Positions 1 to 5,126 of a DNA stretch of 5,126 nucleotides are shown here, in pieces; positions within the stretch are counted from its first letter, which is position 1; every line of letters starts with the position of its first letter. The notes under the pieces were generated by a model. The model had not been told where the DNA came from. It worked only from the letters and a program-made list of their open reading frames with translations, and did no database searches. Source of the DNA: a virus (taxonomy: Duplodnaviria > Heunggongvirae > Uroviricota > Caudoviricetes); IMG/VR virus record IMGVR_UViG_2778261416_000005, positions 1 to 5,126 of that record. One strand, 5' to 3'. The position numbers were made by a program, and so were the translations under genes.

Positions 1-708
1 TTACCAACTATGAGACGACCAGAATACTCTGCCAATAATCCTTACGGTTTCATGAAATTCATCTCTATCCATTACTTCATCCGGGTACTCTTCGCGATTT
101 ATTGATCTGATTATCACCGATGTAGGGGTGGCGATTAATGTTTTTACTCGTAACAAATCAGACTGGCAAATAGCGTAGGTTTTACCATCTCTGATTGTGG
201 TATCTTGCGTGTTAACACCAACAACATCGCCATCGTGAAGCGTTGGTTCCATGCTTTGCCCTACAACCCTAACTAGCTTGGCTGATCTTTCTGATACTCC
301 CATCTTTTTCAGATAGTGCTTTCTGAAAACCAAAGAGAACTCCGATGATTCCTCTAGCTCGCAGCTACCGCTTCCAGCTGAAAGCGAAACGTTAAGAAGA
401 GGCAACGCAACAAACTCGTCATCGTTTCTTTTAATGTCTTCCCATACCACAGCTTTTAAAGATGACTCACGGACATTGGATGGTTCTTCATGTGCACCAT
501 CCCTCATTTCACCAATACCAGAACTAAGCCATTCAGGGCGCACTTTTAAAGCATTGGCTAATTCAACCATCTTGCGAGATCCGTTTGTTTTACCGGACGA
601 CATCTTCTGTATGGCTGGCTGAGATATTCCAACCATGTCAGCAAGCTGTGATTGTGATACCCCTGCCGAGCTCATGGCTGCATTTAGTCTTTCTGCGAAT
701 GTTTTCAT
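1..708 (-). CDS. cI-like prophage repressor (N-terminal HTH, C-terminal S24/LexA-type autopeptidase domain)
   Basis: Translation shows an HTH segment (QSQLADMVGISQPAIQKM), a putative Ala-Gly cleavage site (LSAGSG), and S24 catalytic motifs (Ser in GQSMEP, Lys in RVKTL). Stop codon is at 1-3. The track ORF 1..738 begins with TTG; the first ATG is at 706-708 and a GTG at 712-714. The ATG start is preferred because the upstream operator palindromes begin at 721. Confidence 0.85.
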   Translation of the reverse strand: MKTFAERLNAAMSSAGVSQSQLADMVGISQPAIQKMSSGKTNGSRKMVELANALKVRPEWLSSGIGEMRDGAHEEPSNVRESSLKAVVWEDIKRNDDEFVALPLLNVSLSAGSGSCELEESSEFSLVFRKHYLKKMGVSERSAKLVRVVGQSMEPTLHDGDVVGVNTQDTTIRDGKTYAICQSDLLRVKTLIATPTSVIIRSINREEYPDEVMDRDEFHETVRIIGRVFWSSHSW

Positions 709-720
709 ACCCACAAATCT

Positions 721-783
721 ATAACTACGGTTATCCAAAGTAAAATAACAAAGGTTATTGCTATTTTTTATAACTTGAGTTAT
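721..783. promoter_or_regulatory. Tripartite operator array (OR-like) in the divergent cI/cro promoter region
   Basis: Three 14-bp sites with perfect inverted half-sites ATAAC-N4-GTTAT at 721-734, 745-758 and 770-783, centres 24 and 25 bp apart. They lie between the divergent repressor and cro-like genes. A possible PR -10 (TATAAG, 791-796) and an SD (AAGAGG, 807-812) precede the cro ATG. Confidence 0.55.
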
Positions 784-819
784 CTTTGGTTATAAGTAAT
801 GACCACAAGAGGTATGCTC

Positions 820-1044
820 ATGAATTTAGTAATTCAACGAGCCTTGAAAATTGTCGGTAGCCAAAAGCGCCTTGCCGACAAGTGTGGTGTAACGCAGCCA
901 GCAGTACACAAATGGCTGAAAGGCGGGTTGGTCTCTCCAGAGAAAGTTACCGCCATCGTTAACGCCACTGGAGGGCAGATCAAGGCTTACGAAATTCGCC
1001 CCGATTTGCCACACCTGTTTCCAAAACCGAATCAGGCAGCATAA
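820..1044 (+). CDS. Cro-like HTH regulator (Cro/YdaS-type small DNA-binding protein)
   Basis: A 74-aa ORF divergent from the repressor. SD AAGAGG at 807-812 sits 7 nt before ATG 820; in-frame ATGs at 799 and 814 lack a usable SD. Small basic protein with an HTH-like segment (GVTQPAVHKWLKGG). Stop TAA at 1042-1044. Confidence 0.75.
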   Translation: MNLVIQRALKIVGSQKRLADKCGVTQPAVHKWLKGGLVSPEKVTAIVNATGGQIKAYEIRPDLPHLFPKPNQAA

Positions 1045-1051
1045 GTAACAC

Positions 1052-1097
1052 CGCTCTTTAACAGTCATGGTCTTCATTCCCGCCGAAATGCGGGAAT
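1052..1097 (+). promoter_or_regulatory. nutR-like site: boxA (CGCTCTTTA) plus boxB-like hairpin
   Basis: boxA-like CGCTCTTTA at 1052-1060 follows the cro stop. An 8-bp perfect stem ATTCCCGC/GCGGGAAT (1076-1083 with 1090-1097) encloses a CGAAAT loop, which is GNRA-like. Position between cro and cII matches lambdoid nutR. Confidence 0.5.
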
Positions 1098-1102
1098 ACA
1101 AC

Positions 1103-1137
1103 GCGCATAAGTTGATGCGCATAACTTCTTATTTGTT
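1103..1137 (+). terminator. Candidate tR1-like hairpin upstream of cII
   Basis: Perfect 6-bp stem GCGCAT/ATGCGC (1103-1108 with 1115-1120) followed by a T-rich but interrupted tract ATAACTTCTTATTTGTT. Weak as an intrinsic terminator; lambda tR1 is Rho-dependent. Confidence 0.25.
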
Positions 1138-1180
1138 AAGGAAATACTTACATATGGTTCGTGCAAACAAACGCAACGAG
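1137..1180 (-). promoter_or_regulatory. PRE-like CII-activated promoter (TTGC-N6-TTGC boxes inside the cII 5' end)
   Basis: On the minus strand, TTGCGTTTGTTTGC lies at 1163-1176 (codons 3-8 of cII) and AAGTAT is the -10 at 1144-1149. This matches the lambda PRE architecture as I recall it. Confidence 0.6.
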
Positions 1181-1447
1181 GCTCTACGAATCGAGAGTGC
1201 GTTGCTTAACAAAATCGCAATGCTTGGAACTGAGAAGACAGCGGAAGCTGTGGGAGTTGATAAGTCGCAGATCAGCAGGTGGAAGAGGGACTGGATTCCA
1301 AAGTTCTCAATGCTGCTTGCTGTTCTTGAATGGGGTGTCGTTGACGACGACATGGCTCGATTAGCACGACAAGTTGCTTCGATTCTCACCAATAAAAAAC
1401 GCCCGGCGGCAACCGAGCGTTCTGATCAAATACAAATGGAATTTTAA
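1154..1447 (+). CDS. cII: CII transcriptional activator, near-identical to phage lambda CII
   Basis: A 97-aa protein MVRANKRNEALRIESALLNKIAMLGTEKTAEAVGVDKSQISRWKRDWIPKFSMLLAVLEWGVVDDDMARLARQVASILTNKKRPAATERSDQIQMEF, matching lambda CII from memory with about two substitutions. The upstream sequence TAAGGAAATACTTACAT ATG is also lambda-like. The track ORF 1067..1447 is an unsupported upstream extension. Confidence 0.92.
   Translation: MVRANKRNEALRIESALLNKIAMLGTEKTAEAVGVDKSQISRWKRDWIPKFSMLLAVLEWGVVDDDMARLARQVASILTNKKRPAATERSDQIQMEF
1391..1420 (-). terminator. Intrinsic terminator of the oop-like RNA
   Basis: On the minus strand, a 7-bp stem CGCUCGG/CCGGGCG (one G-U pair) with a 6-nt loop is followed by UUUUUUAUU (plus-strand A-tract at 1391-1399). 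Confidence 0.6.
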
Positions 1448-1458
1448 CAACATCCAAC
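1391..1458 (-). ncRNA. oop: oop-like antisense RNA overlapping the cII 3' end
   Basis: The minus strand reads ...CAGAACGCTCGGTTGCCGCCGGGCGTTTTTTATT, matching the 3' half of lambda OOP RNA as recalled. A perfect TATAAT -10 on the minus strand at 1465-1470 overlaps the next gene's start codon, as pO does in lambda. The 5' end is approximate. Confidence 0.55.
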
Positions 1459-1469
1459 GAGGTAATTAT

Positions 1470-1661
1470 ATGCGAAACAAAGGCTTTAATCCACCTGATA
1501 CACACAAAGAAGCTAAGCGTTTGCGCTTCCTTCGTTCCATTGATGAAAGAACTCAAATCTCTTTTGTGAAAGTTGCCAGAACTGAGCTTCTTAAGGCTGA
1601 GGCGAGGGCGTTGCTCCCGTCTCTATCCGCACAACGCAGATGGACGGTCTGTTGGCAATGA
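1470..1661 (+). CDS. Hypothetical protein (63 aa) at the position normally occupied by replication gene O
   Basis: SD GAGG at 1459-1462 sits 7 nt before ATG 1470, just after the cII stop. No family recognised. The track ORF 1374..1661 is the same frame extended upstream into cII. May be the N-terminal part of a frameshifted gene continuing in the 1573..1914 frame. Confidence 0.45.
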
Positions 1662-1914
1662 AGCAAATGGTAATTATCGATGGTACGACTACTGCAATAA
1701 CCCCGTCGATGCATGGCCGATTATTGATGACAACGAAATAGCGTTAATCCCATCAAACGACTTTGGTTGGGTTGCTATAAGTGGTTTGATGTTAAATGGC
1801 TGTTCTTCGTACATTGATCAACGTCTTGATGGTTGTTTTCAGCATAGTGATACAAACCCACTCCGCGCCGCCATGATCGTATTTCTCATGATGCAGGACG
1901 CCAATAATGCTTAG
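1573..1914 (+). CDS. Hypothetical protein, start unresolved (open frame without an ATG until 1789; possible frameshifted gene or pseudogene)
   Basis: Long open frame with protein-like composition (…[42 protein letters not shown]…). It opens with TTG and has no SD. An ATG at 1658 overlaps the stop of the preceding ORF (ATGA) but is in a third frame that closes at 1741. By position this could be a YbcN/NinE-type nin protein, but I cannot confirm it. Confidence 0.3.
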
Positions 1915-2083
1915 CCCATCCCAATCCATTCAATACCAGAAAGAAAGCGTCGAGCGGGCTTTAACGTGCGCTAACTGCGGTCAGAAGCTGCATGTGCTGG
2001 AAGTTCACGTGTGTGAGCACTGCTGCGCAGAACTGATGAGCGATCCGAATAGCTCAATGTACGAGGAAGAAGACGATGAATGA
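1907..2083 (+). CDS. ninF: NinF-like small Cys-rich (zinc-ribbon-like) nin-region protein, 58 aa
   Basis: Manual translation gives [58 protein letters not shown], with CxxC and CxxHCC motifs and an acidic tail. SD CAGGA lies 8 nt before the ATG. The start overlaps the upstream stop (ATG 1907, TAG 1912-1914) and the stop overlaps the antirepressor start by 8 nt. Absent from the ORF track because of length. NinF assignment is from memory of the lambda nin region. Confidence 0.6.
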
Positions 2084-2798
2084 GTTAATAAATGGCAATG
2101 CCATCAAAATGACAAGCATTGAAATCGCTGAGTTGGTGGGTAAGCGTCATGACAATGTGAAACGTACCATCGAAACGCTGGCTAAAAATGGTGTTATCCG
2201 GCTTCCTCAAATTGAGGTTTCCGAAAGAATCAATAACTTAGGGTTCAATGTTCAGTACGAGCATTACGTCTTCGAAGGCGAACAAGGTAAGCGAGATAGT
2301 ATTGTTGTTGTTGCCCAGTTGTCGCCAGAGTTCACCGCTCGCCTTGTTGACCGCTGGCGAGATCTTGAAGAAGCTGCGGTTAATATCCCCAAAACGCTAC
2401 CGGAAGCGTTGCGCCTTGCTGCTGATCTTGCTGAGCAGAAAATGCAACTGGAAAACCAGCTTGCAATTGCCGCACCTAAAGTTGAGTTTGCCGATCGCGT
2501 TGGCGAGGCCAGCGGAATTTTGATTGGAAACTTTGCAAAGGTTGTCGGTATTGGTCCAAACAAACTGTTTGCGTGGATGCGCGATCACAAAATCCTTATT
2601 GCTTCAGGTTCCCGGCGCAATGTGCCAATGCAGGAATATATGGATCGCGGCTATTTCACAGTGAAAGAAACAGCGGTCAACACAAATCACGGAATACAGA
2701 TATCGTTCACCACAAAAATCACCGGGCGTGGTCAACAGTGGCTGACCAGAAAGCTGCTCGATAACGGAATGCTGAAAGTAACAGGGGAGGCTGCTTAA
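2076..2798 (+). CDS. Phage regulatory protein Rha with C-terminal KilAC/ANT antirepressor domain
   Basis: A 240-aa ORF. The N-terminus (MTSIEIAELVGKRHDNVKRTIETLAKNG … LVDRW) fits the Rha domain. The C-terminus (FADRVGEASGILIGNFAKVVGIGPNKLFAWMRDHKILI … QEYMDRGYFTVKE) fits the KilAC/ANT domain. SD GAGGA lies 8 nt before ATG 2076. Confidence 0.88.
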   Translation: MNELINGNAIKMTSIEIAELVGKRHDNVKRTIETLAKNGVIRLPQIEVSERINNLGFNVQYEHYVFEGEQGKRDSIVVVAQLSPEFTARLVDRWRDLEEAAVNIPKTLPEALRLAADLAEQKMQLENQLAIAAPKVEFADRVGEASGILIGNFAKVVGIGPNKLFAWMRDHKILIASGSRRNVPMQEYMDRGYFTVKETAVNTNHGIQISFTTKITGRGQQWLTRKLLDNGMLKVTGEAA

Positions 2799-3088
2799 TG
2801 GCTAATCTACGCAAAGAAGCACGCGGCAGAGAATGCCAGGTACGTATTTACGGCGTATGCAATGGTAATCCTGAAACTACAGTTCTGGCACATTACCGGA
2901 TGGCTGGAATTTGCGGAACGGGAATGAAGCCTGACGACCTGATCGGCGCATGGGCTTGTAGCGCGTGTCACGATGAAATCGACCGACGCACCCATAATCT
3001 CGACAACAAAGACGCCAGACTTTACCACCTCGAAGGCGTGATCAGGACGCAGGCGATACTACTGAAGGAGGGGAAGATTAAGCCATGA
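2798..3088 (+). CDS. ybcO: YbcO-like DUF1364 protein (Cys/His-rich putative nuclease of lambdoid nin regions)
   Basis: A 96-aa ORF, MANLRKEARGRECQVRIYGVCNGNPETTVLAHYR…CSACHDEIDRRTH, resembling DLP12 YbcO as recalled. SD GGGGAGG lies 7 nt upstream; TAATG overlap with the antirepressor stop. Confidence 0.85.
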   Translation: MANLRKEARGRECQVRIYGVCNGNPETTVLAHYRMAGICGTGMKPDDLIGAWACSACHDEIDRRTHNLDNKDARLYHLEGVIRTQAILLKEGKIKP

Positions 3089-3447
3089 ACGAATATCAGT
3101 TTGTGCTTCCATACCCGCCGTCGGTGAATACCTACTGGCGAAGACGGGGAAGCCAATACTACATCAGCGATAAAGGCCAGAAATACCGAAAAGACGTTCA
3201 GCAAATCATCCGCCAACTTAAGTTAGACATTTTCACCAAATCACGACTCCGCATCAAAGTAATCGCAGACGTTCCGGACTCCCGCCGCCGCGACCTCGAC
3301 AACATCCTGAAAGGTTTACTCGACTCCCTTATCCACGCCGGATTTGCGGAAGACGACGAGCAATTCGATGACATTCGCGTAATTCGTGGTGTGAAAGTAC
3401 CAGGTGGAAGGCTTGGAATAAAAATCACCGAACTGGAGAACGCATGA
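3085..3447 (+). CDS. rusA: RusA Holliday junction resolvase (crossover junction endodeoxyribonuclease)
   Basis: A 120-aa ORF with RusA hallmarks (LPYPPSVNTYW…, PDSRRRDLDNILKGLLDSL…, GGRLGIKITE). SD AAGGAGGGG upstream; ATGA overlap with the ybcO stop. Confidence 0.9.
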   Translation: MNEYQFVLPYPPSVNTYWRRRGSQYYISDKGQKYRKDVQQIIRQLKLDIFTKSRLRIKVIADVPDSRRRDLDNILKGLLDSLIHAGFAEDDEQFDDIRVIRGVKVPGGRLGIKITELENA

Positions 3448-3632
3448 ACGCCACAATTCAAACGATACCAGAGCTTCTTATCCAGACACGAGGCAATCAG
3501 ACCGAAGTGGCAAGGATGCTTTCCTGCGCAAGAGGAACAGTGCTCAAGTACAACCGAGACAGCAAAGGCGAGCGTCACGTAATAGTTAACGGCGTCCTGA
3601 TGGTCAAACAGGGCAAAAGGGGAAGGCCATGA
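3444..3632 (+). CDS. ninH: NinH-like protein
   Basis: A 62-aa ORF, TIPELLIQTRGNQTEVARMLSCARGTVLKYNRDSKGERHVIVNGVLMV, matching lambda NinH (TIPDMLVEAYGNQTEVARRLKCSRGTVRKY…). ATGA overlap with the rusA stop. Confidence 0.85.
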   Translation: MNATIQTIPELLIQTRGNQTEVARMLSCARGTVLKYNRDSKGERHVIVNGVLMVKQGKRGRP

Positions 3633-3802
3633 GACTCGAAAGCGTAGCTAAATTTCATTCGCCAAAAAGCCCGATGATGAGCGACTCACCACGGGCTACG
3701 GCTTCTGACTCTCTTTCCGGTACTGATGTGATGGCTGCTATGGGGATGGCGCAATCACAAGCCGGATTCGGAATGGCTGCATTCTGCGGTACAGGGACAT
3801 AA
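3629..3802 (+). pseudogene. Q: Truncated late antiterminator Q (lambda-type N-terminal ~53 codons only)
   Basis: Manual translation from ATG 3629 (ATGA overlap with the ninH stop) gives MRLESVAKFHSPKSPMMSDSPRATASDSLSGTDVMAAMGMAQSQAGFGMAAFCG, then TGT and stop. This matches the lambda Q N-terminus as recalled, which continues KHELSQ… after FCG. Homology ends at about 3790. Confidence 0.75.
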
Positions 3803-3882
3803 AGATACAGGCCATTACCATCGAGAAGGCGGTATGGTTTTTCTTTCGGCTTTGCTGCTTCAATCTGCTTAACGGTGAGCAT
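3790..3882 (-). pseudogene. Integrase N-terminal fragment (P4/IntS-type arm-binding region, ~31 codons) truncated at a deletion junction
   Basis: Minus-strand translation from ATG 3882 gives MLTVKQIEAAKPKEKPYRLLDGNGLYLYVPV, a typical N-terminus of tRNA-associated P4-family integrases. Beyond about 3790 the reading frame is antisense Q sequence (…PQNAAIPNPACDC…). The track ORF 3655..3918 is this chimera with a GTG-start extension. Confidence 0.65.
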
Positions 3883-4043
3883 GGGTAAAAATCCGGTGGG
3901 TAAAATTATTTTATCCACTTTTTACCCGTCATGGAGTGCGGCTGTCAACGATCTGACGCGAACCATTACGAACTGTGAATCTACGGAAGTCTTGATATTC
4001 AGGGGATTTTGCGGACTGGTACGGATGGGAGCGAACTGATAAA

Positions 4044-4118
4044 TGGTGTCCCCTGCAGGAATCGAACCTGCAATTAGCCCTTAGGAGGGGCTCGTTATAT
4101 CCATTTAACTAAGAGGAC
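4044..4118 (-). tRNA. argW: tRNA-Arg (anticodon CCU)
   Basis: The 75-nt minus-strand sequence GTCCTCTTAGTTAAATGGATATAACGAGCCCCTCCTAAGGGCTAATTGCAGGTTCGATTCCTGCAGGGGACACCA has a 7-bp acceptor stem, an anticodon loop CUCCUAA and a terminal CCA. It matches E. coli argW as recalled. Confidence 0.95.
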
Positions 4119-4193
4119 AATGCGGCATGAGTATACCCGCTAATGGAGTGCGGGGTAAGTACGCTGCCGCTCGATTGCTTAAACCCTCGCCAT

Positions 4194-5126
4194 TTATGCC
4201 GGGTTTTTATAATTTTTCTTAATGTTTTCCGCACGTTCTGCTTTTTGGCGTGCTTCTGCTTTACGCTTATTGCTCATGTCGTTACGAATCTGTGCATGAC
4301 TCATTAACGCGAAGATAAAGGTGCCGCCGCAGATGTTCCCCGCTAAAGTAGGTAGTGCGAAGGGCCAGATGAAATCGCTCCAGTGCAGCGTACCGTTAAA
4401 CACCAGATAGAGGATTTCAACAGAACCGACCACGATATGGGTGGTGTCACCCAGGGCAATAAGCCAGGTCATCAATATAATCACCACAATCTTTGCCGCA
4501 CCCGCTGCAGGAAACATCCAAACCATAGTGGCGATCAGCCAGCCGGAAATGATCGCGTTGGCAAACATCTCGCTGGGGGTGTTCTTCATCACATCCATGC
4601 CGATTTTGACAAATGCATCGCGAGTTTCTTCATTGAAGATAGGCATATATTCAAATGCCCACGCCGCAATACCTGTCCCGAGAATATTACCCAGCAGCAC
4701 GACGCCCCATAACCGTATAAGTAAGCCGACGTTGCTCATTGTCGGTTTTTGCATGACGGGTAGTACCGCAGTCACGGTATTTTCGGTAAATAATTGCTGG
4801 CGGGCCATAATGACGATAATAAAACCAAAGGTATAACCGAGATTCTCCAGCAAGAAGCTGCCCGGCACACCTTCCAGTTCGACTTGAAATATCCCTTTTG
4901 CCAGTAACGAAGCGCCCATCGACAGACCCGCCGCAATGGCTGACCACAGTAGCGCCATTGCGTCGCGTTCCAGCTCTTTTTCACCATCCTGGCGGATATG
5001 CTCATGAATTGCCATCGCCCGGGAGGGGAGTCGGTCTTCATCTATTTCTATTTTTTTGCCGCGCTCTTTTTCTTCGCTCTCAACTTCAATTTCGTCGCTG
5101 TGTTGATCAATTTTGTCGTTGTCCAT
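4194..5126 (-). CDS. yfdC: Formate/nitrite transporter (FNT) family inner-membrane protein YfdC
   Basis: A 310-aa ORF with multiple hydrophobic transmembrane segments and acidic/basic termini, consistent with E. coli YfdC, which neighbours argW. The ATG sits exactly at the window end (5124-5126); stop at 4194-4196. Confidence 0.9.
   Translation of the reverse strand: MDNDKIDQHSDEIEVESEEKERGKKIEIDEDRLPSRAMAIHEHIRQDGEKELERDAMALLWSAIAAGLSMGASLLAKGIFQVELEGVPGSFLLENLGYTFGFIIVIMARQQLFTENTVTAVLPVMQKPTMSNVGLLIRLWGVVLLGNILGTGIAAWAFEYMPIFNEETRDAFVKIGMDVMKNTPSEMFANAIISGWLIATMVWMFPAAGAAKIVVIILMTWLIALGDTTHIVVGSVEILYLVFNGTLHWSDFIWPFALPTLAGNICGGTFIFALMSHAQIRNDMSNKRKAEARQKAERAENIKKNYKNPA

Follow-up and report, generated by a model that had tools for sequence, protein, structure and literature searches.

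A probable lambdoid right operator built of ATAAC-N4-GTTAT dyads between the divergent cI and cro genes of a lambdoid prophage

Three short palindromes lie between two divergent genes of a lambdoid prophage, and the question they raise is which proteins bind them and whether their specificity belongs to an immunity system already described. The DNA analyzed was a 5126-bp piece of this prophage (hereafter, the window), whose first base is the end of the cI stop codon. A sequence-only reading had described three evenly spaced ATAAC-N4-GTTAT palindromes at 709–819 and had taken them for an OR1-OR2-OR3-like array of non-lambda specificity. A pattern scan bore out the palindromes: ATAACNNNNGTTAT had exactly three matches in the window (Table 1), and no perfect match was present in any of 200 dinucleotide-preserving shuffles (mean 0.00). 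The starts of the sites are 24 and 25 bp apart (approximately 2.3 helical turns); the same centre spacings had been given before, and they are indeed near those of lambda OR (23 and 24 bp). It was also correct that the nearest dyad begins 13 bp from the first ATG of the repressor gene, at 708 on the minus strand, which leaves 12 bases (709–720) between them; the three centres are 19.5, 43.5 and 68.5 bp from this ATG. The OR-like array thus stands, but its numbering has to be reversed, as the site called site 1 in that reading (721–734) is OR3 by the lambda convention and the one at 770–783 is OR1. A reading of the dyads as RNA hairpins was set aside, the 5-bp stems and 4-nt loops being too weak for meaning.

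Table 1. Features of the window. Promoters and operator equivalents are predicted.
Feature	Position	Strand	Remarks
cI-type repressor gene, 235 aa	1–708 (ATG 708, stop codon 3–1)	-	N-terminal HTH and C-terminal S24 self-cleaving domain
Predicted PRM	716–744	-	-35 TTTACT 744–739, 17-bp spacer, -10 TAGATT 721–716
OR3-equivalent operator, cI-proximal	721–734	.	ATAACTACGGTTAT; perfect match; in spacer and -10 of predicted PRM
OR2-equivalent operator	745–758	.	ATAACAAAGGTTAT; perfect match; flush between predicted PR and PRM -35 hexamers
Predicted PR	758–786	+	-35 TTGCTA 758–763, 17-bp spacer, -10 TATCTT 781–786; start inferred near 792–794
OR1-equivalent operator, cro-proximal	770–783	.	ATAACTTGAGTTAT; perfect match; in PR spacer, right half-site overlaps PR -10
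Extra GTTAT half-site	789–793	+	About predicted PR start point; uncertain significance
cro gene, 74 aa	820–1044	+	Recognition helix TQPAVHKW; Shine-Dalgarno-like AAGAGG at 807–812
nutR boxA, lambda-like	1052–1061		CGCTCTTTAA
nutR boxB hairpin, non-lambda	1076–1097		TTCCCGCCGAAATGCGGGAA
cII gene	1154–1447		
NinX, C-terminal fragment	1573–1914		After cII
NinF			After cII
Rha/KilAC antirepressor gene	2076–2798		After cII
YbcO			After cII
RusA			After cII
NinH			After cII
Integrase N-terminal fragment, 87 aa	3655–3918	-	Weak Arm-DNA-bind_3 match
tRNA-Arg(CCT)	4044–4118	-	Abutted by integrase fragment
Formate/nitrite-transporter family gene	4194–5126	-	

Pfam searches showed that the dyads are flanked by divergent cI (HTH and S24) and cro genes. 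The repressor matched Peptidase_S24 (1.4e-17) and HTH_3, the architecture of cI and LexA, and the best solved relative of its N-terminal domain was the 434 repressor, residues 1–69 (1per, 2r63 and 1r63, E values from 1e-7 to 7e-7, over residues 5–64). Its recognition helix reads SQPAIQKM. The Cro protein matched YdaS_toxin (1.1e-17, above the cut-off) and, below threshold, P22_Cro (25.6 bits versus a cut-off of 30.2); its sequence matches in PDB were the Cro proteins of Xfaso 1, lambda and N15, with the lambda match weak (E value 0.015). An AF2 model of this Cro (single-sequence, pLDDT 71, medium confidence) was all-alpha and superimposed best on Xfaso 1 Cro (3bd1; 1.7 A, TM 0.74–0.86, 37% identity), followed by YdaS, N15 Cro and P22 Cro. 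Because the flanking genes are cI and cro, the dyads occupy the cI-cro intergenic region, which is the place of OR in every lambdoid phage.

A mechanical ORF call had started the repressor at TTG 738, which falls inside the control region. The conserved ATG of four homologs is preceded by in-frame stop codons, 2–8 codons upstream; therefore, the gene starts at ATG 708, as had been argued before from the position of the nearest dyad, and the TTG start was rejected. We also noticed that cI in the GenBank entry of phage SH2026Stx1 (MG986485) is annotated from an internal Met (570 bp, 4001–4570 of that locus) and so is without its HTH domain; alignment with homologs supports a full 708-bp cI gene there.

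Two divergent promoters, PR and PRM, are predicted among the dyads. A relaxed scan gave weak hexamers for both (8 of 12 matches each) that overlap the dyads, and a generic promoter and terminator scan of 600–1200 returned none; the assignment is based on the relaxed scan together with positional conservation, the hexamers being below the threshold of the generic scanner. Hexamer positions are conserved among the homologs, where the PR -10 reads TATAAT (in Entomohabitans) or TATTTT and the PR -35 reads TGGACA (in Enterobacter) or TAGACA. In every homolog the PR -35 begins with the last T of OR2, and PL is arranged in this way too. The two rightward and leftward promoters are also built alike in the interval that follows: PR consists of TTGCTA, 6 bp, ATAACTTGAGTTAT and CTT, and PL of phage Stx1a_10051 (on the PL-sense strand) of TTGACC, 6 bp, ATAACCTAAGTTAT and CTT, so that at both promoters the -10 (TATCTT) starts inside the right half-site GTTAT. 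On the repressor side, a TAnATT hexamer is present 6–7 nt before the cI ATG in all homologs with ATAAC-type sites. In the window, the predicted PRM -10 ends 7 nt before ATG 708, and this distance therefore implies a leaderless cI mRNA. The PRM -10 of lambda is likewise TAGATT, and its cI transcript is leaderless. We regard these detailed promoter and leaderless-transcript assignments as likely.

The immunity region recurs in E. coli. The cI-OR-cro block is 99.7% identical to that of the Stx1a-converting phage Stx1a_10051, 94% identical to that of phage SH2026Stx1 and 78.6% identical to those of PA28 and a number of Stx1 phages. Of 5426 complete E. coli genomes, 163 (approximately 3%) carry the block, O26:H11 strains among them, and the exact proteins are found on at least 1000 contigs, under generic names only. 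Loci used for comparison are those of SH2026Stx1 (L001), Stx1a_10051 (L002), the PA28 type (L003), Entomohabitans (L004), Izhakiella (L005), Erwinia (L006), Kluyvera (L008) and Enterobacter (L009). A homolog search with one genome per species returned six cI relatives. Three of these loci, from Entomohabitans, Kluyvera and Enterobacter (75%, 47% and 41% identity, respectively), have three sites at the same positions upstream of cI with 25/24-bp spacing, and the position and both half-sites of OR3 are kept in L001, L003, L004, L008 and L009. Homologous immunity regions, even at 41% identity of the repressor, thus keep the palindromes at these positions; their loss there, which the sequence-only reading had named as refuting the array, was not observed. 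Six distinct OR sequences, a small set whose E. coli members are closely related, were aligned with the window as reference: the half-site columns were identical to the window in 148 of 150 cases (98.7%), as compared with 42 of 60 for the N4 centres and 65 of 105 for the inter-site bases (62–70%). In the PA28 type, OR2 reads ACAAC...GTTAT. A separate dyad with a wider centre, ATAAC-N7-GTTAT (7-bp centre), was observed on the cro side of OR1 in the Entomohabitans locus (3890–3915), in which a simple ORF scan found no Cro-sized ORF.

If these sites are operators, a matching OL array would be expected left of cI, and the earlier reading had proposed looking for one. OL lies outside the window and was observed in relatives only. 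Left of cI in three related phages we found a pair of sites 25 bp apart, one perfect and the other with a single mismatch; in Stx1a_10051 these are at 3428 (perfect) and 3453 (one mismatch) of locus L002 (OL at about 11150–11260 of LC744178.1), adjoining nutL with a boxB-like hairpin that mirrors the nutR boxB of the window. OL arrays are also present in L001, L003, L008 and L009. Scanning of 50 kb of each of two such phages gave a consistent picture: the perfect sites of Stx1a_10051 are three at OR and one at OL with no others, and all perfect and one-mismatch sites of PA28 are at OR or OL. Lambda-style looping between OL3 and OR3 should not be assumed, because OL has two full sites only. As a separate observation, lone half-sites accompany OL (3470–3500 in L002; also L001, L003, L008 and L009): an ATAAC 21 bp upstream of OL2, which is a full site in the Enterobacter locus only, and, another 23 bp upstream, a GTTAT(C). 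Both persist in loci that differ in the bases between, and they may be weak auxiliary operators.

The dyads can also be linked to the two phage proteins through the recognition helices of the latter. All repressors associated with ATAAC-type sites have the helix [ILV]SQPAIQKM, and all their identified Cro proteins have [ST]QPAVHKW; in the window, the helix [S/T]QPA[I/V]xK is common to cI and Cro. That both proteins have Q-P-A-x-x-K fits two competitors for the same sites. In the other three cI relatives, similarity to the window protein is mainly C-terminal, and the recognition helices differ. In the Izhakiella locus, the helices are SQAAIQK (cI) and TQQAVYK (Cro), and the dyads at OR and OL are ACAAC-N4-GTTGT (3669–3729 and 6277–6313); in the Erwinia locus, they are AQSSVNK and SQSTICD, and the dyads are ATCGC-N4-GCGAT (3894–3964 and 4785–4798). 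Both loci retain the same OR and OL architecture despite their different dyads. Because relatives with other helices carry other dyads, the motif travels with the DNA-binding head and not with the rest of the gene. The sites are non-random, conserved in position, restricted to OR and OL, and co-vary with the recognition helices.

An evolutionary code has been described for Cro proteins, in which Gln at H1 goes with A+2, Ala at H3 with A+5 (Ser or Thr with G+5) and Lys at H6 with C+6 (PMC6649833). When the window Cro helix T-Q-P-A-V-H-K was aligned to Y26-Q-S-A-I-N-K32 of lambda Cro, the code predicted nAnnAC and the observed half-site is nATAAC; it should be noted that this comparison rests on a weak alignment to lambda Cro (PDB E value 0.015, with no BLASTP match). 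The Erwinia proteins have Ser (cI) or Thr (Cro) at H3, for which the code predicts G+5, and their half-site ATCGC has G at +5. The three new specificity groups (ATAAC, ACAAC and ATCGC) fit the Cro recognition code. In addition, judging from the sequences of this repressor family, the residue that follows the conserved Gln may track position 2 of the half-site, Pro going with T and Gln or Ala with C. If true, this pairing would be a fourth one added to the published code.

Taken together, these data make it very probable that 709–819 is the OR of a lambdoid prophage and that its dyads are the binding sites of cI and Cro. By analogy with lambda and 434, repressor dimers would bind the three 14-bp dyads, and Cro dimers would bind them in the lytic state, with both proteins reading the half-site through the common [S/T]-Q-P-A-[I/V]-x-K recognition helix. 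Repressor at OR1 and OR2 would cover the spacer, -10 and -35 of PR, so that cro and the rightward early genes are off, and the dimer on OR2 would abut the PRM -35 and could activate PRM. OR3 would cover the spacer and -10 of PRM, giving negative autoregulation by the repressor and repression of cI by Cro. Translation of cI would use a leaderless PRM transcript with its predicted start at 708–709, on or beside ATG 708, and SOS-activated self-cleavage through the S24 domain would relieve repression. We infer binding, the order of site affinities, cooperativity, promoter start points and PRM activation from this analogy.

Other explanations of the dyads were considered against the same data. An AT-rich intergenic region may yield palindromes by chance, or may repeat promoter elements that have no operator role, and in the present case the region is AT-rich and GTTAT overlaps the TAT of a -10-like hexamer. 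However, none of the 200 shuffles contained a perfect site, half-sites are 98.7% conserved as against 62–70% for the neighboring bases, the same motif recurs at OL, and relatives with other helices carry other motifs; we consider a chance origin scarcely credible. It is a somewhat better, though still very improbable, proposal that the dyads belong to a different factor (a host regulator, for instance, or one linked to an antirepressor) or that only one of the two phage proteins binds them. A Rha/KilAC antirepressor gene is present in the same prophage, which would suit such a factor. On the other hand, the dyads change together with the recognition helices of cI and of Cro from one specificity group to the next, the QPA-x-x-K helix is in both phage proteins, and every perfect site in the two 50-kb phage scans is at OR or OL. 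We know of no E. coli regulator whose consensus matches ATAAC-N4-GTTAT. The reading of the dyads as common cI and Cro sites is thus retained.

A different alternative concerns the number of operators rather than their nature. The fourth GTTAT that the sequence-only reading had pointed out at 789–793 is present; read as a 14-mer, 780–793 (TTATCTTTGGTTAT) departs from the pattern at two positions and shares 4 bp with OR1. Either this 14-mer or the half-site itself might be a real repressor or Cro site over the PR start, giving an OR with four functional operators. This GTTAT occurs both in the window type and in the PA28 type (78.6% identical), and the E. coli variants L001 and L003 retain it despite divergence of the bases that follow; a four-operator OR is reported for the Stx1 phage H-19B in a review (PMC8065619, citing Shi & Friedman 2001). 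However, the element is a half-site only; GTTAT is absent at this position in the ATAAC-type homologs from Entomohabitans, Kluyvera and Enterobacter (L004, L008 and L009) and at PL, its conservation could equally reflect constraints on the start point, and the immunity type of the window is not that of H-19B. A four-operator OR therefore appears unlikely to us. The half-site lies, as far as the aligned loci indicate, outside the core of the array and is a feature kept in close relatives only, where it may make a weak auxiliary contact or reflect a constraint on the start site; its presence was rightly noted, but it is not a conserved part of the system. The preferred model remains that of three operators at OR.

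In arrangement, this is a canonical lambdoid OR. As in lambda, cI and cro are divergent with three dyads between them; spacings are 24 and 25 bp here versus 23 and 24 bp in lambda, and the site centres are 19.5, 43.5 and 68.5 bp from the cI ATG here versus 19, 42 and 66 bp in lambda. The predicted PRM -10 TAGATT is 7 nt before the ATG, implying leaderless cI as in lambda, and the three code residues Q, A and K of the window Cro are those of lambda Cro. The half-sites are also related, as TATCAC of lambda and nATAAC have A2, T3, A5 and C6 in common, whereas +4 is C in lambda and A here. In contrast, a lambda operator spans 17 bp around a central base pair and has TATCACCGC-type half-sites, and the present dyads span 14 bp (16 if the flanking position is counted), their axis falling between base pairs. 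The window cI is only 23% identical to lambda cI, and the window Cro has no BLASTP alignment to lambda Cro, which is an alpha+beta protein, as opposed to the all-alpha model obtained here. Lambda has three OL sites, the relatives of the window have two full ones, and the nutR boxB differs as well.

The 434 system is closer with regard to the repressor head and operator length. Its operators are 14 bp, ACAA-N6-TTGT, with the axis between base pairs; they begin with A and have AA at positions 3–4, and its OR has three sites. Gln17, Gln28 and Arg43 of the 434 repressor align to identical residues in the window cI. However, the 434 helix is Q-Q-S-I-E-Q and that of the window is Q-P-A-I-Q-K (Gln29 is replaced by Pro and Gln33 by Lys), position 2 is C in 434 and T here, and position 5 is a fixed C here. 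Thus, homology in the DNA-binding domain is present and the outer bases ACAA...TTGT are absent, as the sites read ATAAC...GTTAT; the system would work like that of 434 with a different specificity. The window Cro also differs in belonging to the YdaS/P22-Cro lineage, rather than being a 434-Cro-type paralog of the repressor. It resembles the all-alpha Cro proteins of Xfaso 1, N15 and P22 in its modeled fold, and it obeys the three code pairings. N15 and P22 operators have the symmetry axis between base pairs (PMC6649833), as do the dyads of the window, and the half-site sequences differ: N15 Cro has Pro at H1 with T+2 and Gln at H6, as compared with Gln at H1 and Lys at H6 here. Overall, the system appears to be of mixed character: the repressor head and the length of the operators resemble 434, the geometry and the Cro code residues resemble lambda, and Cro itself is all-alpha in its model.

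Among Stx phages, 933W offers a parallel. This lambdoid Stx2 phage has three sites at OR and just two at OL (PMC8065619), and in common with the window type, it combines this layout with an AAC...GTT core in the operator. A Lys of the 933W helix has been suggested to recognize the G in the C:G pair of position 5 (PMC3317979). The annotated 933W operators, however, are 15 bp, nG(A/T)AC-N5-GT(A/T)Cn, with five bases between AC and GT; the similarity of its cI to the window protein is a weak HTH match (E value 8e-4, 79 residues) without a C-terminal match, and the two Cro proteins are 32% identical over 50 residues. The operator sequences, published and annotated, together with the unrelated repressor, rule out identity with 933W. 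Identity with BAA2326 was likewise ruled out, as its sites are weakly symmetric and different. The H-19B and 933W repressors are reported to have a common C-terminal domain (PMC3202840). When the C-terminal domain of the window cI was used in a tblastn search, 933W was not among the best matches, and since no alignment to 933W cI extends into the C-terminal part of the window cI, the H-19B immunity type was excluded too, H-19B being judged by its description.

The earlier statement that this is a distinct immunity specificity was therefore upheld: lambda, 933W, BAA2326 and the H-19B type differ, as does 434 by what is generally known of its operators; what has to be qualified is the distance from lambda, to whose TATCAC the half-site is still related. 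The specificity is absent from the searchable literature. A full-text search with six operator strings gave no match in a phage context, only an unrelated S. aureus paper, and prior tabulation in older papers is possible; the searchable literature on H-19B, VT1-Sakai and Stx phage operators contained no description of ATAAC-N4-GTTAT, and no binding or transcription results for this repressor, its Cro or the sites were found there.

Conceptually, the switch is a textbook lambdoid one and holds no surprise for the specialist. Its interest is that a probable operator, ATAAC-N4-GTTAT, and a predicted promoter layout are now defined for an immunity group found in approximately 3% of complete E. coli genomes, which includes O26:H11 Stx1a prophages and, as a variant form, O157 Stx1 phages. 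Repressor-operator affinities control spontaneous induction of Stx phages, and a defined operator set therefore makes footprinting, reporter and immunity experiments straightforward. We suggest more tentatively, as a possible but rather doubtful proposal, that these Stx1a phages (O26 and the 79%-identical O157 variant) have a switch design that is uncharacterised, in which a 434-type head and an all-alpha Cro read ATAAC through Q-P-A-x-x-K and OL consists of two full operators and conserved lone half-sites. If this is true, long-range OL-OR repression of PRM could be weak or differently built, as in 933W, and altered OL-OR repression could affect how readily these toxin phages induce.

The remainder of the window shows a mosaic prophage. 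The product of cII is identical to lambda cII at 95 of 97 positions (98%), in agreement with the earlier description of this gene as lambda-like. Identity to lambda DNA returns only at about 1136, immediately ahead of cII, and a mosaic joint is therefore placed between nutR and cII. Within the first codons of cII (1154–1180, minus strand) we observed TTGC-N6-TTGC, which we take to be identical to the cII-binding repeat of lambda PRE; the repeat suggests that establishment transcription dependent on cII runs through cro into cI in the antisense direction. Downstream, the prophage is defective, with no replication genes after cII (1447–3800), and related prophages have approximately 2.4 kb more after cII, replication proteins included, with homology to the window ending near 3791. 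No complete E. coli genome covered at least 80% of the window, only parts of it being shared. The stretch 3655–5126 resembles the attachment region for prophages at argW/yfdC, the nin region being fused directly to the int remnant.

Follow-up and report, generated by a model that had tools for sequence, protein, structure and literature searches.

Results

A Lambdoid Prophage Remnant at argW

The locus of the analyzed window (the entire 5,126-nt stretch, positions 1–5,126 of IMG/VR record IMGVR_UViG_2778261416_000005) is a 4.58-kb lambdoid remnant, which a comparison with K-12 places at argW of Escherichia coli. The remnant has taken the place of intS from codon ~31 onward, of the cryptic prophage CPS-53, of dsdC, and of the beginning of dsdX, ending within its 5′ half; similarity to K-12 picks up again in dsdX at one end and at intS codon 30/argW at the opposite end, and the element adjoins argW (tRNA-Arg CCU, 4047–4118, minus strand) and yfdC. 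It retains, in order, nutL, a 98-aa ORF, cI, cro, nutR, cII, a truncated ORF of the phrog_2519 family, a truncated ninX, ninF, a KilAC antirepressor gene, ybcO, rusA, ninH, and the first ~55 codons of Q. Gone from the remnant are N, the replication genes (at the junction 1624/1625), most of Q, and all lysis and structural genes, and the reading frames of cI, cro, and cII are intact (Table 1). The 63-aa ORF made by the deletion is found as an exact protein in three assemblies of different sources, among seven contigs on record. The window is 100% identical in all three assemblies, including GCA_002521955.1 (contig NOSF01000020.1), and 100% identical to L009; none of the complete E. coli genomes in the collection holds ≥80% of the window.

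Table 1. Positions of the features within the window (strand given where assigned).
Feature	Position	Strand	Evidence and remarks
Heterologous CI repressor, 235 aa, HTH_3 and Peptidase_S24 domains	1–708	−	Pfam Peptidase_S24 1e-17, HTH_3 8e-7
Three operators, ATAAC-N4-GTTAT, between cI and cro	721–734, 745–758, 770–783		Motif matches
Heterologous cro, 74 aa, YdaS/P22_Cro-like	820–1044	+	Pfam YdaS_toxin 1e-17, P22_Cro 1e-5
Non-lambda nutR	1053–1120	+	boxA CGCTCTTTAA 1053–1062; boxB hairpin 1077–1096; second hairpin 1103–1120
Inferred PRE −10 (AAGTAT, 1149→1144) and start (~1137)	1137–1149	−	−35 of phage 434 plus 17-bp spacer; sequence identical to lambda
Lambda-type cII block	1137–1447	+	Leader and Shine-Dalgarno site 1137–1153; cII ORF 1154–1447
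Predicted CII binding site, TTGC-N6-TTGC, around PRE −35	1163–1176	−	TTGCGTTTGTTTGC, identical to lambda 38369–38382
Putative oop-like antisense RNA, ~65 nt, non-lambda 5′ third	1394–1458	−	Based on TATAAT and lambda OOP architecture
oop (tO) terminator hairpin, within the cII 3′ coding region	1396–1423	−	12-bp stem, then TTTTTTATT (T run)
Candidate pO-type −10, TATAAT	1465–1470	−	Overlaps A1470, first base of the downstream ATG (1470–1472)
Downstream non-lambda ORF, phrog_2519 family	1470–1661	+	Truncated by deletion at 1624/1625

Immunity Region, nutR, and Downstream ORF

The genes on either side of cII belong to families other than those of lambda. The window CI shares 23% identity with lambda CI, and a BLASTP comparison of the window Cro with lambda Cro yielded no alignment. 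Over positions 1–1157, the window is 99.65% identical at the DNA level to the Stx1a-converting phage Stx1a_10051. The operator motif, which is unlike the lambda OR sites, has three matches vs. 0.17 expected, a count reached in none of 200 shuffles. The boxB hairpin of nutR (CCCGC-CGAAAT-GCGGG) is also unlike lambda boxB; this nutR matches nutL of CUS-3, ETEC1730, and Stx1a_10051 and the source contig’s own nutL at 84%, and the fold of the nutR region has a z-score of −4.05. On the right, the full-length 90-aa form of the downstream ORF present in ETEC1730 matches phrog_2519 (function unknown) at 2e-57; the deletion that truncates the ORF in the window is delimited by similarity to ETEC1730/CUS-3, which stops at 1625, and by similarity to BEN2908 ninX, which begins at 1624.

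Extent and Edges of the Lambda-Type Block

An earlier sequence-only reading had described cII, its leader, the PRE boxes, and the oop terminator as near-identical to lambda, with edges near 1136 and 1440–1447, and a direct comparison confirms this description on both counts. A blastn search at word size 9, with NC_001416 (the complete lambda genome) as subject, aligned window 1137–1443 with lambda 38343–38649 at 97.07% identity over 307 nt (9 mismatches, 0 gaps, E 7e-147); megablast against the phage collection delimited the same block, and a global alignment of window 700–1900 with lambda 37940–39300 gave the same pattern as blastn. In an ungapped register, the identity to lambda per 20-nt bin amounts to 2–8/20 to the left of 1137, 17–20/20 at 1137–1436, and 5–11/20 from 1437. 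Both edges of the block are thus sharp, since the bin identities jump at 1137 and past 1436: the left edge lies at 1136|1137 and the right edge at ~1443–1447, at the cII stop codon (1445–1447). Outside the block, blastn against the lambda genome found no similarity in 1–1136 or in 1448–1940, in agreement with the claim that the upstream cro and nut site, as well as the downstream gene, differ from those of lambda. A uniform moderate divergence from lambda over 700–1900 was looked for and is not what the alignments display, the edges being abrupt, and the observation of a near-lambda block therefore stands. Two more lambda-like islands are present elsewhere in the window, at 1941–2078 (ninF, 97.1%) and at 3619–3791 (end of ninI and start of Q, 97.7%).

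CII, Its Predicted Binding Site, and PRE

The cII ORF encodes a 97-aa protein, 95 residues of which are as in lambda CII (the changes are A76S and E91D); relative to lambda, 8/10 substitutions in cII sense codons are synonymous. The protein matches the Pfam profile PF05269 (Phage_CII) with 161.7 bits (cut-off 21.3; E 5e-48), with residues 1–90 aligned to profile positions 1–90 of 91. For cII, the correct call is this 97-aa ORF rather than an extended one of 126 aa.

The predicted CII binding site is located 10–23 nt into cII, inside the 118 nt that are perfectly identical to lambda. By itself the TTGC-N6-TTGC motif is not significant (0.69 expected per window), and the weight of this assignment therefore comes from position and context. 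Indeed, in GenBank, phage 434 has its PRE −35 annotated at the counterparts of 1167–1172 and its CII site at those of 1163–1176, and the record of HK633 places PRE at bases equivalent to 1142–1176, with a CII site annotated at the equivalent bases as well. Since a literature search yielded no published coordinate for the PRE +1, we infer the start from the −35 annotation of 434 and canonical spacing, and PRE activity and CII binding from identity to lambda. So placed, the PRE start would fall on the left homology edge, within a nucleotide or two, and the block would then carry the whole core promoter and none of the transcribed leader.

A strict scan for sigma-70 promoters called none in 650–1700, PR included, and its stringency makes it uninformative for both PRE and pO; for PRE, the lack of a call is expected because this promoter is activator-dependent. 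On the minus strand, a terminator scan detected no terminator-like site from 1137 down to 708, where cI starts; a PRE transcript could thus extend into the heterologous cI, its presumed target. The whole window contains one TTGC-N6-TTGY site only. The lambda PaQ and PI CII boxes were not found in the window, as these sites were lost by deletion in the remnant: the Q fragment stops at a point corresponding to lambda 44048, before the lambda PaQ box (44173–44186) is reached, and the int fragment at the locus is intS, which is unrelated to the int that PI precedes.

The oop Terminator and a Putative Antisense RNA

In lambda, the OOP RNA is antisense to cII, with its pppG 5′ end at 38675 and its distal 31 nt forming the tO stem-loop; the pO −10 includes 38684–38688 and overlaps the start codon of O, and a lambda/P22 hybrid with a junction inside pO has been described (PMC3349717). 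The terminator part of this arrangement is fully preserved in the window (30/30 identical to lambda over 1396–1425) and is kept in 13/14 aligned phages, with Min27 differing in the loop. The block, however, includes only the part of oop that overlaps cII, namely, the terminator and the 3′ two-thirds. The spacer between cII and the next gene is 22 nt in the window vs. 32 nt in lambda, and the two sequences are unrelated; the window therefore lacks both the −35 of lambda pO and the initial ~22 nt of OOP. The features that define lambda OOP (a pO of the form TTGAGT-17-CATAAT and a 77-nt RNA starting GUUGAUAGAUCC with a 5′ stem-loop) are thus not those of the window. An Rfam scan of the whole window at E up to 1 returned tRNA-Arg(CCU) and a chance plastid match, with no match to an oop family, a result that counts neither in favor of oop nor against it. 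The term “oop cassette” is accordingly an overstatement: the terminator is present, but pO and the initial ~22 nt of the RNA have been replaced.

What occupies the place of pO is a candidate promoter element. The TATAAT read from 1470 to 1465 is a perfect hexamer at the position equivalent to the lambda pO −10, and CATAAT or TATAAT occurs at this position in 14/14 aligned phages, which carry at least four different downstream genes. The case for this candidate pO is weak, as its −35 is poor (TGGATT) and the strict promoter scan did not call it. Conservation of the −10-like hexamer could also reflect translation signals, because the hexamer coincides in part with the sequences at which translation of the next gene begins (its ribosome-binding site and start codon). 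An oop-like RNA of ~65 nt, running from ~1458 to 1394 as judged from lambda identity and canonical spacing, would fold into the terminator hairpin and a weak 5′ hairpin (−21 kcal/mol, z −3.3). The strong 5′ stem of lambda OOP is lost in the window, where both arms are lost or mutated. Among the 14 phages the arms of this stem occur in all four combinations (the mixed cases being Kapi1 and Nord122), so that the stem is without covariation support.

Composite Structure of the Block

The block is not homogeneous in its relation to lambda. Mismatches number 0/118 (100% identity) over 1137–1254 and 2/226 (99.1%) over 1137–1362, vs. 9/85 (89.4%) over 1363–1447, and six of them fall within the last 22 nt of cII (1426–1447; 72.7%). 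By Fisher’s test, the distribution is uneven both for 1137–1362 vs. 1363–1447 (p = 2e-4) and for 1137–1425 vs. 1426–1447 (p = 2e-5). In an alignment of 11 sequences, the 3′ variants T1426, A1432, A1435, A1441, T1444, and A1446 mostly go with the right flank (CUS-3, TL-2011a, and ETEC1730 type), Nord122 and Kapi1 being mixed cases. Because of this association, the crossover from the lambda-type cII core to the right-hand module would most likely lie inside the invariant terminator stretch at ~1385–1425 and not at the stop codon.

The 3′ end of the gene also travels on its own. In TL-2011a, Kapi1, and many Stx2a phages, segment 1385–1447 (63 nt) forms a separate island, at 97–99% identity, on a second cII type that is far more divergent, and it is found at about 85% on Salmonella P22-like phages. 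At the protein level, the tail LTNKKRPAATERS(E/D)QIQMEF is common to TL-2011a, Kapi1, the Stx2a and Salmonella phages, and the window CII. A conserved C-terminal tail on an otherwise divergent CII has been described for phage epsilon34 (PMC2629481).

Recurrent Junctions and Related Phages

Comparison with the phage and E. coli genome collections revealed a limited set of recurring junctions, at 1036–1054, 1137, 1157, 1385–1391, 1440–1447, and 1469–1477, which combine at least three cII types with at least four downstream gene types. At 1036–1054, matches start in CUS-3, JEP4, and HF4s; at 1137, they start in lambda, 434, HK633, SfI, and many E. coli prophages, including those of O157 strains; and at 1385–1391, they start in TL-2011a, Kapi1, Stx2a phages, and Salmonella P22-like phages. 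Conversely, matches end at 1157 in Stx1a_10051 and O26 STEC prophages (1–1157 at 99.65–99.7%, followed by a third cII type) and at 1440–1443 in prophages with other replication modules (SRY149, Nord122). A 611-nt query (987–1597) has a partial match in 1520/5426 complete E. coli genomes, of which 133 hold at least 80% of it. The possibility that the 1–1625 arrangement is unique to the source genome was checked in the E. coli genomes and rejected, as the whole of 1–1625 is present at 99.0–99.4% in at least 14 complete E. coli genomes. The prophage of ETEC1730, in which 1–1625 (including cI and cro) is matched at 99.4%, has N, a replication protein, a DnaB-type helicase, nin genes, and Q.

A comparison with individual systems shows how the same parts are combined in different ways. 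The lambda cII-PRE-oop region (NC_001416, 38343–38653) is identical to the window in the cII leader with its Shine-Dalgarno site, in the TTGC-N6-TTGC box and putative PRE −10, and in the terminator hairpin. The differences concern the upstream parts (tR1, nutR, cro, the operators, and cI), which show no or only a distant relationship to their counterparts in the window, as well as pO, the 5′-most ~22 nt of OOP, and gene O, none of which the window has. Phages 434 and HK633 share this cII block, including its left breakpoint at 1137 (98.0% and 98.4% identity, respectively), but have other immunity regions and, to the right, a lambda-type oop and pO; SfI carries the same cII block too. CUS-3, JEP4, Gally, and HF4s share a contiguous nutR, cII, and phrog_2519 ORF (1036–1625, about 98%), with CUS-3 differing in its cI and cro. 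Both the CUS-3 group and the ETEC1730 type possess N and have replication genes downstream of the ORF, whereas the window ORF is cut at 1625 and joined to ninX. TL-2011a, Kapi1, and Stx2a phages resemble the window in the cII 3′ end, terminator, and downstream ORF (1385–1625, 97–99%), and the Salmonella epsilon34-like phages in the cII 3′ end with the oop terminator and in the CII tail; in all of these, the N-terminal 75–78 residues of CII align poorly with the lambda-type protein.

Discussion

The observed identities, boundaries, motifs, and junction distribution, together with the remnant status of the element, are best explained if 1137–1447 is, as we hold with high confidence, a lambda-type allele of the lambdoid cII/PRE/oop-terminator module, residing in a mosaic early-right operon whose immunity region and downstream gene are of other allele families. 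In the ancestral phage, the PR transcript would have read through nutR into cII, and CII tetramers would have bound the minus-strand TTGC-N6-TTGC site (1163–1176) and activated PRE (−10 and start at ~1149–1137); the resulting leftward transcript would have run antisense through cro and then expressed the heterologous cI, and an oop-like antisense RNA ending at the conserved terminator (1396–1423) would have limited cII expression. The edges of the block (1136|1137 and ~1443–1447) and the seams at 1157 and ~1385 recur as recombination junctions among lambdoid phages, and the arrangement was inherited as a whole from a prophage type common in E. coli.

The modular (mosaic) exchange proposed in the sequence-only reading is supported by the sharpness of the edges as well as by the recurrence of the same junctions in phages and prophages with different flanking modules. 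Its further proposal, that a lambda-type CII would drive establishment of a heterologous repressor, has to be divided. As a reading of the architecture it is right, because the flanks are heterologous and no terminator-like site intervenes on the minus strand; at the present locus it fails, and it would apply to the ancestral phage only. Since N, the replication genes, most of Q, and the lysis and structural genes are missing, establishment of lysogeny would have been a property of the ancestor and not of the locus. In the absence of N, cII may never be expressed in the remnant, and the module, as part of a decayed 4.58-kb element, is best regarded as a fossil.

Why cI, cro, and cII have remained intact with all else deleted could be explained by selection, with the remnant being kept for CI immunity against superinfection by Stx1a/O26-type phages and the cII module being a mere passenger. 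We regard this scenario as unlikely. It draws on the intactness of the three genes, on the near-identity of the immunity region (99.65%) to that of an Stx1a-converting phage, and on the finding of an identical remnant in three assemblies of different sources, among the seven contigs on record. The three sequenced copies are, however, 100% identical and may thus be one recent clone, there is no signal of selection, and no complete E. coli genome in the collection holds ≥80% of the window.

A much less probable explanation of the sharp-edged block invokes purifying selection on a vertically inherited cII, with faster-diverging flanks and no recombination. The overlap of cII, PRE, and the oop terminator on both strands does create functional constraint, and the predominance of synonymous changes in cII (8/10) is of the kind that such selection would leave; nevertheless, synonymous sites within the block are also about 97% conserved, and at 1136|1137 the identity drops from 20/20 to 7/20 within one 20-nt bin, the flanks being unalignable rather than just diverged. 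Moreover, Stx1a_10051 combines this immunity region with another cII type (switching at 1157), and TL-2011a and Kapi1 combine the right flank with yet another cII type (switching at ~1385), so that the left flank, cII core, and right flank are incongruent in the present data. Recombination is required, since cII types and flanks reassort combinatorially.

The least probable of all is that lambda DNA was recently inserted, or copied by gene conversion, into an otherwise unrelated prophage at this one locus of the source strain, which would account for two sharp edges against lambda and for the perfect identity of the first 118 nt, but is opposed by the presence of the same block with both flanks (1–1625) in at least 14 complete E. 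coli genomes and with the right flank also in CUS-3, JEP4, and HF4s, by the closer match of HK633 (98.4%) and 434 (98.0%) than of lambda (97.1%) to the window, and by a cII 3′ end that has the haplotype of the right-hand module and not that of lambda. The notion of a “lambda-derived cassette” put into this locus is accordingly dismissed, given that 1–1625 exists at 99.4% in E. coli prophages and the block itself in 434, HK633, and SfI. Because HK633 and 434 are closer to the block than lambda, “lambda-derived” is a label of convenience; as judged from these comparisons, lambda is one carrier of an allele common to the lambdoid gene pool and not its specific donor.

Returning to the mosaic reading, an allele of a shared lambdoid module, the 3′ portion of the module deserves separate consideration. 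The tail and terminator (1385–1447), which occur with at least two very divergent types of cII gene and at least four downstream genes, may constitute a free-standing, broadly conserved recombination linker, with a right flank of CUS-3/Stx2-type encoding a ~65-nt OOP variant under its own promoter, a tentative suggestion on which we remain somewhat more doubtful than convinced. If true, the short OOP variant would be antisense to the cII 3′ terminus as well as to the ribosome-binding site with which the phrog_2519 gene begins.

Overall, the occurrence of a lambda-type cII in non-lambda surroundings is ordinary and already known lambdoid gene shuffling. The combination of a lambda-type cII/PRE with a non-lambda repressor and operators has been familiar since the imm434 hybrids and occurs in numerous sequenced phages and prophages; the classical examples of a non-lambda immunity region served by a lambda-type cII are phages 434 and HK633, along with the lambda imm434 hybrids. 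As for the remnant itself, its intact CI might still give immunity to Stx1a-type phages of the same immunity group. The value of the present analysis is mainly in a correct annotation of the locus, where the lambda-like segment is not evidence of a lambda prophage, and in providing a clean example of lambdoid mosaicism.

Structure and occurrence of the argW remnant

The locus at argW is a lambdoid prophage remnant of 4.58 kb, which replaces K-12 intS (from codon ~31), the cryptic prophage CPS-53, dsdC and the 5' half of dsdX. The same sequence is present, identical throughout, in three assemblies (NCBI GCA_002521955.1, Logan ERR7366494 and ENA ERZ27318585). Among the complete E. coli genomes of the collection searched, none contains 80% or more of the window.

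At the internal deletion, which removed the replication genes and ninB/ninE, the phrog_2519 ORF (90 aa in the related prophage of E. coli ETEC1730) breaks off near codon 52, and the sequence resumes near codon 27 of ninX in a different reading frame, resulting in a chimeric 63-aa ORF (window 1470–1661). The Q antiterminator ends early, after ~55 codons; its lambda-like sequence stops at window 3791 (equivalent to lambda 44048). Truncated Q abuts, in head-on fusion, the initial 92 nt of intS, a CPS-53-type integrase gene (minus strand, 3882 to 3791). Missing from the remnant are the lysis genes, the structural genes and the site of PaQ, the CII-dependent promoter inside lambda Q.

Features of the remnant and its surroundings
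Feature	Window	Strand	Description
Remnant			source contig L009 7744–12321
Whole window	1–5126		L009 8532–13657
Operators	721–783		three 14-bp palindromes, ATAAC-N4-GTTAT, between cI and cro
nutR	1053–1120		boxA CGCTCTTTAA, boxB CCCGC-CGAAAT-GCGGG (range extends over second hairpin)
126-aa ORF	1067–1447		in-frame upstream extension of cII through boxB
Second hairpin	1103–1120		GCGCAT-AAGTTG-ATGCGC
-10-like hexamer	1465–1472	minus	overlaps start codon of downstream gene (range covers both)
Deletion junction	1624–1625		phrog_2519/ninX
Truncated Q and intS fragment	3629–3882

Mosaicism and the cII module

Besides the cII/PRE/oop-terminator module, lambda-like islands are observed at ninF (window 1941–2078; 97.1%) and across the end of ninI and the start of Q (3619–3791; 97.7%), both set among non-lambda nin-region genes; this is the same patchwork as that at cII. 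For cII itself, a 97-aa product starting at 1154 is backed by RefSeq and by lambda, and the longer 126-aa call, a form also annotated in the GenBank record of CUS-3, is probably an annotation artefact.

Downstream of cII, a -10-like hexamer on the minus strand (CATAAT or TATAAT) lies over the start codon of the next gene in all 14 aligned phages (the window and 13 others), among which at least four unrelated genes occupy this position. The hexamer could represent a conserved pO, the oop promoter of lambda, or merely a common context of ribosome-binding site plus ATG.

The enterobacterial cII/oop region is also matched by two phage-collection records, "Campylobacter phage CJLB-4" (48,361 bp), in which the cII block is identical to that of lambda, and "Staphylococcus phage SA 1298 Kay" (2,692 bp); both are probably mislabelled or contaminated entries.

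Immunity region

The three operators, spaced 24–25 bp apart, belong to a different family from those of lambda, and their count was reached in none of 200 shuffles. The source contig carries a nutL counterpart to nutR on the left side of cI (L009 7868–7909), and the N gene, the would-be user of both sites, is deleted from the remnant. The second hairpin, which has no canonical T run, may be a candidate tR1 equivalent.

The immunity region (cI, operators, cro and nutR; window 1–1157) shares 99.65% identity with the Stx1a-converting phage Stx1a_10051 and 99.7% with prophages found in O26 STEC strains. Shiga-toxin phages of this kind might be excluded by immunity from the remnant, provided that its cI is expressed.

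Follow-up and report, generated by a model that had tools for sequence, protein, structure and literature searches.

The position directly downstream of cII is where lambda carries its O/P replication module, and the question raised by this locus is what stands at that position here. The first-pass annotation of the window (the whole stretch of DNA analysed, 5,126 nucleotides) described positions 1448-1914 as about 450 bp of unassigned coding sequence, split across frames, that had replaced the replication genes. It offered three readings: one gene of about 145 amino acids disrupted by an indel and possibly YbcN-like by its position, two genes with an unusual start, or sequence with no known homolog. 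Our analysis indicates that the stretch is almost certainly a scar left by a single deletion, through illegitimate recombination, in a P22-like prophage undergoing decay at argW. The coordinates of the features are collected in Table 1.

Table 1. Features at and around the deletion scar, in window coordinates unless a flanking record (L004) is named.
Feature	Position	Strand	Evidence or remark
cI-like LexA-family repressor, complete, 235 aa	1-708	-	ATG at 708
cII, intact, 97 aa, left anchor	1154-1447	+	Pfam Phage_CII, E = 5e-48
Terminator-like hairpin with T-run, inside the cII 3′ end	1396-1423	-	12-bp stem, 6 GC pairs
63-codon ORF	1470-1661	+	ATG 1470, GAGG at 1459-1462, TGA 1659-1661
phrog_2519 gene, 5′ fragment (codons 1-52 of 90)	1470-1625	+	Native SD GAGG 1459-1462 and ATG
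TTG-start ORF, called mechanically, 113 aa	1573-1914	+	Stop-free; no SD before 1573
Deletion junction, 2-bp TA microhomology common to both parents	1624-1625	.	Three-way alignment, BLAST segment ends
ninX 3′ fragment, codon 27 to stop, 96 codons	1624-1914	+	Open; without its own start codon or SD
Out-of-frame tail of the fusion ORF, 11 codons then TGA	1626-1661	+	ninX DNA in the wrong phase
Third-frame ORF, 33 aa	1640-1741	+	ATG 1658 included; wholly within ninX-derived DNA
ninF, intact, right anchor	1907-2083	+	Pfam NinF, E = 1.8e-12
Rha/KilAC (Ant/KilAC) antirepressor	2076-2798	+	Pfam
YbcO/DUF1364	2798-3088	+	Pfam
RusA	3085-3447	+	Pfam
NinH	3444-3632	+	Pfam
Antiterminator Q, N terminus	3629-3802	+	Pfam
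Second scar: Q codon ~54 joined to intS codon ~32	3629-3918	Q +; intS -	TA at 3790-3791 (about 3787-3791); intS ATG 3882
Third scar, outside the window: dsdX interior to near the nutL region	L004 about 7743-7890		Upstream of the window

The reading frames themselves are as first described. Listing and translation of the ORFs gave the 63-codon ORF with its good Shine-Dalgarno (SD) sequence and its stop at 1661, the frame 1573-1914 was confirmed on reading the sequence to have neither an ATG start nor an SD, and the ATG at 1658, which overlaps the TGA of the 63-aa ORF (ATGA), was found in the third frame, closing at 1741. The sole "start" of the 1573-1914 frame is the TTG at 1573, the first in-frame ATG lying far downstream, and the ORF counted from this TTG overlaps the 63-aa ORF by 89 nt in a different phase. 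Since the third-frame ORF had no family match in Pfam or PHROGs and lies entirely inside ninX-derived sequence, it is read as a chance frame from ninX DNA taken out of phase. When compared with known genes of other genomes, the DNA of the left half was 98 to 100% identical and that of the right half about 91% identical. Because each half is so closely identical to a known gene elsewhere, the two-frame pattern is not due to chance, and the stretch is indeed coding-derived sequence divided between frames. An Rfam search of the whole window (E ≤ 0.1) returned tRNA only, with no RNA family in 1448-1914, and a promoter and terminator scan of 700-2200 gave nothing above shuffled expectation inside 1448-1914, an oop-like terminator in cII alone being notable.

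The left half comes from a gene of the phrog_2519 family. Window positions 1440-1625 were 99.5 to 100% identical to the end of cII and the gene for WP_001244621.1 in 279 E. coli genomes. This 90-aa "hypothetical protein" matches phrog_2519 over its full length (profile 1-90 of 90, E = 1.9e-57), while the 63-aa ORF of the window matched at profile positions 1-59 of 90 only (E = 4.7e-31) and so is not a full-length member. The last base matching the phrog_2519 parent is the third position of codon 52, and where the 63-aa ORF switches to its 11-residue tail, the intact protein continues PKEEGYTF. Judged by its sequence, the 63-aa ORF is best described as 52 native phrog_2519 residues followed by 11 residues read out of frame. 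The intact parent was present on more than 1000 contigs; its gene follows cII in P22-like and lambdoid prophages, and in hundreds of prophages of E. coli, its function is unknown, and tblastn found it in Stx2a phages and others as well.

Some separate observations concern the 90-aa protein. An 81-aa protein from an ENA contig (P0002) is a phrog_2519 variant with an in-frame deletion of nine residues (KEEGYTFIP), which begins after LPSLP, one codon past the start of the window deletion (after LPSL). The nearly coincident starts may reflect coincidence or a local deletion-prone spot. Residues 54-88 of the intact protein, as encoded in the NU14 prophage (L002 6031-6303), bear a faint likeness to the N terminus of an O-like replication initiator (phrog_678, E = 0.009; Pfam Phage_rep_O, E = 0.048, below threshold), and one member of its protein cluster carries the name "replication protein." A comparison of the 90-aa protein with the adjacent NU14 replication protein revealed no similarity (E = 0.58), so that an origin as a duplicate of the downstream initiator N terminus was unsupported. 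The C-terminal third of the protein may be a relic of an earlier exchange of replication modules.

The right half is the 3′ part of ninX. Pfam scans of the plus-strand ORFs of the window (E ≤ 0.1) gave a match of the 1573-1911 frame to Phage_P22_NinX (PF10765 / DUF2591; 41.4 bits, gathering cutoff 22.6, E = 2.1e-10), confined to profile positions 36-114 of 114. NinX was the only family returned for this frame and nothing was returned for the other two, which leaves no place for the YbcN-like nin gene that had been considered; nor is the region without known homologs, as phrog_2519 covers its 5′ half and NinX its 3′ half. The 96-codon stub also matched phrog_444 (E = 9.1e-26), and its DNA is 91% identical to NU14 ninX from NU14 codon 27. 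When 1300-2100 was searched by megablast against 5426 complete E. coli genomes, none of them covered at least 80% of the query, and matches were seen only from 1624 on (NinX, NinF, and KilAC antirepressor genes). A search of a 5.8-billion-cluster protein set with the 96-aa stub yielded 89 matches of 58 to 130 aa, nearly all with precomputed PF10765.

We aligned the stub with the closest cluster matches and with the NU14 and NCTC8623 proteins; the seven proteins aligned have NinX N termini. The stub was colinear with full-length NinX (112-127 aa) through to the conserved C terminus, and the conserved N terminus with M(T)DYSxLSDFEINK was absent from it, unrelated sequence standing in place of the N-terminal ~26 residues. 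With a partial profile match and no ATG or SD, it is not a full-length NinX with a conventional start, and on these grounds the window ninX would be classed as a gene fragment and not as a member gene. On its 3′ side ninF follows with the standard overlap; ninE is missing, and the phrog_2519 fragment stands on the 5′ side. Intact homologs with conventional starts, which the first-pass annotation had taken as the mark of two ordinary genes, are indeed known for both frames, but none covers more than part of the frame it matches, and the genes are thus two truncated ones.

The ninX allele of the stub is mosaic. The 5′ part resembles NU14 (91% at the DNA level), and the middle, 1725-1853, is rare in E. 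coli: it reaches at most about 73% DNA identity in the 5426 complete genomes and is matched only by the rare NinX variants P0019-P0021 (Logan and ENA assemblies). There is no internal stop in the frame, and all known copies are identical; the lack of a stop could reflect either a recent event or retained use.

Where do the two halves meet? BLAST placed window positions 1036-1625, cII included, on L002 5598-6186 of NU14 as one contiguous match (98%) and positions 1624-1724 on L002 9595-9695 (91%). In the three-way alignment, the left parent was identical up to ...CCCGTCTCTA (through 1625) and diverged completely beyond, and the right parent was identical from TATCCGCACAACG... (from 1624) and diverged completely on the other side. 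Both parents thus match at 1624-1625, which makes the junction a 2-bp TA microhomology. The phrog_2519 gene breaks off with the last (third) base of codon 52 and ninX sets in with the first base of codon 27, which puts the two in different phases at the join. The missing DNA amounts to 3410 bp relative to NU14 and about 4.5 kb relative to CFSAN061762, the exact deleted length being inferred from relatives because no direct ancestor is at hand and the middle of the ninX allele (about 1725-1853) is divergent. The partial profile matches of the two halves fall on the sides expected for a deletion and support it.

The intact relatives reveal what has been lost. In the NU14 prophage, the order is cII, the 90-aa gene, replication protein, replicative helicase, ninB, ninE, ninX (9517-9864), ninF, ant, DUF1364, rusA, ninH, and Q; the CFSAN061762 prophage has the NU14 order with extra nin genes, and three independent E. 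coli prophages (NU14, CFSAN061762, and UMNK88) carry annotations with the intact order from cII to Q. The phrog_2519 and ninX halves lie about 3.4-4.5 kb and 4-7 genes apart in every intact relative examined. The missing interval holds in these relatives the 3′ end of the 90-aa gene, the replication initiator, the DnaB-type helicase, ninB, ninE, and the 5′ end of ninX, and in some of them methylase or HNH genes also fall within it. No replication initiator or helicase was found by Pfam among the plus-strand ORFs of the window from cII to the Q fragment, and when the window was mapped onto intact prophages, the replication genes fell inside the deleted interval. The replication module is therefore absent, as had been noted, but it was not replaced by some 450 bp of other sequence; it was simply deleted, and no new sequence took its place.

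These results show that a microhomology-mediated (illegitimate) deletion fused two truncated genes and removed the initiator and helicase genes. The event joined codon 52 of the phrog_2519 gene to codon 27 of ninX, out of frame, at the TA, and took out about 3.4-4.5 kb with the replication initiator and helicase genes in it. Both halves of the stretch are accounted for in full by homology to known genes.

A different reading takes the TTG-1573 ORF as a genuine, expressed, remodelled NinX-family gene and the 63-aa ORF as a second genuine gene. All 113 codons of the former are open, its Pfam NinX score lies above the gathering threshold, and the latter has a good SD and an ATG; moreover, the TTG-1573 ORF has an exact counterpart in nr, the 113-aa entry named "phage protein NinX family protein [Escherichia coli]" (P0018), which was the top cluster match to the stub. 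However, the first 17 residues of P0018 are the phrog_2519 gene out of frame and align to no NinX protein, the conserved NinX N terminus is missing, the TTG has no SD, and the ORF would overlap the 63-aa ORF by 89 nt in another phase. An open frame follows directly from the recent deletion, and the name in nr fits automatic calling by homology. We consider this reading very improbable; P0018 is likely a mis-called fragment, an annotation artefact of the scar. We give a similarly slim chance to co-option of the chimeric 63-aa peptide by the host, or to use of a remodelled NinX by the retained cI-cro-cII/nin mini-element; such a NinX might be made from TTG 1573 or through a +1 shift out of the 63-aa frame and into that of ninX within 1624-1661. 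The unbroken 96-codon ninX frame fits retained use and recent deletion equally.

Far less credible still is the single gene of about 145 aa broken by a small indel near 1600-1660. Two protein-like frames that overlap at 1573-1661 are indeed what a frameshifted gene would present, but the halves belong to unrelated families, homology to each parent stops abruptly at 1624/1625, and the 5.8-billion-cluster search uncovered no protein spanning both halves, all matches being of NinX length. Because the halves are unrelated genes kilobases apart in intact prophages, no single-base change restores a gene. Breakpoint mapping thus upholds the disruption that the first-pass annotation had recognized and overturns the indel as its cause, and we regard the chance of an indel as negligible. 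A programmed frameshift gene was rejected as well, for want of any homolog that covers the two halves. An artefact of assembly or sequencing, such as a chimeric contig or a collapsed repeat, has nothing specific in its support beyond the generic possibility with draft assemblies. Its probability is equally negligible, and it is in effect excluded by three independent assemblies, from different sources and assemblers, which agree with the window at 100% identity throughout its 5126 bp, both scars included (NCBI GCA_002521955.1 NOSF01000020.1; Logan ERR7366494; ENA ERZ27318585, a metagenome assembly).

The identity of these three assemblies also indicates a single lineage. The 63-aa fusion protein was located on 4-7 contigs by exact protein look-up, the junction was absent from all 5426 complete E. 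coli genomes, and an exact search with the junction 37-mer gave no match in GTDB species-representative genomes. The scar is a real, rare event of one lineage.

The deletion in the phrog_2519 gene and ninX is one of several in this prophage. The element is flanked on the left by evgS-evgA-emrK-emrY-dsdA-dsdX′ and on the right by tRNA-Arg(CCT) (argW), yfdC, and mlaA. A P22-like prophage that is nearly intact occupies this argW-dsdC site in E. coli UMNK88, in the same orientation and with the order argW, intS, tailspike, structural genes, lysis, Q, nin, helicase, replication protein, 90-aa gene, cII, cro, cI, early-left genes, torI, dsdC, and dsdX. The window and its flank (L004) map to UMNK88 in blocks with large gaps, giving at least three deletions. 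At the Q::intS scar, about 26.8 kb is missing relative to UMNK88 (the rest of Q, lysis, all structural genes, the tailspike, and most of intS). The third scar leaves a dsdX of 212 aa, with dsdC, torI, and the entire early-left operon gone; L004 7891-7950 has its match in UMNK88 close to the early-left region on the cI side. What is left at argW is about 4.5 kb of prophage with cI, cro, cII, ninF, Ant/KilAC, a YbcO-family nuclease, RusA, and NinH. The Q::intS deletion and the deletion from dsdX to the nutL region, together with the one described here, have reduced the prophage to this size, and this particular set of scars was found in one lineage only. Module exchange in a viable phage was considered and rejected: the two genes are each truncated and are joined out of frame, and replication, lysis, and structural genes are all lacking from the element. 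Cryptic "grounded" prophage remnants in E. coli represent a well-described path of decay (PMC6379469).

The features retained on either side of the scar call for some comment. The ninF ATG overlaps the end of ninX, and the overlap is annotated likewise in the intact prophages L001, L002, and L003. The hairpin in the 3′ end of cII had no Rfam match at E ≤ 0.1; it is a strong terminator-like structure at the position of the lambda oop terminator, and by position a putative counterpart of it. The putative oop unit lies to the left of the deletion and is retained. For the cI-like repressor, gene callers gave 189 aa on identical DNA (L005, L006), and the difference from 235 aa is a matter of start-site choice, not of mutation. 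A hairpin, TTCCCGC-CGAAAT-GCGGGAA, is present between cro and cII (1077-1096) and is repeated in reverse complement beyond cI (L004 7868-7886). By their positions, the two hairpins look like candidate boxB elements of nutR and nutL; no N gene remains. Just to the left of window base 1, directly downstream of cI and on the same strand, we observed a 98-aa ORF (L004 8195-8491, minus strand), which has no Pfam match on record. It has an N-terminal hydrophobic segment and a charged, repeat-rich tail, and its position is that of rex/sieB-type lysogen-expressed genes.

The chimeric 63-aa ORF retains the native SD and ATG of the phrog_2519 gene, while the 96-codon ninX stub is without initiation signals. 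Translation of the chimeric ORF would depend on derepression of pR. Given its missing signals, the stub is probably untranslated, or at most translated weakly from TTG 1573, and translational coupling into ninF would be lost. Neither fragment is expected to be functional, and the remnant is presumably unable to replicate.

The locus is therefore a case of ordinary prophage decay and not a new gene; the event is textbook and nothing about it is new in kind. The sole unassigned stretch of the window is explained as two truncated known genes, and the 113-aa "NinX family protein" record in nr is flagged as a likely mis-called fragment, so that the value of the result lies mainly in annotation hygiene. 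It also records, at base resolution, how microhomology-mediated deletions cut down a P22-like prophage at argW to about 4.5 kb. As for the common phrog_2519 protein of 90 aa, its function would be better studied in intact phages.

How does the locus compare with known systems? With the lambda O/P (or P22 18/12) module it has only the position after cII in common, the module being wholly absent from the window; in the relatives the module consists of a 295-aa "replication protein" and a DnaB-type helicase, as against lambda O/P proper. The replication origins of lambda-type modules usually lie inside the initiator gene. The phrog_2519 protein (WP_001244621.1) sits between cII and the replication initiator in P22-like prophages of E. 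coli, Shigella, and Salmonella and in Stx2a phages. The window fragment shares with its gene the same place after cII, the same SD, and the first 52 codons, but where the C-terminal 38 residues are intact there, the window has 11 out-of-frame residues instead. With NinX of P22-like and lambdoid phages, the stub is homologous and colinear over the C-terminal ~80%, and it stands directly upstream of ninF as they do, whereas the first ~26 codons, the start codon, the SD, and the preceding ninE are lacking in the window. A further parallel is with cryptic prophage remnants of E. coli such as CPS-53/KpLE1, at argW in K-12, DLP12, and Rac. Remnants of the CPS-53/KpLE1 type share with the window the site at the argW/intS/dsdC side, the deletion of replication, lysis, and morphogenesis genes, and the retention of a few regulatory and nin genes. 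In contrast to them, the window element derives from a P22-like prophage of the UMNK88/NU14/CUS-3 type and keeps a different subset of genes, cI-cro-cII and ninF-ant-ybcO-rusA-ninH.

Follow-up and report, generated by a model that had tools for sequence, protein, structure and literature searches.

The ninF gene of phage lambda is among the last genes of this phage without an assigned activity. Few small genes of the lambdoid phages of E. coli and Salmonella, including the Shiga-toxin phages, are as uniformly conserved. The linking of the nin genes into a chain has already been described, as has the tendency of mosaic joints in lambdoid phages to coincide with gene boundaries. Lambda ninF (NP_040638.1, lambda 42269..42439) starts with GTG and lies in the nin region upstream of the resolvase and Q genes. 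It overlaps both of its neighbours, ninE by 4 nt on the upstream side and ninG by 11 nt on the downstream side. The synteny of ninD, ninE and ninF was noted earlier (PMC4118853).

CRISPRi knockdown of lambda ninF is harmless when Q is supplied in trans, and the gene is nonessential (PMC10695390). In the yeast two-hybrid map of lambda, the partners of NinF are the head and tail proteins A, M and U, with no recombination protein among them; NinF-M alone was recovered with two vector pairs, and the entry for function is “unknown” (PMC3224144). NinF is thus given in the literature as a protein of unknown function (PMC10695390, PMC3224144, PMC4118853), in agreement with an earlier note on the present DNA, which stated that such small nin-region proteins have no established function. 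Our literature searches on NinF returned no paper with a function assigned.

The closest described relatives of the gene considered here are the ninF genes of HK629, H-19B, CUS-3 and P22-like phages (e.g., AFM76539.1), which share 97.7-98.9% DNA identity with it over all 177 nt. The gene order of HK629, ninX-ninF-roi-ybcO-rusA-ninH-Q, is that of the window, i.e., the whole stretch of 5,126 nt from a Caudoviricetes virus record (IMGVR_UViG_2778261416_000005) that was analysed, and this order is also seen in E. coli prophages. In H-19B and CUS-3, roi adjoins ninF as it does in the window. However, all these phages are intact, whereas the window has lost the 5' end of ninX and retains only about the first 53 codons of Q.

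The ninF frame and its prophage context

The frame extends from 1907 to 2083 on the plus strand and encodes 58 aa followed by a TGA stop codon (2081-2083). Its start, ATG 1907, is the first start codon past an in-frame stop. The earlier note had proposed an open reading frame with these limits, missing from the ORF track on account of its length, and both points are borne out: the frame is open, and 58 aa fall below the 60-aa default cutoff of the ORF tool. A Shine-Dalgarno (SD) core, AGGA, can be read from the sequence at 1895..1898 on the plus strand, 8 nt ahead of the ATG. It had been called a good SD; the motif is indeed present, but with a core of 4 nt it is adequate rather than strong.

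The ORF listing, Pfam, PHROG, megablast and the pN/pS analysis all bear on the assignment of this frame. The protein matches the Pfam family PF05810 (NinF) with 47.4 bits (E=1.8e-12) for a curated cutoff of 27.5 bits, and PF05810 is also matched by all 41 diverse members of the family alignment. PHROG 672, which carries the annotation “unknown function”, is matched over residues 1-58 of 58 (E=1.8e-37). A megablast search with the 177 nt retrieves 218 phage records with 90-99% identical DNA annotated as NinF, 173 of them at full length. These include HK629, H-19B, CUS-3, Stx phages and many P22-like Salmonella phages, and their annotations place NinX upstream and Roi or other genes downstream of NinF. 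Furthermore, eight viral contigs encode a protein that is 100% identical across all 58 residues. The frame also agrees with NinF in size and motif class (a single small protein of about 56-61 aa with a CX2C-X11-CX2C pattern) and in position (in the nin region, after ninX and before the resolvase genes and Q). Judging from these sequence comparisons, it is ninF proper of a lambdoid prophage, which goes beyond the “NinF-like” label that it had received. Relationships with NinD and NinE were also considered and were rejected (hhalign probabilities of 0.7% and 2.6%, respectively).

Lambda NinF shares with the window protein the Cys pattern, the DPN motif and the acidic tail, and 46 of the 52 aligned residues are identical (88%, E=2e-34). 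Between S14 and D57, only Y52H distinguishes the two proteins; residue 58 is E in the window and G in lambda. The N-termini differ, lambda NinF beginning with VIDQNRSYEQE and being 2 residues shorter. The neighbouring genes also differ, since the window copy follows ninX and precedes roi.

The window begins with a cI-like repressor gene (1..738, minus strand), followed by a cro-like gene (799..1044), cII (1067..1447) and a short ORF (ATG 1469, stop at 1661) that is in a different frame from ninX. Upstream of ninF lies a 5'-truncated ninX remnant (1624..1914, plus strand), which matches positions 36-114 of the 114 of the Pfam Phage_P22_NinX profile. Comparison with the intact 115-aa NinX of E. 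coli BEN2908 indicates that homology begins at 1624, at about codon 27, so that the start and the initial 26 or so codons are missing from the window ninX; the TTG start listed at 1573 is mechanical. Downstream of ninF lies the gene of a Roi-type antirepressor of 240 aa (2076..2798, plus strand) with an N-terminal Rha domain and a KilAC/ANT domain (Pfam ANT, E=7.7e-33; Phage_pRha, E=1.9e-8; PHROG 63, anti-repressor), annotated as Roi in HK629. It is followed by ybcO (2798..3088), rusA (3085..3447), ninH (3444..3632) and the first 53 or so codons of Q (from 3629). Beyond Q, about the first 29 codons of intS are found on the opposite strand, then a tRNA-Arg(CCT) gene (4044..4118) and yfdC.

By comparison with intact E. 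coli prophages, two deletions account for this structure. The first, near 1624/1625, took away the replication genes together with ninB, ninE and the initial 26 or so codons of ninX. The second, at about 3787-3791, removed the region from Q to intS, where an intact prophage carries lysis and morphogenesis genes. The window prophage is therefore devoid of replication, lysis and structural genes. Among 5,426 complete E. coli genomes, none has either deletion joint. Since the repressor gene is intact, the whole operon is presumably silent. In a prophage so reduced and with ninX truncated, this ninF copy may never be usefully expressed. The transcriptome of a related lysogen contained no detectable ninF transcript (PMC12922286). 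In the surroundings of ninF, Rfam and promoter/terminator scans return only the tRNA, with no hidden RNA element, and the PADLOC library of defence systems gives no match for NinF, NinX, Roi or YbcO. What has been found is a member of an already known gene family, correctly recognised in a prophage that has decayed.

Conserved core, predicted fold and selection on the protein

When 1.84 billion representative proteins were searched exhaustively with a profile of the family, only 44 representatives were retrieved at E<=0.001; a second, indexed search with a diverse profile yields 267 proteins, whose named source organisms are Escherichia, Salmonella, Klebsiella, Enterobacter, Citrobacter, Pluralibacter and Pseudocitrobacter. 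NinF proteins of Erwinia phages were added by Foldseek, from which alone they are known here. Matches in assemblies of Pseudomonas, Shewanella, Bacillota and others were rejected as contamination and do not widen this range: in 20 of the 22 such loci checked, the best aligned segment is at least 99.2% identical to phage lambda, and this segment covers the whole locus in 14 cases and extends up to the end of the 4.6-kb lambda reference in 6.

Conservation was counted over 114 cluster representatives. The earlier note had pointed out two Cys clusters and an acidic tail, and these are found where it placed them (C21/C24, C36/C39/C40 and E53-E58). The first knuckle, C21-A-N-C24 (1967..1978, plus strand), is invariant in the 41-sequence alignment, and its cysteines are conserved in 109 (C21) and 110 (C24) of the 114 representatives. 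In the second, C36-E-H-C39 followed by C40 (2012..2026, plus strand), C36 is kept in 113 and C39 in 104 representatives. The note had suggested looking for four or five conserved cysteines; four are conserved across homologs, whereas the fifth, C40, is present in only 51 of the 114. C40 is found in 7 of the 10 representatives lacking C39, among them a Salmonella variant with CEASC. Histidines are not conserved to the same extent, as H29 is present in 54 representatives and H34 in 71 (with mostly Y in the remainder), and H38 varies. On sequence grounds, the conserved ligand set is thus Cys4 (C21, C24, C36 and C39, spaced as CX2C-X11-CX2C), and neither five cysteines nor a Cys/His combination.

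Other positions are also strongly conserved. This is the case for L28 and E32 (112/114 each), for Y10 (107/114), S14 (108/114) and R17 (103/114), all three in a predicted N-terminal helix (residues 4-18; 1916..1960, plus strand), and for D46-P47-N48 (2042..2050, plus strand), a motif C-terminal to the second helix whose residues are each kept in 102-105 of the 114 representatives. The family-wide features are therefore the N-terminal helix, the Cys4 set with E32, a short second helix, the DPN motif and an acidic, probably disordered tail (E53-E58; 2063..2080, plus strand). The PF05810 model has 25 positions and covers residues 20-44 only; it therefore misses the conserved N-terminal helix as well as the DPN motif and the tail.

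The NinF proteins of Klebsiella, Enterobacter, Citrobacter, Pluralibacter and Pseudocitrobacter prophages and of Erwinia phages belong to a similar length class (47-62 aa). The enterobacterial prophage members share Y10, S14, R17, CX2C-X11-CX2C, E32, DPN and the acidic tail with the window protein. The Klebsiella and divergent E. coli variants occupy the same place in the nin region, upstream of YbcO-RusA or NinG. However, the divergent enterobacterial proteins are only 33-64% identical to the window protein, C40, H29 and H38 are replaced, and some have 2-3 additional residues ahead of DPN.

AlphaFold2 predictions gain in confidence with the depth of the alignment, from a pLDDT of 68.9 with a shallow one to a mean pLDDT of 83.1 (pTM 0.50) with the diverse alignment of 41 sequences. 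The model comprises a helix (residues 4-18), the knuckle region (19-36), a second helix (37-43) and an extended tail of low confidence. The pLDDT is about 90 for residues 21-40 and about 66 in the tail, and DSSP assigns only isolated bridges. Three Foldseek runs with two models give no match at E<=0.001, the best being RING domains in the PDB (E=0.13) and other NinF proteins in BFVD (E=0.016). RING, LIM, ribosomal zinc-ribbon and TraR structures were all matched at E>=0.13 and were not retained as structural kin. A sequence search of the PDB returns only a 19-residue match to ShdD (7ae4) around an EV(H/Y)VCE(x)C motif (E=0.0036), which is too short to serve as a functional clue.

As for the zinc ribbon suggested by the earlier note, the four cysteines in two CXXC knuckles are conserved, but no curated zinc-ribbon family is matched above its cutoff: DZR_2 reaches 17.9 bits (cutoff 27), DZR 16.6 (27.3) and Zn_ribbon_3 13.9 (27). 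Sub-threshold matches to DZR_2 are found in 26 of the 41 members of the family alignment. The likeness of NinF to small Cys4 zinc ribbons and treble-clef knuckles such as ShdD and DZR_2 lies in the two CXXC knuckles and is one of motif class, not a demonstrated homology. A zinc knuckle is probably the sensible reading of the invariant Cys4 set, in which case the four cysteines would bind one zinc ion holding a small knuckle fold.

Selection was assessed on ninF sequences extracted from the window and from 115 fetched loci, which represent 52 distinct DNA versions with a core of 49 codons. Variable sites number 10, 4 and 30 at codon positions 1, 2 and 3, respectively. The pooled pairwise pN/pS is 0.137 in the ninF frame vs 1.17 and 2.82 in the shifted frames. 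Distinct codon variants comprise 27 synonymous and 17 nonsynonymous changes for 27 and 120 sites, respectively (binomial p=3e-10). All Cys codons undergo TGC/TGT changes and none undergoes a replacement. Synonymous changes thus dominate, which supports the coding reading made in the earlier note. The same is true at larger distances. Compared with Klebsiella, Pseudocitrobacter and divergent E. coli homologs, nucleotide identity falls to 47-64% and pS is saturated (0.80-0.91) while pN is 0.23-0.45; this indicates conservation at the protein level and not of the DNA alone. Homologs of 33-47% identity with saturated synonymous sites retain Y10, C21, C24, E32, C36 and C39, so that four of the cysteines highlighted in the earlier note are indeed kept. 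The ninF protein is under purifying selection, and neither of the two outcomes that the earlier note named as refuting its reading is observed.

Overlapping ends and mosaic joints

The stop codon of the upstream frame, TAG 1912-1914, falls within codons 2-3 of ninF, and the two frames share the 8 nt ATGCTTAG (1907-1914). The earlier note had the ATG of ninF overlapping the upstream stop; the 8 nt are common to both frames, but the ATG lies just ahead of the stop and not on it. The last codons of ninX carry the SD of ninF. At the other end, the roi start, ATG 2076, is embedded in codons D57-E58 and the stop of ninF, and the overlap, ATGAATGA, covers 2076..2083 on the plus strand, i.e., the 8 nt announced by the note. 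The codons of the acidic tail, GAGGAAGAAGACGATG, contain both the SD and the ATG of the downstream gene, the SD being GAGGA at 2063-2067, the first five bases of the tail.

Translational coupling had been proposed on both sides of ninF. Both 8-nt overlaps exist. However, ninX is truncated at its 5' end and the upstream coupling has therefore probably been lost in this copy, in which the overlap with ninX survives as a relic. Ribosomes would not be expected to reach ninF by translating ninX in frame, and ninF would probably need its own AGGA. Two-sided coupling would apply to the gene arrangement of intact phages but probably not to this copy.

These overlaps are a family trait. Among 109 loci, the upstream overlap is 8 nt in 60, 1 nt in 25 and 4 nt in 19 (104/109 in all), while on the downstream side 81 loci overlap by 8 nt and 24 by 11 nt (105/109). 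These sizes hold irrespective of the neighbouring genes. Upstream, ninF is preceded by NinX variants, NinE or others; downstream are found NinG/Rap, Roi, two small ORFs (about 89 aa and 70 aa) and, in the Klebsiella variant, YbcO. The same embedded ATG serves more than eight distinct downstream gene starts, including those of NinG, Roi and YbcO. In each overlapping type examined, this ATG lies within aspartate codons of ninF (GAT G), and the purine-rich Glu/Asp codons that precede it spell GAGGA in all types except the divergent E. coli variant L120, which keeps an acidic DEED tail without GAGG. In another natural variant, L126, the tail is replaced by a mostly non-acidic one, DPN is replaced as well, and the downstream HNH gene does not overlap. 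Its tail end nevertheless reads ...GAA GAG GTG ATT TAA ct ATG, with the SD once more in glutamate codons. In the same way, the N-terminal M-L-S/T encodes the upstream stop: CTT AGC holds TAG in the window and in L126, and in the proteins that begin with MLT, to judge from their N-termini and not from DNA, CTG ACN would hold TGA.

The codons of E53-E55, GAG GAA GAA, are invariant in the 52 DNA versions although 30 of the 49 third positions vary. The acidic tail results at least in part from the housing of the SD and ATG of the next gene, and its acidity probably has a dual cause, the embedded ribosome binding site and start codon on the one hand and some selection at the protein level on the other. 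The 3' end of ninF constitutes a ready-made initiation site for whichever gene is recombined in.

When the window is aligned to 114 loci and the ends of the contiguous homology tract through ninF are recorded, these ends appear clustered. On the left, the tract ends at 1848-1861 in 57 loci, within the last 20 or so codons of ninX, at 1905-1907 in 25, which is the start of ninF, and at 1941 in 26, which is codon 12 and the point where the lambda-type N-terminus diverges. On the right, it ends at 2078-2088 in 92 of the 114 loci, directly past the embedded downstream ATG. This clustering indicates that the ninF core is a conserved island of about 140 bp (about 1941-2078, 90-99% identical) between recombination joints. 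Taken jointly, the identity as ninF, the selection on the protein, the Cys4 core and the overlap architecture form a picture that we hold with high confidence.

These same data raise the possibility that ninF is kept as a DNA or RNA linker, coupling translation along the nin genes and offering a homology patch for module exchange, while its peptide is functionless. The highly identical core island, the ends of homology at 1905-1907, 1941 and 2078-2088 and the dual-coded termini, with ATGCTTAG upstream and GAGGA...ATG downstream, would all be in keeping with such a role, as would the lack of a plaque phenotype upon ninF deletion or knockdown (PMC10695390). Yet a functionless peptide does not account for a low pN/pS (0.137) in the ninF frame only, for the survival of Cys4, Y10, S14, R17, E32 and DPN in homologs with saturated synonymous sites, or for the confident compact fold predicted by AlphaFold2. 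Furthermore, 56-61 codons of fixed length and invariant cysteines would be needless for a mere coupler. A role as linker alone therefore seems improbable, and a protein maintained for its own activity is the reading followed below.

Possible roles of NinF

The classification of ninF is unchanged by the present analysis. Both the observation and the reading of the earlier note hold, once refined in three respects: four conserved cysteines and not five, an acidic tail in double use and, in this copy, an upstream neighbour that is truncated. What is added to its annotation is a sharper core (Cys4, the Y10/S14/R17 helix, E32 and DPN), evidence of selection for the protein and not for the DNA alone, and an acidic tail that, just where mosaic joints fall, also supplies many unrelated genes downstream with their ribosome binding site and start codon.

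NinF would be synthesised from the pR transcript during the delayed-early phase. It would act as a zinc-stabilised, non-enzymatic accessory factor, dispensable under laboratory conditions, that binds a macromolecule via the conserved face formed by the helix and the knuckle. A resolvase gene (NinG or RusA) is found at most 2.5 kb downstream of ninF in 96 of 97 loci, as well as in the distant Klebsiella and E. coli variants; this linkage is weak evidence of a functional tie because the whole nin region keeps its gene order. Moreover, the gene directly 3' of ninF frequently has nothing to do with resolvases (Roi, small ORFs, HNH), and the two-hybrid partners of lambda NinF, A, M and U, also speak against a recombination partner. 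The partner of NinF might be a DNA-transaction protein, either the Rap or YbcO-RusA resolvase module or a host DNA-binding protein with which the acidic tail would make contact, a proposal that we regard as tentative and rather unlikely to prove right as worded. The more elaborate model deserves still greater reserve: NinF would be a zinc-stabilised adaptor targeting or regulating the Holliday-junction resolvase module or a host DNA-binding or defence protein, with its tail as a DNA mimic and, at the DNA level, its 3' end as a universal socket made of SD and ATG for downstream genes brought in by recombination.

NinF could also be seen as an anti-defence or host-takeover miniprotein, whose acidic tail, as a mimic of DNA, would block a host nuclease or a DNA-binding defence protein. 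The small size and acidity of NinF would suit this role, as would its dispensability in laboratory hosts, its place in an accessory region, its restriction to phages of Enterobacteriaceae and the predicted disorder of its tail. On the other hand, similarity to known inhibitor families is absent, the embedded SD and ATG account for most of the acidity of the tail, and the natural variant L126 does without DPN and most of the acidic tail. Moreover, anti-defence genes usually diversify, and ninF is uniform across phages to an unusual degree. We therefore consider an anti-defence role to be quite unlikely.

It is highly improbable that NinF is a TraR/DksA-like protein, in which a helix and a C4 zinc finger would bind the host RNAP and modulate transcription during lytic growth. 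The predicted topology (helix, C4 knuckle, helix) is reminiscent of such proteins, and weak Foldseek matches link NinF to TraR in complex with RNAP (6n57_M, E=1.2, TMq 0.41) and to a phage DksA/TraR zinc finger (BFVD, E=0.12), but these matches are non-significant and rank under RING domains. In addition, the Pfam family DksA/TraR is not among the top families matched by the 41 alignment members, even at E<=1, and the acidic residues of NinF lie in the C-terminal tail and not at the tip of a coiled coil. The spacing of the NinF knuckle (X11) is shorter than that of TraR, which also counts against this reading.

Finally, a chance frame or dead pseudogene with no coding meaning in the window, which might be invoked given the heavily deleted prophage that hosts it and the 52 ORFs of at least 30 aa that a mechanical listing gives in 5 kb, is hardly credible for an intact frame with full-length family architecture and clear family-level selection, and a chance ORF is ruled out by the family match, the in-frame selection and the eight contigs with a 100% identical protein. 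It is possible that the function of this particular copy has been lost by non-expression.

A last observation concerns fusion proteins, as NinB-NinF, NinE-NinF and NinF-YbcO fusions exist in the database. Each of them is a singleton, which fits deletions within the nin region, and they were set aside as a functional hint.

Integration site and state of the prophage

The integrase stub is flanked by a tRNA-Arg(CCT) gene (4044-4118, minus strand) and by yfdC (4194-5126, minus strand). These neighbours show the element to be a decayed lambdoid prophage inserted at argW, which is the site of CPS-53/KpLE1 in E. coli K-12. The contiguous coverage of the window by any complete E. coli genome never exceeds 44%.

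Two joints of deletions are found in this element. The first one, within 1440-1700, lies at position ~1624/1625, where ninX is joined from codon ~27, out of frame, to the sequence that follows cII. Replication genes, ninB and ninE were lost at this fusion, and a search of 5,426 complete E. coli genomes found it in none of them. In other E. coli prophages, the short ORF located 3' of cII (ATG at 1469) bears the annotation "hypothetical protein". At the second joint (~3787-3791, within 3629-3918), codons 1 to ~53 of Q, the antiterminator gene (plus strand), meet head to head codons 1 to ~29 of the integrase gene intS (minus strand), with a few bases common to both sides. The region going from Q to intS, which in an intact prophage is the place of the lysis and morphogenesis genes, is absent from the window. 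The 87-aa ORF found there (3655-3918, minus strand) is chimeric and combines the N-terminus of intS with antisense Q. This joint was likewise not found in any of the 5,426 E. coli genomes.

Resolvase module and cro-position gene

Downstream of ninF, ybcO, encoding a putative nuclease (DUF1364), and rusA occupy 2798-3447 and overlap by 4 nt. Both genes are present together 3' of ninF in 52 of the 97 loci, and NinG/Rap is found in their place in the remaining ones. It looks as if two junction-resolvase modules, ybcO-rusA or NinG/Rap, alternate in the same slot.

The 81-aa product of the gene in cro position (799-1044) has its top Pfam score with YdaS_toxin (E = 1.5e-17) and falls below cutoff with P22_Cro. 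The name YdaS_toxin suggests a toxin, but the gene adjoins the repressor gene, which is the position of a Cro-type regulator.

NinF family and its database matches

The current Pfam model of NinF, PF05810, has a length of only 25 positions, corresponding to residues 20-44. Two parts that are conserved family-wide fall outside it: the helix at the N-terminus (Y10, S14, R17) and the DPN/acidic tail. One natural variant (P0115, locus L126, 2206-2391) has its last ~15 residues exchanged for a mostly non-acidic end devoid of DPN. In this locus, an HNH endonuclease gene follows the ninF variant without overlap, and there appears to be an insertion joint within ninF. This variant could act as a natural test case for a tail swap.

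Twenty NinF "homologs" from genome contigs (L006-L023, L026 and L027) are phage lambda DNA, their best aligned segment being at least 99.2% identical to this phage. The assemblies concerned carry the names Pseudomonas, Shewanella, Oceanobacillus, Bradyrhizobium and Kitasatospora, among others, and several of the loci lie on contigs of ~48.4-48.5 kb with low coverage. These loci look like contamination of public assemblies by control DNA or vector.

Follow-up and report, generated by a model that had tools for sequence, protein, structure and literature searches.

Genes of the window and its two deletion junctions

The window, that is, the whole stretch of DNA analyzed here (5,126 nucleotides; positions 1 to 5,126 of IMG/VR record IMGVR_UViG_2778261416_000005), carries a prophage remnant beside argW; this remnant has lost its replication genes and the greater part of Q, and no late genes lie in the window. 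Its features are as follows.

1–708, minus strand: CI-type repressor (HTH and S24 peptidase), intact (ORF list; the program-made ORF begins farther out, with a TTG at 738)
820–1044, plus strand: cro-like gene (its position matches an annotated "transcriptional regulator" in prophage locus L001)
1154–1447, plus strand: cII, intact, 97 aa (Pfam Phage_CII, E 5e-48)
1470–1625, plus strand: 5' part of a 90-aa gene found after cII in related prophages (PHROG 2519, profile positions 1–59 of 90)
1624–1914, plus strand: ninX', N-terminally truncated (Pfam Phage_P22_NinX, profile positions 36–114 of 114 only)
1907–2083, plus strand: ninF, 58 aa (Pfam NinF, E 1.8e-12)
2076–2798, plus strand: roi, 240 aa (Pfam; PHROG 63, E 4e-99)
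2228–2240, plus strand: AATCAATAACTTA, the sole exact match to the IHF consensus (WATCAANNNNTTR) in the window, within the variable patch of roi
2798–3088, plus strand: ybcO/hkbD, 96 aa, DUF1364 (PF07102), a putative nuclease (Pfam YbcO, E 1.8e-44)
3085–3447, plus strand: rusA, Holliday-junction resolvase, 120 aa (Pfam RusA, PF05866, E 1.1e-16)
3444–3632, plus strand: ninH, 62 aa, a small DNA-binding protein of the Fis-like kind (Pfam Phage_NinH, E 2e-24, profile positions 1–60 of 60)
3629–3791, plus strand: Q', codons 1–54 of an antiterminator gene that is 207 codons long when complete (Pfam Antiterm, PF03589, profile positions 1–33 of 87 only)
3787–3918, minus strand: intS', roughly codons 1–44 of the integrase associated with argW (99.3% identity from 3787 on; weak Arm-DNA-bind_3 match)
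4044–4118, minus strand: argW, tRNA-Arg (CCT) (ARAGORN; Rfam tRNA, 63.4 bits)
4194–5126, minus strand: yfdC, formate/nitrite transporter family, host gene (annotation beneath the E. coli genome matches)

Positions 1–1443 share 99% DNA identity with a prophage of E. coli strain 222, in which the repressor is a 235-aa XRE-family regulator; against NCBIfam, the repressor of the window gave weak matches alone, to the DicA, RstR and LexA models. The names that an earlier note on this DNA had given to YbcO, RusA, NinH and a truncated Q were each recovered by Pfam. YbcO, for instance, matches its model over the full length (150.1 bits against a cut-off of 29.9) and the YbcO of DLP12 (PDB 3g27) with an E-value of 2.6e-40, and RusA aligns over its full length with E. 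coli RusA (PDB 1q8r; phmmer E 2.8e-26). The RRRDLDN and DD acidic motifs, which we take to be the catalytic residues of RusA, are kept, in keeping with the resolvase that the same note had seen in this gene. The NinH of lambda has been described as a Fis mimic (PMC7166090). An Rfam scan of the window returned tRNA as the sole RNA family, and none of the five proteins tried matched the PADLOC defence-system models.

The genes from ninX' to Q' lie between two deletion junctions, a setting that the earlier note had missed. At the first (1624/1625), 2 bp are common to both sides. Homology of the 90-aa gene to loci L005, L009, and L011 stops at 1625, beyond which its ORF, no longer in its own context, ends at 1661, and Megablast matches to ninX-bearing prophages start at 1624; the replication genes, ninB, dam, and ninE, present in intact order in L009 and L011, are absent at this point. 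At the second (3787–3791), codon 54 of Q is fused to the intS fragment beside argW, with 5 bp common to both sides. Phage and prophage homology stops at 3791, the Q' ORF continues through foreign DNA until it ends at 3802, and from 3787 onward the DNA is 99.3% identical to the intS-argW-yfdC region of many E. coli genomes. Full-length Q has 207 aa in loci L001 to L012, so that only 54 of 207 codons are left. These two junctions are what is specific to the present window. Since the deletions took the replication genes and everything past codon 54 of Q, the remnant cannot drive a lytic cycle.

The four genes roi, ybcO, rusA, and ninH are nevertheless intact while the genes flanking them are truncated on both sides, and the block differs from intact prophages at about 1 base in 1851 (99.946% identity to L007, L008, and L010). 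This could mean that the four genes are kept by selection for a benefit to the host, for example by supplying a spare resolvase in the manner of DLP12 rusA, or by controlling other prophages. However, a very recent deletion gives equal near-identity, as it leaves no time for decay, and with a CI-type gene that looks intact, repression of the block is probable. Neither junction is spanned by any of 5,426 complete E. coli genomes or found in GTDB representatives, and so the remnant is not a form that is both widespread and maintained. A look-up of the exact Q' fusion protein returned no match either, and the window may derive from a Shigella or from a draft Escherichia genome. Selection for host benefit is very unlikely, and the block in the present window is instead a relic left after two deletions.

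Overlapping genes from ninX' to Q'

Reading and recomputation of the sequence place the roi/ybcO junction at a TAATG (2796–2800; 1-nt overlap) and the next three at ATGA overlaps, at 3085–3088 (ybcO/rusA), 3444–3447 (rusA/ninH), and 3629–3632 (ninH/Q'). In the ORF list, roi, ybcO, rusA, ninH, and Q' have lengths of 240, 96, 120, 62, and 57 aa, at the coordinates that had been assigned to them before (the figure for Q' includes the foreign codons). The earlier note had described five genes joined by overlaps of 1 to 4 nt, and the four overlaps lie exactly where it put them. Its statement that roi heads the operon does not hold, as roi is the third gene of the run (ninX', ninF, roi, and so on) and the coupling starts before 2076. 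In this upstream extension, ninX' and ninF overlap by 8 nt (CAATAATGCTTAG; ninF start at 1907, ninX' stop at 1914), and ninF and roi by a further 8 nt (ATGAATGA, 2076–2083). Successive overlaps along the single-strand run from ninX' to Q' are therefore 8, 8, 1, 4, 4, and 4 nt. Four of the five starts have, 5 to 13 nt upstream and inside the preceding gene, 4 nt or more that resemble a Shine-Dalgarno sequence; by this simple test none precedes Q'. As each start is within 1 to 8 nt of the preceding stop, passage of ribosomes is possible, and we infer from the overlaps that ribosomes may pass from gene to gene along the run from roi to Q'.

No sigma-70-like site was found on the plus strand between 700 and 4200, and no LexA box in the whole window, even with 1 mismatch allowed. 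A transcription start at roi from a promoter of its own is accordingly unsupported. Terminator-like matches in the region numbered 6, with 4.1 expected, which is not above chance; for this reason a hairpin at 2498–2514, considered as an internal terminator, was rejected. The genes thus fit the pattern of a translationally coupled operon: along a single strand their starts overlap the preceding stops, and neither a promoter-like site nor a terminator above chance separates them. The run at 2076–3632 looks like the distal portion of the delayed-early transcript from pR, on the basis of established lambdoid biology and of the annotation of HK620, in which tR2 lies upstream of ninB and pR' only after Q. 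In intact relatives, the block would have no promoter of its own and would be read as the tail of this transcript once the repressor is gone and N antiterminates.

The arrangement is common. The roi start was found by pattern in 68 of 80 IMG/VR loci, and in all 68 the 240-aa gene is followed by a 96-aa gene with a 1-nt overlap; the whole chain (240-96-120-62-Q, with overlaps of 1, 4, 4, and 4 nt) is present in 52 of these 68. The same coordinates recur in eight of eight genomic places, and the same order, lengths, and overlaps are seen in HK022, HK620, and the prophages of strains 222 and Nord122. The recurrence of the overlaps across the IMG/VR loci indicates that the arrangement is conserved and not due to chance. 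A comparison of synteny, which the earlier note had called for, finds the order ninF-roi-ybcO-rusA-ninH-Q in the phages HK022, HK97, HK620, Kapi1, and Gally as well as in E. coli prophages by the hundreds. Wherever gene lengths and overlaps were read or computed in these copies, they did not differ.

Identity and probable role of Roi

Domain searches were the check on which the Rha/KilAC reading of the 240-aa protein had been made to depend, and since both domains exceed the curated Pfam cut-offs, this reading stands. The ANT/KilAC model (PF03374) matches residues 126–228 with 113.5 bits against a cut-off of 25.3 (E 7.7e-33, profile positions 1–106 of 108), and the Phage_pRha model (PF09669) matches residues 12–99 with 35.2 bits against 29.9 (E 1.9e-8, profile positions 1–91 of 91), a match that is marginal but full-length. 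The protein is laid out as an N-terminal Rha-type winged helix, a helical linker, and an ANT/KilAC domain at the C-terminus. It is 100% identical to a protein of HK140, 99% identical to HK620 Roi, and 88% identical to HK022 Roi, and 801 blocks of the public collection list exactly this sequence. Similarity over the full length, together with the position of the gene between ninF and DUF1364-rusA-ninH-Q, places it in the orthologue group of Roi; judged by these features of its sequence, the 240-aa protein is Roi, as named and annotated in HK022, HK97, and HK620. It is thus not the accessory gene of mostly uncharacterized targets that had been supposed, since the orthologue in HK022 has been characterized, reportedly as a DNA-binding protein that acts with IHF; the roi-encoded protein is described as implicated in lytic growth (PMC3430580, citing Clerget & Boccard 1996). 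No NCBIfam family matched Roi, and its sequence gave no match in the PDB at E ≤ 1.

An AlphaFold2 model of Roi, made from an alignment of 27 sequences, has a mean pLDDT of 45 and is usable at residues 11–80 only, as the aligned sequences hardly vary in the KilAC domain. Residues 11–80 (pLDDT 68–85) are modeled as strand-helix-helix-hairpin. A Foldseek search of the PDB with the model returned nothing at E ≤ 0.001; the top matches, winged helices of TFE/TFIIE, had E-values of 0.2–0.3 and are not significant. Roi of the window differs from its HK022 counterpart chiefly in residues 22–63, a patch with about 55% DNA identity and a one-codon difference in length, whereas residues 64–240 (177 residues) are identical apart from at most two substitutions, one of them at 96. 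The KilAC part is nearly invariant across the Roi alleles, of which the search for related loci gave only the present one (98–100%), the others being drawn from four Stx phages. In the model, the variable patch maps to a helix (25–37) and a hairpin (45–67). As the differences sit on the predicted recognition helix and wing, the DNA site of the present allele may differ from that of HK022.

The IHF-consensus match at 2228–2240 lies in this patch. By chance, 0.26 matches are expected across the window, and at least one occurred in 47 of 200 shuffles of the window. The consensus is found at the same codons in HK022 and in a third allele and is lost in a fourth, and is thus kept in three of four alleles, a count confounded with conservation of the INNLG peptide. 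Repeats near the match are limited to short, weak pairs. HK022 Roi reportedly binds DNA inside its own gene, next to a site for IHF (the report is that of Clerget & Boccard 1996, J Bacteriol 178:4077), and is said to inhibit lytic growth in IHF mutants. With 88% identity and 177 near-identical C-terminal residues, Roi of the window likely acts as HK022 Roi does, and it is most likely a DNA-binding regulator of the kind reported there.

One could go further and regard roi as a self-contained specificity cassette, in which a patch of about 130 bp encodes both the recognition helix and the wing and also carries the IHF site and perhaps the site bound by Roi itself, all exchanged together between phages. 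Were this so, an intact Roi in a remnant without Q and replication genes could act in trans on co-resident prophages with the same roi allele. We consider this a speculative and improbable extension.

The earlier note called the gene antirepressor-type, and "anti-repressor Ant" is indeed the label of PHROG 63 and of RefSeq. Taken as a function, this would have Roi inactivate a CI-type repressor, either that of its own prophage, thereby reinforcing the commitment to lysis, or that of another, heteroimmune prophage in the same cell (cross-talk), in the manner of P22 Ant, P1 Ant1, and the Gifsy antirepressors. The strong ANT/KilAC match is consistent with it, and trans-acting antirepressors that coordinate prophages are reported (PMC3121763). 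However, the name reflects transfer from a domain and not an assay on Roi, and the characterized orthologue, HK022 Roi, is reported as a DNA-binding protein; our literature search found no published evidence of repressor binding by Roi. "Antirepressor-type" is thus a domain label only. The placement of the gene bears on the matter as well. Functional antirepressors (P22 Ant, P1 Ant1, Gifsy GfoA/GftA, N15 AntC) have a promoter of their own and separate control (LexA, Mnt/Arc, or antisense RNA), outside the repressor-controlled early operon. On the other hand, roi lies deep in the pR operon, preceded by neither a promoter-like site nor a LexA box, and its start overlaps ninF by 8 nt. Roi would therefore be made after its own repressor is inactive, and could not start the induction of its own prophage. 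This location inside a repressor-controlled operon argues against a classical antirepressor role, which we regard as unlikely.

A dual role like that of Listeria AriS, in which the Rha domain acts on phage genes and the KilAC domain, probably by way of RecA, dampens the SOS response of the host, is slightly less likely again. The ANT/KilAC domain of AriS alone blocks transcription of SOS genes (Azulay et al. 2022, PMC9043618), and AntA/B, Bro-N, and pRha domains are swapped at the N-terminus of AriS-like proteins (PMC9043618), of which the pRha-KilAC composition of Roi would be one form. A near-invariant KilAC domain across Roi alleles is what would be expected if it were aimed at a conserved host target. 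Yet the effect is known from Firmicutes only and with overexpressed proteins, AriS at its native level did not inhibit SOS (PMC9043618), and the KilAC domain of Roi is only about 30–40% identical, over partial alignments, to the listed proteins of Streptococcus and Staphylococcus phages. AriS itself (AntA/B and ANT/KilAC; PMC9043618) is distant in sequence and differs from Roi in its N-terminal domain.

We therefore hold it very probable that 2076–3632 is the promoter-distal nin half (roi, ybcO/hkbD, rusA, ninH, and the start of Q) of a lambdoid prophage of the HK620/HK140/HK022 type, with Roi as an IHF-assisted DNA-binding regulator. The alignments to HK140, HK620, and HK022 that identify the module are far from borderline. 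Roi would bind inside its own gene next to the IHF site and modulate lytic growth, and is probably not a protein that sequesters the repressor. YbcO and RusA would process DNA junctions in place of lambda Rap, and NinH would be a small Fis-like DNA bender. Relative to the earlier interpretation, the domains and gene names stand, while the position of roi as operon head, its standing as an anonymous gene, and the antirepressor label do not, and the deletions around the block are added.

Comparison with known phages and prophages

The roi-ybcO-rusA-ninH-Q block is already known: gene order, overlaps, and the name given to the first gene can be read from the GenBank records of HK022, HK97, HK620, and HK140, and from hundreds of prophages. 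The value of the present analysis is corrective, as "antirepressor" on a very common enterobacterial protein is an annotation transferred from a domain. The mechanism of Roi has been little studied since 1996, which makes it a modest question for the family as a whole and not one specific to this window.

In lambda, ninF-ninG(rap)-ninH-ninI-Q occupies the same operon position, all eight junctions from ninB to Q overlap (by 4 to 34 nt), such tight overlap being usual in nin regions, and ninF, ninH, and Q belong to homologous families. As the earlier note had said, the slot between ninF and ninH is that of ninG/rap: lambda has Rap (NinG) where the window has roi, ybcO, and rusA, and the lambda NinI phosphatase, in the interval between ninH and Q, is absent from the window. 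In DLP12, the cryptic prophage of K-12 (PDB 3G27, 1Q8R), homologous ybcO and rusA are likewise adjacent in a defective lambdoid prophage, although their proteins have diverged from those of the window. No roi is known to lie immediately upstream of the pair in DLP12. HK022 (AF069308; roi is HK022_65) has the same slot, ninF-roi-gp66-rusA-ninH-Q, with the same overlaps. Close relatives are HK620 (AF335538) and HK140 (JQ086370), as well as Kapi1, N7, Gally, CUS-3, HK97, mEpX1, and mEpX2, with 94–99% DNA identity over 1848–3791. In phages of the HK620 type, a complete Q is followed by pR', qut, and the lysis genes, whereas in the window Q ends at codon 54, fused to intS'.

Identity and arrangement of the nin module

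The five-gene block roi-ybcO-rusA-ninH-Q' is a well-known module of phages of the HK022/HK620 type, the Roi-RusA nin module, and lies here in a deletion remnant. A Pfam search of its 240-aa protein recovered both of the domains ascribed to it in the earlier note, namely ANT/KilAC (E 7.7e-33, 113.5 bits, cut-off 25.3) and Phage_pRha (E 1.9e-8, 35.2 bits, cut-off 29.9). The other gene calls were equally correct by Pfam: YbcO (96 aa, E 1.8e-44), RusA (120 aa, E 1.1e-16), NinH (62 aa, E 2e-24), and the antiterminator Q (Antiterm), of which the 57-aa product covers only profile positions 1-33 of 87. YbcO matches PDB 3g27; the alignment of RusA to PDB 1q8r is full-length and shows its acidic motifs intact. 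In a megablast search of 1848-3802 against phage records, the block was found at 94-99% identity in, among others, HK140, HK620, Kapi1, N7, Gally (97%), HK633, mEpX1, mEpX2, HK542, HK022, HK97, and CUS-3, several of which label the 240-aa gene "roi: DNA-binding protein Roi". Judged by identity to HK140 (100%), HK620 Roi (99%), and HK022 Roi (88%), the protein is thus not anonymous but is named Roi in phage records. A public protein collection lists the identical sequence in 801 blocks, and more than 7,000 relatives were found at E <= 1e-5. Among these, the entries P0001, P0002 (304 aa), P0006, and P0007 (294 aa) have a Roi N-terminus longer by about 64 residues, or combine KilAC with a NinB domain; errors in gene calling or recombinant prophages probably account for them.

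Genes of the block and ninF (block genes from the ORF list; ninF with computed overlaps)
1907-2083, + strand: ninF
2076-2798, + strand: roi, 240-aa ORF
2798-3088, + strand: ybcO, 96-aa ORF
3085-3447, + strand: rusA, 120-aa ORF
3444-3632, + strand: ninH, 62-aa ORF
3629-3802, + strand: Q' (truncated antiterminator gene), 57-aa ORF

The start/stop overlaps claimed for the block (TAATG at 2796-2800; ATGA at 3085, 3444, and 3629) were confirmed by reading the sequence and by recomputation. In a simple test, four of the five starts were preceded, within the upstream gene, by a run of 4 nt or more resembling a Shine-Dalgarno sequence, and none was found upstream of the Q' start. Upstream, ninF overlaps roi by 8 nt (ATGAATGA), as does the N-terminally truncated ninX' with ninF (8 nt, computed). 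The coupled run therefore comprises seven genes, and roi does not head it, as had been proposed, but stands third, after ninX' and ninF. Overlaps of this kind are unremarkable among nin regions, lambda included, in which each of the eight gene junctions between ninB and Q is an overlap, of 4-34 nt.

The order proposed for the block was found again in HK022 and HK620 (ninF-roi-gp66/hkbD-rus-ninH-Q, with the gene lengths and overlaps of the window), and its relative coordinates are identical in 8/8 genomic places. Among 80 fetched IMG/VR loci, a roi start was detected by pattern in 68, in every one of which the 240-aa gene shares 1 nt with a following 96-aa gene; 52 of these have the complete series 240-96-120-62-Q (overlaps of 1, 4, 4, and 4 nt), with three Q alleles (207, 172, and 162 aa). 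This arrangement is conserved and not due to chance. On sequence comparison, modules appear to be exchanged at gene boundaries where start and stop codons overlap. Among the 80 loci, the ninH/Q ATGA junction is kept although Q comes in three alleles, and in six the 96-aa ybcO is followed by a gene of 131 or 174 aa in place of the 120-aa rusA.

Remnant of a prophage beside argW

The gene order of the window is cI (-), cro, cII, a truncated 90-aa gene, ninX', ninF, roi, ybcO, rusA, ninH, Q', intS' (-), argW (-), and yfdC (-), with no late genes after Q'. Homology to intact prophages places an internal deletion at 1624/1625 (within 1470-1914), with 2 bp common to both sides, which links the truncated 90-aa gene 3' of cII (PHROG 2519) to the N-terminally truncated ninX; O and P-type replication genes, ninB, dam, and ninE have been lost relative to those prophages. 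At the second junction, 3787-3791 (within 3629-3918; 5 bp common to both sides), Q is cut after codon 54 and abuts, in the opposite orientation, the initial ~44 codons of intS, the integrase gene associated with argW. Among complete E. coli genomes (5,426) and GTDB representative genomes, none contained either junction, and an exact-protein look-up gave no match for the Q' fusion product. The roi-ninH DNA is 99.9% identical to that of intact prophages; either the deletions are recent or the block has been conserved. Domestication of the intact block, inseparable here from recent deletion, is very improbable.

Transcription of roi and its proposed functions

A scan of the + strand in 700-4200 gave no sigma-70-like site, and the window has no LexA box, even allowing one mismatch; in the HK620 annotation tR2 precedes ninB and pR' comes only downstream of Q. 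Taken with what is established for lambdoid phages, these observations place roi-ninH most likely in the delayed-early pR transcript, produced only once the repressor is inactive. This placement argues against a classical antirepressor acting on the phage's own repressor, as roi would be expressed after its target had ceased to act; that Roi is a true antirepressor, a reading whose sole basis is the domain name, is accordingly unlikely. Known antirepressors (P22 Ant, Gifsy, N15) have their own promoters and are separately controlled. Between cro and cII, 1052-1096 looks like a nutR site; it holds a boxA-like CGCTCTTTA (1052-1060) and a 7-bp hairpin, TTCCCGC-CGAAAT-GCGGGAA (1077-1096). Antisense to the cII 3' end is a strong terminator-like hairpin (1396-1423, minus strand; 12 pairs, then a T run), at the position of the oop RNA terminator in lambda; it matched no Rfam family.

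In macrophages, the LF82 prophage Gally produces antisense transcripts spanning Q to roi, and roi and rha levels are unchanged (PMC9928086). Roi might modulate the SOS response like AriS, a Listeria phage protein with an ANT/KilAC domain: in Listeria, this KilAC domain by itself suffices to block the expression of SOS genes, and the AriS family has interchangeable N-terminal domains, pRha among them (PMC9043618). This evidence comes from distant proteins, overexpressed, and such a role for Roi is unlikely.

Roi alleles and comparison with lambda

In a 27-sequence alignment, nearly all variation in Roi falls in two patches: residues 22-63 (2139-2264; at least five alleles) and a two-state patch (residues ~99-131, about 2370-2468) in the helical linker. 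Residues 134-240 (KilAC) hardly vary among the copies from E. coli, Salmonella, and Stx phages. The AlphaFold2 model is usable only for residues 11-80 (pLDDT 68-85) and unreliable beyond them (mean pLDDT 45). In its strand-helix-helix-hairpin fold the patch at residues 22-63 falls on helix 25-37 and on hairpin 45-67, predicted to be the recognition helix and the wing, which fits an N-terminal winged helix whose specificity varies by allele; Foldseek with this model returned nothing significant. A 1996 study reportedly found HK022 Roi to be a helix-turn-helix DNA-binding protein that binds inside its own gene, adjoining an IHF site. The window has one exact match to the IHF consensus (2228-2240, AATCAATAACTTA). 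It is inside roi, recurs at the corresponding codons of the HK022 allele and of a third allele despite divergence of the surrounding 130 bp, and is lost in a fourth. As a candidate IHF site it is only suggestive, because the peptide INNLG encoded there is itself conserved and at least one match anywhere in the window arose in 47 of 200 shuffles. A citation in PMC3430580 implicates HK022 Roi, the only characterised orthologue, in lytic growth of the phage.

The lambda order is ninF-ninG(rap)-ninH-ninI-Q, so the slot between ninF and ninH does hold ninG, as the earlier note stated, and its view of RusA as the supplier of the resolvase here is likewise correct. Lambda has a ninI between ninH and Q, whereas the module in the window has none. 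NinH of lambda is a characterised Fis-like DNA-bending protein (PMC7166090).

Follow-up and report, generated by a model that had tools for sequence, protein, structure and literature searches.

The window analysed here, a stretch of 5,126 nucleotides, contains the argW-proximal end of a heavily decayed prophage of the P22-like (Kapi1/HK620/KplE1) type. All of its bases were 100% identical on three independent contigs, obtained from NCBI (GCA_002521955.1), Logan (ERR7366494) and ENA (ERZ27318585). The features recognised in the window are listed in Table 1.

Table 1. Positions of genes, recombination sites and junctions in the window.
Feature	Coordinates	Strand	Remarks
cI-like repressor	1-708	-	Intact ORF; Pfam; 1..3632 segment: collinearity with Kapi1 and BEN2908
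cro	820-1044		Intact ORF; Pfam
cII	1154-1447		Intact ORF; Pfam
Second deletion junction	1624/1625		Inside the window
ninF	1907-2083		Intact ORF; Pfam
ant	2076-2798		Intact ORF; Pfam
ybcO	2798-3088		Intact ORF; Pfam
rusA	3085-3447		Intact ORF; Pfam
ninH	3444-3632		Intact ORF; Pfam
Q', truncated late-gene antiterminator	3629..3802	+	Codons 1-54 (3629-3790), 3 foreign codons, stop at 3800-3802
Chimeric 75-aa ORF	3655..3882	-	int codons 1-31 and 44 codons of antisense Q
Deletion junction, 2-nt overlap TA	3790..3791		Break shown by /: Q side GGTA/AGC; int side GA/TACAGGG (+ strand)
int', IntS/P4-type tyrosine integrase, codons 1-31 only	3790..3882	-	Part of arm-binding domain
Retained arm of intS quasi-palindrome	3790..3808		Intact coding strand: GTACCTTT-ATG-TCCCTG-TAT-CAGGGA-A-AAAGGTA
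52/54-aa ORF, counterpart of Kapi1 hyp25	3875/3881-4039	+	Kapi1_070 annotation
attL P' arm with intS promoter	3883..4041	-	154/161 identical to Kapi1, 160/161 to UMNK88
Three GGGTAAAA arm-type-like repeats	3883-3890, 3898-3905, 3920-3927	+, +, -
PintS -10, TAAAAA	3924-3919	-	Matches box reported for KplE1 PintS (PMC2951348)
PintS -35, TTGACA	3948-3943	-	Matches box reported for KplE1 PintS (PMC2951348)
att core, 17 bp, AATGGTGTCCCCTGCAG	4042..4058		Overlaps argW 3' end; core as published for Kapi1 (PMC8787464)
argW, tRNA-Arg(CCT), intact	4044..4118	-	ARAGORN; Rfam RF00005, 63 bits
yfdC, chromosomal flank, formate/nitrite transporter family	4194..5126	-	99.7% identical to K-12

On the plus strand Q is present as a fragment, whose ATG overlaps the stop codon of ninH (ATGA). 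A preliminary description of this DNA had assigned the plus strand up to about 3790 to the N-terminus of a lambda-type Q, and the assignment was borne out, since all 54 residues were identical to residues 1-54 of Kapi1 Q (54/54; full length 207 aa). The Pfam family PF03589 (Antiterm) matched residues 23-54 only (E = 3e-8, 34 bits against a cut-off of 26.7), covering profile positions 1-33 of 87. Codon 54 is followed by three foreign residues (TGT) and a stop codon, and the C-terminal part, with the DNA-/RNAP-binding region and the CXXC...CXXC zinc motif (Zn-finger-like; residues ~113-199 in Kapi1 Q), is absent. Judged from its sequence, Q' is a gene fragment and not a functional member of the lambda-type Q antiterminators. 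An exact look-up of the 57-aa Q' product returned no record.

Facing Q' on the minus strand is the fragment of the integrase gene, with 31/31 residues identical to IntS of Kapi1 (384 aa) and of UMNK88 (382 aa). The arm-binding profile PF13356 scored below threshold on int' (20.7 bits against a cut-off of 27), 31 of its ~85 residues being present. Full-length Kapi1 IntS carries PF13356, PF22022 and PF00589; the central domain (PF22022) and the catalytic domain with the active-site tyrosine (PF00589) are absent from the window. A distance of 162 bp separates the int' ATG at 3882 from the end of argW (3' end at 4044), in agreement with the earlier estimate of ~160 bp. Reading of the minus strand past the junction gives the 75-aa ORF of Table 1, which extends to 87 aa (3655-3918) if read from an in-frame GTG at 3918; the view that this 87-aa ORF is a chimera of int codons 1-31 and antisense Q was correct. 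The 75-aa product has exact records on 7 contigs, and no record was found in an exact look-up of the GTG-started 87-aa form.

Between int' and the tRNA gene the layout of a recombination module is preserved, with the core at the 3' end of argW, the attL arm containing PintS, and int reading away from the tRNA gene. We located PintS from its published boxes (PMC2951348); when 3400-4250 was scanned for promoters and terminators, the numbers obtained were those expected from shuffled sequence.

We compared the region of the Q and int fragments base by base with Kapi1, phiv205-1 and UMNK88, and found that the two sequences abut directly, with no intervening bases. Alignment with Kapi1 gave two blocks, 1858-3791 corresponding to Kapi1 12902-14835 and 3790-4041 corresponding to Kapi1 39185-39436, and the window is thus collinear with Kapi1 on either side of a single 24,349-bp gap. 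The Q-side homology ended at 3791 in all phage matches and in 2,378 E. coli genomes, the int homology on the minus strand ended at 3790, where the int-side matches begin, and the bases common to both parents at the junction are TA (2 nt). This alignment, which had been proposed as a check, fixes the breakpoint at 3790/3791 with TA as the microhomology and with no integrase homology past 3790. The fusion of a truncated Q to a truncated, convergent IntS-type integrase is therefore upheld, the two homologies overlapping only at 3790-3791. The position near 3790 given earlier was right; int retains exactly 31 codons, and Q retains 54 rather than ~53. The loss of the late activator, of everything downstream of Q and of the integrase catalytic domain was likewise confirmed; Kapi1 14836-39184 is missing. 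The Q-int junction was found in none of 5,426 complete E. coli genomes, and exact searches with the junction 37-mer and 23-mer gave 0 matches in species-representative genomes and metagenome contigs.

Other parts of the element have also been deleted. The overlap at the 1624-1625 junction is TA, and a third deletion, which lies beyond cI and outside the window, reaches into dsdX with an overlap of CT. On a longer contig, dsdX codon 236 is joined directly to phage DNA left of cI, and synteny with K-12 is regained from nucleotide 706 of dsdX onwards; xis, attR, dsdC and dsdX codons 1-235 are missing. The attR site and the RDF gene (torI/xis) expected on the dsdC side are thus absent, and the 20-kb context provided by this contig contains one copy of the att core. 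The remnant measures 4.8 kb, and because it is without integrase, excisionase and a second att site, it cannot excise or make particles, in keeping with the earlier statement that the prophage is locked in place. The junction accounts for the inertness of the element, in which Q, the late genes, the integrase, the excisionase and attR are all gone. With dsdC and half of dsdX also gone, the regulated use of D-serine by this strain is probably lost.

Of known systems, those closest to the remnant are Kapi1 (vB_EcoP_Kapi1, Lederbergvirus) and the HK620/Sf6/KplE1 module group at argW, with which it shares the att core, the attL arm with PintS, the IntS N-terminus and the gene order cI-cro-cII ... 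ninF-ant-ybcO-rusA-ninH-Q, at about 97-98% nucleotide identity in the shared blocks. Compared to Kapi1, the remnant has no counterpart of 14836-39184 (the late region and most of int), of the O/P/ninB/ninE block, of the whole early-left arm, or of xis and attR, and it carries another allele of the immunity region (cI/cro). CPS-53/KplE1 of E. coli K-12 occupies the same site (yfdC-argW ... dsdCXA), has an integrase of the same family and is also a defective remnant. The K-12 element, however, can still excise, its intS being intact and torI and the two att sites being retained (PMC2951348), whereas in the remnant int stops after codon 31 and neither torI nor attR is left. The argW-dsdCXA region is described as a hypervariable island (Moritz & Welch, 2006, as reported in PMC8787464 and PMC4366372) and is a known hot spot of prophage remnants, dsdC loss and partial dsdX loss, all of which are seen here. 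The dsdCX truncation of EHEC is tied to the csc sucrose genes, while in this element dsdX codon 236 is fused directly to phage DNA.

The best explanation of these observations, to which we assign a probability of roughly 0.88, is a deletion within a single prophage, with an int endpoint that is non-random and recurrent. One illegitimate deletion of ~24 kb in a single P22-like prophage fused codon 54 of Q with codon 31 of int, and took away the remainder of Q, PR'/qut, the genes for lysis, head and tail, the tailspike and int codons 32-384. The size of this deletion is stated in Kapi1 coordinates, since an intact ancestor of the remnant itself was not found. In the published orientation of Kapi1, int adjoins yfdC/argW and xis adjoins dsdC (PMC8787464), and the integrated order in argW P22-like phages (Kapi1, Lederbergvirus) is argW-att-int(->) ... 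(<-)tailspike, heads, lysis, Q, nin ... cI, early-left genes, xis-att.

The preliminary description had argued that Q and int are not neighbours in a normal lambdoid prophage, and that a deletion between two elements or a rearrangement at argW is therefore implied; an example would be two prophages in tandem, with int of the first joined to Q of the second. This inference is not supported. The layout is not of the lambda type, int and Q are already the convergent ends of one contiguous block in the Kapi1 layout, with which the window is collinear, and neither a second element nor a rearrangement is needed. Tandem or attP-type arrangements do occur, as in locus L013, where an att core is followed by int' with no tRNA upstream, and the remnant is mosaic, its cI region being closest to prophage Z1323CEC0005 and its nin region to another. 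Mosaicism is, however, usual in lambdoid phages and does not call for two residents, and no second att core was present in the 20-kb context. We therefore regard an origin from two elements as improbable. The Q-int junction itself is ordinary prophage decay.

The int-side endpoint, on the other hand, is not random. In argW remnants of other E. coli, no fewer than 13 different deletions end at this same nucleotide, each of them linked to a TA at another place in the prophage concerned. We surveyed IntS fragments by a word-indexed protein search that returns only short proteins, so that the counts are not absolute frequencies, and found 13 distinct fusion tails after IntS codon 31 (...LYLYVPV) and no more than 2 after any other codon. 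Ten of the junctions were verified at the DNA level. These lie on different int' haplotypes, their partners range from int itself to the early-left genes, and every partner site lies within the same prophage as int'. All ten are deletions (inversions, 0/10), and the retained int end was exact in every event. TA was present at the crossover in 10/10 reconstructed intact partner sites, for which the chance is (1/16)^10 if partner breakpoints are sequence-blind; no homology longer than TA was seen at 8-9 of the ten, and 7/10 have G at position -2. A degenerate search for int codons 20-31 followed by sequence other than int identified one metagenome contig, of the L010 junction type, and none among viral contigs. 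In the L014 remnant a secondary deletion junction has a 13-nt overlap and is of a different type. A motif GGTAAGC common to the partners was considered and dropped after a wider search, as a 90% protein cluster had forced the proline codon.

Could this recurrence be a coincidence of random microhomology deletion, or an artefact of assembly errors, clustering or shared descent? The survey is biased to short proteins, cluster membership made the first five tails share proline, and an alternative partner allele of the L012 junction has 9 nt (GTTCCTGTA) in common with int, so that this junction type may be ordinary short-homology recombination. However, shorter fragments score worse in the search, and the bias therefore disfavours codon-31 fragments, which nevertheless dominate. 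Assemblies from NCBI, Logan and ENA, as well as a closed genome, show identical junctions, and an overlap of 2 nt is not enough to produce a misassembly. Shared descent is countered by the retained 255-nt haplotypes, which are 3-19 nt apart between junction types and 0 within a type. Coincidence or artefact is thus very unlikely.

The breakpoint falls in the TAT loop of a 33-nt quasi-palindrome that spans intS codons ~25-36 and has a 13-bp interrupted stem. As single-stranded DNA it folds with -8.4 kcal/mol (z = -4.3), and 0/200 shuffles folded as well; no further copies were found in Kapi1. K-12 intS has GTG rather than GTA at the breakpoint, and hence has no TA in the loop. The loop of the hairpin may be where strands preferentially break or switch; an end broken there would then be kept without resection and, by pairing over 2 nt, be joined to a TA lying deeper in the prophage, and derivatives rid of the lethal late genes would persist. 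We suggest, as a tentative proposal that may well prove wrong, that the quasi-palindrome is a break or recombination site, specific in sequence or structure, at which an enzyme, either IntS or a structure-specific nuclease or recombinase of host or phage, produces an end that is protected and can be joined to TA dinucleotides only, thus forming a built-in, recurrent point of 'self-inactivation' that gives rise time and again to locked remnants of argW-integrating P22-like prophages.

Against this, ends made by a nuclease would normally be resected, whereas the retained end is exact in every case. SbcCD is known to cut the top of hairpins and cruciforms (PMC4787754, PMC4245961), and the likeness to breakage of this kind lies in the position of the breakpoint inside the loop of a significant DNA hairpin. 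Against cleavage of the hairpin in this way, the intS palindrome is far shorter than those cut by SbcCD, which are hundreds of bp long (PMC4245961, PMC4787754), and unlike them it has a 13-bp interrupted stem, an exact end, and joining always at TA.

A more defined role for the integrase, which we consider possible but doubtful, would be that IntS bound to the attL arm sites cleaves a pseudo-core in its own gene and swaps one strand with a TA site, and that the host or replication resolves the Holliday junction. The nucleotide-exact endpoint of every event, the invariant TA at 10/10 partners with no longer homology at 8-9, and the restriction to deletions with partners inside the same prophage would all be accommodated. 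The breakpoint also lies ~90-200 bp from the IntS arm-type sites overlapping PintS, the event destroys int and would be self-limiting, and a hexamer at the breakpoint, TATCAG, is found again directly after the 17-bp core in attL. However, an alignment of the breakpoint region with that of the attP core, set against 2,000 shuffles and 3,000 genome windows, showed no similarity above chance (local score 7, a value attained in 45-50% of shuffles and genome windows). The partner sites share little beyond TA, except for the G at -2, the inverted half-sites are 3 bp apart as against 6-8 bp in tyrosine-recombinase cores, and the mapped attL region ends at +64 of intS (PMC2951348). The junction resembles Int-promoted lambda deletions in having one invariant endpoint, variable partners in the same phage genome and deletions only. 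In those classical deletions (att-deletion mutants) one endpoint is fixed at att. The endpoint in the window, in contrast, lies 252 bp from the core and inside the int ORF, with the core intact. We therefore rejected an att-anchored deletion for this junction, as its endpoint is not at the att crossover and bears no resemblance to the core above chance.

Intramolecular transposition from the end of an element would formally leave the same signature, namely one fixed end, TA targets that vary and an overlap of 2 nt, and an IS630/Tc1-like (TA-targeting) or other transposase that used int TA/CAGGGACAT... as a pseudo-end would make adjacent deletions. No IS or transposase was found at or near any of the ten junctions, Q and int being fused directly and the nine others likewise, and intramolecular transposition should also give inversions, of which none were seen. 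We know of no E. coli IS end that matches the int breakpoint sequence, which further counts against the involvement of a transposase, and such an origin seems most unlikely.

Should a real mechanism underlie the recurrent endpoint, prophage 'domestication' at argW would pass through a single nucleotide of int, fragile or targeted by an enzyme, and would not reflect only random erosion and selection. It would also represent a rare natural case in E. coli of nucleotide-precise, one-ended illegitimate deletions. In the closed genome, which carries one of the junction types, PGAP annotates a 93-nt partial arm-binding pseudogene, and the recurrent endpoint accounts for a family of 31-codon 'DUF4102 / Arm DNA-binding domain' pseudogenes that adjoin argW.

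The tRNA-Arg(CCT) gene and yfdC identify the chromosomal locus as E. coli argW, and the flank was 99.7% identical to K-12 by sequence comparison. This locus is hypervariable, as already described in earlier reports (PMC8787464, PMC4366372). Left of argW, ORF calls and Pfam searches identified early genes of lambdoid or P22-like type.

Features annotated at the argW locus and in the adjoining phage remnant
Feature	Position	Strand	Evidence or remark
cI-like repressor	1-708	-	HTH_3 and Peptidase_S24
cro, cII, truncated NinX, NinF (further early genes)	left of argW		Pfam
KilAC/Rha antirepressor, YbcO, RusA, NinH	left of argW		Pfam
PintS, -10 box (TAAAAA)	3924-3919	-	intact; box as in PMC2951348
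PintS, -35 box (TTGACA)	3948-3943	-	intact; box as in PMC2951348
tRNA-Arg(CCT)	4044-4118	-	ARAGORN and Rfam; sole tRNA in the window
yfdC	4194-5126	-	flanks tRNA-Arg(CCT)

The preliminary description had placed a Q-to-integrase deletion junction near 3790, and its coordinates and gene assignments were right to within one codon (54 codons of Q, 31 of int). The 54 residues encoded by 3629-3790 on the plus strand (Q') were identical to residues 1-54 of the 207-residue Q of Kapi1, a P22-like reference phage, with a Pfam Antiterm (PF03589) match over residues 23-54 that exceeded the cut-off; past codon 54 the frame reads three foreign codons and then a stop. On the minus strand, 3882-3790 encodes 31 residues (int') identical to IntS of Kapi1 and E. 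coli UMNK88, after which the frame enters antisense Q, and this ORF is indeed the chimera that had been proposed. Q' is thus a fragment of a PF03589 antiterminator and int' a fragment of an IntS/P4-type integrase, whose ATG lies 162 bp from the 3' end of argW (about 160 bp had been estimated). In BLAST searches of the kind envisaged earlier, all Q-side matches, phage and E. coli alike, ended at 3791 and int-side matches began at 3790, so that homology to either gene stops at the junction and the parents overlap by TA only (3790-3791). With the break marked ^, the parents read ...TGCGGTA^AGCAT (Q) and ...CC(T/G)GA^TACAGGGAC (int) on the plus strand.

Among 5,426 complete E. coli genomes, not one had the halves joined, and the exact junction strings had no match in species-representative genomes or metagenome contigs. 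The 75-aa chimeric product is on record in seven contigs, and the three that were fetched (NCBI GCA_002521955.1, the Logan assembly of ERR7366494 and an ENA assembly) were 100% identical over all 5,126 window bases. The junction therefore genuinely exists, in a rare lineage, and did not arise by chimeric assembly.

The Lederbergvirus Kapi1 uses a 17-bp core for its integration at argW, with int adjoining yfdC/argW and xis adjoining dsdC (PMC8787464); the window shares this core (AATGGTGTCCCCTGCAG, 4042-4058). In the Kapi1 prophage, xis, the early-left genes and cI lie on one strand, cro, cII, O, P, nin, Q and the lysis, head, tail and tailspike genes follow on the other, and int lies at the far end, convergent on the late genes. 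Window positions 1858-3791 aligned with Kapi1 12902-14835, and 3790-4041 with 39185-39436. One deletion is enough to explain the junction; measured on Kapi1 it spans 24,349 bp and takes out the remainder of Q, the late operon and int codons 32-384, in agreement with the earlier statement that the late activator, the genes downstream and the catalytic part of the integrase were lost. The further claim, that two elements or a rearrangement were implied, was not supported: Q and int, unlike their counterparts in lambda, are the ends of one contiguous block in the Kapi1 group, and a second element is therefore unnecessary. A deletion spanning two tandem prophages, though conceivable, is likewise not needed and has nothing in its favour. 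By itself the Q/int junction is ordinary prophage decay, and K-12 CPS-53/KplE1 is a comparable cryptic remnant at the same argW site.

The remnant, Q' and int' are thus ordinary and of known kinds; recurrence of the breakpoint at IntS codon 31 goes beyond this. Clustering at 90% identity grouped the chimeric protein with four further short proteins from E. coli, each consisting of IntS residues 1-31 and a different tail. A large protein collection queried with IntS residues 1-85 gave 74 short proteins; in the subset that matched E. coli IntS exactly, 13 different tails began directly after ...LYLYVPV (codon 31), and every other codon in the first ~100 had at most two. Ten codon-31 junctions were read in DNA (the whole codon-31 set, with its 13 tails, comprises loci L010-L018, L019 and L026 and the IntS-related proteins P0001-P0005 and P0064-P0072). 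On the int coding strand, the partners after ...CCTGTA were antisense Q (the window), antisense ant, a site 18 nt upstream of N, the erf/ssb boundary, the inside of erf, antisense cro (two alleles), antisense replication gene O, an ea22-region gene, and int itself at about codon 230. Because these sites are so varied, the deletions range from ~0.6 kb (the int-int junction, an internal deletion with the tailspike still there) to almost the whole prophage. Orientation fitted simple deletion in all ten, with no inversions. The retained 255-nt attL-int' segments were invariant within a junction type but showed 3-19 nt differences from one type to another, indicating that different prophages gave rise to these events. 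One of the types occurs in the closed genome CP106756.1, where the PGAP annotation has a 93-nt 'Arm DNA-binding domain-containing protein, incomplete'. That these deletions share a breakpoint is a real regularity.

Intact partner sequence was recovered from phages or prophages for all ten junctions. TA was present at the crossover in every partner (p ~1e-12 if partner breakpoints were sequence-blind), and the overlap was exactly TA in nine. At the erf/ssb junction (locus L012) it was GTA relative to Sf6, and 9 nt (GTTCCTGTA) relative to an allele that is more frequent in E. coli prophages. A Rad52/22-family gene ending ...GTTCCTGTAATGAAC is present in many such prophages (search matches H209-H242), and since this end matches the GTT allele of int over 9 nt, the L012 event may be ordinary short-homology recombination. 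Partner flanks past the TA were unalike, the sole other tendency being G at -2 (7/10).

The intact intS coding strand reads GTACCTTT-ATG-TCCCTG-TAT-CAGGGA-A-AAAGGTA, a 33-nt quasi-palindrome whose interrupted stem has 13 bp and whose 3-nt loop contains the break. As single-stranded DNA it folds at -8.4 kcal/mol (z = -4.3; 0/200 shuffles equally stable). The TCC allele of codon 32 forms a weaker hairpin (z = -2.3), and the K-12 allele keeps the stem with a loop that lacks TA, since it reads TGT. Kapi1 has one copy of the element. Published mapping of IntS/TorI sites in attL ends at +64 of intS (PMC2951348), and the break site lies beyond, at +91/93. The idea that it is a secondary att core was rejected, since it resembles the attP core region no more closely than expected by chance.

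A single illegitimate deletion with a 2-nt overlap made the window junction, and across the set the int-side endpoint is nucleotide-exact, recurrent and placed in a hairpin loop, with TA at all partners and deletions as the only outcome. Breakage or strand exchange may occur preferentially in the loop; the broken end would be shielded from resection and joined where two bases can pair, and loss of the late genes would then favour persistence of the product. Cleavage of the hairpin tip, or replication stalling at the intS palindrome, is one candidate and is backed by the hairpin structure; against it, the palindrome is short, and why the endpoint should be exact is left without explanation. Single-strand exchange catalysed by IntS from the neighbouring attL intasome would account for that exactness, and for the 2-nt homology test, the cis location and self-limitation, but the sequence lends it no support, similarity to the att core being a matter of chance. 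A protein roadblock that halts an exonuclease, followed by end joining, is a further candidate. So is a TA-targeting transposase, against which stand the absence of any such element and of inversions.

Deletions anchored at att are promoted by Int in lambda, and others are anchored at the nick site of rolling-circle origins. The codon-31 endpoint with its TA rule resembles both; however, an endpoint at att defines the lambda deletions, and because the codon-31 endpoint lies off att and lacks core similarity, it fails that paradigm. No description of a recurrent codon-31 endpoint with a TA rule was found in the literature searched.

Two other deletions shaped the remnant. At 1624/1625, codon 52 of a small gene after cII (a Kapi1_024 homologue) is joined to mid-ninX with overlap TA; 3,408 bp in BEN2908 coordinates are lost, with replication genes O and P (helicase), ninB, ninE and the NinX N-terminus, and Pfam matched only profile positions 36-114 of NinX. 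The third junction, at 14671-14672 of L002 (the longer contig containing the window), lies ~790 bp beyond window position 1 and joins phage DNA left of cI to dsdX nucleotide 706 with overlap CT. It removed the early-left arm, xis/torI, attR, dsdC and 235 codons of dsdX. The 14-nt string ATTGCCGAATTGAA occurs on both sides, at L002 14631-14644 (phage) and 14704-14717 (dsdX). The remnant measures ~4.8 kb, and the att core is present once in 20 kb. The preliminary description had called the prophage locked in place, which was right and reaches further than its reader could see: the remnant cannot excise even given integrase in trans.

The arm-type-like GGGTAAAA repeats by PintS, the intS promoter in the attL arm, are intact. 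As the promoter is intact too, the 75-aa chimeric ORF is probably still transcribed, seemingly free of IntS/TorI repression; with both repressors gone, we infer that this ORF and an antisense transcript over Q'/ninH may be made constitutively. Eight phage ORFs in window 1-3632 (cI, cro, cII, ninF, ant, ybcO, rusA and ninH) are full length and 96-99% identical to those of functional phages, despite three large deletions; either decay is recent, or immunity and nin genes are being retained. For the cro-like ORF (820-1044) the top Pfam score was YdaS_toxin (PF15943, 64 bits), with P22_Cro lower and under that model's cut-off.

Locus L013 carries a codon-31 int' junction (1928-2196) with the att core and without a tRNA upstream, where an acyltransferase (oac-like) gene and a 194-aa ORF are found instead. 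This is an attP-type or tandem-prophage arrangement, and codon-31 deletions are therefore not limited to a simple attL context. Smaller truncation clusters with differing tails were seen at protein level at IntS codons 76-79 (five, P0011-P0015), 94 (two, P0007/P0010) and 43 (two, P0051/P0052), and at least one case among them, P0014, which is fused to antisense ant, was without a TA overlap. Three frameshifted IntS fragments (P0060, P0062 and P0043) shift at codons 33-36 (DNA GGGAAAAAGG), in the A5 run directly 3' of the palindrome, which is either a slippage hot spot or a sequencing error. In P0074, IntS codons 1-29 run into int codons ~24-3 in reverse complement, a snap-back or inverted-duplication junction near the same palindrome that may be real or a library artefact.
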